Origin: Mobula hypostoma
Taxonomy: Eukaryota
Direction of reading: 5' to 3'
DNA length: 64,000 nucleotides
Assembly (NCBI RefSeq): GCF_963921235.1
Contig: NC_086108.1
Location: 19,530,001 to 19,594,000, forward strand
How positions within the stretch are numbered: the first letter of the stretch is position 1; the number at the start of each line of letters is the position of its first letter. The translations under genes were made by a program, and so were the position numbers. Below are positions 1 to 64,000 of the stretch, piece by piece. The notes below the pieces were generated by a model. It ran no database searches and had not been told where the DNA came from. It saw nothing but the letters and a program-made list of their open reading frames with translations.

Positions 1-450
1 GGGCAAGAATAGGATGATTTGGCAGATGTATGCCAATCGGTGTTGGAGGCAGGTTTTCCGATTAATGGATCATTGGGATCTCCTCTGGGAAAGGTATGAC
101 CTGTACAAAAAGGATGCGTTACACCTGAACCTGAGAGGACCAATATGCTTGCAACCTATCAGTGGACGTGGAGAGGATGTCTGCTATAACACGGGAGTCT
201 AGGACCAGACAGCACAGCCTCAGAATGGAGGGTCATCTACTTAGAATGAAAATTAGGAAAAATTTGTTCAGCCAGAAGGTGGCAAGTCTGTTGAATTCAT
301 TGCCAGACAGCCGTGCATGCCAAGTCATTGGGTACATTTAAGGCAGAAGCTGACAGGCTCTTGACTTATCAGGGAGGAGCCAGGAGAATTGGGTTGAGGG
401 GGATAACAAATCAACCATGATGGAATGGCCTAATTTGCTTCCATGTCTTA
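1..450 (+). mobile_element. CR1 LINE fragments (ORF1 esterase end joined to ORF2 3' end)
   Basis: FRLMDHWDLLWERYDLYKKDALHLN matches the CR1 ORF1 end also seen at 5760-5870 and 17540-17743; followed by a decayed CR1 3' terminal region. Confidence 0.75.
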
Positions 451-453
451 TGG

Positions 454-633
454 CAGGAGTCCCCAACCTTTTGCGCACCGAGGACCGGTTTAATATTGAC
501 AATATTCTCGCGGGCCTCGCGTGCATTCAAGTTGAACAGTGGGTGTGACAGGGAATGAGGAAAGGTGCAGCTGACTCATATCGTTTCATATCGCCAAATC
601 ATATCGTTTCCTCGCGGCCCAGTAGCACATGCT
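454..633 (-). mobile_element. One-ended hAT (Charlie-like) MITE fragment
   Basis: Begins CAGGAGTCCCCAACC; body is the reverse complement of part of the MITE at 16116-16793; second TIR absent. Confidence 0.75.
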
Positions 634-2589
634 CAAGGGAGAAGCCAGGAGAATTGGGTTGAGGGGGATAACAAATCAACCATGATGGAATGGCCTAATT
701 TGCTCCCATGTCTTACAGTGCAAATTAAAACTGCCTTTGAATGGCTCATTGAAAACAGTCACCAGTCCTGCTGCCTCGATATTCAGTGAAACTCAGCACT
801 GGACCAAACACTAACTAATCTTACCTGCCAACATGATGGCACTGCAAGCACGATCCCTCAAAAACACTGGGCAATAAAAGCCCAGGACATAGGAGGGAGA
901 GGGGAAAACACCTGCAGAATCACAATCAGGTTTAATAATACTGGCACACGTTGTGAAATGGGTTGCACCGCAACAGCAGTACAATGCAATACATAACACA
1001 TTTTGCAGAACTTAAAACAAATTTACTTCGTCTTCTATGTGATATTCTGCAACACTTCATACTTAAATAACTAATTGTCAATTGTGGTGTTGGATTTCTA
1101 TTTTGATTAGGGTTGGTATCTAGGTTCATGAGTCAGGAAAAGTATCATCTGGAAACCTACCCTTTCACCACCAACTCCATCTTCTCAACAACTCCTCCCA
1201 TAATCTGACACCCACTTACACATTAGAAACAATTTACAATAACTAATTAACCGACCAACCCACACATCAAGACACTGATGGAACCTCTTGCAGAAACAGG
1301 GTGAATATGTAAACTTCAGGTGGTCAGGATTGAACCTGGATATCCAATGCTGAAAGGCAGTAGGTCTATCTGATGTGCCACTGTACCACGTCCTCATAAG
1401 GCTCAAGATGGTGGGACTAAAATAGTTAAGTGGAACTCTTGGTTTCTGCTGAAAAGCTGAAGGACTTGCTAAGCGTTTGCCTTTCTGTCCTCCCTCCTGC
1501 TATACATAACAGTCCCATTGTCCTGATTCATAAGGACTGAAATAGAGGGGTCTCGGCCCGAAACATTTACTGTTTACTCATTTCGTAGATGCTGCCTGGC
1601 CAGAGCTCTTCCAGCGGGGTGGGGGGACGGGGGGGAGGGTGTTGCGTGTTGCTCTGGATTTCCAGCACCTGCAGACTTTGTGTTCATGATTCAAGCATTT
1701 TAATTAAAGTTAAATTCTGTGCCCAAGATAGAAATATTCAGAGCCAGCCTCAAATTTCTCACACTTCAATCTAATGTGTCAAGAAATATTCAAGGCATTC
1801 ACAAACTAGTTATATTGGACCAGGCTACTTTAAAAACTTAATATACAACAACCAGACCCGCACCCCTTTAAATACTGGCATTTGATTGCTCAGATTACCC
1901 ATTCCCAGCAGCACTGGAAAGGAATTGAAACACTCAAAGCAAACACACAAACTTTTATGAAAAGAAATGTCAAATCAAATTCCAGTCAGCAGAAATCTCA
2001 AACCTTGAACTCTTCTTGTAGTAAATGAAAGGTTTAAAGCCCAACTAAAACAACCTAAGAATCTCACAAGTCAAACACCCTTTTTCCAAAGCTCTACAAA
2101 CATGTCAAAACAATGTTTTAAAGCTTCAACGGCAGCAGCAGAAGAGAAAATAACTATTTTAACAGCAGACAATGAAGCAAAACAAAGGCAAGTCTGCTAA
2201 TGCATGCCTAAAACATCACTACCATTTTTAAATGCATACTGATTGCAACTCTCCCTGGGGCAAGGCAGGCAGTGAAAGATGCTTTCTACTGTCATGAATG
2301 CTATAAACCCCCAGCAAATGACAGACAGAATGTTTTGAAAGCTTGGTCAATGGTTGCAATAAATTTGGTTCAGCTTGGACTGACAAGCATTGAATTACAA
2401 GGACAATTACATTTTATTAATGTGCTGGAATTGTGCCACATTTTCCGCAGTTAATATTGATCTTGATGATTAGCTCCATTTGATAGGAAGCTCGTTAAAA
2501 GCACAGTTCTCAATGAGAAAGATGAGGAGGAATAAAAGAGGGGTTGATGATAGGCACCATGTACTCAATAAGCATCACGCAGAAAATAT

Positions 2590-3180
2590 TGCAATGGCAT
2601 GTTATGGAATGTTGTGATGAGGTTGTATAAGGCATTGGTGAGGCCGAATCTGGAGTACTGTGTTCAGTTTTGGTCACCAAATTACAGGAAGGATATAAAT
2701 AAGGTTGAAAGACTGCAGAGAAGGTTTACAAGGATGTTGCCGGGACTTGAGAAAGGTTGAATAGGTTAGGACTTTATTCCTGGAGCGTAGAAGAATGAGG
2801 GGAGATTTGATAGAGGTATATAAAATTATGATGGGTATAGATAGAGTGAATGCAAGCAGGCTTTTTCCACTGAGGCAAGGGGAGAAAAAAACCAGAGGAC
2901 ATGGGTTAAGGGTGAGGGGGGGAAAGTTTAAAGGGAACATTAGGGGGGGGCTTCTTCACACAGAGAGTGGTGGGAGTATGGAATGAGCTGCCAGATGAGG
3001 TGGTAAATGTGGGTTCTTTTTTAACATTTAAGAATAAATTGGACAGATACATGGATGGGAGGTGTATGGAGGGATATGGTCCGTGTGCAGGTCAGTGGGA
3101 CTAGGCAGAAAATGGTTCGGCACAGCCAAGAAGGGCCAAAAGGCCTATTTCTGTGCTGTAGTTTCTATGGTTTCTATGGC
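2590..3180 (+). mobile_element. 5'-truncated CR1 LINE 3' end
   Basis: LYKALVRPNLEYCVQFWSP and MRGDLIEVYKIM motifs; (GTTTCTATG)n-type tail. Confidence 0.9.
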
Positions 3181-3435
3181 TGTAGACAATTTACTTTCCC
3201 AGCCCCAGACCAGACCACCTTTGGCAATCATCCTCTTTCCATGACTACAGACATCGACCAACAATTGCAGTATACCAATGGCACAATACTGAATTTCATT
3301 TACAACTCTTGAATAAAACAGTTCACAACTGCACACAGCAAGACCAAGAACGAAGCATAATCTGGTAAATGGCAATGAACTCCAGATCATTCTGCAGGCT
3401 GAGGGGGTGATAGATAGGACATAGAGAGGTAGTTA

Positions 3436-5165
3436 GACCATAAGACATAGGAACTGGCTCATCGAGTCTGCTCCACGATTCAATCATGGCTGATCCTTTT
3501 ATATCTCCTCCTCAACCTCATTTCCCAGCCGTCTCCCCGTAACCTTTGATGCCATGTCCAATCATGAACCCATCAATCTCTGTCTTAAGTACACTCAGCA
3601 ACCTGGTCTCCACAGCTGCATGTGGCAACAAATTCCACAAATTCAACAAGAAGAGATAGTAAGAGATTTGAAAGTGGGAGGGGGAGGGGGAGATCCGAAA
3701 TGATAGGAGAAGACAGGAGAGGGAGAGATGGAGCTAAGAGCTGGACAGTTGATTGGCAAAAGGAATATGAGAGGATCATGGGACGGGAGGCCTAGGGAGA
3801 AAGAAAGGGGGAGGGGGGGGGAAAACCCAGAGGATGGGCAAGGAGTATAGTGAGAGGGACAGAGGGAGAAAAAGGAGAGAGAGGAAAAAAATTTATAACA
3901 ATAATAAGTAAATAAATAACAGATGGGGTACGATGGGGAGGTAGAGCATTAACAGAAGTTAGAGAAATCAATGTTCATGCCATCAGGTTGGAGGCCACCC
4001 AGACGGAATATTGTTGTTCCTCCAACCTGAGTGTGGCCACACATTTTAATTCCACGTCCCATTCTGATATGTCTATCCACGGCCTCCTCTACTATCAAGA
4101 TGAAGCCACACTCAGGTTGCAGAAACAACACCTTATATTCCGTCTGGGTAGCCTCCAACCTGATGGCATGAACTTCCGTTAATGCCCCACCTCCCCCTCT
4201 TACCCCATCCATTATTTACTTATTATAAATTATTTTTCCCCTCGCGCTCTCCTTTTTTGCCCTCTGTCCCTCTCACTATACTCCTTGCCCATCCTCTGGG
4301 CTTCCCCTCTCCCCCTTTCTTTCTCCCTAGGCCTCCCGTCCCATGATCTTCTCATATCCCTTTTGCCAATCAACTTTGCAGCTCTTGGCTCCATCCCTCC
4401 CCCTCCTGTCCTCTCCTACCACTTCTGATCTCCCCCTCCGACTTTCAAATCTCTTACTATCTCTTCTTTCAGTTAGTCCTGACGAAGGGTCTCGGCCCAA
4501 AACGTCGACTGTACCTCTTCCTATAGATGCTGCCTGGCCTGCTGCGCTCACCAGCATTTTTTATGTGTGTTGCTTGAAACCAGCATCTGCAGATTTCCTT
4601 GTGGTTGCGTCCACAAATTCACCACTCTTTGGCTGAAGAAGTTTCTCCATATCTCTGTTTTGAAAGGGCATCCCTCTATCCTGAGGCTGTGACCATGGGG
4701 ACATCCTTTCCACATCTCCTCTGTCTGGACCTTTCAACATTTGAAAGGATTCAGTGAGATCCCACCGCCCCCCCCCCCCACCATCCTTCTGAACTCCAGC
4801 AAGTACAGAGCCAGAGCCATCAAAACATTCCTCGTATGATAACAATTTCATTCCTGGAATCATCCTTGTGAACTTGCTTTGGACCATCTCCAATGCTAGC
4901 ACATCCTTTCTAAGATGAGGGGCCCAAAACTGTTCACAATACTCAAGGTGAGGCTTCACCAGTACCTTATAAAGCCTCAGCATCATATCCTTGCTCTTGT
5001 ATTTTAGACCTCTTGAAATGAATGCCAACATGGCATTTGCCTTCCTCACCTCCGACTTGACCTGCAAGTTAACCTTTCAGGGGCTCTGCACAAGGACTCC
5101 CAAGTCCCTTTGCATCGCAGATGTTTGTATTTTCTCCCCATTGAGAAAATAGTCCATACATTTAT
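3436..5165 (-). mobile_element. 5'-truncated CR1 LINE, interrupted by a PLE insertion
   Basis: ORF 4561..5067 (KANAMLAFISRG...LVKPHLEYCEQFWAP); tail near 3436; split at a TCCACAAATTCA duplication. Confidence 0.85.
3646..4609. mobile_element. Fold-back Penelope-like element fragment with 12-bp TSD
   Basis: Minus arm ~3650-4010 and plus arm ~4030-4600 both encode the GIY-YIG C-terminus (IFRLGSLQPDGMN); TSD TCCACAAATTCA at 3634-3645 and 4610-4621. Confidence 0.85.
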
Positions 5166-6724
5166 TTCTACTACCAAAATGTACACCCAACCAGGAAATT
5201 GGGTGGCAGTCAGAAAGGGGAAAGGGGTTCATCAGCCAGTGCAGAGTACCCCTGTGGCACCCCCCACCTCAAACAACAGGTATATCACTTTGGATACTGG
5301 GGGCGGGGGGGGAAATGACCGAACAGAGGGAAGTCACAGTGGTCCTGTCTCTGGCACGGAGTCTGCCTCTGCAGCTCAGAAGGGAAGTAGGGAGAAGAGA
5401 TACGCTGTGAGGACAGGGGATTTGTGAGGGAAACGAACAGGAGGTTCCATGGTGAGAATGAGATTTCTGGGTGGTATGTTGCCTCCCAAGTGCGAGGGTC
5501 CAAAATATCTCAGATGAAATCCTCAGCATTCTTACGTGGGAGGATGAACAGCCAGAGGTCGTGATCCATGTAGGTACCAATGACATAGGTAGGATGAGTG
5601 ACAAGGTTCTGCAGAGGGAGTTCATGGAGTTAGGTGGCAACTTAAAGGGCAGGACCTCAAAGGTTGTGTTCTCAGGATTGCTACACTCTGTGCTGGTGAG
5701 GCCAGAACTAGGAAGATTATACAGTTTAATACGTGGCTAATGAGTTGGTGGAGGAGGGAGGACAGGCATAAGATTTTTGGATCATTGCACTCTCTTCCAG
5801 GGAAGGCAGGACCTGTACAGAATGGACAGTTTGCACCTGAACTTTGAGGGGGACTAATACCCTAGCTGCACATAGGGGGATGGGAACTAGATTGCCAGCA
5901 CAGTTAGTGGAGAGGATGTGGAGGTAAGATCTCAGACAAAGTTAGGAACCAAAAGGTTGAGCATGGTGTGAATAGAGTCCTGAGCTGCACATATTTCAAT
6001 GCAAGAAGTATTGTCGGAAAGGTAGGTAATAGTGCTAAAGATGAGATAGCTGGTAAAACCGGTTTACAGAGGCAACATGCAGTGAGGAGAGACTGTTGAC
6101 AGGGCAAAATTACAGTCAACAGGATGAGTTGCAACACAAAAGGCAGACAAAATCTAAAAAGGTGAATACAAGACTGAAGATGTTACATTTGAATTGCAGA
6201 GTATAAGTAATACGGAAGATGAACTTATAGCACAGTTACAGATTGCCATGAATGATGTTACAAACATCACTGAATCATGGCTGAAAGAAGATTATTGTTG
6301 AGAGCTTCATGTCCAAGGATACACATTGTATCAAAAGAACAGGCAGAAAAGCAGAGGGGGCAGCATTACTCTGTTGGTAAAAAATGAAATCACATCATTA
6401 GGAAGAGCTGACACAAGGTCGGAAGGTGCTGAATCATTGGGAATCGAGCTAAGGAACTGCAAGGATAAAAAGACCCTGATGGGAATTGTATACAGACCCC
6501 TAACAGTGCTAAGGACGTGGTCTACAAATTACAACAGGATATAGAAACTGTATCCCAAAAGGGCAATATTCCAATAATCACGAGGGATTTCAATATGCAG
6601 GTTGATTAAGAAAATCAGGCGGGTGCTGGATTCCAGGAAGGGGGTTTTCTAGAGTGCCGACTAAATGGCTTTTTAGAGCAGCTCATGGCTGAGCACACCA
6701 GGGGATCAGTTATTCTGAATTGGG

Positions 6725-7154
6725 AACAAGAGGAAATCTTCAGATGCTGGAAATCCAAGCCACACACACAAAATGCTGGAGGAACTCAGCAGGCCAGGCA
6801 GCATCTATGGAAAAAAAATTTACGTTGATGTTTTGGACTGAAACCCTTCCGCAGGACTGGAAAGGAAAAGCTGAGGAGTAGATTTGAAAGGCAGGTGGGC
6901 GGGGGGGGGGAGGAGAGAGAGAAGTGCCAGGTGATAAATGATACTTGGAGGGGGAGAGATGAAGCAAAGAACTAGGAAGTTGATTGGTGAAAGAGATAAA
7001 AAGCCATGGAAGAAAGTTCCAGAGGGAGGCAATGGGTGGGCAAGAAGAGAGTAACAAAGGGATGGGAAATGGTGAAGGGAGGGGTGGAGGCATAACTGGA
7101 AGTTTGAGAAATCAAGGTTCAGGCCACGAGGTTGGAGGCTACTCAAACGGAATA
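6725..7154 (-). mobile_element. Penelope-like element 3' fragment
   Basis: SSLQPRGLNLDFSNF terminus, degenerate hammerhead motif; TSD TATTC(T/C)GAATTGGG at 6711-6724 and 7155-7168. Confidence 0.8.
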
Positions 7155-7391
7155 TATTCCGAATTGGGTGTTGTGCAATGAATCCGAATTGATTAGAGAC
7201 CTTAAGGTAAAGGAATCTTTGGGCAAGTGATCATAATATGATTCAATTCATCTTGAAATTTGACACTGGAATAAAGGGAATTACAGAGGCATGTGAGGAG
7301 TTGTCCATAATTGATTGGAAAAGAACACAGGCAGGGATGACAGCAGAGCAGCAATGGCTGGAATTTCTCAAAGCAATTCGGAAGGCGCAGA

Positions 7392-7392
<1 letters not shown>

Positions 7393-7450
<58 letters not shown>

Positions 7451-7464
7451 TCTCTCTCTCTCTC
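7393..7464. repeat. (TG)n(TC)n microsatellite
   Basis: Direct reading. Confidence 0.97.
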
Positions 7465-7851
7465 AAAGAGGAGGAAGTATTCTAAAGGAAAGATGACACA
7501 ACAGTGGCTAGCAAGAGAAGTCCAAGCCAACATAAAAGCCAAAGAGAGAACATATAATAGAGCAAAAATTAGTGGGAAGTCAGAGGATAGGGAAGCTTTT
7601 AAAAAAACCAGACAGGAACTAAAAAGTCATTAAGGTAAAGATGGAATACGAAAGTAATATTAAAGAGGATACCAAAAGTTTCTTCAGATACATAAAGTGT
7701 AAAAGAGAGGTGAGAGTGGATATCAGACCACTGAAAAACAATATTGGAGAGGTGGTAATGGGGGCAAAGAAATGATGGATGAACTGAAAAAGTATTTTCA
7801 CTATGGAAGATACTAGCAATGTGGTGGAAATTCAGAGGGTTGAGGTTCGGG

Positions 7852-8850
7852 TGCGAGTATGCGGGCAGTGGGCAAAATATCCCTCTATTGTTTGGGGATC
7901 TCATACTGGAGATGCAGTATCACTTTATCCTGCCACTTTGTTTTTGCCCCACTTTGTCATCATCTCAGTCCCCAACTTTCCTTTTCTCGGATCTTCCTCC
8001 TCTTTAACCTCCATTCTGGAGTTTCAGTTACAATGGTGGAGTTATTGCCTATGGATAGTGTTTTGGATCTGGTGTCTTTTTTATGCGGACTGTGTGCTGT
8101 GATCTGGGGGTTGTGCGATAGCTAATTGAGGGGTGTCGTTGGGAGGGACATGCCCAGGGGTAGAGTTAGGTAATGGGGGTTGAGGATTCACGGCGAAGGG
8201 AGCTGGGGTGGCAAATGGCATTGCGGGGGGGGGGGGTCCCCTGCAGTAGGGGGGGGAGGGCTGAAATATGAGCCTAACTGCTGGTGCTATTGGGTGAATT
8301 TGGCCCCTTGACGGGGTAAGGCTTGGGTTTATGGGGGTGGTTAGGGTTAGGGTTAGGGTTAGGATGCGAGTATGCGGGCAGTGGGCAAAATATCCCTCTC
8401 GTGTTTGTGGATCTCGTACTGGAGATGCAGTATCACTTTACCCTGCCACTTTGTTTTTGGCCCACGTCATCATCATCTCGGTCCCCAACTTTCCTTTACA
8501 GGGATCTTCCTCCTCTTCAACCTCCATTCTGGAGTTTAAGTTACAATAGTGGAATTATTGCCTATGGATAGTGTTTTGGATTTGGGGTCTTTTTTATAGG
8601 GACTGTGTGCTGTGATCTGGGGGTTGTGCAGTAGCTAATTGAGGGGTGTTGTGGGGAGGGATATGCCCAGGGGTAGAGTTAGGTAATGGGGGTTGAGGAT
8701 TCACGGCGAAGGGAGGTGGGGTGGCAATTGGCATTGCGGGGGTGGGGGTGTCCCCTGCAGTAGGGGGGAGGGCTGAAATAGGAGCCTAGCTGCTGGTGAT
8801 ATTGGGCGAATTTGGCCCCTTGATGGGGTAAGGGCTTGGGTTTATGGAGG
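7852..8850. repeat. Tandem duplication, ~513-bp period
   Basis: TGCGAGTATGCGGGCAGTGGGCAAAATATCCC starts at 7852 and 8365 (third partial start at 9006); units are highly similar. Confidence 0.9.
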
Positions 8851-9758
8851 TGTGTAGCAGGGTTGGAGATGTTAGGTTTAGGGGCTGTTATATAAGCCCT
8901 TTAGTGTGGTGTAGTTTGGGTTATTTGGGGTGCTGTCCCGTTTAGTTAGGGTGCACGGTCCATTGGAAATTAGGGTTAGGGTTAGGGTCAGGGCTGGGGT
9001 TAGGATGCGAGTATGCGGGCAGTGGGAATTTGGCCCCTTGCTGGGGTGAGGGTTTGGGTTTATGGGGGTGTGTAGCAGGGTTGGAGGTATTAGGTTTAGT
9101 GGTAGGGCAAAGGACTATTATATAAGCCCTTTAGTGCGGTGTGGTTTGGGTTATTTGGGGTGCTGTCCGGTTTAGTTGGGGTGCCCGGTCCATTGGAAAT
9201 TAGGGTTAGGGTTTAGTTGGGGTGTGTGGTCCTCCGGATGTTAGGATTAGGTTGGGGGGGGTTAGGATTGAGGGGGGCCCGCTGGGCGGCAGGAGGTATA
9301 ACTGGTGATGTGGGGTGAGTTTGCCCCTCCGGCGAGAAGAGGATCTGTGTTTATGGGGTGTGAAGATGTTAGGTTTCAGGGCAGGGTCATGTGCTGGGGA
9401 TGTATTCTTCCCCATCGGGGAAGCTGGGAAGTTGGGGCAAGTGCTGTGTCTGGATTAAACCGGTCGTTACGCGTCTGTTCTTCCTTGTGGTTATCTCCTG
9501 TAGCGTCATAATTTCTAATTTTACTCCTCTCTACTTGGGGAATTAGGTTCTGTTCTGGGGCCTAGTTGTTAGGCTCTATTTCCAAAGTAAGACAAACCTT
9601 TCCTATTTAGTGGTCCCCTGTCTTAATTTGTTTCAGGGTGAGTGACTGAAGGGGATCTTCCCCTTCTTCCCTACTCTAATTTTCTCAATTTTTAAAAAAA
9701 TTACGGGGTGCAGTGTTGGCCCTTCGGTGATTACATTTTATGTTGTTGGCCTGGTTTT

Positions 9759-9906
9759 TTAGGCCTCGTTTAGGCCGTTTGGGGAATGCATCTGTAGTCT
9801 TTCAATCCATCTCCTCTGCTCTTTTTCTTTGGAGGTTTGACCAGTTTATGCTGGTTTCCAGGCCCAGGATTGCTAAGGAGTACATTCCATGCTCCAGGAA
9901 GTGTCC
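9759..9906 (-). pseudogene. GIY-YIG endonuclease C-terminal remnant of the same PLE
   Basis: Manual translation GHFLEHGMYSLAILGLETSINWSNLQRKRAE/WIERLQMHSPNGLNEA* with one frameshift; HF..HG, R..E..WI..L...P.GLN pattern typical of PLE endonuclease ends. Confidence 0.75.
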
Positions 9907-10538
9907 CGAAGGATATCCCTTACTGCCTCTATACCCCTATCCGTTTCTATATTGGTGTACAGGCTTTCAATGTCCATGGTGAAGAGTATGGCCTCAGGGG
10001 GCACTGACATGGAATTGACTATCCGGACAAAGTGGTACGCGTCTTTGATGTAGCTGGAGTGTTTCTGCGATAGTGGGTTAAGGAAGGAATCAATGTATTC
10101 TGCTATCCTGTATAACTCACTGCTGCAGTCCGACACGATAGGCCTGCCGGGTGGTATTTCTCCCGGAACAGTCCACGAGTCTGGGTTCTTGTCTATTTTG
10201 GGGAGGACATAGAACTTTCTTGCTCGTGGCTGTATCCCTATCAGGTACTCCACCTGCTTCTTCCCGAGGTATCTAGTCCTTTCTAGTTCTCGTAAAATGT
10301 TCCTAATTTCTGTGTGTGTTTCCCAGTATATGGGTTCCTTTAGTTTAGTGTAGTGTTCCGTGTTGTTTAATTGTCTGTCTGCCTCAAATAGATACTGCTG
10401 TTTGTCCATGATAACTATGCTGCTCCCTTTATCTGCTGGTTTGATAACAATATCCATATTTTCCTTCAGCTCTTTCAGGGCTGTTCTCTCCTTCCTAGTT
10501 AAATTGGGCTTATCCTGTACTTCTCTCTCCCTCTCCAT
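9873..10538 (-). pseudogene. Penelope-like reverse transcriptase, N-terminal half
   Basis: 221-aa ORF with PLE motifs NLT..ER.AL..L, IKPADKG, YVLPKI.K, PGRPIVS, SYIKD..HF and motif A (FTMDIESLYTNI); ends before the YxDD motif. Confidence 0.92.
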
Positions 10539-11844
10539 TATCTCATCCAGTGTGCTCTCAAATTGTGGGGGTTGGGGTTGGGGTCAGGGTTTAGGGTTCA
10601 TGAAATGTGTGAAGTTACCATAACTAGAGAGGTGGTTCTTAGGAAACTGAAAGGTCTGAAGGTAGATAGGTGTCTGGACCAGATGGTGTACACCCCAAAG
10701 ACGTGGCTGAAGAGATTGTGGAGGCATTAGTAATGATCTTTCAAGAATCACTAGATTTTAGAATGGTTCCAGAAGACTAGTATTTGCAAATGTCACTCCA
10801 CTCTTTAAGAGGGGAGAGAGGCAGAAGAAAGGAAATTACAGGCCAGTTAGACCGAACTCAGTATTGGGAAAACGTTGGAGTCAATTATTAAGTACGAGGT
10901 ACTGGAGGGCAAATGTTTATAAATAGGCTGTAGTCAGCAAGGTTTTCTCAAGGGAAAATCTTGCCTGATAAATCTGTTGAAGAAATGACAAGCAGGATAG
11001 ACAAAGGAGAACCAACTGATGTCCTGTACTTGGATTTTTAAGAAGGCTTTTGACATGGTGCCACATATGAGGCTGTTTAACAAACTATGAGCCCATGGTA
11101 TTACAGGACAGATTCCAGCATGGACAGAGAAATGGCTGATTGGCAGGAGGCAGAGTGGGAATAAAGGAAGCTCTTTCTGGTAGGCTGCCGGTGCATGGGG
11201 GTCTGTGTTAGGGCCAATTCTTTTTACATTATATATCAATGATTTGGATAATTGATGGCTTTGTTGCAAAGTTTGCAGACAACATGAACATAGGTGGAGG
11301 GACAGGTAATTTTAAGTAGAGAGTCTACAAAAGGACTTAGATTAGAAGAATGGGCAAAGAAATGGCAGAAGAAATGAAAGGGTTGACTATTTTCAAAATG
11401 GAGACAAAATACAAAAAACAGAGGCATAAAGGAACTTGGGAGTCCTTGTGCAGGATTTCCGAAAGGTTAATTTACAGGTTGAGTTTGTGGTGAGGAAGAC
11501 ATATGCAATGTTAGCATTCATTCCAAGAGGACAAGACTATAAAAGCAAGGATGTAATGTTGAGACTTCATAAAGCACTGGTGAGGCCTCACTTAAGAGAA
11601 TTGTGAGCAGTTTTGGGCCCCTTATCTTAAAAATGATGTGTTGAAACTAGAAAGGGTTCAAAGGAGACTCGCAAAAATGATTCCAGAATTGAATGGCTTG
11701 TCACATGAAGAGTGTTTAATGGCTCTGGGACTGCATTCACAAGAATTCAGAAGAAACCTCTCAAGGCCTTTCGCCATTCGATAGAGTGGATGTGGAATTC
11801 TTTGCCACAGGCAGCTGTGGAGGCCACGTTTTTATGTATATTTA

Positions 11845-12097
11845 CATTATTATTTTATTTATTTGAGATTCAGCACAGAGTAGGAATCCCCCAGTGTAAT
11901 CTGAGCCTCATCACAGGACAATTTACAATGACCAATCAGCCTACCACCCAGCAAGTCTTTGGACTGTGGGAGGAAACCAGAATACCCAGAGGAAACCCGT
12001 GTGGTTAGGGGAGAACATACAAACTCCTTACAGGCTACAGCGGGAATTGAACCCAGGTTACCTGAACTGCAAAGCATTGTCCTAACTGGGCCGCCTC
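11845..12097 (-). mobile_element. tRNA-derived V-SINE
   Basis: On minus: B box GGTTCAATTCC, then V-domain-like GTTTGTATGTTCTCCCC...GGTTTCCTCCCACAGTCCAAAGAC, A-rich tail. Confidence 0.85.
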
Positions 12098-15000
12098 CAA
12101 AGGCAGAGGCAAATAAATTTTTGATTGCTCAGGCCATGAAGAGATACGGGAAGAAAGGAAGAGATTGAGCAGAGAGGAAATCTGGATCAGTATCAGAATA
12201 AGGTTTATTATAGAAACATAGAAAACCTACAGCACAAAGCTGTGCTGAACATGTCCCAACCTTAGAACTACCTAGGCTTTACCCATAGCCCTCTATTCTT
12301 CTAAGCACCACATAGCCATCCAGGAGTCTCCTAAAAGACCCTATCGTTGCCGCCAGCAGCCCATTCCATGCACTCACCACTCTCTGCGTAAAAAACTTAC
12401 CCTGACACCTCCTCTGTACCTACTTCCAAGCACCTTAAAATTATGCCCTCTCATCCTAGCCATTTCAGCCCTGGGGAAAAGCCTCTGACTATCCACACGA
12501 TCAATGCCTCATTATCTTGAACACCTCCATCATGTCACCTCTCTTCCTCCATCACTCCAAGAAGAAAAAACCGAGTTCTCTCAACCCATTCTCATAAGGC
12601 ATGCTCCCCAATCCAGGCAACATCCTCGTAAATCTCCTCTGCACCCTTTCTATGGTTTCCACATCCTTCCTGCAGTAAGGGAACCAGAATTGAACACAGT
12701 ACTCCACGTGGGGTCTGACCAGGGTCCTATATAACTGCAACATTACCTCTCGGCTCTTAAACTCAATCACACGATTGATGAAGGCCAATGAACCATATGC
12801 TTTCTTAAACACAGAGTCAACCTGCGTAGCAGCCTTAAGTGTCCTGTGGACTCGGACCCCAAGATCCCTCTGATCCTCCACACTGCTATGAGTCTTATCA
12901 TTAATGCTATATTTTGCCATCATTTTTGACCTACCAAAATGAACTACCTCACACTTATCTGGGTTGAACTCCATCTGCCACTTCTCAGCCCAGTTTTGCA
13001 CCTCTGACAGCCCTCCACACTATCCACAACACCCCAACCTTTGTGTCATCAGCAAACTTACTAACCCATCCCTCCACTTCCTCATCCAGGTCATTTATAA
13101 AAATCACAAAGAGAAGGGGTCCCAGAACAGAGCCCTGAGGCACACCACTGGTCACCGGCGTCCATGCAAAATATGACCCGTCTACAACCACTCATTGTCT
13201 TCTGTGGGCAAGCCAGTTCTGGATCTACAAAGCAATGTCCCCTTGGATCCCATGCCTCCTTATTTTCTCAATAAGCCTTGCATGGGGTACCTTATCAAAT
13301 GTCTTGCTAAAATCCATATACACTGCATCTATGGCTCTACCTTCATGAATGTGTTTAGTCACATCCTCAAAAAATTCAATCAGGCTTGTAAGACACGACC
13401 TGCCTTTGACAAAGCCATGCTGACTAATCCTAATCATATTATGCCTCTCCAAATATTCATAAATCCTGCCTCTCAGGATCTTCTCCATCAACTTACCAAC
13501 CACTGAAGTAAGACTCACTGGCCTATAATTTCCTGGGCTACCCCTACTCCCTTTCTTGAATAAGGGAACAACATCCGCAACCCTCCAATCCTCCAGAACC
13601 ACTCCCGTCTTCACTGATGATGCAAAGATCATTGCCAGAGGCTCAGCGATCTCCTCCCTCGCTTCCCACAGTAGCCTGGGGTACATCCCGTCTGGTCCCG
13701 GTGACTTATCCAACTTGATGCTTTCCACATCCTCTTCCTTAATATCTACATTCTCAAGCTTTTCAGTCCACGGCAAGTCATCCCTATAATCGCCAAGGTC
13801 CTTTTCCATAGTGAATACTGAAGCAAAGTATTCATTAAGTCCTATTCTCTCACGTCTTATTCTCTTGCTCTTCACATACTGTAGAAAGTCTTGGGATTTT
13901 CCTTAATCCTGTCCGCCAAGGCCTTCTCATGGCCCCTTCTGGCTCTCCTAATTTCATTCTTAAGCTCCTTCCTGCTGGCCTTATAATCTTCTAGATTTCT
14001 ATCATTACCTAGCTTTTTTTAACCTTTCGTAAGCTCTTTTCTTCTTGACTAGATTTTTACAACAGCCTTTGTACACCACAGATCGTGTACCCTACCATCC
14101 TTTATGTCTCATTGGAACGTACCTACTCAGAACCCCACACAAATATCCCCTGAACGTTTGCCACATTTCTTCTGTACGTTTCCCTGAGAACATCTGTTCC
14201 CAATTTATGCTTCCAAGTTCCTGCCTGATAGCCTTATATATCCCCTTACTCCAATTAAACGTTTCCCTAACTTGTATGCTCCTATCCCTCTCCAATGCTA
14301 TGGTGAGGGAGATAGAATTGTGATCACTATCTCCAAAATGCTCTCCCACTGAGACCTGACACCTGACCAGGTTCATTTCCCCATACCAGATCAAGTGCAG
14401 CCTCTCCTCTTGTAGGCTTATCTACATATTGTGTCCAGAAAGGTTCCTGAACACACCCAATAAACTCTACCCAGTAGATGTAGTGTATATGGATTTCAGC
14501 AAGGCATTTGATGGTACCCCATGCAAGGCTTATTGAGAAAGTAAGGAGGCATGGCTTTGTGGATCCAGAACTGGCTTGCCCACAGAAGGCAAAGAGTGGT
14601 TGTAGACGGGTCATATTCTGCATGGAGGGCAGTCACCAGTGGAGTGCCTCAGGGATCGGTTCTGGGACCCTTACTCTTCATGATTTTTATAATTGACCTG
14701 GATGAGGAAGTGGAGGGATGGGTTAGTAAGTTTGCTGATGACACAAAGGTTGGAGGTGTTGTGGATAGTGTGGAGGGCTGTCGGAGGTTACAGCGGGACA
14801 TAGATAGGATGCAAAACTGGGCTGAGATGTGGCAGATGAAGTTCAACCCAGATAATTGTGAGATGGTTCATTTTAGTAGGTCAAATATGATGGCAGAATA
14901 TAGTATTAATGGTAAGACTCTTGGCAGTGTGGAGGATCAGAGGGATCTTGGGGTCTGAGTCCATAGGACGCTCAAAGCAGCTGCGCGGATTGACTCTGTG

Positions 15001-15222
15001 GTTAAGAAGGCGTACTGTGTATTGGCCTTCATCAATCGTGGAATTGAATTTAGGAGCCAAGAGGTAATGTTGCAGCTATATAGGACCCTAGTCAGACCCC
15101 ACTTGGAGTACTGTGCTCAGTTCTGATCGCCTCACTACAGGAAGGACGTGGAAGCCATAGAAAGTGTGCAGAGGAGATTTACAAGGATGTTGCCTGGATT
15201 GGGGAGCATGCCTTATGAGAAT

Positions 15223-15836
15223 GGAGGGAGGAGAAGATGGCAGCGCGCGCAGCTGTTCCGAATGAATATCGTATGTGTTAACTAGGAGGCCGTGCACAAT
15301 CTGGATTTGATGGAGACAGCCGTGAGAAGCACGGAGGAACACCTGGAGTAACTTCTGAAATGCCCGCTTCACTGCCACTGCTACTGTGCGATCGAGAATC
15401 TCCAGAGGGGAAGGACCCAAATCCTTGGTTTTGCCTATTGCCGGGGTTGAAGCGCTCAGCAGAGATGGTGCTCGGTGTCGGACAGCTAGTCGGAGGCTCA
15501 GAGTTTTCAAACAGACTCGGAGTCAGACTGTGGTCGGATGCTTCCAGCATGCTGCATCGGGAAGTTTGCGGCGCTGGAGGTTCACCATCTGCATGAAATG
15601 ATGGGACTTCTGAGAGACTTTGAGACTTTCACTGTGCCCATGGCCTGCTCTTATCAAATTACGGTATTGCTTTGCACTGTTGTAACTATATGTTATAATT
15701 ATGTGGTTTTTGTTAGTTTTTAAAGTCGGTTTGTCATGTGTTTCTGTGATATCATTCTGGAAAAACATTGTATCATTTCTTAATGTATGCATTACTAAAT
15801 GACAATAAAAGAGGACTGCGTGTCCTCATAATCTAA
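15223..15836 (+). mobile_element. Unclassified non-coding insertion, probably a non-autonomous retroposon
   Basis: Cleanly interrupts CR1 at ...CCTTATGAGAAT; CpG-rich 5' part with AAGATGGCAGCG; AATAAA near the 3' end; no TSD seen. Confidence 0.6.
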
Positions 15837-16115
15837 AAGTTTGAATTAACTTGGCCTTTTCTCCTTGGAGTAGCGGAGGATGAGAGGTGACCTGATAGAG
15901 GTGTACAAGATGATGAGAGGCATTGATTGTGTGGATAGTCAGAGGCTTTATCCCAGGGCTGAAATGGTTGCCACAAGAGGACACAGGTTTAAAGTACTGG
16001 GGAGTAGGTACAGAGGAGATGTTTGTTTTTTTTTTAAACACGCAGAGAGTGGTGAATGTGTGGAATGGGCTGCCGGCAACGGTGGTGGAGGCAGATACGA
16101 TAGAGTCTTTTAAGA

Positions 16116-16793
16116 CAGTGGTCCCCAACCACCAGGCCGTGAAGAAACGATATGATTTGACGATATGAGTCAGCTGCACCTTTCCTCATTCTCTGTCACG
16201 CACTATTGAACTTGAACATAGGGTTGCCAACTGTCCCGTATTAGCCGGGACATCACGTATATTGGGCTAAATTGGATTGTCCCATACGGGACCGCCCTTG
16301 TCCCGTATTTCCCCCGCTAAGGTAGAGTGTTCCTATGAAACGGTTCATAAGCCGAAATGGCGTAAAGTGAAGCAGCAATTACCATTAATTTATATGGGAA
16401 AAATTCTTGAGCATTCCCAGACCCAAAAAATAACCTACCAAATCAAACCAAATAATACATAAAACCTATAATACTAACATATAATAAAAGCAGGAATGAT
16501 ATGATAAATACACAGCCTACATAACGTAGAAATAATGTATGTACAGTGTAGTTTCACTTAACAGAATCGGGAAGATTAAGCCAAAACCAATTTGTAGGAA
16601 AAAGATCGGCACGTACACACATGCGCACACAGGTGCCCGCGCAAGGCTTCATGGTCATGGTAGTCTTTCCCAGGGTAAACACAAATGTCCCTTATTTGGG
16701 AGTGAGAAAGTTGGCAACCCTTCTTGAACACTCCCCCTGCCCCCATTTTTTTTTTAAACCGGTCTGCAGTGCAAAAACGGTTGGGGACCCCTG
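16116..16793. mobile_element. hAT (Charlie-like) MITE
   Basis: TIRs CAGTGGTCCCCAACC / GGTTGGGGACCCCTG; perfect 8-bp TSD TTTTAAGA at 16108-16115 and 16794-16801. Confidence 0.93.
16219..16722. mobile_element. Second hAT MITE (TAGGGTTGCCA-type ends) nested in the first
   Basis: TIRs TAGGGTTGCCAACT / AGTTGGCAACCCTT; perfect 8-bp TSD CTTGAACA at 16211-16218 and 16723-16730. Confidence 0.9.
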
Positions 16794-19289
16794 TTTTAAG
16801 AGACTTTTGGATAGGTACATGGAGCTTAGGAAAATAGAGGGCTGTAGGTAAGCCTATTAATTTCTAAGGTAGGGACATGTTTGGCACAATTTTGTGGGCC
16901 GAAGGGCCTGTATTGTGCTGTAGGTTTTCTGTGTGTCTATGTAAACCCCTCACTCTAGGGAGATGCCAATCAATATTTGGGAAATTAAAACCTCCCACCA
17001 CAACAACCCTGTTATTACTCCTTTCCAGAATCTGTCTCCCTGTCTGCTCCTCAAAGTCCCTGTTACTATTGGATGGTCTATATAAAAAAAAACACGTAGT
17101 TATTGACCCCTTCCTGTTCTTAACCTCCACCCACAGAGACTCAGTGGACAACCCCTCCATGACTTCCTCCTTTTCTGCAGCCGTGACACTATCTCTCATC
17201 AACAGTGCCATGCCCCACCTCTTTTGCCTCCCTCCCTATCCTTTCTGAAACATTTAAAGCCTGGCACTTGAAGTAACCATTCCTGCCCCTGCACCATCCA
17301 AGTCTCTGTAATGGCCACAACATCATAGCTCCAAGTGCTGATCCACACTCCAAGCTCATCCGCTTTATTCATAATACTCCTCGCATTAAAATAGACACAA
17401 CTCAAACCATCGGTCTGAGCACGTCCCTTCTCTATCACCTGCCTATCCTCCCTTTCGCACTGTCTCCAAGCTTTCTCTATTTGTGAGCCAACCTCCCTTT
17501 CCTCCGTCACTTCAGTTCGGTTCCCACCCCCCAGCAATTCTAGTCTAAACTCTCCACAGTAGCCTTAGCAAACCTCCCCACCAGGATATTGGTCCCCCGC
17601 GGATTCAAGTGCAACCCGTCTTTTTTGTACAGGTCACACCTACCCCAAAAGAGGTTCCAATGATCCAGAAATCTGAATCCCTGCTCCAATCCCTCAGCCA
17701 CACATTTATCCTCCACCTCATTCTGTCCTCTGCTCACCATCATGTGGCACAGGCAGTATTCCCAAGATTACTACCTTTGAGATCCTGACATGTCACCGAC
17801 ATAGGTTTTAAAATTTAACTTAGCAGCAGCAGTTCAATGCAATACATAATCTAGAATAATAATAAATCAATTACAGTATACATATTGAATAGATGAAAAA
17901 TCATGCAAAAATAGAAATATATATTTTAAAAAAGAGGTAGTGTTCAGGATTTCGAATTGGATGGCAGAGGGGAAGAAGCTGTTACTGTTCCTAAGCAGAC
18001 TCAATGAGCCAAATGGCCTAATTCTGCTCCTATATCTTATGGTCTAAAACTAGCTGCCTCTCCGCCTATCAAAGTATTGTCTGCAAATTTCGCAAAAAAG
18101 CCTTCAATTCTGTCATCCACATCATTGACATAGAACGTAAAAATAACTTCTACCATTCTACAAATCAAAGCTGATCTTTTAACTCAAAACCAATGCTAGT
18201 AAATGAGATTTGTGCAAATAGCACTCAATTGCGCAACTCTCCCTCACTTAAATCCAAATCATGCGCTAGTCTCGACACCATCATAATGGTGTCGAGGTCC
18301 TCATCGACGTTGACAATGGACGAACATAACTCAATTGTTGCCATGTGCACAATGGGGCAAAGTTTGTTTCTGTACAGCATGACTATGACTACTTTTCCAC
18401 ACTAACCCTATACTTGATTTGCTTTATTTAGAAATCTATTGTTTTGTCTTGAATATACATCAAGACTGAGGCACCACAGTATTCAGTCAGAGAATTTCAA
18501 AACCACTACCCAGAGGGTGTAGAAATTCCTCCTTCTGTCAACACACACAAAATGCAGGAGGAACTCAGCAAGTTAGGCAGCACCTATGGAGGGAAATAAA
18601 CAGAAGAGATTTTGGATGGAGACCCTCTTTTCTGTATCTTCTTTTGAGAACATGATGCCTGATTGCAGCACAGCTCACCAATTAGAACAGCTCCGCATCC
18701 TCTGTGTGGAGCCTTATAAAAATTTTGCACATTTCATCAAGACCTTTCATTCTTCTAGACTTCATGGAATAGAGGAACAATCTGTTTCAGCTTCCCTCAT
18801 AAGAAAATAAACTCCATTCCAGGAATCAATTCAGTTAACCTTCATTGCACACCCACAAATAACCCAGTGGCCTTGAGCCTTTGATGGTGCTGTACTGATG
18901 ATTTCTAGAATCACATTAATAACCAAATGTATATATTGAAAAATATGAAGATGCTATGAAGTTTACCACAGCACCTGGTAAGTTTACAAGGAGGAAACAC
19001 GGAAACACAGCTCATGCAACAAACCAACCCAGATTTCTGATCCATGGTATGCCAGATCCTAAACCTGGCTCCAGTTATGCATGCAGACTGCAGCCTGGAC
19101 TCCAGTTCTGGATGGTGGCTTACAGTCCGGACAAGCGTGCCAGACAACAACAAAGCTGGATTTCCAGAGTATCAGGTGCCGGATTATTGGCATTTGACAT
19201 TAGTGGAAAGACATGAGACTGAACAGCCTTGACTCAATATCAACAGCTCATTTCCCTCCACTGATGCTGCTCGACCCACTGAGTTACTC

Positions 19290-19790
19290 CAGCAGACACA
19301 CAAGAGATTCTGCAGATGCTGGAAATCTTGAGGAATCCACACAAAGTGTTAGAGGAACTCAGCAAGTCAGGCAACATTTAAGGAGGGGAATAAACAGTCA
19401 GCATTTCAGGCCAAGACCATTCATCAGAACTGGAAAGGAAGGGGGCAGAAGCCAAAATAAGGTGGGGGTTTGGGGAAGAGTCCCACCAAGCTGGCAGATG
19501 ATAGGGGGAAGGGTGTGGGTGGAGAAAGGAGGAATAAAAGGGAACGATATGAAAAGCTGAATGGTGATTACATGAAAGAGGTAAAGTGCTGAAGGAGGAG
19601 GACGGTGTACCATGGAATAAAGGGAACTGGGGGAGGTGATGGGCAAGTCATGATAGGGGAGAGGAATAGTTGGGGGAGCTACCAGAATGAAACAAAAAAA
19701 AAGTGGAGGTGAGAAAAACTAGAAGTTAGAGAAAAAAAGATGTTCATGCCATCAAGTCGAGCACTACCAGACAGAATATGAGGTGTTTAG
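19290..19790 (-). mobile_element. Penelope-like element 3' fragment
   Basis: Same terminal sequence as 6725-7154; degenerate hammerhead at ~19395-19432. Confidence 0.75.
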
Positions 19791-19878
19791 CCTCACTGCC
19801 CTCAAACTTACTTGATTCGTCTCTGACACCCCTCTCTCCTTTCTTAATCTCTCTGTCTCCATCTCCAAAACCAGATTA

Positions 19879-20800
19879 CACTGGACAACAAAGACGTTGC
19901 TTCCTGAATACTTTTGGGTTTATCTTATGGTTTTTAGGCTACAGATCACAAAAACCGCCATGAAGTTTTTCTATCACACACAATTTTTTAAAAAATCACC
20001 TGTATTTGTTATTTCAATTCATAATTCACATCACAATAACTAATCCCAAGATTAAAGGTGGTGTTTTTGTTGGTCCACAAATCAAACAGGTCATCAATGA
20101 CAGGCAATTTGAAGAACTTCCAGTGGGACCAGAGAAAATTGCATGGAAGGGATTCAAGGACGTTGTTGAAAATTTTACTTTAAAATTACTATTTATTGAG
20201 ATACAACGTGGAGCAGGCTCTTCCAGCCCTTTGAGGCACACCATCCAGCAATCCCCCGATTTAATCATGGGACAACTTACAAGGGCCAGTTAACCTACCA
20301 ACCAGTAGGTCTTTGGATTATCAGGGGAAATTAGACCAGCCAGAGGAAACCCACGCGGTCACAAGGAGAATGTACAGACAGCAGTGGGAAATGAACCCAG
20401 GTCGCCCGTACTGCAAAGCATTGTGTTAACAATTGCACTACCATGCTACCCCAAAATTTTCTTGGCAACTACATGACACCAAACTACATGCAGCTGGTCG
20501 ACAGCATGTTTCAAGCATACAAAACCATGAAGTGCAACATGTCAATAAAGATTCATTTTCTACATTCCTATTTTGACTTCTTCCCTAAAAATCTTGGCGC
20601 TGTCAGTGATGAGCATGGTGAAAGGTTTCACCAGGACATTGCGATCATGGAGAAACAGTATCAGGGCAACCGAAATCCATCAACGTTGGCTGACTATTGT
20701 TGGACACTTACGAGAGAGGCCTCAGACACTGAGTACAAACAGAAATCAACGAAATATTTTTAGCTTAGCTGAACTATTGCAAAGTGTCAGCACATTGTGC
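19879..20800 (+). mobile_element. Chapaev3-like (CMC) DNA transposon deletion derivative
   Basis: KIKGGVFVGPQI...FKDVVENF | LGNY...MSIKIHFLHSYFDFFPKNLGAVSDEHGERFHQDIAIMEKQYQG...LADYCW; probable left end CACTGGACAACAA at 19879. Confidence 0.75.
20177..20452 (-). mobile_element. V-SINE inserted in the transposase
   Basis: Same family as 11845 and 57355; flanking duplication AAAATTTT at 20169-20176 and 20453-20460. Confidence 0.8.
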
Positions 20801-20822
20801 AATAACAATGATAAGTATCCTA

Positions 20823-21009
20823 ACACAAACAAGAGAAAGCCTGCAGATGCTGCACATCCAAGCAACACACACAAAATGCTGGAAGAACTTGGCAGACTAG
20901 GCAGCATCCATAGAAGGGTACAGTTGACATTTCAGCCTAAAACGTCGACTGTACTCTTCTCCACAGATGCTGCCTGGCCTGGTGAGCTCCTCCAGCATTG
21001 TGTGAGTGC
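20823..21009. mobile_element. Miniature fold-back PLE terminus
   Basis: Two inverted PLE ends joined at ~20935; TSD TGATA(A/G)GTATCCTA at 20809-20822 and 21010-21023. Confidence 0.75.
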
Positions 21010-21023
21010 TGATAGGTATCCTA

Positions 21024-21542
21024 TCCTCACCTACCTCGGTATCCAACACATCACTCTCCGTAACCCCTGTGATCTCCAATGAGATCTCACCATCAGGTAC
21101 ACTTTCTGCAGTGTCTCTCCCTTCTTCACTCATCGCTCTCCACAGATCTCCCTGCTGGAAATTATCACTCCAAGCAGGACAAGTGGAATACCTCTGCCTA
21201 CACCTCACCACCATTCGTGACCCTAAACAGGGGAGGCAGCACTTCACCCGAGAGCCTTTTCAGGTAATTTATAGCATCCATTGAAGCCCTCTCTACACAA
21301 GACACGAACACAGACTGAGGAACCACTTCACTGAGCAGCTTCACTGTCTGCCACAATAGTCAGGGTCTCCAAGTGACCACCCATTTCAATCTGAATTGCC
21401 ATTCCCACAGTGCCACGTCAGCTTATGGCCTCCTCTACTGCCGTGATGAGGCAAAGCACAGGTTGGAGGAGCAACACATCATATTCTATCCAGGTAGACT
21501 CAAATCTAAAGGCATGAATATAAACTGCTCTAACTTCAGATA
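21024..21542 (+). mobile_element. Decayed PLE GIY-YIG region
   Basis: RQHFT, HFN, GLLYC.DEAKHRLEEQHIIF, GMNI motifs with frameshifts. Confidence 0.75.
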
Positions 21543-21831
21543 ACATTTAGAGTTCAAAATAATTTTATTATCAAAGTATATATATGTCACAATATACAAA
21601 CCTGAGATTCATTTTCTTATGGACAATTACAGTAAATACAAGAAACACAAGAGAGCCAGTGAAAGACTGCACCCAACAAGATAAGCAAACACCAATGTGC
21701 AAAACAACTCCACAAATATAACAAGGGAAAATTATAGTAATAATAAATAAGTAAACACTAAATATCCAGAACATGAGATGAAGAGTCTTTGGAAGTGAGT
21801 CCAGTCAGTGAGAACATTTCAGTGATGGATT

Positions 21832-23560
21832 ATAGACAATAGACAAAAGGTGCAGGAGTAGGCCATTCAAGCCAGCACCACCATTCACTGTGATCATGGC
21901 TGATCATCCATTATCAGTATCCAGTTCCTGGAACCTTTGATTCCACTATCTTTAAGAGCTCTATCCATCTCTTTTCTGAAAGCATCCAGAGACTTGGCCT
22001 CCACAGTCTTCTGGGGCAGAGCATTCCATATATCCACCACTCTCTGGGTGAAAAAGTTTTTCCTCAACTCCGTTCTAAATGGCCTACCCCTTATTCTTAA
22101 ACTGTGGCCTCTGGTTCTGGACTTACCCATCAGCAGGAACATGCTTCCTGCCTGCCGCGTGTCCAATCCCTTAATAATCTTACATGTTTCAATAAGACCC
22201 CCTCTCAGCCTCTAAATTCCAGAGTATACAAGCCCAGTCACTCCAATCTTTCGACCTATGTCAGTCCCGCCATCCCGGAAATTAACCTTGTGAACCTACG
22301 CTGCACTCCCTCAATAGCAAGAATGTCCTTCCTCAAATTTGGAGACCAAAACTGCACACAGTACTCCAGATGGGGTCTCACCAGGGCCCTGTACAGCTGC
22401 AGAAGGACCTCTTTGCTCTTATACTCAATTCCCCTTGTTATGAGGGCCAGCATGCCATTAGCTTTCTTCACTGCCTGCTGTACCTGCATGCTTGCTTTCA
22501 GTGACTGATGTACAAGAAAACCTAGATCTCTTTGCACTTCCCCTTTTCCTAACTTGACTCCATTTAGATAATAATCTGCCTTCCCGTTCTTACCACCAAA
22601 GTGGATAACCTCACATTTATCCACATTAAACTGCATCTGCCATGCATCTGCCCACTCACCCAACCTGTCCAAGTCACCCTGCATTCTCATAACATCCTCC
22701 TCACATTTCACACTGCCACCCAGCTTTGTGTCATCGGCAAATTTGCTAATGTTACTTTTAATTCCCTCATCTAAATCGTTAATATATATTGTAAACAGCT
22801 GCGGTCCCAGCACTGAAACCTGCGGTACCCCACTGATCACCGCCTGCCATTCCAAAAGGGACCCATTAATCACTACTCTTTGTTTTCTGTCAGCCAGCCA
22901 ATTTTTAATCCATGTTAGTACCCTGCCCCCAATACCATGTGCCCTAATTTTGCCCACTAATCTCCTATGTGGGACTTTATCAAAGGCTTTCTGAAAGTCC
23001 AGGTACACTACATCCACTGGCTCTTGCCCATTGGACATCCTTGTCCATTTTCATAGTTACATCCTCAAAAAATTCCAGAAGATTAGTCAAGCAAGATTTC
23101 CCCTTCGTAAATCCATGCTGACTCGGACCAATCCTGTTACTGCTATCCAGATGTGTCATAATTTCATCTTTTATAATGGACTCCAGCATCTTTCCCACCA
23201 CCGACGTCAGGTTAACTGGTCTATAATTCCTTGTTTTCTCTCTTCCTCCCTTCTTGAAGAGAGGGTCAACATTAGCCACCCTCCAATCCACAGGAACTGA
23301 TCCTGAATCTATAGAACATTGGAAAATGATTACCAATGCGTCCAAGATTTCTAAAGCCACCTCCTTAAGTGTCCTGGGATGCAGACCATCAGGTCCCGGG
23401 GACTTATCAGCCTTCAGACCCAACAGCTTATCCAACACCATTTCCTGCCTAATATAAATTTCCTTCAATTCATCCATTACCCTAGGTCCTTTGGCCACTG
23501 TTACATCTGGGAGACTGTTTGTGTCTTCCCTAGTGAAGACAGATCCAAAGTACCTGTTCA
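21832..23560 (-). mobile_element. 5'-truncated CR1 LINE
   Basis: ORFs 22256..23038 ([22 protein letters not shown]) and 22980..23747 (KSPGPDGLHPR, NYRPV). Confidence 0.92.
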
Positions 23561-24755
23561 ACTCAGGACTGTTCAATTGTGTGATATGATCCCCTGGTTC
23601 AAGAGCCTGATGGTTGAGGGGTAATAACTGTTCTTGAACCTGGTGCTGAGAGTCCTGAGGCCACTTTACAACCTTGTTGATGGCAAAAGCAAGACCTGGG
23701 TGTTGGGGGGGTCCCTGGTGAGGGATGCTGCTCTCCTGCAACAGCATTCCATGTAGATCTGCTCCATGATGAGGAAGGCTTTACCTGTGATGGACTGGGC
23801 CACATCCACTAGTTTTTCACACAAGGCCAAGATGCAACCAGTCAATGTGTTCGCCACCAAACATCTAGAGGTTTGTCAAAATCTTAGATGACATACCAAA
23901 TCTTCACAAACTTATAAGTAGAGGTGCTGCCCCCTAAACCCCTATTTCCTCCCCACCCCACCTGTTTTCCCTTATTCTGGTGACCCCCCCACCCCTTCTC
24001 TTCTCCTCCCCTCATGATCTGCCTTTCACCTCTCTCTGGTTTTCCACTTCCTCTTTTTTATTCTATAGTCCACTGTCATCTACTATCTTATGACTTCTTC
24101 AGGCCTTCACCTCTTCCACCTATCACCTTCCAACTTCGCAGAATACTCCTTTTCATCCCCCCTCACCTACTCTCCCATGCCACCCACCAGCTTGCACTCC
24201 TCCCCTTCCCCCACCTCCTTATTGTCCCCTTCCTTCCCAGTCCTGTTGAAAGGTCTCAGTCTGAAACGTTGACTGTTTATTTCCCTTCGTAGTTGTTGCC
24301 TGAATGCTCAGGTTGTGTGTGTATAAACGAAGTTACTGAAGCATTTTTAATCCAGATTCCAGTATCTGCAATTTCCTATGTCTGCAATAGATGTTAGAAT
24401 ATAAAGGAAAACAGAACAAACTAACGTTTTAATTAAGGATATCCAACCAAGCCAGGAGACCAGACCGAGGAACAATATTCATGTGGTCCCATCAGGGCCC
24501 CGTATAATCGGAAAAACAACTCCATACTGAAAACCCCTTTCAGCTTATCAGGGAGGTGAAGGGTAGTTTGAAGTGGAATGTGGGCTGGGGGGGTGGGGGC
24601 TGGGGGCTGGGGGGTGGGGGGGGGAGAGGAGACCGCCCCTCCCCCACGAAAACAGAACCTGCATTTAGAACCTCCACCGTCCCACGATGGCAGCGCCCAG
24701 CCTCCAGACCCGCCATGCCGCAGCCGGCCCTCCCTCCCAGAGACCACGGACTCAC

Positions 24756-24892
24756 ATGGTGTAGTCCTCCCTCCGCTGGATGCGATATTGCCGGAGCACC
24801 TTCAGCTCTTTCAGATTCCCGTCCACCTCCCAGGAGATGAAGTCCACCTTCTTCAGCAGCTTCTGCTCGTGGAACTTCAACTTGCGCACCAT
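24756..24892 (-). CDS. imp3: U3 small nucleolar ribonucleoprotein IMP3, first coding exon
   Basis: Manual translation [45 protein letters not shown] matches the conserved IMP3 N-terminus; 137 nt ending in phase 2 at a canonical GTGAGT donor (24755-24750); locally CpG-rich. Confidence 0.95.
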
Positions 24893-25010
24893 GATTGCGG
24901 TCCTTAGCACCTCACCCGGAACGGCCTCCGCACTGCCTGTTCAAACCTTAACCAGAACGGATAGGGCGGTTTCTAAGGTTGTCCGCGCTGTGCCTGATTC
25001 CATAGGGGAA
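24893..25010 (-). promoter_or_regulatory. Probable imp3 5' UTR and proximal promoter
   Basis: CpG-rich unique sequence upstream of the ATG, with a CCGGAA ETS-like core (~24917) and a GGGCGG box (24964-24969). Confidence 0.5.
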
Positions 25011-25584
25011 ATAAATGAGAATCAAATTCAGGTTCATTATCACCGGCATGTGTAGTGAAATGTGTTAACAATTTTGCAGCAGTTCAGTGCAATATATGAT
25101 AATATAGAAAGAAAGTAAATAAATAACAGTAAGTAAGCATATATGTATATTGAATCGATTAAAATAGTCCAAAAAAAATATTTTAGAGGTGAGGTAGTGT
25201 TCATAGTTTCAATATCCATTTAGGAATTGTATGGCAGAGGGGAAGAAGCTGTTCCTGAATCACAGAGTGTGTGCCTTCAGACTTCTGTACCTCCTTCCTG
25301 GCGGCAGCAATGAGAAGAGGGCATGATGGGGGTCCTTAATAATGGACGTCGCCTTCCTGAGGCACCACTGCATGACAATGTCTTGGATACTGTGCTTTGT
25401 GGTGAATTAAATGCAACACAAGCCGCGTGGTGCCTCTCATTCGTCAAAACTAAAACAGTTAAGTGAATGTTTTTATAAAACAGACAAAACTAGCTTTAAG
25501 AATCGAAAATCAAAGGAAACTGCTGTGACGAATGCATTGGAGCTGCTTTCTGCATATATGCAGAGCTCATTATTGTATCAATTT

Positions 25585-26037
25585 CGACACTAGCTTTCAC
25601 TCCATCCTCAAATTCACCTGGTCGGTCTCCGACACCTCTCTCCCTTTTCTTGATCTCGGCGTCTCCATCTCCGGAATATATTATCTATCGACATCTTTCA
25701 CAAACTGACTGACCCCCCAGGTGACCATGACAACACTTCTGAAACACGAGAAATTCTGCAGATGCTGGAAATCTTAAGCAACACACATAAAATGCTGGAG
25801 GAACTCAGCAAGTCGGTCGACCTCCATGGACTGGGATAGACAGTCGACGTTTCACGTCAAGGCCTTTCATCAGGGCTGGAAAGAAAAGATCCTGTTCATG
25901 TTGTTTCTTCCCCTCCACGGACGCTGCCTGATTTGCTGAGTTTCTCCAGCATTTTGTGTAGATTGACTACACTTCTACCCATCTGTAACAGCAACTGCAA
26001 GGATGCTATTCCCTTCTCTTAGATGCGCTGTCTCACC
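25585..26037 (+). mobile_element. Decayed PLE RT/thumb fragment
   Basis: SFHSILKFTWSVSDTSLPFLDL...DYTS.H...CKDAIPFS; split by the insertion at 25741. Confidence 0.75.
25741..25963. mobile_element. Miniature fold-back PLE terminus with hammerhead core
   Basis: Inverted PLE ends; TSD TGAC(A/T)ACACTTCT at 25728-25740 and 25964-25976; CUGAUGA...GAAACGUCGACU on minus at ~25842-25877. Confidence 0.75.
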
Positions 26038-26589
26038 TTCATTCAGAATTAGAACTGGGTTTCTTATCACTGACATACGCGGTGAAATTGCACCAGCAGC
26101 AGTATGGTACAACACATGTAACAACCATTGGGTACGATAGGAAAAGAGAGCAAAATAGTGGATTCATCAGTTGATGGACCATACAGAAATGTAACGACAG
26201 AGAGGAAGAAGCTGTTTCTAAAACATTGAGTACATGCTCCTGTATCTCCCACCTGATGGTAGTCATGAGAAGAGGGCATGTCTTGGTTGGTGAGAGTCTT
26301 TAACGGTATATCCAGCCTTCTTGAGGCACTATCTTTGGAATATCTCCTTGATTGTGGTGAGGCTCATGCCATTAATGGAGCCTGCTAAGTCGACAATCCT
26401 CTACAGCCCTTTTTGGTTGTGTTCATTACAGTCACAAACCAGGCAGTGATGCAGCCAATCAGAATGATTTCCACAGTACCTCTGCAGAAATTTGCCAGAG
26501 TCTTCAGTGACATACCAAATATCCCAAAATCCTTATGAAGTATAGCTAGTGGTGTGCTTCCTTCACTTCTTCATTAAGAAATAATTTCT

Positions 26590-29500
26590 TAATTCACAAT
26601 CACCAACATTGAGTTGCCGTTTCGCTTTAAGAGGCTGGTCTGATGTGACGATGTCGTTACATAAAGATTTTTGTGCATTTTGTGTTTTGATTTGCAGTTC
26701 AACAAAAATTGTGTTATGAGTTTCATTAAACATCTCACTTTGTTTTACATGTGAAAACCCACATTGCTGATGCCAATGCTCTAGGACAATTCCAGACTTG
26801 TTGAACATGTCAACCAATGCAGTTGCTTTGAAACTGCTAGAGTTTTGGGGGCAAAATGTCATTCTTTGGTTTGTACAAGCTGAGTCCCAGTTCACTTGAG
26901 AGAAATCTCCACGGACAGCACCAAATTCTACCACATGGTTGTATTGCTCAGCAATTCACAGCCGTGAGAGAGCCGAAAGTTCACCTTTTACAGACTTTTG
27001 GACTATCAGAGACTGAGCGCATTAAACAGTTGCTCTCCTTAACTAGAACTGGTCCTTCAGAGCTAGTGGACCATATTCTATCTCTCCTAGGAAATCAGCA
27101 TCGTTGTTTTATTTTTAAAGAACTCTTCCTTCTTCAAATGCCTGATCATGTTTGCATAGTCTTCGCTAATGCACCTGTGAAGTACTAGAAACACAGAAGC
27201 ATAGAAAACCTACAGTGTAGTACAGGCCCTTCAGCCCACAAAGCTGTGCCAAATATGTCCTTACCTTAGAAATTACCTTAGGTTATCCATAGCCGTCTAT
27301 TTTTCTGAGCTCCATGTACCTGTCCAGGAGTATCTTCAAAGACCGTATCATATCTGCCTCCACCACCGTCGCCGGCAGCCCATTCTACGCACTCACGACT
27401 CTCTGCGTAAAAAAACTTACCCCTGACATCCCTGTACCTACTTCGAAGCACTTTAAAACTGTGCCCTCTCGTGCTAGCCATTTCAGCCCTGGGGAAAAGT
27501 CTCTGACTATCCACATGATAAATGCTTCTCATCATCTTATACACCTCTATCAGGTCACCTCTCATCCTCCGTCGCTCCAAGGAGAAAAGGCCAAGTTCAC
27601 TCAACCTATGCTTCCCAATCCAGGCAACATCCTTGTAAATCTCCTCTGTACCCTTTCTATAGCACAATACTCCAAGTGGGGTCTGACCAGGGTCCTATAT
27701 AGCTGCAACATTACCTCTCTGCTCCTAAACTCAATCCCACGGTTGATGAAGGCCAATGAACCATATGCTTTCTTAACCACAGAGTCAACCTGCGCAGCAG
27801 CTGTGAGGAGCTTGCTGAATTGGCTGGTAGTCTACACTCATCTAAGCAGCAGTGCATCATTACTCCTCCTTTCCCTGCTCAATAAGCTCGATCAGCAAGG
27901 CCCCCAACATAAGGATGCCCACGGCAGTGAACAGACAACGCTGGGTCTGTGTTTTTACCACGCTTGCTTTGGTACTAAAGCTTGGAAGTGCCGACCACCT
28001 TGCAGCTCCGACAGTGCCAGCGCAGCAAGACATGAAAGGCCTGTGAACACCATGAGCTCCAGCTGCCAGGGTTGTCTACTGTTCATTACAGACACCCTTT
28101 CAGGGCGACATTTCCAGCATGACACGGGTGCTCAAGTGAGCGTCTGCCAGCATCACCTATTGAGAAGGCAAAGAGCGACTTTATCGAGCTGGGAGCCACC
28201 AAGGGTAGCAGTATCCAGACGTACAGGACACAACAGGTGACAATCCGGTTCAGTGGGCAATGTTACAAATGGGATTTCATCCTGACTAAAGTGTTAGAAC
28301 AGGTGCGGATTTCCTGTCCGTCAGTCTTAAGAACTCCTGGCTTGTTGATGTCAAGGACTTTGGGTCATTTCCCTGCAAGTTCCCCACAACGACTCTGTCT
28401 AGCGCATGCACCTCCGCATGTGAGTTTACTCGACTGCTGGGTGAATTCCCAAACCTCACCAAGCCCACATTCTGAACGACATGCACAAAACATTGGGTCG
28501 AGCACCACATTCCCACAACTGGCGCACCAGTCCATGCCCACGTGCATAGACTGGACCCAGACAAGCTGGCAACTGTGAAGGTTGAGTTTGTCAACATGGA
28601 AAGAGTTGGCATTGTATGCTGGTTGAAGAGCCCCTGGGCTTCACGCCTCCACATGGTGATTACCGACACCTCAGCGAGGACACCACCCCTCATCATTACC
28701 CGACCCCATGCATTAAAGACTTTATGGAATGTTCTACCAGGAAACTTATTTTCTCTGAAGTTGATCCAGTTCAGGGCAAAAATCAGGTGGCTGTGTGCTT
28801 GGAGGACATTCCCAAAATAGCTGTGATAACCCCATATGGCCACTTAGAGTTTCTGCTGTTTGGGCTGGAAAAAAAACAGCACTGGTTTTCCGGTGGCTGA
28901 TGGACTCGGTATGAAAAGACTTTGTATTTAACTGGATGACATATTTGTAACCAGTGCATCCAAATTCCAGCACGTTTGTCATCTTTACACACTTTTCGTG
29001 TGCTTAAGCCAACACTGATTGATTACTAACCCTGTCAATCCCATTTTGGGTTGTCAACCACTGATTTTCTCAGCTATTGCATCTCCACAGAAAGTGCAAA
29101 AAACCTCCCATCAAAAGTAGCTGCTATTATGGATCTCCCACCACCCTGCACTCCTGAAAAACTACAGGAATTTTTAGGTGGTAAACTTCTTCACTGCTTC
29201 ATTCCACGAGCCGCTGAAATTATGCCACCCTCCAGTATAGCGTGCTTAAAGGCAATACTGTACCCCTTATCAAGTGCTTGACTGGTCAGTGGACATGACC
29301 AGGGATTGATGATACCAAACAAGCTCTTTCTAACCTGACCCTAGAGCACAGCTGCTCCACATCCACAGCCATTACTGCTGACGCCTCAGACTGTGCTGTG
29401 GGTGCTGTGCACAAACAGTTGGCTGGGGGTGTGTGCAGCTGCTCAGCTTCTTGAGCCGGCAGCTCCGACCCCCCGAAAGGAAGTACAACGCGTTTGCCCA

Positions 29501-31197
29501 TGAGCTTCTCAGTCTTTATCTGGCTGTCCCCATTTTCGTTCTCACAGCATTCATTGACCACAAAACCCTCATGAACACGATGGCTAAAATATCAAATGCT
29601 TATTCTGCACGGCAGCAACACCAGCAAGACTACATATCAGAGTTCACAGCTGACATACAACATATCAAAGGGAAAAGTTGCCTCTCACGGCCGGTCACTG
29701 AAGTCATACTCAGGGGTTGACAATGCCAACATGGCAGCCAACCAAGCTACTAACCCAGAGGTACAGGCTTACTGAACAGCAGTTGGCTGACATTATGATC
29801 AGGTAAGTTGGGGTTTCTCTGCTGTGCAATGTCTCAATCAGTCACCCTCGCCCCATCGTGCCGACAAACAGGAGATGGGCTGTTTTCGACTCCATACACG
29901 GCATCTGCGTTCCAGGCCAGAAGGACTCCCGGAAACTGGTTGCACTAAAGTTTCTGTGGCATGGCATCAGAAAGGATGTGCATGATTGGACTACAGTTTG
30001 TGTGGAGTGCCAGTGGACAAAAATTAACCATCATGTTCAGGCGCCAGTAGTACCTTTTGTAGACCCTGAGCAATGGTTTGACAATGTCAATGTGGACCTT
30101 GATCCTCTCCACCCCACCCCTCCCCTCCCCTGCAGTTTCATGCACCTTCTTACCCTAGTGGTCTGTACAGCTAGGTGGCCAGAGGCTGTCCCTCTAGCAA
30201 CAACAACAGCCGCAGGTGAGGCTCAGGTGTTCATCAGCACCTGGGTTGCTTGGTTTGGCACCCCATCTGATATTTCCTCTGACCACAGTCCCAAGTTCAT
30301 TTCAGATGACTGGGTTGCAATGTTCCAGAACCTCTGCGTTAGTCTACATCACACCACAGTGTATCACCCACAGTCCAATGGCCTATGTGAGTGGTTTCAC
30401 CACTCCTTATAGGCTTCTCTGAGGGCTTTCCTCATCTCCCATGGGTCCTGCTGGGGCTCATAACAGCTCCAAAAGAGGATCTACAGTCATCTGTGGCATA
30501 GTGTACAGGCAGCTGTTATGAGTGCCAGGTGATTTCAGTCCTGACTCCATGTATGCCTGGTCATCCTCTCAACAGCGTTCCACCCTCCTCAATACATTCA
30601 ATTCCTTTTCACCTATTCCTATTCCCCATTATGGCGTACAGCACTCTTGGGTTCCTGTTGACCATCTTGTTAGTTTTCGTCCGCCATGACGCACACCAAC
30701 ATTCCCTTGGGCCTCCTTATGATGGCCATTCCGCATTTGAAATGGGGAGGAAAGACCTTTGTCACAGATAAAATGGGTAAATCTGAAAGTATTTCTGTAG
30801 ATCACCTTAAAGTGGCCCACCAAGATTTGAAGGATTCTGCTACCATGCCCCTGATGTCACAACGTGACCATGAGCAAATCAACACACCTCTGGGAGAGCC
30901 AGAGGCAGGTCTTCCATTCATGGAACACAAGACATGAGCCAGGCATTGCGTTCCAGACAGGCTCACAATGCTGGGGGGGTGGGGGGGGGAGCCTCGATAG
31001 GGGAATGTAATTGGGAGAAATAGATATAATTCACAACCACCAACATTGAGCTAGGGTTTCCTTTAAGATGTTGGTCTGATGTGATGATGTTATTACGTAA
31101 AGATCTTTTGTGTTCAGGTTTTGCAGTTCAATAAAATATATTGCAGGTTTCATTAAACATAAAACACCTCACTTTGTTTTATTTGCGAAAACCTACA
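26590..31197 (+). mobile_element. Decayed Gypsy LTR retrotransposon
   Basis: Similar LTRs ~26590-26763 and ~30996-31197, both ending in CA; G-rich PPT ~30972-30990; gag WFVQAESQF and CFYH..FG.KA.KC..PC; protease DTGAQVSV; RNase H DAS..AVGA; integrase ORF 29858..30412. Confidence 0.9.
27186..27800 (-). mobile_element. CR1 3' fragment inserted in Gypsy gag
   Basis: ORF 27278..27667 (LFSLERRRMRGDLIEVYKMM); tail near 27186. Confidence 0.88.
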
Positions 31198-32115
31198 TGT
31201 TGACGCCCTGGTGCTTGAAGCTACTCACCCTTCCCACTGCTGATCCCTCTATGAACACTGGTGGGCTTTTTCCTGACTTTGCCTTCCTGAAGTCTACAGT
31301 CAATTCTTCGGTCTTACTGATGCTGAGTGCAAGGTTGTTGTTGCAACACCACTCAACCAGCTGATCTACTGTACGCCTCCTCGTCACCATCTGAGATTTA
31401 GCCAACGACATCTGTGTCATTAGCAAATTTATAGATGGCGTTTGAACTGTGCATAGCCACATAGTCATGAATGTAAAGAGAGTGGAGCAGTGGGCAAAGC
31501 ACACGTCCTAGAGGTGCACTTGTGTGGACTGTCAGCTGGGAGAAGATATTATTTCCAATCCAGACCGAATGTGGTCTCTTGATAGGGAAGTCAAGGATCC
31601 TGTTGCAGAGGGAGGTACAGAGAACCAGGTTTTGAAACTTGTTGATCGGTACTGAGGGGATGATGGTGATAAATGCAGAGCTGTAATCAATAAGAGCAAC
31701 CTGACACCGGTATAGCTGTTGTCCAGGTGGTCCAACGCGAGTGGAGAGCCAGTGAGATTGCATCCACTGTTGACCTATTGTGATGTTAGGCAAATTGGAG
31801 TAGGTAAGGGGCCCTTGCTCAGGTGGGAGTTAATTCTACCTATGGCCAAGATCTCAAAGCAGCTCATCACAGTAGAGGTGAGGGCTTCCATGAGATAGTC
31901 ATTGAGGCAGCTCACCTTGCTCTTCTTGGTCACCTGGATGATTGATACCCTTTTGAACTTCCAACTACAGCAGTCTTGGTTAAAGGTTCCTGGCCAGATG
32001 GTTGCAAGAAGTTTTCAGTGCCCTGAAGTGTGATGCCTTGCAAGGATTCTTCCCTTGAAAGATGTTCTGACATTGGCCTCCAAGGCAGAATTCACAGAGT
32101 CACCAGATGTGTTAG
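31198..32115 (-). mobile_element. Rex1/Babar-like LINE RT fragment, continuing at 26040-26560
   Basis: LIDYSSAFITIIP, IYKFANDT and WCCNNNLALSISKTEELTVDFRK motifs. Confidence 0.8.
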
Positions 32116-34896
32116 GGAGCATCAATTCTCATGATGAAGCTTTCCATTCCAGGACATCTGAGATAATGCCCTTTTTCTGAAAATTGGGTTGTTTGTTGTA
32201 TCTGATGCTCATTGTGTGGTCTCTTCAACATTTGGTGAGACCTGACACTCACTGGGGGAAATCTCTTCATCATGCACCTTCGCTGTACTTAACAGCCAGG
32301 ACTTCCCGGTGGCCAGCGATTTCAATTCAAACTTCCATTTCCCAAGGACATGTCTGTCCTTAGCCTCCTCTACTGCCACATAGAGGCCAGATACAGGCTG
32401 GGGAGGCAACTCTGAATATTTTATCTTGGTAGCCTCCAACCTGACATTAATTTCTCGAACTTCCAGTAACCGCTTTCCTCTGTTCCTCCCACCACCCCCT
32501 TGCAGCATTTCACAACACCAATGTCCAACAGGGTCTTGCGATCGCAAGAAAAATGACTAAAATGCTCACTCGCTGTTAGACTACACACCTCCTTCATGCA
32601 CCTTCGCCTCTCTGTCGCAAACTGCAAACACAGTCCACAACAAGTCCAGCTACTTAAGATTGTCTGCCAATGAGCAATTTGTTGAATGGGCAGATCTGCT
32701 GTAGTTTACATTTTTAATGTCCAGCAGGGTCTTACGATTGAAAGAACTACATTTACAAAAAGAGAATAAAACCATTGGTTGATCCCATGAAAGCCGTTGC
32801 CTGCAATCACAGTTCCATCTTACCGGAAGCTCATCCTGCCAGCTCATGCTCCTACCCCTCATCTTACCATATCATTCTGGCTTCTGCCCTCTTCCTTTCC
32901 GGTCCTGATGAAGGTTCTCAGCCTGAAACATTGACTGTTCATTTCCCACCAGAGATGCTGCCTGACACATTGAATTCACCAGCATTTTGTGTGTGTTGCA
33001 AAAGAACAATCTGTGTGATAGTGCTGATGCAGGGTCTTGACATGAAACATCAACAATTTCTTCCCTCCCGCCCCACACTCCCTCAGATGCTGCTCGACCC
33101 ATTGAGTTCCTCCAGCAGATTGTTCATTTGCTTGAGATCCCAGCACCTTCAGTCCGGGCATGCTTCCAGATAAAACTATTGATTTGATTTTTTATTTTGC
33201 AAGAGAGGCAGCAGGATGTGAGATGTCTGCCAAAGCAATGGCCATTATATTTCAAAAGGTTAATTTGCCTTTCATTCCCATTTAACAAAGAGATGCAGTT
33301 TTCTTTTCACATTCTACCCCCATCCCTCCAACCACCATTGTCCTTTGTTCAAAAGCGGACTGGACTGTACAATCTTCCCAGTTTAAGTAAGATGGCAGCT
33401 TTTTCAAAGCACGTCTTGATGCAGGATTTCAACCCGAAACATCATCATTACCTTCCTGCTCTGCACAAGATGCTGTGTGACCTGCTATATCCTTCCAGCA
33501 GATTGTATAAGTTCTAGTATCTTCATATTTCCCTCAGAAGTGGAAGGCCATTCAGCCCACTGTCTATACCATCTCATGAAGCAATCCCATTGCCCCCATT
33601 CCCATCAACTGCCCACGGATCATCCTACTCACCTGCCTACATATTACACTTCATGTCAATTAACCTATCATCATGAGCATCTTTGAGATGTGGAAAGAAA
33701 CTGGACAAAACGCATGCAGTTGCAGGGAAAGTGTGTAAGTTCCACACAGTGTCAGAGTTGCGAGGGCTGCAAACTCTGGGATTCTGCCAACTCAAGTTGC
33801 AAATGTGTTTCCATATTGCCTCTAAACAAAGTTTCTTGCATTGTCATGATTTCAAAGAATGCAGAAACGGGCCCCCTAGCCTACCAGGTCCATGCCAATC
33901 TACTGGTTCATCTGCACATCCCACTTGCCTGCATTATGTCGATGACTTTCTGCACTTGCTTAATGTGTCTTAATTATAGGAATTATATCTGATTTCACCA
34001 CCCCTCCCGGCAGCACATTACAGATATCAGTCACTCTTTTTATTAAAAAAACCCCTTCCTCTCGATCTAAACTTCACTGTCCTGATCAAAGGCCTTGGCC
34101 TGATATACTGTCTATCCTTCTCCATAGTTGTTGCATGACCAGCTGAATTTCTCCAGCACTTTGTGTCTGTACTGTAAACTCTTGCTTTTGGAGGAACATT
34201 TTGATTAACTCTCTCATGCCTCTTGTAATTTTATGTACCTCTCAGGATAAGTCCAGGGAAAAACAAGCCCAGCCTATGCAATCTCTTCCCAGAACTAAAG
34301 ACCTTGAAGCCAGGCAGCATCCTGGTGAATCATTTCTGTTAAATTTCCTTTAGCTTTGATCAATTCCAGGAAATCAGCAGAAACTGCAGGGTATGGACAT
34401 AGAAACCAACCTTCTCTCAATAGTCCATGTCAATATTTCTCACTGCCTCAGTAAAGCAGTCTACATTATCAAAGACCCTCACACCCTGGACGTCCTTTCT
34501 TATTCCCTCTCACAGAAGAAACAAAAGCTTGAAAGTCCTTACTGCCAGGCTCAAGCATAGTTACAATCCAGTTGTGATGAGAATATTAAACAATTTCCTT
34601 GTACAATAAAATGGACGGTTGACCTCACAACCTAACTCATTATGATCTTGCACTTTTATCATTTATCTGCACTGGAGTTTCTCTGTAGTTGTTACACCGT
34701 ATTCTGCATTGTTATTGTTTTACCTTGTTCTACCTCAGTGCATTGTGTAATTATCCGATCTGTATGAACAATATGCAAGACAGGATTCTCACTGTATCTT
34801 GGTACATGTGACAATAATAAACCAATACCAGTTGGTTCCCAAATTCTCTATCCATCTCATTTCTTACAGGATGTCTTCAGCCAGAGAGCATCATCT

Positions 34897-35491
34897 GACA
34901 ATAAACTGGACTGGTCAAAGAACACTGAGGCTGTCTACAAGAAGGGTCAGAGCTGTCTCTATTCCTGAGGAGACTGAGGTCCTTTAACATCTGTCGGATG
35001 ATGCTGAGGATGTTCTACGACTCTGTGGTGGCCAGTGCGATCATGTTTGTTGTTGTGTGCTGGGGCAGCAGGCTGAGGGTAGCAGACACCAACAGAATCA
35101 ACAAACTCATTCGTAAGGCCAGTGATGTTGTGGGGATGGAACTGGACTCTCTGACGGTGGTGTCTGAAAAGACGATGCTGTCCAAGTTGCATGCCATCTT
35201 AGACAATGTCTCCCATCCACTACATAATGTAGTGGTTGGGCACAGGAGTACATTTAGCCAGAGACTCATTCCACCGAGATGCAACACAGAGAGTCATAGG
35301 AAGTCATTCCTGCCTGTGGCCATCAAACTTTACAACTCCTCACTTGGAGGGTCAGACACCCTGAGCCAATAGGCTGGTACTGGACTTATTTCCTGGCATA
35401 ATTTACAAATTACTATTTAATTATTTATGGAGCAACTGTAACAAAAACCAATTTCCCCTGGGATCAATAAAGTATGACTATGACTATGACT
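34897..35491 (+). mobile_element. Rex1/Babar-like LINE 3' end
   Basis: ORF 34998..35372 (MFYDSVVAS...SFLPVAIKLYN); tail GGGATCAATAAAG(TATGAC)n. Confidence 0.85.
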
Positions 35492-35555
35492 AGCTTGTTC
35501 TAGCTCTTCAGGCACCTCTCTTAAACAAGTAAGAGGAGTAAGAAAAAGCTAGATG

Positions 35556-36901
35556 GTTGGTTGGTAAGTTGATGGAGAAGATCCTGAGAGGCAGGACTTA
35601 TGAACATTTGGAGAGGCATAATATGATTAGGAATAGTCAGCATGGCTTTATCAAAGCAGGTCGTGCCTTACGAGCCTGATTTAATTTTTTGAGGATGTGA
35701 CTAAACACATTGATGAAGGTAGAGCAACAGATGTAGTGTATATGAATTTCAGCAAGGCATTTAACAAGGTACCCCATGAAAGGCTTATTGAGAAAGTAAG
35801 GAGGCATGGGATCCAAGGGGACATTGCCTTGTGGATCCAGAACTAGCTTGCCCACGGAAGGTAAAGAGTGGTTGTAGATGGGTCATATTCTGCATGGAGG
35901 TCGGAGACCAGTGGTGTGCCTCAGGGATCTGGTCTGGGACCCCACTCTTTGTGATTTTTTATAAATGAACTGGATGAGGAAGTGGAGGGATGGGTTACTA
36001 AATTTGCTGATGACACAAAGGTTAGAGGTGTTGTGGATAGTGTGGAGGGCTGTCAGAGGTTACAGCAGGACATTGATAGGAAGCAAAACTGGGCTGAGAA
36101 GTGGCAGATGGAGTTCAACCCAGATATGTGTGAGGTGGTTCATTTTGGTAGGTCAAATATGATGGCAGAATATAGTATTAATGGTAAGACACTTGGCAGT
36201 GTGGAGGACCAGAGGGATCTTGGGTCTGAGTCCATAGGACACTCAAAGCTGCTGTTGACTCTGGGGTTAAGAAGGCCTACAGAGCATTGGCCTTCATCAA
36301 TCATGGGATTGAGTTTAAGAGCCAAGAGGTAATGTTGCAGCTATATGGGACCCTGGTCAGACCCCACTTGGAGTATTGTGCTCAATTCTGGTCGCCTCAC
36401 TACAGGAAGGACGTGGAAACCATAGAAAGGGTGCAGAGGAGATTTACAAGGATGTTGCCTGGATTAGGGAGCATGCCTTATGAGAATAGGTTGAGTGAAC
36501 TCGGCCTTTTCTCCTTGGAGCGACAGAGGATGAGAGGTGACCTGATAGATGTGTACATGATAATGAGAGGCATTGATCATGAGGATAGTCAGAGTTTTTC
36601 CCAAGGCTGAAATGGCTAGCACGAGAGGGCATAGTTTTAAGGTGCTTGGAAGTAGGTACAGAGGAGATGTCAGGGGTAAGTTTTTTACACAGAGAGTGAT
36701 GAGTACGTGGAATATGGGCTGCCAACGGTGGTGGTGGATGCAGGAGCAATAGGGTCTTTTAAGAGACCCCTGGATGGATACATGGAGCTTAGAAAAACTG
36801 AGGGCTATGGGTAACCCTAGGTAGTTCTTAGGTAAGGACATGTTTGGCACTGCTTTGTGGGCCGAAGGGCCTGTATTGTGCTGTAGGTTTTCTATGTTTC
36901 T
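35556..36901 (+). mobile_element. 5'-truncated CR1 LINE
   Basis: ORFs 35982..36332 and 36287..36610; TTTCTATGTTTCTA tail. Confidence 0.9.
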
Positions 36902-36959
36902 AAGTGAAGCGTTTTGATTTCTCCTTAGCTTCAGTAGCTTCTGAAAATGATGGTGTTGG

Positions 36960-37790
36960 AAATGAATGTTTTACAAATTGTTGTGAAATGTGTTGTTTTG
37001 TGGCAACAGTACATTGCAATACATTGTAAAAACATACACATAAGAATAAGATATATACTATATAAAATAAGTCGTGCAAAAAGAGAGCAAAAATACTTTA
37101 AATTTAGTGAGATAGTGAGGTAGAATTCATTGTCCATTTAGAAATTTCATGGTGGAAGGGAATAATCTGTTCTTAAAGTGTTGAGTGTGTGTCTTCAGGC
37201 TCTTGTATGTCCTCCTTAACAGCAGCAAATGACAAAAGGGGATGGCCTGGGCGATAGGGGTCCTTAATGACAGATGCCGCCTTTTGAAGATGTCCTCAAT
37301 GTTGGGGAGGCAAATGGCCATGATGGAGCTGGCTGAGTTTACAACTCTCTGCAGCTTGTTTCAATCCTGTGCATTGCACCCCCCCCCCACTCCCACACAT
37401 GATGGTGATGCAACCAGTTGGAATGCTGTCCAAGGTATAGATGTAGAAATTTGCATGAGTCTTTGGTGACACACCAAATCTGCTCAAGTTCCTGATGTAA
37501 TTTAGCCACTGTTGTAATTGCAATTCCTTGTAATTGCATCAATAGGTTGAGCCTGAGATAGATCCAGGATAGATCTCCAGAGATGCTGACACCCAGGAAC
37601 TTGAAGCTGTCCACACTTTTCATTGCTGATCCCTTGATGAGGACTGGTGTGCGTTCCCTCGACATTCCACAATCGATCCCTTGGTCTTACTGCCATTGAT
37701 TTCAAGGTTTTTTGAACACCACTCAAATAGCTGATCTATTTCACTGTTGTATGCCTCCTCGATACCATCCGAAATTCTGCCAACAGGTGC
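36960..37790 (-). mobile_element. Rex1/Babar-like LINE 3' fragment
   Basis: VDSFKFLGVSISGDLSW and KTHTQHFKNRLFP motifs. Confidence 0.75.
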
Positions 37791-38769
37791 TGCCGGAACT
37801 GCTGTTCCCTATATTCCAGATTTCCAACATCTATCATATTTTTTAAAAATTTCTTTCTGCTGTTCCTAATGTTCTTGCAACAGAAGTCTGACAAAAAGCC
37901 TTTTATCTGTCAATGAAACCTGCCCAGCCACTTTCTAATACAAATCAGCCTCCAGCTCATTCCCAGTATTTTCTGCTATAGTTGCAGATTTTTGGCATTC
38001 AGTTGTCTGTTCTGCTGCACTCCTCTGGCTGCTGCCTTCGCTGTAGTCAGCAAGACTGGAAACGACATGGCACAGCCCTGACCCTTGTGGCTTACTGCCA
38101 CACTGCGTGGCGCATTCACCCATGCTACAGATTGTTTTAATCCTCTTTGTTCATGGGTTCAGAGGCACAGTACAAAGGTTGGCCACAGTTGGCACAAACT
38201 GCTGCTGAACTGCTGAGAGGAAAAGGGACGATTGTGTATTGATCCGTGTGGGTGGGCTTTAAGGGATCAGATTACAGTGCTTGAAATACAGTGCTTCGAA
38301 AGAGAAACTTGGAAAACTACAGAAAGCAACACAGCTGTATCTTCCATGTGTAACAGATCTATAGTGTGACTCTGCTTCGAGAGAATCATGTAAACTGAGA
38401 TACAGAAGGAGATTGTTCAGCCCTTCTATTTGAGCTGATTGGCTCTCAGTCAAGGCATCAAAGTCAAAGACTCTGAATTCTCCTGTGAATGAGCATTAAC
38501 TGGCAGCTCCACGGCTGTGCTGTTTGCACAACGGTCCTGATTTTTGAAGGTCCAAACTTCGTGGAGAGAAGTGGCAGAACAGCTGCACATGGTTTCTTTT
38601 AGTATGAGGTAACTATCACACAAAGTTGACAGGGTGAGGTCTTGGCCCAATGATGAGGTGGTTCTAAACAGCTGACTTGGCTGCATGGATATTAGCATCA
38701 GAATATAGAGGGTGCACAAGTAACCTATTCTGATGAACACAGTTGGGCACAGATGATCCATGCCTTATT

Positions 38770-39215
38770 AACCTTTCCCACATACCTATCTTTTCCTCCT
38801 TCTTCTCACTTCATGCCTCTTCTTTTCCCTCTGATTGCATTTCTCTCTCTTCACCACAAATTCCCGTCCTTTCTTTCCCTCCCCATCTATCCATTTTCAT
38901 CCATCCCTCTCTCTACAACTCTCTGTCTCAATCCTCAGCTTCCTTGCTCTCTCAATGACTTTCTTTCCCTTCCCTGGATTTCACCATTTCATCCTTCTTT
39001 GATCTGTCTCATCAACCCACCTCTCCCCATCCCTCCCTCTCTCTCCTCAGATCTGCCTCTCAACTTTTCCACAACTCTTTATTTCATCCTTCCTCCCTTC
39101 CTCTTGCCTTTTTTCCCTTTCCTCCTCCCTCTCTCCAGACTCTTCCTCACTCACCTCCCCTGACTCTCTCTCCTCATTCCTTCTTCTGTCTTTTTTGCAT
39201 CTCCTCCAAACTTCT
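38770..39215. repeat. Polypyrimidine low-complexity tract
   Basis: Direct reading. Confidence 0.8.
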
Positions 39216-39420
39216 CCGGAAGTTGCACAGAAGATTCAATCCACCAAGAGGTACGATGGACACAGACTTCAACATGCAATAAATCTGTGAAAAATGTCAT
39301 GAGTAGTACAAGCCACTGTACAATCATTCATCAACCTTACAAAATCCATCTGCTCTATCAACCAGAGAGGGATAATGAAGAATCCTTCCCAAATTTGACT
39401 GTACTTCTCAAATTTACTCA

Positions 39421-40012
39421 GAAGTGGAGAGAGTGAGCAGTTTCAAGTTCCTGGGTGTCAAGATCTCTGAGGACCTAACCTGGTCCTGACATATCAATGT
39501 AGTTATAAAGAAGGCAAAACAGTGACTATACTTCATTAGGTTTGAAGCAATTTGGTAAGTCAACAAAAACACTCAAAAACTTCAATAGCTGTACCATGGA
39601 GAGCATTCTGACAGGCTGCATCACTGTTTGGTATGGGGGAGGGGGCTACTGCACAGGACCGAAAGGGTCGTAAATTTAGTCAGCTCCATTCTGGGTACTA
39701 GCCGACAAAGCACCCAGGACATCTTCAAGGACCGGTGTCTCAGAAAGGCAACGTCCATTATTAAGGACCTCCAGCACCCAGGGCATGCTCTTTTCTCAGT
39801 GTTACCATCAGGTAGGAGGTACAGAAGCCTGAAGGCACACACTCAGCGATTCAGGAATAGCTTCTTCCCTTCTGCCATCTGATTCCTAAATGGACATTAA
39901 ACCCATAAACACTACCTCACTTTTTAAATGTACATTATTTCTGTTTTTGCATGATTTTTAATTTATTCAATATGTGTATACTGAAATTTTTTCATTTATT
40001 TATTTTCCTTCT
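39421..40012 (+). mobile_element. Rex1/Babar-like LINE 3' end (tail resumes at 44064-44140)
   Basis: ORF 39628..39882 (HPGHALFSVLPSGRRYRSLK...RFRNSFFP). Confidence 0.85.
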
Positions 40013-40199
40013 ACTTTACAAAAGCAGTTGTACAAATGGTGTACAAAGGCTGTTGAAAATCTTGTCAAGAAGAAAAGAAAAGCTTATGAAAGGTTCAAAA
40101 AACTAGGTATGATAGAGATCTAGAAGATTATAAGGCTAGCAGGAAGGAGCTGAAGAAAGAAATTAGGAGAGCCAGAAAGAGCCATGAGAGGGCTTTGGC

Positions 40200-41717
40200 T
40201 GTCATGGTCCAGTCCGTGAAATCTGCATTCAGGTTCATGGTCCGGTCCGTGAAAGCTGCATTCAGGTTCACAGTCCGGTCCATGCTCCTTATTCCAGGTT
40301 TTCCAGTTTTCCCCAGTTTCTGTTGAGGCAGCTGATTCTCATTTGGGCTGGCTTCATAAATACCTTCAGGATTCAGCCTCTGGCTGCTGGATTGTTCCTG
40401 TTCTCACCCCGTCTGAATCCCTTCTTTGCCCCTTCCTCCTGAAGTCCTGCCATGCCCCTGCAACCTGCATCTGAAGCCTTGCCTTGCCTCGTCTGAAGCC
40501 AAGCCAAGCCTTGCCTTGCCCGTAACCCTCGCCTGTGCCGCTGTCAATTTCAATTGCCAGAGCAAGATAAGGAACTGTCTATCGTTGTTTTGAACTGTCT
40601 CTGTGTCCATGCCTTCACTAGGTAGGTCCGGCTGTTTGCCACTACCAAGTGTTGGGAACTGTCTGTATCCACGCCTTCGCTTCGTAGGTCCGGCCGTTTG
40701 CCGCTACCTAGTGTTGGGAACCATCTGTGTCCATGCCTTCGCTAGGTAGGTCTGGCCATCCGCTGCTACCTTGTGTTGGGAACTGTCTTGTCTGTGTAAT
40801 GAGTTCCGGCCCTACGTCCTGTACTCAAGGAGGGGTCCTGACACTGTGTTCTGTGTCTGAATCCTGACCCTATGTCCTGTTTCCAAGGAGGGGTCCTGAC
40901 ACTGTTCTGTGGCTGAATCCTGACCCTATGTCCTGTTTCCAAGGAGGGGTCCTGGCTCTGTGTTCCATATTCCTGTCTCTCCCTCGACCAAGGCTCTGCG
41001 TTCCTGTCTCTGCCTTGACCTAGTCAAGGCTTCGGGGTCTCGTCCAGTCCTAGCCACAAACCAAGAACCTTGTCCTGTCCAAGCCATGCTTTGTGTTCTC
41101 ATCTTGTCCATGTGTCTCGCCCAGCCCAGGAGTACCTTGCACAGCCCGGTGCTGGGGTTCCCTCGTCCTGTCCAGGAGTCTCACTTCCTGTCCTGCAGCC
41201 ACGTCTTGTCCTCGCCTAGTTCTGGAGATCGAGCCCGAGTCAAGTCCCAGGTTTTGGGTCCTTGCCCAGTCTCTGGCTCGGAATCCATACCCAAGCCTCG
41301 TCACGTCTTCACCTGGTCTCCAGGAACCCAAGCCTCGTCACGTCTTCGCCTGGTCTCCAAGAACCCAAGCCTCGTCACGTCTTCGCCTGGTTTCCAGGAA
41401 CCCAAGCTTCGTCACGTCTTCGCCTGGTCTCCAGGAACCCAAGCCTCGTCACGTCTTTGCCTGGTTTTGGGGTCCGAGCCTGAATCAAGACCCACGTTCT
41501 GGGTCCTTGTCCAGTCTCTGGCTCGAAGTCCATGCCCAGGCTCCTTGTTTCCAGTCCCTTGTCCTGGTCCTGCTCCCCTAGCCTAGTCTGTGTTCCTGTC
41601 CCAACTCCTAGTCTGCGTCCTGTCCTGTCATTTAGTTTTGTCCGTTCCTGTTCCTAGTACTTCAGTGTCTGTGTCTTGCAATTGTGTCCACCGCTCCCAG
41701 CGCCCCACATTATGACA
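40200..41717. mobile_element. 1.5-kb solo LTR with internal tandem repeats
   Basis: TGTCAT...ATGACA termini; 5-bp TSD TTGGC at 40195-40199 and 41718-41722. Confidence 0.85.
41290..41466. repeat. 37-bp minisatellite, ~4.8 copies
   Basis: CCCAAGCCTCGTCACGTCTTCGCCTGGTCTCCAGGAA starting at 41290, 41327, 41364, 41401 and 41438. Confidence 0.95.
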
Positions 41718-42885
41718 TTGGCGGACAGGATTAAGGAAACTCCCAAGGCATTCTACAAGTATGTGCAAAGCAAGAGGATAAGATGTGAAAGAACAGAACC
41801 AACCAAGTGTGACAGTGGAAAAGTGTGTATGGAACTGGAGGACATAGCAGAGATACTTAATGAACACTTTGCTTCAGTATTCACTACGAAAAGGATCTTG
41901 GCGATTGTAGAGATGATTTATAGCGGATTGAAAAGCTTGAGCATATAGACATTAAGAAAGAGGATGTGCTGGAGCTTCTGGAAAGCATCAAGTTGGATAA
42001 GTCTCTGGGACCAGACGAGATGTACCCAAGGCTACTGTGGGAGGCGAGGGAGGAGATTGCTGTGCCTCTGGCAATGATCTTTGCATCATCAATGGGAATG
42101 GAGAGGTTCCGGAGGATTGGAGGGTTGTTCCTTTATTCAAGAAAGGGAGTCGAGATAGCCCAAGAAATTATAGACCAGTGAGTCTCACTTCAGTGGTTGG
42201 TAATATGATGGAAAAGATTCTGAGAGACACAATTTATGAACATTTGGAGAGGTATAATATGATTAGGGGTAGTCAGCATAGCTTTGTCAAAGCAGGTCGT
42301 GCCTTACGAGCCTAATTGAATTTTTTGAGGATGTGACTAAATGCATTGATGAAGGTAGAACAGTTGATGTAGTGTATATGAATTTCAGCAAGGCATTTGA
42401 TAAGGTACCCCATACAAGGCTTATTGAGAAAGTAAGGAGGCATGGGATCCAAGGGGACCTTGCTTTGTGGATCCAGAACTGGCTTACCTACAGAAGGCAA
42501 AGAGTAGTTGTAGATGGGTCATATTCTGCATGCAGGTCGGTGATCATGGTGTGCCTCAGGGATCCGTTCTGGGACCCCTCTCTTTGTGATTTTTATAAAT
42601 AACCTGGATGATGAAGTGGAGGAATGGGTTAGTAAATTTGCTGATGACACAAAGGTTGGGGGTGTTGTGGATAGTGTGGAGGGTTGTCAGAGGTTACAGT
42701 GGCTCATCGATAGGATGCAAAACTGGGCTGAGAAGTGGCAGATGGAGTTCAACCCAGATAAGTGTGAGGTAGTTCATTTTGGTAGGTCAAATATGATGGC
42801 AGATTATAGAATTAATGGTAAGACTCTTGGCAGTGTGGAGGATCAGAAGGATCTTGGGGTCTGAGTCCATAGGACACTCAAAGAT

Positions 42886-43412
42886 TGTTAAGGATCCAGC
42901 CTGAACACTGGGTCGAAGGGCCTCTGCTGGTAGCTCTGGATCACAACAGTCTTTAATTTCTGTTTTCTTTCACCAAGCCATGGGGGTTCTGGACCAGCCC
43001 CTTTTCCTTTTTGGACTTCCTCCAATTACCTGCTTGTCTCCTCAATTGCACCCATCTGTTTCTAATTTTCACTCATTACCCTGTCCATTTAAACCCTGCC
43101 TTGACTAGCATTCTCTGCCAGTTCATCCCCGTTCTGACCTGTGTCATTCTAGCCTGTCACTGTGACTTCTGTCAACCGATTTTGCCTGATTCTGTGTTTT
43201 GGATTTTGCCCGTTCTTGGACCTGATTTTTGCCTGTGCGCTCTGGATTGTCTGCCCTCGCTTGACTGCCTTTCCTGGTAAGACCTCTGCCTGCCATTTCG
43301 GAGTCGTGCGTGCCTTCTGTCTTTGAAAGACTGCTGCCTTTGTGCTCCCTAATGAATCCTGGTGGAAAAAGTATTCATTGGTCTGCACTTGAGTCCCCAC
43401 CGTAACCCGACA
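42886..43412. mobile_element. Solo LTR (527 bp)
   Basis: TG...CA termini; 5-bp TSD AAGAT at 42881-42885 and 43413-43417. Confidence 0.85.
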
Positions 43413-45199
43413 AAGATGTTGCGCAGGTTGACTCTATGGTTGAGAAGGCATACGGTGCATTGGCCTTCATCAACCACGGGATTGAGTTTAAGAGCCGAGA
43501 GGCAGTGTTACAGCTTCATAGGACCCTGATCAGATCCCACTTGTTGTACTGTGCTCAGTTCTGGTCATCTAACTACAGGAAGGAGGTGGAAACTATAGAA
43601 AGGGTGCAGAGGAGATTTACAATGATGTTGCCTGGATTGGGGGGCATTCCTTTTGAGAATAGGTTGAGTGAACTTGGCCTTTTCTCCTTGGAGTGGCAGA
43701 GGATGAGAGGTGACCTGACAGAGGTATATAAGATGATGAGTGGCATTAATTGTGTGGATAGTCACAGGGCTGAAATGGCTAACACGAGTGGGCACAGTTT
43801 TAAGGTGCTTGGAAGTAGGTACAGAGGAGATGTCAGGGGTAAGTTTTTTTACACAGAGTGGTGAGTGTGTGGAATAGGCTACCAGCAATGGTGGTGGAGG
43901 CAGATATGATGGGGTCTTTTAAGAGACTCCTGGATAGGTACATGGTGCTTTGAAAAATAGAGGGCTATGGGTAACCCTAGGTAATATTTAAACTAAGTAC
44001 ATGTTTGGGACATCATTGTGGGCCAAAGGGCCTGTACTGTGCTGTAGGTTTTCTATGTTTCTATTATGTATTGCATTGAACTGCTGCTGCTGTTAACAAA
44101 TTTCACGACGCATGCTGGTGTTAATAAACCTGATTCTGATTTATTAACATAAAGCTATTATCCATCGAGAAGACTAAATGCAAAGCAGACTGATGTCAAC
44201 CAAAACTGTGTCAGAGACAGCCCTCTTCTCAATCTTCTTTGCTGCAATACTGCACCTGTCATCTAAAAACGTTCCTGCTGAAATGAATTGAATTTGGAAG
44301 ATGCATATGTCGCGTACCTCCAGAAATTTAGTATCACTCAATATGGCTCTGCTACATTGTTTAGCAGATAATGCTGTTTCATTAAACTGCTCATTGGCAA
44401 TATCCCTCCATTCCCTGTCTGTTCATGTGTCCCAAGTACCTCTTAAACGTTGCTATCACATCTGCTTCCACCACTTCCCCACAGCACATTCGACTAATCT
44501 CTGTGTAAAAGAAATGTCCTATGTGTCCCCTTCAATCTTTTCTCCTCTCGCCTTAAAGCTATGTTCTCAAGAATGTGACACTTCTACCTCGGAAGAGATA
44601 TCTACCCTTTTTGTGCCTTTCATAATTTTACATATTTCACCCTCGGCCTCTTACACTCAAAGGAAAACAATTGAAATTTTCCAACCTTTCCTTGTAGCTA
44701 ATACTCACCTAGCCTTGTAAGTCCTGCCAAACCTCTCCTGCACCATCTTCAAAACCTCCACATCTTCCCTGCAGTGGCGTGACCAGAATTGCAAACAGTG
44801 CTCCAAACGTGGCCTACCTAATGTTCTATACAGCTGCAACGTGACTTCCCAACTTTTATGCTCAGTTCCCAAAAAATGAAGGCAAGAAGACCATACGCCT
44901 TCTTTACCATCAAACTTTCTTGAGTTGCTTCTTCTGGGAACAATCAATTTGCCCTCCAAGATTCCTTTGTGCATCAACATTCCTGTAGGTCCCTCCATTT
45001 ATTGTGTACTTTCCTTTTGCACTTGCACATCCACCACCCCCCCCCCCCAACGTGCAGCAGCTCACACTTTGCATTGCAGGTATTGAGTGTAAATCCCATT
45101 CTGTTATATGCTTAATGGATTGCAAAGATCAAAAACAGAACAGGGCTGCACAGGAACAGGCCCTTTGCCCCATGATATCTGTGTCGAACATAGTATAGA

Positions 45200-46220
45200 C
45201 TCTCTTGTGTTTAGGCAACCACTCCTTTTCCTTGTTTTTCCCCCGCTCTTCCCTCCTCTTACTCACTTCTCATGCTCCAGTCCTCCCATTTTCTATCCTC
45301 TCCCAACCCCCCCCACAGCTATCTTTGTCCACACCCTCTTCCGCCATCCACCCACTTCACACAGAGATTTCCCCCCCCCAACCCCCCACCTCCCATCTGG
45401 TTCCAACTTTTGTTCATCTCTCCATTCTCCTCTAATGGTTCTCATTCACACCTCCTTTTCATATCAGAATCCAGCACAATCTTCCTCCTGCAACTGTGTC
45501 CCATCTTCACAATTCCCCCCCCCCACCTTGCTCCATCTGTTATGTTGCTGTCTTCCTCCACCCTACCCCCCTCTTTGTCTGCATCCATCTATCATTCGCC
45601 AACTGCAGTCTTTGAACTCACCTTCCCTACCTGGCACCACTTCTCATCTTACACCCCTCCTCGGTCCACAAACCCCTCGGGGTTCTTTCCTGCCACTCCC
45701 CTTCTCCCCTCTATACTGGCCATCTTGCCTCTCCACTCTCAGTCCTAATGCAGGCTTTTGACCCAAGAGGTCAACAGTTTATTTCCTTCTACAGATGCTG
45801 CCTGACCCATTGAGTTCTTCCAGCAGATTCTCTGTTGATCCTGGTATACCTTTACCTTTTCCAAAGCGTCCACATCTTTTCTGTATAACACGTACTAAAT
45901 TCTGGATGAACTCAACAAGCCAGGCAACATCCATTGAGGGGAACAGACAATCAATGTTTTCGGCTGTGGCGCTTCATCAGGACTGATGAAGCCTAGATCC
46001 CGCCTGATACTCCTGATGAAGGATCTCGGCCCGAAACATCGACTGTACCTCTTCCTAGAGATGCTGCCTGGCCTGCTGTGTTCACCAGCAACTTTGATGT
46101 GTGTTGCTTGAATTTCCAGCATCTGCAGAATTCCTTGTGTTTACTGCCTGATTTACTGATTTCCTCCAGTGTTTTGTGTGTGTTACTCAAGATTTCCAGC
46201 ATCTGCAGAATCTTTTGTTT
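45200..46220. mobile_element. Cluster of PLE 3' ends in both orientations
   Basis: Pyrimidine-rich UTR; hammerhead-like motifs at ~45741 (+), ~45950-45985 (-) and ~46010-46045 (+). Confidence 0.75.
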
Positions 46221-46780
46221 TTATCATATTGTTCCAGTAATGGGACCAGAAACTCATCCAAAGAGCTGAGAGCCAAGTCCCTGATCTTTCACAAACTCAA
46301 GCATTAGTTGTGCATTACATCTCAAATACTGGACTTCGAGCAACCTTGGTTCTGGGCTGCAGGCGCTATTGATTGAAGAGTTTCTTATTAATTCTGTGAA
46401 TGAACTCGACTCCAGCATGAAGTCTGATAAAGGTGAGGTGAATGATTGCAGACAAAAACATGGGAAATGTATTGGGGCTGTGTTATAACCTGGTATGAAA
46501 TTGGCCTTCATTGAGATTAGCCTTGTTGGAGACTTGCTGGTTCATATGCTAGTTTAAGCAAGCCTAAAACAGAAACATTTTTTGGGATCATTTTGTGAGG
46601 TCTGTTCCACTCCTTCCAAGTTGATGCAGTCAAGGAGTCCAAAGATAATAGTTCGTACTGCTCCCCCTGTATTTCTCTGGGTGTTGTGTCCACTGTGTCC
46701 CTAATTGGACGGTATGCACACTTCTCCAAAGCAGACTTGTAACACTGGTCCCTGAGACTCAGTAAAGAAACTCATACATT

Positions 46781-46783
<3 letters not shown>

Positions 46784-46847
<64 letters not shown>
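46784..46847. repeat. (CA)n microsatellite
   Basis: Direct reading. Confidence 0.97.
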
Positions 46848-46851
<4 letters not shown>

Positions 46852-48189
46852 CAACCTCCCTGGGGAGTTTTGTGACCCAAAGCATCAAAAACAATACAGA
46901 AAAATCAGAATCATAGATATGTGTACAAACTGTAATTATAATGTTCTGACTCAGCTTGCCTTGATTTATTGACAATGGACAGTGCACTTACAAAGGACAA
47001 ATGTACATACAGATGTTCAGGAAACATCTGCCAAGGTGAAAAAGGATCTAGTGTTTTCCCTGCGTATGTGATGAATAAACTCTTCTCTGGCTTCCAGCCA
47101 GGTACGGGTATTGATTATAACTGATAATTGATATCTGTACCTGACTGGAAATCCGAGGAGAGTTTATTCATCTACCAAACGTGCAGATGAGAAAACACAT
47201 ATCGTCACTACTTGTGGGATGATGTGCTTGCACTTGAGAAAAGGGAGAGAAGGAGGAAGGGATCAGTGATAGGAATTTACAAAAAGGCTTCATGGGAAAT
47301 TTAAGGCTGGTGAGATTCTTTAGAAGCAGCCATTTGGGGGAAGAAATATTTGGAATACACAGGTATGGTAGAGCAGTGGGGCTAGCATGGTTCAGGAAAG
47401 AACCCAAAAGAGTAGCCAGTGATGACACATCCTTAGCATGGTTGTGTAGAGAGGCTCCTGGATGAGCAATGGCACCATTGACCAAAATGCACGCATGAGG
47501 CCCTGCATTGGTTGAATTATTGCATCCTTGCCATCCATAATATACGCAAACCAGTGGAGTACAATATGGAGAGCAAGCTGTTGCCCCATGCAGCAGGCTC
47601 CCCCCCCCCCCTCTGTGCAGCTGATGAATCCAAAGGATTGGCAGAGACCAATATAGTTTGTATTAAAAGCACTTAATTAAAAACATTACTCAGGTGAGGA
47701 ATGTCTGAACAATAAGGTCAAAGACGGAGGGTTCTGGCCGGATGTGGTGAAATGTAATGGTAGAAACATGTATCAAGCTTTTTCCAATATGCTTTGATTC
47801 AGTTTGCTTGGTTTCACCCTGCTTTTAACCTTTTGCATCACTGCTGCTCCCCAGTTTCAATTCTTGTATCTGATGTTTGAGCAGTTCCCTGGTTGAATTC
47901 ATCGATTGTGCACTGCTGTCCAAGGAATTCCACAATGTTAATCCTGGTTTTATTCAATGAGAATGCTGTTCTCTGGCTTCATTCAATATTTGTCTTGTTC
48001 CCTGGTTTGAAACACAATCTTTGATGTTCCCAGGCTGAAATCAGTCTGTGTGCAGATACCAAGTTGAACTGGGTGTCTAATTCCCAGAACTGTTTCAGTG
48101 TGCTCTGCTGCTGCTTTGTTTGCGCTGTTGGCTGTTCCCTGTTTTGATTCCGGGGTGCCTGGGGGCAACTCGTGTAGCAGCAGAACTCT

Positions 48190-51100
48190 CAATGGATATG
48201 ATTAAATATTCCCATCTCAGCCTGATGCAACTAAAAAGCACAACTGCTTCCAAGGTCAGTACTGTCAACAAAGATGACTTAATGCATTTAAACGAACTAT
48301 TGCTGCTTAAAACTGACAGAAACAATGCTGATTGGGGAGAGATTTGTCCTCTTAGGATTCCACAGAGGAAACATGGCTACAGGTCAGGGATACAAGTGCA
48401 ATTAAGGAAACGGGGTTTTAAACTCCCAATACCGACTCTGTTGCTGGCAAATGTGCAGCCTCTGGTAAATAAAATCAATGATCTCAGAGCTAGGGTGCTG
48501 AATCAGAGGGACTTGAGGACCGTGTGTGTCCTTTGTTTCATGGAATCCTGCTAAACGTCTTCTGTACCGGATGCAGCGATTCAGATCGATGGGTCAGGTT
48601 AGATCTATAGCATCTCTCAAAAGCAGAGGTGGAGGAGTATGCCTCATGATCAACTCTTCTTGATGCACAAACATATCAATGCTGTCCCAATTTTGCTCAC
48701 CAAACCTGGAATATCTGAGTTAAGTGCTGCCCTTTTTACCTACTGCGGGAGATTTCCATGATCATTTTGGTAGCAGTATATAATCCACCTCAGGCCAATG
48801 TCGGTCAGGCTTTAGATGATCTGAACAATGGGATCAACATGCACGAAACAGCACACCCTAATGCCTTCACTATCGTTTTGGGGGATTTTAATCAGGCCAG
48901 TCTGGAAAAAATCACTAAGCAATCAGAATCAACAGATCACTTGCAATACCAGAGGAAGCAACACACTGGACCATTGCTACACCATCAAGAATGCCTTCCC
49001 CCGGGATCAATAAAGTATGACTATGACTATGACTACCACACTATTCCATGCCCTCACTTCGAGAAGTCTGATCACCTGGCTGTACTTCTACTCCCTGAGT
49101 ATAGGCAGAGACTGAAGACTGCAGCACCAGCAGTGAGGACCAAGAAGGTATGAACAAGGGATGCACAGGACCGCTTACAGGACTGCTTTGAATTGGTGGA
49201 CTGGACTGTATTCAGGGATTCATCTTCAAATCTGGATGAATATGCTGCAGATGTTACCAACTTCATTAAAACCTGTGTGGATGAGAGTGTGCCTACAAAG
49301 ACTTATTATACATTCCTAAACCAAAAGCCGTGGATGAACCAGGAGGTATGTCGTCTGCTGAAGGCCAGATCTGTGGCATTCAAGTCTGGCGACCCAGGTC
49401 TGTACCAGAAAACCAGGTATGGTTTGTGGAGGGCTATTTCAAGGGCGAAGAAACAATTTCAAATGAAGTTGGAGGCAACATCGGATGTACGACAACTCTG
49501 GCAGGGTTTGCAGGACATTATTTCCAACAAAGTGAAACCCAATAGCATGAATGGCAGAGATGCTTCACTACCAGATGAACTCAATGTCTTCTATGCCCAC
49601 TTTGAAAGGGAGAACACAACTACAACTGTGAAGATCCCTGCTGCATCTGATGACCCTGTGATCTCTGTCTCAGAGGCTGATGTTAGGCTGCCTTTAAAGA
49701 GAGTGAACGCTTACAAGGCCGAAGGTCCTGATGGAGTACCTGGTAAGGCCCTGTAAACCTGTGCCAACCAACTAGCAGGAGTTTTCAAGGATATTCTCAA
49801 CCTCTCTCTGCTACAGGCAGAAGTTCCCACTTGCTTCAAAAAGGCAATTATACCGGTGCCTAAGAAGAATAATGTGGTCTGCCTCAATGACTATTGCCCG
49901 GTAGCACTCACATCTACAGTGATGAAATGCTTTGAGAGGTTGGTCATGACTGGGCTGAACTCCTGCCTCAGCAAGGACCTGGACCCATTGCAATTTGCCT
50001 ATCGCTACGATAGGTCAATAGCAGGTGCGATGTCAATGGCTCTTCACACGGCTTTAGACCACCTGGACAACACAAACACCTATGTCAGGATGCTGTTCAT
50101 CGACTGTAGCTCAGCACTTAATACCATCATTCCCACAATCCTGATTGAGAAGTTATAGAACCTGGGCCTCTGTACCTCCCTCTGCAGTTGGATCCTCAAC
50201 TTCCAAACCAGGAGACCACAATCTGTGTGAATTGGTGATAACATCTCCTCCTCACTGATGGTCAACACTAGTGCACCTCAGTGGTGTGTGTTTAGCCCAC
50301 TGCTCTACTCTCTCTATACCCATGACTGGCTAGGCATAAATTTGCTGATGATGCAACCATTGTTGGTAGAATCTCAGATGGAGACAAGAGGGCATACAGA
50401 AGCAAGATATTGCCAACTAGTGGTGTGGTGTCACAGTAACAACCTGGCACTCAACGTCAGTAAGATGAAAGAGCTGATTGTGGATTTCTGGAAGGATAAA
50501 ACAAACTACTTCTTACCAATCCTCATAGAGGGTTCAGAAGTGGAGAAGGTGAGCAGTTTCAAGATCTCTGAGGACCTAACCTGGTCCCAACATATTGATG
50601 CAGTTATAAAGAAGGCATGACATCGGGGGTGGGAAAAATGCTAGAGTCAGTTATCAAAGATGTGATAACAGCGCATTTGGAAAGCAGTGAAATCATTGGA
50701 CAAAGTCAGCATGGATTTGTGAAAGAAAAATCATGTCTGAGGAATCTCATAAAATTTTTTGAGGATGTAACCAGTAGAGTGGATAGGGGAGAACCAGTGG
50801 ATGTGGTATATTTGGATTTTCAAAAGGCTTTTGACGAGGTCCCACACAGGTGATTGGTGTGCAAACTTAAAGCACACGGTATTGGGGGTAAGGTATTGAT
50901 GTGGATAGAGAATTGGTTAGCAGACAGGAAGCAAAGAGTGGGAATAAACGGGACCTTTTCAGAATGGCAGGCAGTGACTAGTGGGGTACCGCAAGGCTCA
51001 GTGCTGGGACCCCAGTTGTTTACAATATATATTAATGACTTAGACGAGGGAATTAAATGCAGCATCTCCAAGTTTGCGGATGACACAAAGCTGGGCGGCA

Positions 51101-52520
51101 GTGTTAGCTGTGAGGAGGATGCTAAGAGGATGTAGGGTGACTTGGATAGGTTAGTTGAGTGGGCAAATTCATGGCAGATGCAATTTAATGTGGAAAAATG
51201 TGAGGTTATCCACTTCGGTGGCAAGAACAGGAAAACAGATTATTATCTGAATGGTGGCCAATTAGGAAAAGGGGAGGTGCAACGAGACCTGGGTGTCATT
51301 ATACACCAGTCATTGAAAGTGGGCATGCAGGTACAGCAGGCGGTGAAAAAGGCGAATGGTATGCTGGCATTCATAGCAAGAGGATTCAAGTACAGGAGCA
51401 GGGAGGTACTACTGCAGTTGTACAAGGCCTTGGTGAGACCACACCTGCAGTATTGTGTGCAGTTTTAGTCCCCTAATCTGAGGAAAGATGTTCTTGCCAT
51501 AGAGGGAGTACAAAGAAGGTTCACCAGATTGATTCCTGGGATGGTAGGACTTTCATATGATGAAAGACTGGATTGACTAGGCTTATACTCACTGGAATTT
51601 AGAAGATTGAGGGGGGATCTTATTGAAATGTATAAAATCCTAAAGGATTGGACAGGCTAGATGCAGGAAGATTGTTCCCGATGTTGGGGAAGTCCAGAAC
51701 GAGGGGTCACAGTTTGAGGATAAAGGGGAAGCCTTTTAGGACTGAGATTAGGAAAAACTTCTTCACACAGAGAGTGGTGAATCTGTGGAATTCTCTGCCA
51801 CAGGAAACAGTTGAGGCCAGTTCATTGGCTATATTTAAGAGGGAGTTAGATATGGCCCTTATGGCTAAAGGGATTGAGGGTATGGAGAGAAGGCAGGTAC
51901 AGGGTTCTGAGTTGGATGATCAGCCATGATCATACTGAATGGTGGTGCAGGCTTGAAGGGCTGAATGGCCTACTCCTGCACCTATTTTCTATGTTTCTAA
52001 GACAGTGACTATACTTCATTAGGAGTCTGAAGAGATTTGGTATGTCAACAAATACACAAAAACTTCTATAGTTGTATCGTGAAGAGGGTTCTGATAGACT
52101 GCATCACTGTCTGGTATGGGGGGTGGGGGGGGGGGCTACTGCACAGGACCGAAAGAAGCTGCAGAGGGTTGTAAATTTAGTTGCCTCCATCTTGGGTACT
52201 AGCCTACAAAATACCCAGGACATCTTCAAGGAGTGGTGTCTTTAAGGACCTCCAGCACCCAGGCATGTCCTTTTCTCACTGGTACCATCAGGTAGGAGTT
52301 ACAGAAGCCTGAAGGCACACACTCAGCGATTCAGGAACAGCTTCTTCCCCTCTGCCATCCAATTCCTAAATGGACATTGAACCTGTGAATACTACCTCAG
52401 TTTTTTAATAGATATTATATCAGTATTTGCAAGATTTTTAATCTATTCAATATACGTATACTATAATTGATTTACTTATTTTGTTTTTCGCTACTATGTA
52501 TTGCATTGAACTGCTGCCGC
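48190..52520 (+). mobile_element. Near full-length Rex1/Babar-like LINE
   Basis: EN motifs LLANVQ.L.NK, LCF.ES, VYNPPQA, GDFNQA, LDHCY, SDH; RT motifs [41 protein letters not shown]. Confidence 0.88.
50617..51998 (+). mobile_element. 5'-truncated CR1 nested in Rex1
   Basis: ORFs 50617..50853, 50854..51135, 51142..51468, 51648..51929. Confidence 0.9.
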
Positions 52521-52539
52521 TAAGTCAACAAATTTCACG

Positions 52540-52574
<35 letters not shown>

Positions 52575-53020
52575 CATGAATTAAGTGAGTCTGCAATTTC
52601 CTGGAATGTTTCAGTGTGCCTGCTGTTCCTCTGATTTCTTTTGGTGTGTTGCCTGACTAGTTGGTTTGCTTCTGTGTGCTCTGTGGTTCCCTGATTTGAC
52701 ACACAGCGTGTGATGGTTGCTGGCTTGAAATAGTGTGAGTATGTAGCTCCCAGGCTTAACACAGTGTGCTTGGCTGCTCATTTGTTGAGTTCAGGTGTTC
52801 TCTGGTTTGATTCAGTGTCTATATTGTTTTTGGTTTGATTCAGTGTCTGATTTTTTTTTTCTCTCTGGTTTGATTCAGTGCCTGTGACATTTCCTGGTTT
52901 GATTCAGTGTTTGTGATTTTTTTTTTTCTAATTTGATTTGGATTTCACTCTTTCGATTCAGTGTGCAGTACTGCTCACTGCTTGACTCAATGCTGTGCTG
53001 TTCCCTTGTTCGAATCCTAA

Positions 53021-54838
53021 AGGCTGATTTTATATTTGTGCATCAAATGTAGGCCACAGGTACGGCGTAGCCGCATACCCTATGCTGTACTCTACGTTGA
53101 GCCCCACACCGTAGCCGAATGCGCACCTCTCCCAAAATGTAACTACGCGTCACGGTGATGCAGACCGAAACAACTGTGATTGGTCCGCTTGGTAGCATCA
53201 CATTTCCTCCTATGCTGCAATAGCTTCCCATTGGGCGACTGAAGGGCAGGGAAGGAACTCTGGCTGCAATGCTTTCCATAAAGCTTTACAGACCTCCAAA
53301 ATTATGGAGGACCCTGTGCTAACAATTATTGGCCTGTGAGTTTGATGTCAGTGGTGGGTAAATTGATGGAAAGTATTCTTAGAGATGGTATATATGATTA
53401 TCTGGATAGACAGGGTCAGATTAGGAACAGTCAACATGGATTTGTGCGTGGAAGGTCATGTTTGACAAATCTTATTGAATTTTTTGAAGAGGTTACTAGG
53501 AAAGTTGACGAGGGTAAAGCGGTGGATGTTGTCTATATGGACTTCAGTAAGGCCTTTGACAAGGTTCCACACAGAAGGTTAGTTAGGAAGGTTCAATCGT
53601 TAGGTATTAATATCGAAGTAGTAAAATGGATTCAGCAGTGGCTGGATGGGAGACGCCAGAGAGTAGTGGTGGATAACAGTTTGTCAGATTGGAGGCCGGT
53701 GACTAGTGGTGTGCCTCAGGGATCTGTACTGGGTCCAATGTTGTTTGTCATATACATTAATGATCTGAATGATGGGTTGGTAAATTGGATTAGTAAGTAT
53801 GCAGATGATACTAAGATAGGTGGCGTTGTGGATAATGAAGTATGTTTTCAAAGCTTGCAGAGAGATTTAGGCCAGTTAGAAGAGTGGGCTGAAAGATAAT
53901 AGATGGAGTTTAATGCTGATAAATGTGAGGTGCTACATTTTGGTAGGACTAATCAAAATAGGACATACATAGTAAATGGTAGGGCATTGAAGAATGAAAT
54001 AGAACAGAGGGATCTAGGAATAATGGTGCATAGTTCCCTGAAGGTGGAATCTCATGTGGATAGGGTAGTGAAGAAAGCTTTTGGTATGCTGGCCTTTATT
54101 AATCAGAGCATTGAATATAGGAGTTGGGATGTAATGTTGAAATTGTATAGGGCATTGGTAAGGCTAAACTTGGAGTATTGTGTACAGTTCTGGTCACCAA
54201 ATTTTAGGAAAGATGTCAACAAAATTGAGAAAGTACAGAGAAGGTTTACTGAAATGTTACCTGGGTTTCATCTCCTAAGTTACAGAGAAAGGTTGAATAA
54301 GTTGGGCCTTTATTCTTTGGAGCGTAGAAGGTTGAGGGGGGACTTGACAGAGGTGTTTAAAATTGAGGAGGATAGATAGAGTTGACGTGGATAGGCTTCT
54401 TCCATTGAGAGTGGGGGAGATTTAAACGAGGACATGAGTTGAGAGTTAAAGGGCAAAAGCTTAGGGGTAACATGAGGGGGAACTTCTTTACTCAGAGTGG
54501 TAACTGTGTGGAACGAGCTTCCAGCAGAAGTGGTTGAGGCAGGTTCGATGTTGTCATTTAAAGTTAAATTGGATAGATATATGGACAGGAAAGGAATGCT
54601 GAGTGCAGGTCGGTGGGACTAGGTGAGAGTAAGAGTTCGGCACGGATTAGAAGGGCCGAGTTTCAACACGAAGAAGCTCAGCACAGTGGCATAGAAACCC
54701 CACTGCCAACTGGTGTTTTGGCAGTGAATTGCAGAGCGACGCAGACACACCAACGCACAAGTATAAATGCTCACAATGGTGTAGCCCACTTGCGTAGGCT
54801 ACGGCGCCAAGCTAGTACGCATAAGTACAAATCGGCCT
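53021..54838. mobile_element. PIF/Harbinger-type MITE, split by CR1
   Basis: Imperfect TIRs AGGCTGATTT / AAATCGGCCT; 3-bp TAA TSD at 53018-53020 and 54839-54841. Confidence 0.78.
53320..54660 (+). mobile_element. CR1 RT fragment
   Basis: ORFs 53336..53899 and 53903..54379. Confidence 0.92.
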
Positions 54839-55061
54839 TAATGTCTGAATGCACATGGTTTCCCTGATGAAGTTCAGTGGGTGTACATTTCTGAGCATCG
54901 TTTGTATAAATCGGCCTTAATGTCTGAATGCACATGGTTTCCCTGATGAAGTTCAGTGGGTGTACATTTCTGAGCATCGTTTGTATAAATCGGCCTTAAT
55001 GTCTGAATGCACATGGTTTCCCTGATGAAGTTCAGTGGGTGTACATTTCTGAGCATCGTTT
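54825..55061. repeat. 79-bp tandem triplication
   Basis: Near-identical units starting at 54825, 54904 and 54983. Confidence 0.95.
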
Positions 55062-57354
55062 GAGTTCTGTGCCACTGCTACTATGTGTGTGCCTGTACTT
55101 TCACTGGATTGAGTCAGTCTACTCTGATACTCCCTGGTTTGATAAAGTGCATCTGCAATTCCCTGCTTTAATTTAGTGTGTGTGCTGTTCCCCGGTTTGT
55201 TTAAATTTGCTTTGCTTTTCCCTGGTTTCCCTGAACATTGAACATTGTGGGCATGCTTTGCTTTCGCTGGACTGTGCGGTGACACTTGAATGAATTGACT
55301 ATTTCTTACATCCTTCACATACATGAGTAAAAATCTTTGTCTCCGTCATAGTAATTTATAATAATTTATAATAAATAGAACAGTCAATGTAACAGATAAC
55401 ACTCAAATCAGCATGAGTTAATCAGTCTGAGGGCCTGGTGGAAGAAGCTGTTTCGGAGCCTGTTGGTCCTGGCTTTTATGCTGTGGTACCATTTTCCAGA
55501 TGATAGCATCTGGAACAGTTTGTGGTTGGGGTGACTCAGGTCCCTAATGATCCTACGGGCCCTTTTTACACACATGTCTTTGTAAATGTCCTGAATAATG
55601 GGAAGTTCACATACACAGATGCGGCTGCCCCCAGCACATCTTTGGGTTATGTTCATTTTTGACACAAATGACACTTCACTGGCAGCTTCAATGTATGTGT
55701 GATAAATAAATAAATATGAATCTAGTTTCATTTCACTTTTGTGCACTTTACTCTTCTCATTCATTGTGCTGTGCTCTTGTCTTTAATTATTGTGTCTCGT
55801 GCTCCCTTGTTGAAATCAGTGTGTGAGTGTTTTCCTGGTTGAATTTAATGGGTGTCGATCCCTTTGACACTGTACACTCAGTTTCTCCTTGGTCTTATTC
55901 AGTTGTGTGCTGTTCAAAGATTTGATTCAGTGAGCTTTGTTTTTTTCCTGGCTTCATGCAATGTCTGTGCTGTTTGCTCATTTGAATCACTGTATTTGAC
56001 GTTTCCTGGTTGAAATCAGCGTATGTGCAGATCCCCTGGAACTTATTGGCTGTGTAATTCCCAGGATTGTTTCTGTATGCTCATCTGCTGGCTTGTTTGA
56101 GAGTGTCTGCAGTTCCCCAGTCTGTTTCAGTGTGTATGTTGTTCCCTGGTTTGATTCAATCTTCTGTGCACTGACTTGAATCAAAGTTTGTGCAGTTCAC
56201 CGGTTTTAATTAATCACTGCCTTTGATGGTCCTTGGTTGAATTCTGTGTGTGTGTGTTGTTCCCTGCTTTGATTGAAGCTGTTCAGGAAAATTGCATTTC
56301 TTGTGCTTTTTGTAGAATATATTTTGATTTGACTGTCTTTAACGATTGAAGTGGAATTATTTTCTTTAATTCTCTTGGTTGTTAATGTGACACTGCAGTC
56401 ATTCCCAGTCTCCACAAATTAACCCTGGTCATAGAATTCACATTTCCATCTCACTTTCTCCTGTGTAATTCATCAGTTTCCTACCTCCTGCCAAATCAAT
56501 ATGACAATTCTGTTCTCTGTTTTCAGCTTATTTTGCCACATCATTTTCATTGTTTTAATTATGTTCTTAATATGTAATGTTCATTCCCAACATTGTTTCC
56601 TGTTATTGCTCCCCACTGAAATCTTAAAGACTTATTAGAGAAACGTGATCTGGATCCTTCCTGTGATATTGTACTCCCATAGACTGTTCAGTTGGTCAGC
56701 TGCCAACTTACAAAAAAAAGCACAAAAATCCTTTGCATCTTGTGCAAAAATGGATTGATTCAGTACAATTTTCCTCCCTGGTAAATTTTCACTTTATACT
56801 AATTATTTGTTTTTTTTTAATTTGGTGCTTAACTTTACAGAGTTTTGCCTTTTAAAAAGTACAGGCCTTTCCCGGGAAACAGATTCCTTTTTTTACAGAT
56901 GTCCATCAGTCGATTTTGTCCATAAGTTGGAAAATACACAAAAATCTCTTGAAATGGTAACTGTTGCTCCACAGTGTTATAATAAATGGCATTGAGAGTA
57001 CATAAGACAGTTAAGAACAATTAATAAAAGTGGAGAGGGAGAGGAAACCAGTTCTGACATTTGTTGGAATAAAAATATGTCTGCAAGTCAGAAGTTTGAA
57101 TTTAGTAATGGGAGTATGGGAGCTTGATCATTTGTCTGCAAGTTAGGCATTTGTAACCCAGAGATGGCCCATGGTTTTTTTTCCCCCATCTGATGTATTC
57201 TAAACAAATTAGCTCTTTGAATTTGTTTTCACTCATGCTACTGGCATTCCGTTGTTATTTATTAATCTCTGTTCATGAGGTGCTGGTTGTGTACACTGTG
57301 AAAATACAACCACAGTTTGGGAAGCAGTTCCAAGAACTATATCCACTGAGGTCA

Positions 57355-57650
57355 TTTATTTATTTATTCATTGAGCTAGAGTGTGGAATAGGCCTTTCTG
57401 GCCCTCCAAGCCACGCTGCTCAGCAATCCCCCGACATAATCCTAGCCTAATCATGGGACAATTTACAATGACCAATTAACCTCCCAACCGGTACGTCTTT
57501 GGACTGTGGGAGGAAACCAAAGCACCCAGTGGAAACCCACAGGGTCACAGGGAGAATGTACAAACTCCTTACAGGCAGTGGTGGGAATTGAACCCAGGTC
57601 ACCTGTACTGTAAGGCGTTGTGCCAGCCACTACATTGCCATGCCACCCCT
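57355..57650 (-). mobile_element. V-SINE
   Basis: B box GGTTCAATTCC and V-domain-like core as at 11845. Confidence 0.88.
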
Positions 57651-60165
57651 AAGGTTGACTGAACCAAGCTAAAGTGCCTTATGTCTTGGAGTAAACTCAT
57701 TGATTGTTCATTTGCACTTGATTAGGAAGTTCTGTTGAAGAATTCGGTACTTTTTCAGATGGTGCTATCTATGATCATGATGAGCTATGGTCTAAGGGGG
57801 GTGAACATTTAGTGTGATGGGTGTATTGCCAATCAGAGATGCTGTTTTACTCTGAATGGTGCTAAGTCTATTAAGTACAATAAGAGCTGCACTTGTGCAG
57901 ACATGGAAACTCTGGTATCATGCTCCTGGCTTCCACCTATCAGTATCTTCAGGATTCAGAAAGTAACTTACTCAGTACAGAATACCAGACCTCTTACCAG
58001 CTACTGAACTCAGTACTTCTACATCATTTCTGCTCAATAGTAACCACCAGAAAGCTGAAGGATGATCCTCCGTGAAAGCCAGTGGCAGTAAATGCCATTG
58101 ATTAGATTCTCTCCCATTGGAGATGGACATGGTACCAGTTATAAATGAATGTTCTTCCACCATCTTCAGCCCAGTCATCAATCTGGGTCAGGTCAAGGAG
58201 CACCAAAGTATGGAGGGGTGTGGACAAAACTGAACATTGTGCATCGGAACGTCACTCACTCTGAACTACTGACGGGGGGGAAGGAGGGACGATTGGCTTT
58301 CAGGAACTTGGGTACAAAAATCTTTGTACAGCAGGAGATGCTTTAGATCATTTCTCTGCTGTGCAAAGAGTGGCAATTCCACCATCCATCCCTCTGTTCC
58401 CAATGGTCTTCGGAATATCAATCCTCTCCAGCAGTGAGTTCCAGTTACTGTACCATCCACCATACCACCAAATATATTTGCCTCAAATGCCTTCTCATCC
58501 TCCTACCCCTTCCGTAAACTTACCTGTTGCTTCTCACCCAGACTGGGCTTTAAATATTCCCTCTGCTGTGAAGGAAACAAACCCTGCTCAGCTAATCTTT
58601 CCTCGTGCTCTGCCAAAATCATTGCTGTTCTCCTCTGCGCACTCTCTAGTACTTCCTAATGCATACTGACCCGACCTGTACACCATGTTCCTGTTGTGAA
58701 TAAACTATAACACTCCAGTGTGAACACCACCACCCCTATGCCCTCTCCATTTCTATTCTACACCTTGATCAGTAGAGAAAGGTAACCTGTCCAACTACTT
58801 TTATCTCTCCAACTATCTTTACAGACCTGTGAATATGCATCCCATGATCCTTCAATTCCTGTGCACATCTCAGTATCCGGCTGGCAATGATAAGCTGCTG
58901 ACAACAGCTGGGTACTTTTTGGTGCTCAGGCTGACAGAGTTTGACCCAATCCACTGCAATTGTTTTTAATTCTCCAAAGCAGGGGTTCCCACCCTGGGGT
59001 CCCCAAACCCTTGGTGAACGGTAAGGCTCCGTGGCATAAACAAGTTTGGTAACTCATATTCCTTTCTGCTACTGGCCTGATGCGGAGAGTCACTCCTAAT
59101 CATGATTCCATACAGTCAAACATGACTGAGCATTTTCCTATTTTCGTGTTTTATAACGATTGGAAGTATGTCAAGGACTGGAGCACCAACATACAGGACT
59201 GCTGCCAGGATATTACTTAACATAAACTTTTTGCTGTATCCAGAACTTGCAGACACAAGGAGTGAGTCAAACTAACTGAAGATGGCTTATGTGTTGGTGG
59301 GAAACCCAAGAGAATTTCACAATGACTCACCTTCTGGATGAAAATAGCTGCAAATGTTCCAAACATCAAATATTGAGGAAAGTGGAATCTGAAGCAACAA
59401 ATAATTTGCTTGAATGACTCAGTGGGTTGAGAAAAATCTGTGGGAGGAAAAGCACTGTCAATGTTTTGGTTTGAAATGGACTGAGAGGAAAGAGGGCAAA
59501 GGGAATGGTGACAAGGATTCTGAGGTGATTGGGGGCACTGAGGCAGAGTACAAGATGATAGGCTGGGGTGCCAGGTAGGGGAGATGAGTGGCTGTGGATT
59601 TGGGAGATAGTGGCAGGTGAATGAGATGGGGAGCGGGGAGGAGGATGATCATCCCCCAGGGTTGGGCGAAGGGAGTGGGCAGATGGGTGACGGTTTCTAG
59701 AGGGCAAAAAGCAGGAAAACAAAGCCCCATAGTGTTAGGTACTGTAATTAAATGAGCTGAAAATGGGGGCCATTAGGGAAGAGATAAACTGCAATTGGAA
59801 CCAGACAGTGGGTTAGGTCTACAGTGGAGGTGGCTCTCTACCACGAGGCATGAAGGATGGCGAAAGGAGCCTCCAATTTTTGCTGAGTATTGGAACACTT
59901 ATTTAAAACTATAAGGCACGCACTTAAGGTGAAAAGGAGAAAGCTGGAAGGAGATGCACTGGGCATCTCTCAGTGATGGGTACCAGCAATGATCTTAGAT
60001 AGACACATGAATGTGCAGAGAATGGAGGGATATGGACCATGTTCAGGCAGAAGGTATTAGGTGTCGCAAACAACAGGAATTCTGCAGATGCTGGAAATTC
60101 AAGCAACACACACAAAAGTTGCTGGTGAACGCAGCAGGCCAGGCAGCATCTCCAGGAAGAGGTGC

Positions 60166-60201
60166 AGTCGACGTTTCAGGCCGAGACCCTTCGTCAGGAC
60201 T
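60166..60201 (-). ncRNA. Minimal type I hammerhead ribozyme motif (PLE-associated)
   Basis: AGUC-CUGACGA-A-GGGU(CUCG)GCCU-GAA-ACGU-C/GACU: stem I AGUC:GACU, intact core, loop-less palindromic stem III, GUC cleavage triplet. Confidence 0.8.
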
Positions 60202-60581
60202 AACTGAAGGAAGAGTGGGTAAGGGATTTGAAAGTTGGAGGGGTAGGGGGAGATCCAAAATGATAGGAGAAGACAGGAGGGGAAGGGATGGAGCCAAGAG
60301 CTGGACAGGTGATAGGCAAAAGGGATACGAGAGGATCATGGGACAGGAGGTCTGGGAAGAAAGAAAAGGGGGATATACCCCTTGCCCATCCTCTGGGTCC
60401 TCCACCCCCCCCCGCTTGTCTTTCTTCCCAGACCTCCTGTCCCATGACCCTCTCGTATCCCTTTTGCCTATCACCTGTCCAGCTCTTGGCTCCATCCCTC
60501 CCCCTCCTGTCTTCTCCTATCATTTTGGATCTCCCCCTCCCCCTCCAACTTTCAAATCCCTTACTCACTCTTCCTTCAGTT

Positions 60582-60617
60582 ATTCCTGACGAAGGGTCTA
60601 GGCCTGAAACGTCGACT
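60582..60617 (+). ncRNA. Minimal hammerhead ribozyme motif, second arm
   Basis: AUUC-CUGACGA-AGGGUCUAGGCCU-GAAACGUC-GACU; core intact, one stem I mismatch. Confidence 0.72.
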
Positions 60618-60939
60618 GCACCTCTTCCTAGAAATGCTGCCTGGCCTGCTGCATTCACCAGCAACTTTTATGTGTGTTGCAGGGATTAGGTGTCATTCAC
60701 TCAATTAGCTCAGCATAACGGCGTATAAGACATCTCAATAAGACATCTCAATGGTCAGCAAGAGCTATGTTTTCCAGTGCCATCGGGACAGCAAAACAGG
60801 ACTATTCACAGGGAATATACAGCCACTTTTGTGTAGCAGAGTATTCAGATCATAACAGACTACAAGACAACCCTGCAGGTCAGTGACATTGATGCTTCTT
60901 TTCCGGGTTGGTTGAATGTGTTTTAAGTTCGGTTTGATG

Positions 60940-62128
60940 CCTGGAATAATCAGTTGATGAGTGCTGAGGGATCGTGCAGCCCAGTTGACAGAGGTTCTAA
61001 CAGACATCTTCAAATCACTCTGGAACAGTCCACTGTCTCCACAGGCTTCAAGGAGGCCACCATCATCCCAGTGCCCAAGAGGGTGATAGTAACCTCCCTC
61101 AATGACTACTGGCCAGTGGCACTGACCTCAACAGTAACGAAGAGCTTTGAATGGCTGCTTATGGATCATAGTAAATCCCATCTTCCTGCTACGTTGGACA
61201 CTTTCCATCTTGTTTATTGCTCCAGTAAGTCCACTGATAATGCCAAGCACTCTGCACTGTGCTCATCCTATCCCATGTGGAAAATGATGCCTCATATGCC
61301 AGGCTGCTGGTTATCAATTTTACCTTGGTGTTTAATACAATCATCCCTTAAAAGCTGAGGAGTAAGCTGACCTCGTTGGATCTCAACTGGATCTTTTGGA
61401 GTTCTTGAGAGAGAGACCACAGTCAGTCCATGTTGGCAGTAACATCTTCAGCTCTGTCACGCTGAGCACCGGCACCCCTGGGGTTGTGTGCTCAACCTGC
61501 TGCTGTTCACACTGCTGACACGTGATTGTACTGCTCGATCCAGTTCAAACCCAATCATCAAGTTTGCTGATGACACAACAATGGCTGGTCTCATCAACAG
61601 ACAAAGGGGGAGGTAGAGGAGCTGGTATAATGGTGCAAGCACAACAACTTGAGTCTCAGCAAGGACAAGACCAAAGAAATGGTTGTTAACTTTAGGAAGA
61701 TGCAGGCTGACCACTTTTCACTGTACAAAATGGCTCCTCTGTGGAGAGAGTTAGGAACACCAAGTTTTTGGGAGTACACAACATGGACAATCTCATTTGG
61801 TTCTTCAACACCACCGCTTTGGTCAAGAAAGCACAGCAGTGTCTTCACTTCCAGAGGAGACTGAGGTGAGTGAGGCTCCACCCCCCTCCCCCCCACTAAC
61901 CAATTTTTACAGGAGTACCATGGTGAATGACTGGCCACATTGCCTTCCCAAATGGGAATTGCAAGGTATCTAGCTGCAAGTCCCTACAAAGGATTGTAAG
62001 GATTGCTGAGAGGATCATTGAGATCTCTGGGTGGAAGAGACATTTATTGGGATTGTCAATGATCGCACCCATCTTTCCAACAATCTTTGACTCCCTACCA
62101 TCAGGCAGGAAGTTCCATAGCATTAGAC
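60940..62128 (+). mobile_element. Decayed Rex1/Babar-like RT fragment
   Basis: [26 protein letters not shown] and LPSGRKF motifs. Confidence 0.8.
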
Positions 62129-63535
62129 CATAAGACATAGGAGAAGAATTAGGCTATTTGGCTCATTGAGTCTGCTCTGCCATTCAATCATAGCTGATCC
62201 TTTTTCTCCTCCTTAGCTCCACTCCTGGCATCTCCTCATAACCTTTCATGCCATGTCCAATCAAGAACCTTTCAAGCTCTGCCTGAAGTACACTCAACAA
62301 CCTGGTCTCCACAGCTGCCTGCGGTAACAAATTCCACAAATTCACCACCCTCTGGTTAAAGAAATTTCTCCGCATTTGCTTCAGATTCCGAATTCATTCC
62401 CATTCACCCACCCACCTCACCCTCACCTGTCTTCACTTAACACCTGCCAGCTTGTATTCCTTTCCCTTCCCTACCTTCTTATTCGGGTACCTTCCCCCTT
62501 TTTTTCCAGTCCTGTTGAAGGATCTCAACCTGAAACATTCTCTCTGCAGATGATGCCCGACCTGCAGAGTTCCAGTGGCATTTTGTAAGTGTTAGTCTGA
62601 ATTTTCAGCATCTGCAGGATCCCTTGTGTTTCTTTTGAACCTGTTTCTCCACACCCTCCTCCTGAGGCCTGGAAATTTCTTACTTAGGCCTAAGGTAGGC
62701 TTGTGTCAGCTCTGGATGGCTTAGGTAGTATAGAAGTGGAATTTAAGCAGCAGAGGTGTCTCTGCCCAAAATCATATGGGAACCCACAAATCAAAATAGT
62801 TGAAGTTGGCACTGGTGGCTTAAGTGAGCATCATTGCCACTCCAGGATTTCTATATGGATGTACGTAGAGTTGGACAAGGACTGTTGGGATGGAAAACAG
62901 CTTCTTCTCCCAGGCTGTAAGACTACTGAACTCCCTGCCACCACCCAGGTCTCATCATGCCTGAAGTGCTCATAGCAAGATACTGCTTACTGTTGAACTT
63001 GTGTCATAAATGCTCCTTATTAGTTGTTAATTTACTAATGGTAACATATGTGAGTTATATGTTAAAAATGTGTTGTGAACCTTCTTCTGGAGGAACATTG
63101 TTTCATTTAGTGATGCATCTGAATGACAATAAACTGAATTTGAACTTGATAATATTGTAGGCCGAAGGATCTGCTCCTGTCTGTATTGTTCTGTGTTCCA
63201 TTTTCTATATTCTTTTATCTGTGTTCTGATCCCAGTAGAAGAGGCCTGCATGCAACCTGTGTTGGCATCTCATTTTTAAATATAAGTGTCTTATGCAATT
63301 CCTGGCAATCCATTTTGCACATCTTTGCTGAACTTCAATCAGTCCTCTGGCAATAAATAGGTTTACAGAATAAGAATCAGTTTGACTTGGAGTTATTGTT
63401 GTGTGGATTCACTGTTTTATGCAGCGAGATCCAAGAAACATTTTGATTCACATTCACCGGAGTTCAAAAGAATGTGAGATAATCTCTTTGAGACAGAGAG
63501 GACAACTGTCAGAGAAGATCTAATATCTGGAAACA

Positions 63536-64000
63536 CTCTCTTCTCCCCCTCCCCCCTCCTCTCTATTCTCTCCCCCTCCCCCCTCCTCTCTATTCTCTCC
63601 CCCTCCCCCCTCCTCTCTATTCTCTCCCCCTCCCCCCTCCTCTCTCTTCTCTCCCCCTCCCCCCTCCTCTCTCTTCTCTCCCCCTCCCCCCCTCCTCTCT
63701 CTTCTCTCCCCCTCCCCCCCTCCTCTCTCTTCTCTCCCCCTCCCCCCTCCTCTCTCTTCTCTCCCCCTCCCCCCTCCTCTCTCTTCTCTCCCCCTCCCCC
63801 CTCCTCTCTCTTCTCTCCCCCTCCCCCCCTCTCTCTTCTCTCCCCCCCCCCCTCTCTCTCTCTCTCCCCCTCCCCCCTCCTCTCTCTTCTCTCCCCCTCC
63901 CCCCTCCTCTCTCTTCTCTCCCCCTCCCCCCCCTCTCTCTTCTCTCCCCCTCCCCCCCTCTCTCTCTCTCTCCCCCTCCCCCCCTCCTCTCTCTTCTCTC
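63536..64000. repeat. CT-rich minisatellite (~29-bp unit), runs off the window
   Basis: CCCCCTCCCCCTCCTCTCT(A/C)TTCTCT repeats. Confidence 0.95.

Follow-up and report, generated by a model that had tools for sequence, protein, structure and literature searches.

The 64,000-nucleotide stretch of Mobula hypostoma DNA analyzed here (the window) contains a 2.76-kb insert, at positions 7836-10598, that breaks up a CR1-like LINE. Judged by its sequence, the insert is a decayed interior copy, 5'-truncated and with an internal deletion of ~1.09 kb, of a ~6.3-kb Neptune-type Penelope-like element (PLE). We consider it probable (roughly 0.65) that this endonuclease-bearing, Neptune-type family, which forms terminal head-to-tail arrays with the 5' end outward, transposes in relay with the host telomerase, the window copy being one that decayed in the interior. 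A first-pass annotation had proposed a vertebrate PLE family that primes on telomeric 3' ends, with the insert at an interstitial site, and this interpretation is supported by the analysis.

The insert and its target site

The following features were assigned in the window.

7640..7835, plus strand: CR1-like LINE, left-hand target flank; the two flanks adjoin in 18 of the 19 other copies
7836..7851, plus strand: 3' junction, a 16-nt degenerate telomere-like tract with AGGGTT first; missing from empty sites
7852..8363, minus strand: terminal 513-bp 3'-UTR unit, 90% identical to 8349-8882; (CCCTAA)4 at 8339-8363 joins the next unit
8364..8807, minus strand: second 513-bp-type 3'-UTR unit, with CCCGCATACTCGCAT at its end, then a CCTAACC block
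8808..9213, minus strand: two ~220-bp 3'-UTR repeats with one CCCTAA block apiece (8970-9004, degenerate; 9200-9211)
9214..9758, minus strand: unique portion of the 3' UTR; identity to terminal copies, 93-96%
9759..9903, minus strand: GIY-YIG domain, its C-terminal 47 codons plus the stop, with one frameshift; YIG core deleted
9903..9904, no strand: site of an internal deletion of 1,093 bp, which removed RT motifs B-E, the thumb, the CxxC linker, and the GIY-YIG core
9904..10563, minus strand: N-terminal part of the PLE reverse transcriptase (RT), 5'-truncated; 91-96% identical to 29 other loci
10564..10598, plus strand: 5' junction, a 35-nt degenerate G-rich telomere-like tract on the cDNA end with AGGGTT last; missing from empty sites
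10599..10900, plus strand: CR1-like LINE, right flank; 83-86% in the 40 genome matches scored of 5057 candidates

At the empty sites ~11 nt (GTGTCAGGGGT-like) lie between the contiguous flanks, with no telomeric tract. The terminal 513-bp unit is the end of most genomic copies, and the two ~220-bp repeats are also found in full-length copies. The minus-strand PLE RT announced by the first-pass annotation was confirmed as an N-terminal part, although a Pfam search with this piece gave no match. Its TTAGGG-type repeats hold as to strand, since the plus strand of the insert carries 11 TTAGGG hexamers and the minus strand none (window-average expectation <1 per strand), but the junction tracts are degenerate, with no perfect hexamer on the left and one on the right. 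Perfect telomeric runs occur at 8339-8363, 8970-8987, and 9200-9211. AGGGTT is indeed present at both junctions (7836-7841 and 10593-10598) but is unprovable as a target-site duplication because the target itself, with its TCAGGG seed, is telomere-like. Tracts resembling that of the 5' junction were found at seven of 13 interior copies.

Anatomy and classification of the family

The family comprises a hammerhead motif, an esterase ORF1, the RT, a CxxC linker, and a GIY-YIG endonuclease. In the full ORF2, Pfam detected RVT_1 (E = 1.6e-6) and GIY-YIG (26.2 bits against a cut-off of 22.6) in a single 623-aa frame. The GIY-YIG catalytic residues are common to the family and to relatives at 53-70% identity, and comparison with the header of the published Fig. 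S2 located the CCHH motif and the catalytic Y, YIG, and R residues. The GIY-YIG remnant that had been noted in the insert is real, but the deletion behind it is peculiar to this copy and the family nuclease is whole; likewise, the suggested descent from an endonuclease-positive element is supported but was put too weakly, as the family still encodes a complete GIY-YIG.

A C-x4-CxxC linker precedes the nuclease in the family and in relatives P0001 and P0002. A CX2-5CxxC linker at this place marks Neptune and is missing in Penelope and Poseidon (PMC8557442). The RT motifs, compared by eye only, are closest to those of DreriNep1 in Fig. S1 of PMC8557442 and also resemble Neptune1_Nv. In a quick tree, built with no named reference elements and carrying long-branch warnings, ORF2 nests among fish proteins at ~50% identity; a sterlet protein is 53% identical to it. 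PDB sequence searches returned nothing useful.

The upstream ORF1 has the SGNH esterase blocks GDS, G, GxN, and DH. Its first Atlas hit was GDSL-like (0.94), and homologue P0121 gave a weak Lipase_GDSL_2 match (E = 0.006); Pfam made no esterase call on the family's own ORF1. A slippery TTTAAAC-stop heptamer is present in 29 of 34 copies. Of the 27 long copies of ORF2, not one is fully intact. Contigs from two runs guessed to be RNA cover much of the element, which carries no weight either way for expression.

By motif, the pseudo-LTR (pLTR) has a type I hammerhead core and three stems, and the predicted cut coincides exactly with the end of four pLTR pieces or copies. An Rfam search called no hammerhead or other ribozyme, and the minimum-energy fold is unlike the ribozyme fold, both of which count against the relay model set out below. 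A CCUAACC block lies ~555 nt upstream of the predicted cut, not beside the hammerhead. CCCTAA blocks stand at fixed places in the element's own 3' UTR and, as the first-pass annotation expected, recur in other copies; that the telomeric repeats and the RT might belong to separate families was not borne out, both lying within one element. CCCTAA blocks on the sense strand are likewise found in distant endonuclease-bearing relatives.

Location and polarity at chromosome ends

A search for nuclease-bearing copies gave 64 matches, from which three without surrounding element were dropped and 21 on contigs <40 Mb were set aside. Among the remaining 40, 22 (55%) lie within 100 kb of an end, at 12 ends, which is 200- to 300-fold over chance. 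No CR1 control copy was terminal (0/36, on contigs of known size). The 5' end faces the telomere in 20 of the 22 terminal copies, and polarity is kept at 11 of the 12 ends, two of three copies near C91L having the wrong orientation. The predicted enrichment at chromosome ends, 5' end to the telomere, was thus found. Copies form head-to-tail arrays at chromosome ends, and the element lies directly inside the telomere at eight of 10 telomere-bearing ends examined; the family is absent from the last 30 kb of the telomere-bearing ends C18R and C21R. No age gradient with younger copies distal was detected in the arrays (Spearman -0.15, p = 0.51, 21 copies). The other 18 of the 40 copies are interior, which counts against a relay with telomerase. 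Direct repeats of 8, 13, and ~19 bp surround three of 13 interior copies, in keeping with the proposed role of the nuclease there.

Telomeric joints and a telomerase-RNA tag

With satellite regions on C58 and C77 left out, 120 of 123 3' joints begin in CCCTAA-type (CCTAAC) sequence, as had been anticipated, and 107 have at least 11 nt of it. The element itself accounts for only a minority of the junction repeats: in 33 copies its native read-through block at this position measures 7 nt, and the longer tracts bear the footprint of host telomerase.

This footprint is a tag, CCTAACCCTAATGCGA, that occurs 214 times in the genome (reversed control, 0). Save for one base, it equals the sequence of the single telomerase RNA (TERC) gene directly 3' of the template, and the deviating base is present in the TERC of two related organisms. 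The form matching today's TERC occurs at 84 sites, giving 298 exact-match sites for both forms; at C2L, C5L, and C21L today's form is the more distal of the two. The older tag was also found within telomeres and in PLE-free interstitial repeats. Because the tag occurs inside telomeres and tracks a recent TERC point change, we attribute the tagged repeats to host telomerase. A hairpin model, in which a recurring ATGCGAG tail was the element's inverted repeat with a telomeric loop, was ruled out, as the tail is TERC-derived and occurs without the element.

The older tag marks 31 element joints (after removal of two of 33 rows as false positives of the pattern), representing ~7 independent events. 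Twenty of them go back to a single joint that recurs, amplified, on three contigs, and there target microhomology could be an alternative source of the tag. The tagged joint type was also seen in another organism. The newest tag, that of today's TERC, was on none of the element joints examined; for this reason, and as no ORF2 is fully intact, current activity is without support.

Proposed relay with telomerase and alternative explanations

From the anatomy, terminal enrichment, polarity, CCCTAA joints, and several TERC tags observed, we infer the following steps on sequence grounds. Element RNA would be cut at the predicted hammerhead in the pLTR, and ORF2 would be made through a -1 frameshift. 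A raw end, be it that of a truncated copy, one left by erosion, or a break, would first get one to a few TTAGGG units from telomerase. CCUAACC, inside the 3' end of the element RNA, would pair with these new repeats and prime cDNA, and telomerase would cap the unfinished cDNA end again, so that the array grows. At interior sites, including that in the window, the target may be opened by the GIY-YIG nuclease or by a chance break; the end steps would then repeat, and rejoining of the ends would leave a short telomeric tract on one side or on both. The TERC tag is missing from the insert's own junction tracts, which counts against the relay, as do the lack of an age gradient in the arrays, the two telomere-bearing ends without the family, the wrongly oriented copies near C91L, and the amplified joint behind 20 of the 31 tagged ones.

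Alternatively, in the manner of TRAS/SART, the GIY-YIG nuclease might nick the G strand of existing telomeric repeats, with insertion inside the tract and the tags as leftovers. The nuclease is intact and conserved, a G-strand nick would yield identical polarity, many interior targets resemble telomere sequence (the TCAGGG seed in the window among them), the arrays lack an age gradient, and Neptune linkers are thought to direct insertion to simple repeats (PMC8557442). We nevertheless regard this explanation as unlikely: nicks made anywhere in kilobase-long tracts would not be expected to leave the tagged tracts seen between elements, most of which measure only 11-29 nt and begin immediately beside the truncated neighbor, and the window's target has no telomeric tract.

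It is still less probable that the arrays arose mainly by subtelomeric duplication of a handful of ordinary insertions, with the tracts as general scars of a telomerase readily active at breaks. One joint does recur 20 times on C1L, C18L, and C46, C91 carries an inverted duplicate, and short TERC-tagged repeats occur at many PLE-free sites; such general scarring probably explains the 5' tracts. However, truncation points vary among the ends, polarity is held at nearly all of them, and both the element's own UTR and its distant relatives carry CCCTAA blocks, at fixed places in the former. Writing of the repeats by the element's own telomerase-like RT, reiteratively copying its CCUAACC block, is very improbable given that the tag follows host TERC and its recent change and is present in true telomeres, although many tracts are more degenerate than the adjacent element, the window's 5' tract resembles internal block 8973-8993 (family D6), and untagged, degenerate tracts such as the window's could have arisen in this way.

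Returning to the relay with telomerase, a doubtful extension is that an old, animal-wide, telomere-specialized sub-lineage of nuclease-bearing Neptune elements rides on telomerase through docking of its RNP on TERC. The 15 nt that immediately precede the CCUAACC block are complementary to TERC directly 3' of the template (8 + 7 nt with a small bulge). The pairing was noticed after the fact and is a low-odds lead only: its duplex energy is borderline (105 of 2000 shuffles equally good), and at least 12 of the 1254 other windows of the element pair more strongly. If docking occurs, the element RNP would gain control of the chromosome end once a single round of repeat synthesis is complete, and vertebrate chromosome ends would be a two-enzyme product.

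Comparison with known elements

With the Neptune clade, the family shares an RT with C-terminal GIY-YIG and CCHH, the CX4CxxC linker, and a pLTR with a hammerhead motif (PMC8557442), as well as an upstream esterase ORF1 and frameshift site (fish Neptunes, PMC5408684; Fundulus Neptune, PMC12602865). Neptune elements are described as intrachromosomal and dispersed, with (TA)n targets (PMC8557442), a habit rather than a clade criterion, whereas this family has 3'-UTR CCCTAA blocks, terminal arrays, fixed polarity, and telomeric targets. Terminal head-to-tail arrays with the 5' end outward are shared with Athena/Terminon of bdelloid rotifers and Coprina of fungi (PMC8557442, PMC6431247, PMC3846280), as are reverse-complement telomeric repeats near the RNA 3' end, telomeric repeats capping 5' truncations, and an esterase ORF. 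Athena and Coprina are endonuclease-deficient, and the GIY-YIGs of Terminons are stand-alone ORFs, whereas this family has its nuclease and RT fused. Their repeat block is right beside the hammerhead, unlike the distant block of this family, and the host here is a vertebrate.

MjPLE01 of kuruma shrimp is reportedly telomere-associated. As cited in PMC8557442, it has a Neptune-like RT, uses another 3'-OH source, and has lost the nuclease, which the present family keeps. In lake sturgeon, degraded GIY-YIG PLEs flanked by telomere-like repeats were treated by the authors as random integrators; in the parts of that report consulted, the adjacency is noted, with no family, polarity, or mechanism described (PMC12031113). 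In TERC-ITS and short interstitial telomeric sequences, telomerase copies template-adjacent TERC bases into breaks, with one Xenopus locus among 41 (PMC8537989); the tag described here differs in being short, lying in telomeres and retrotransposon joints at its many exact-match sites, and recording a TERC base change. Telomere-targeted LINEs (TRAS/SART, MoTeR, and Tx1_Acar of Anolis) are likewise nuclease-bearing retroelements among telomerase-made repeats, but have other nucleases, whereas this family is a PLE with a telomerase-related RT; Tx1_Acar is the sole vertebrate telomeric retroelement listed in a 2023 survey (PMC10088271).

A literature search, with Repbase/Dfam and some key PLE papers outside its reach, found no telomeric, nuclease-bearing vertebrate PLE family. 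PLEs have been divided into nuclease-less elements at telomeres and nuclease-bearing elements in the interior (PMC8557442). The family breaks this division, in a vertebrate with ordinary telomerase, and would be a living intermediate between the two habits that bears on the gain or loss of nucleases by telomerase-related RTs. The telomerase-RNA tag indicates which enzyme wrote the repeats between elements, so that a long-inferred step becomes testable from sequence, and the TERC base change gives the telomeres time layers.

The inserted element and its family

The insert (7836-10598, minus strand), its polarity and its telomeric repeats proved on the window sequence to be as the first-pass annotation described. 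All 11 TTAGGG hexamers in 7836-10598 lie on the plus strand, which for the minus-strand RT is the cDNA strand. The insert is flanked by two halves of one CR1-like LINE. These flanks join with ~11 nt between them and without a telomeric tract in 18 of 19 other copies; therefore both junction tracts in the window arose at insertion. The CR1-like target, TCAGGGGT, is a telomere-like seed, and because of this AGGGTT at both insert ends may either belong to the junction tracts or represent a duplication. Relative to a full copy on contig C46, the window copy lacks the 5' 2.76 kb and 1,093 bp inside ORF2. Additional decayed CR1-type RT frames and a terminal (CT)-rich tandem repeat, all of them ordinary, occur at 13225-13902, 22256-23780, and 63542-64000.

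Copies at 89-96% identity were found in the Mobula hypostoma genome (3.48 Gb, 200 contigs searched). The full family unit of ~6.3 kb comprises:

Pseudo-LTR (pLTR): 560 bp, with a type I hammerhead motif at its end
ORF1: SGNH esterase-like end
Slippery TTTAAAC: ahead of the stop codon of ORF1 in 29 of 34 copies, with ORF2 in its -1 frame
ORF2: RT, C-x4-CxxC linker, and complete CCHH GIY-YIG
3' UTR: units of 220 and 513 bp, all of which terminate with a CCTAACC block

TTTAAAC fits a -1 frameshift heptamer, and the motif call follows the hammerhead consensus. Long ORF2 copies were alike at a median of 94%, and none of 27 was fully intact (best frames, 731, 695, and 623 aa). There were 2,164 matching database proteins; those with a named source came from bony fish (48-53%). 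Contigs of other organisms covered the whole element. The pLTR with hammerhead motif, esterase-like ORF1, frameshift site, and RT-CxxC-GIY-YIG ORF match the Neptune architecture of PMC8557442 and PMC5408684. The family is a Neptune-type element that resembles Athena in its working, yet is not an Athena.

Chromosomal position and age

A nuclease-region 20-mer gave 64 matches; 3 without surrounding element and 21 on contigs <40 Mb were left out. Among the 40 counted, 22 lay ≤100 kb from a contig end, spread over 12 ends (a 200- to 300-fold excess over chance, assuming 30-45 chromosomes), and 20 of these 22 had the 5' end outward. None of 36 CR1 control matches with known contig size was terminal. 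We also inspected 46 ends of 25 large contigs, mostly picked for having a match. Ten carried a telomeric tract, and at eight (C1L, C2L, C5L, C9L, C12L, C12R, C18L, and C21L; L and R, left and right ends) family sequence started ≤600 bp from it and extended inward in head-to-tail arrays of up to ~28 kb. The C12L tract comprises just 23 repeats and lies behind a different simple repeat. The telomere-bearing ends C18R and C21R had no family sequence in 30 kb. At three ends (C12:1-18300, C9:34-3600, and the last 10-20 kb of C18), (TGGA)n/(GGAAT)n stretches for kilobases, either beyond the telomeric repeats or between them; it may be a genuine satellite or an artefact of the reads.

The 21 terminal copies tested were all young, differing by 1.5-4.6% from the column majority, and the 17 interior copies included young ones, the window copy among them, and older ones (median 9.2%; p 0.005). 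No age gradient was found within arrays. Interior multi-copy clusters amid degenerate telomeric tracts (C9:109492600-109498500, C18:109594000-109605700, and C71:55265001-55295400) are possibly old chromosome ends or repeated insertions into earlier copies.

Several derivatives were observed. A non-coding ~860-bp tandem unit (C12:21600-23600 and C91:69757581-69767580), ~75% like the 3' unit plus pLTR, has a terminal motif in common with the coding family and is interleaved with coding copies; it is likely a non-autonomous partner. A derivative of ~2.5 kb, reduced by deletion to part of ORF1, the RT start, and the 3' unit, is amplified in tandem at C18:2683-30074, C1:7875-25410, and C46:624800-638100, with one joint common to all three. 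In a satellite at C58:1-50000 and C77:152571-162570, the last ~115 bp of the element alternate with (CGAAGT/CGAACT)n hexamers in place of telomeric repeats; these hexamers also flank the element in another organism.

Joints and telomerase tags

We sorted 199 unit ends into 33 that read through from CCTAACC to the pLTR, 43 internal boundaries, and 123 joints. Joints began in CCTAAC sequence in 120 of 123 cases, so the claimed coincidence of 3' junctions with CCCTAA-type blocks extends to other copies. Four pLTR pieces stop exactly at the predicted ribozyme cut, which is in line with RNA that would end there while most priming would be internal. Internal initiation was shown for the anole Poseidon element, but without pairing to the target (PMC11167929).

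A tail, CCCTAATGCGAGGGC, recurs after telomeric tracts. Its 16-mer tag occurred 214 times (control, 0), at element joints, in telomere interiors, and at short interstitial repeats without element. Immediately following the template in the single vertebrate-type telomerase RNA gene is this sequence, except that T replaces C at one position:

C9:30128925-30129411 (L299): TERC

The type of this gene places the host among the vertebrates. Two related organisms have C at that position. The T-form tag occurred 84 times; at C2L, C5L, and C21L it is distal to the C-form tag, and both are mixed at C9L. Because the tag matches TERC after the template and the C/T layering follows the TERC change, it is the product of telomerase whose start lay a few bases 3' of the template, a start that PMC8537989 reports once, in Xenopus. 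Tags marked 31 element joints (~7 independent events), all in the older C form and directly on the neighbor's truncated end, followed mostly by 11-29 nt of repeats and then the next element. The commonest tract length there corresponds to the sum of the element's 7 nt and a single copy of the template. The window copy's own tracts carry no tag, and their author is therefore one that we infer.

The 15 nt before the CCTAACC block (window 8364-8378, minus strand) are reverse-complementary (8 + 7 nt) to TERC L299:1538-1555, just 3' of the template. An energy test of this pairing was borderline; the stretch may be a telomerase scar that was captured in inverted form, or a putative docking site. At C5:108413743-108413792 and C21:22484640-22484672, telomeric repeats meet head to head and have a TERC-like tag on either side, as if telomerase had added to the two ends of a single break before these were joined.

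Relatives

Relatives at 24-53% identity came from 79 metagenome loci (35 clusters). Tandem CCCTAA lay on the sense strand of 19 loci versus tandem TTAGGG in 1 (10 versus 1 by cluster); shuffled loci gave 0-1 with a tandem block. In six clusters the CCCTAA block is downstream of a whole CxxC-GIY-YIG domain. One distant Neptune-like copy in the Mobula hypostoma genome has no CCCTAA block. Sturgeon GIY-YIG PLEs have telomere-like repeats at their bounds, according to PMC12031113. Our literature search, in which PMC8557442, PMC11167929, PMC5408684, PMC3846280, PMC12031113, PMC10088271, PMC12602865, PMC8537989, PMC4700185, PMC6431247, PMC8869645, PMC4209133, and bioRxiv 10.64898/2026.07.22.740005 were consulted, found no description of a telomere-specialized endonuclease-bearing or vertebrate PLE; Repbase, Dfam, the primary Athena, Terminon, and MjPLE01 reports, or Arkhipova 2006 may mention one.

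Proposed mechanism

We favor, at a probability of roughly 65%, a relay of telomerase capping and CCUAACC-primed cDNA synthesis; this mechanism is much less certain than what was established for the family as such. Telomerase would cap a raw end, CCUAACC of the element RNA would pair with that end and prime, and unfinished cDNA would be capped again, repeated rounds building arrays. Interior copies would begin at a nick or break and follow identical steps. A telomere-like tract marks the 5' joint of 7 of 13 interior copies, and 3 of 13 have direct repeats (8, 13, and ~19 bp), as expected if staggered nicks left them. That the nuclease itself targets telomeric repeats is an unlikely alternative, and duplication of a few founders as the source of the arrays is more doubtful still. 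We consider it highly improbable that the element writes its own repeats.

Tags, as short copies of the TERC bases behind the template, occur in telomere arrays at C2:7207-11730, C21:181-8420, C5:960-1720, and C9:9906-14519. A recent one-base TERC change divides the array tags into two layers, the newer one distal and the older one proximal. This layering is a built-in clock for telomere turnover.
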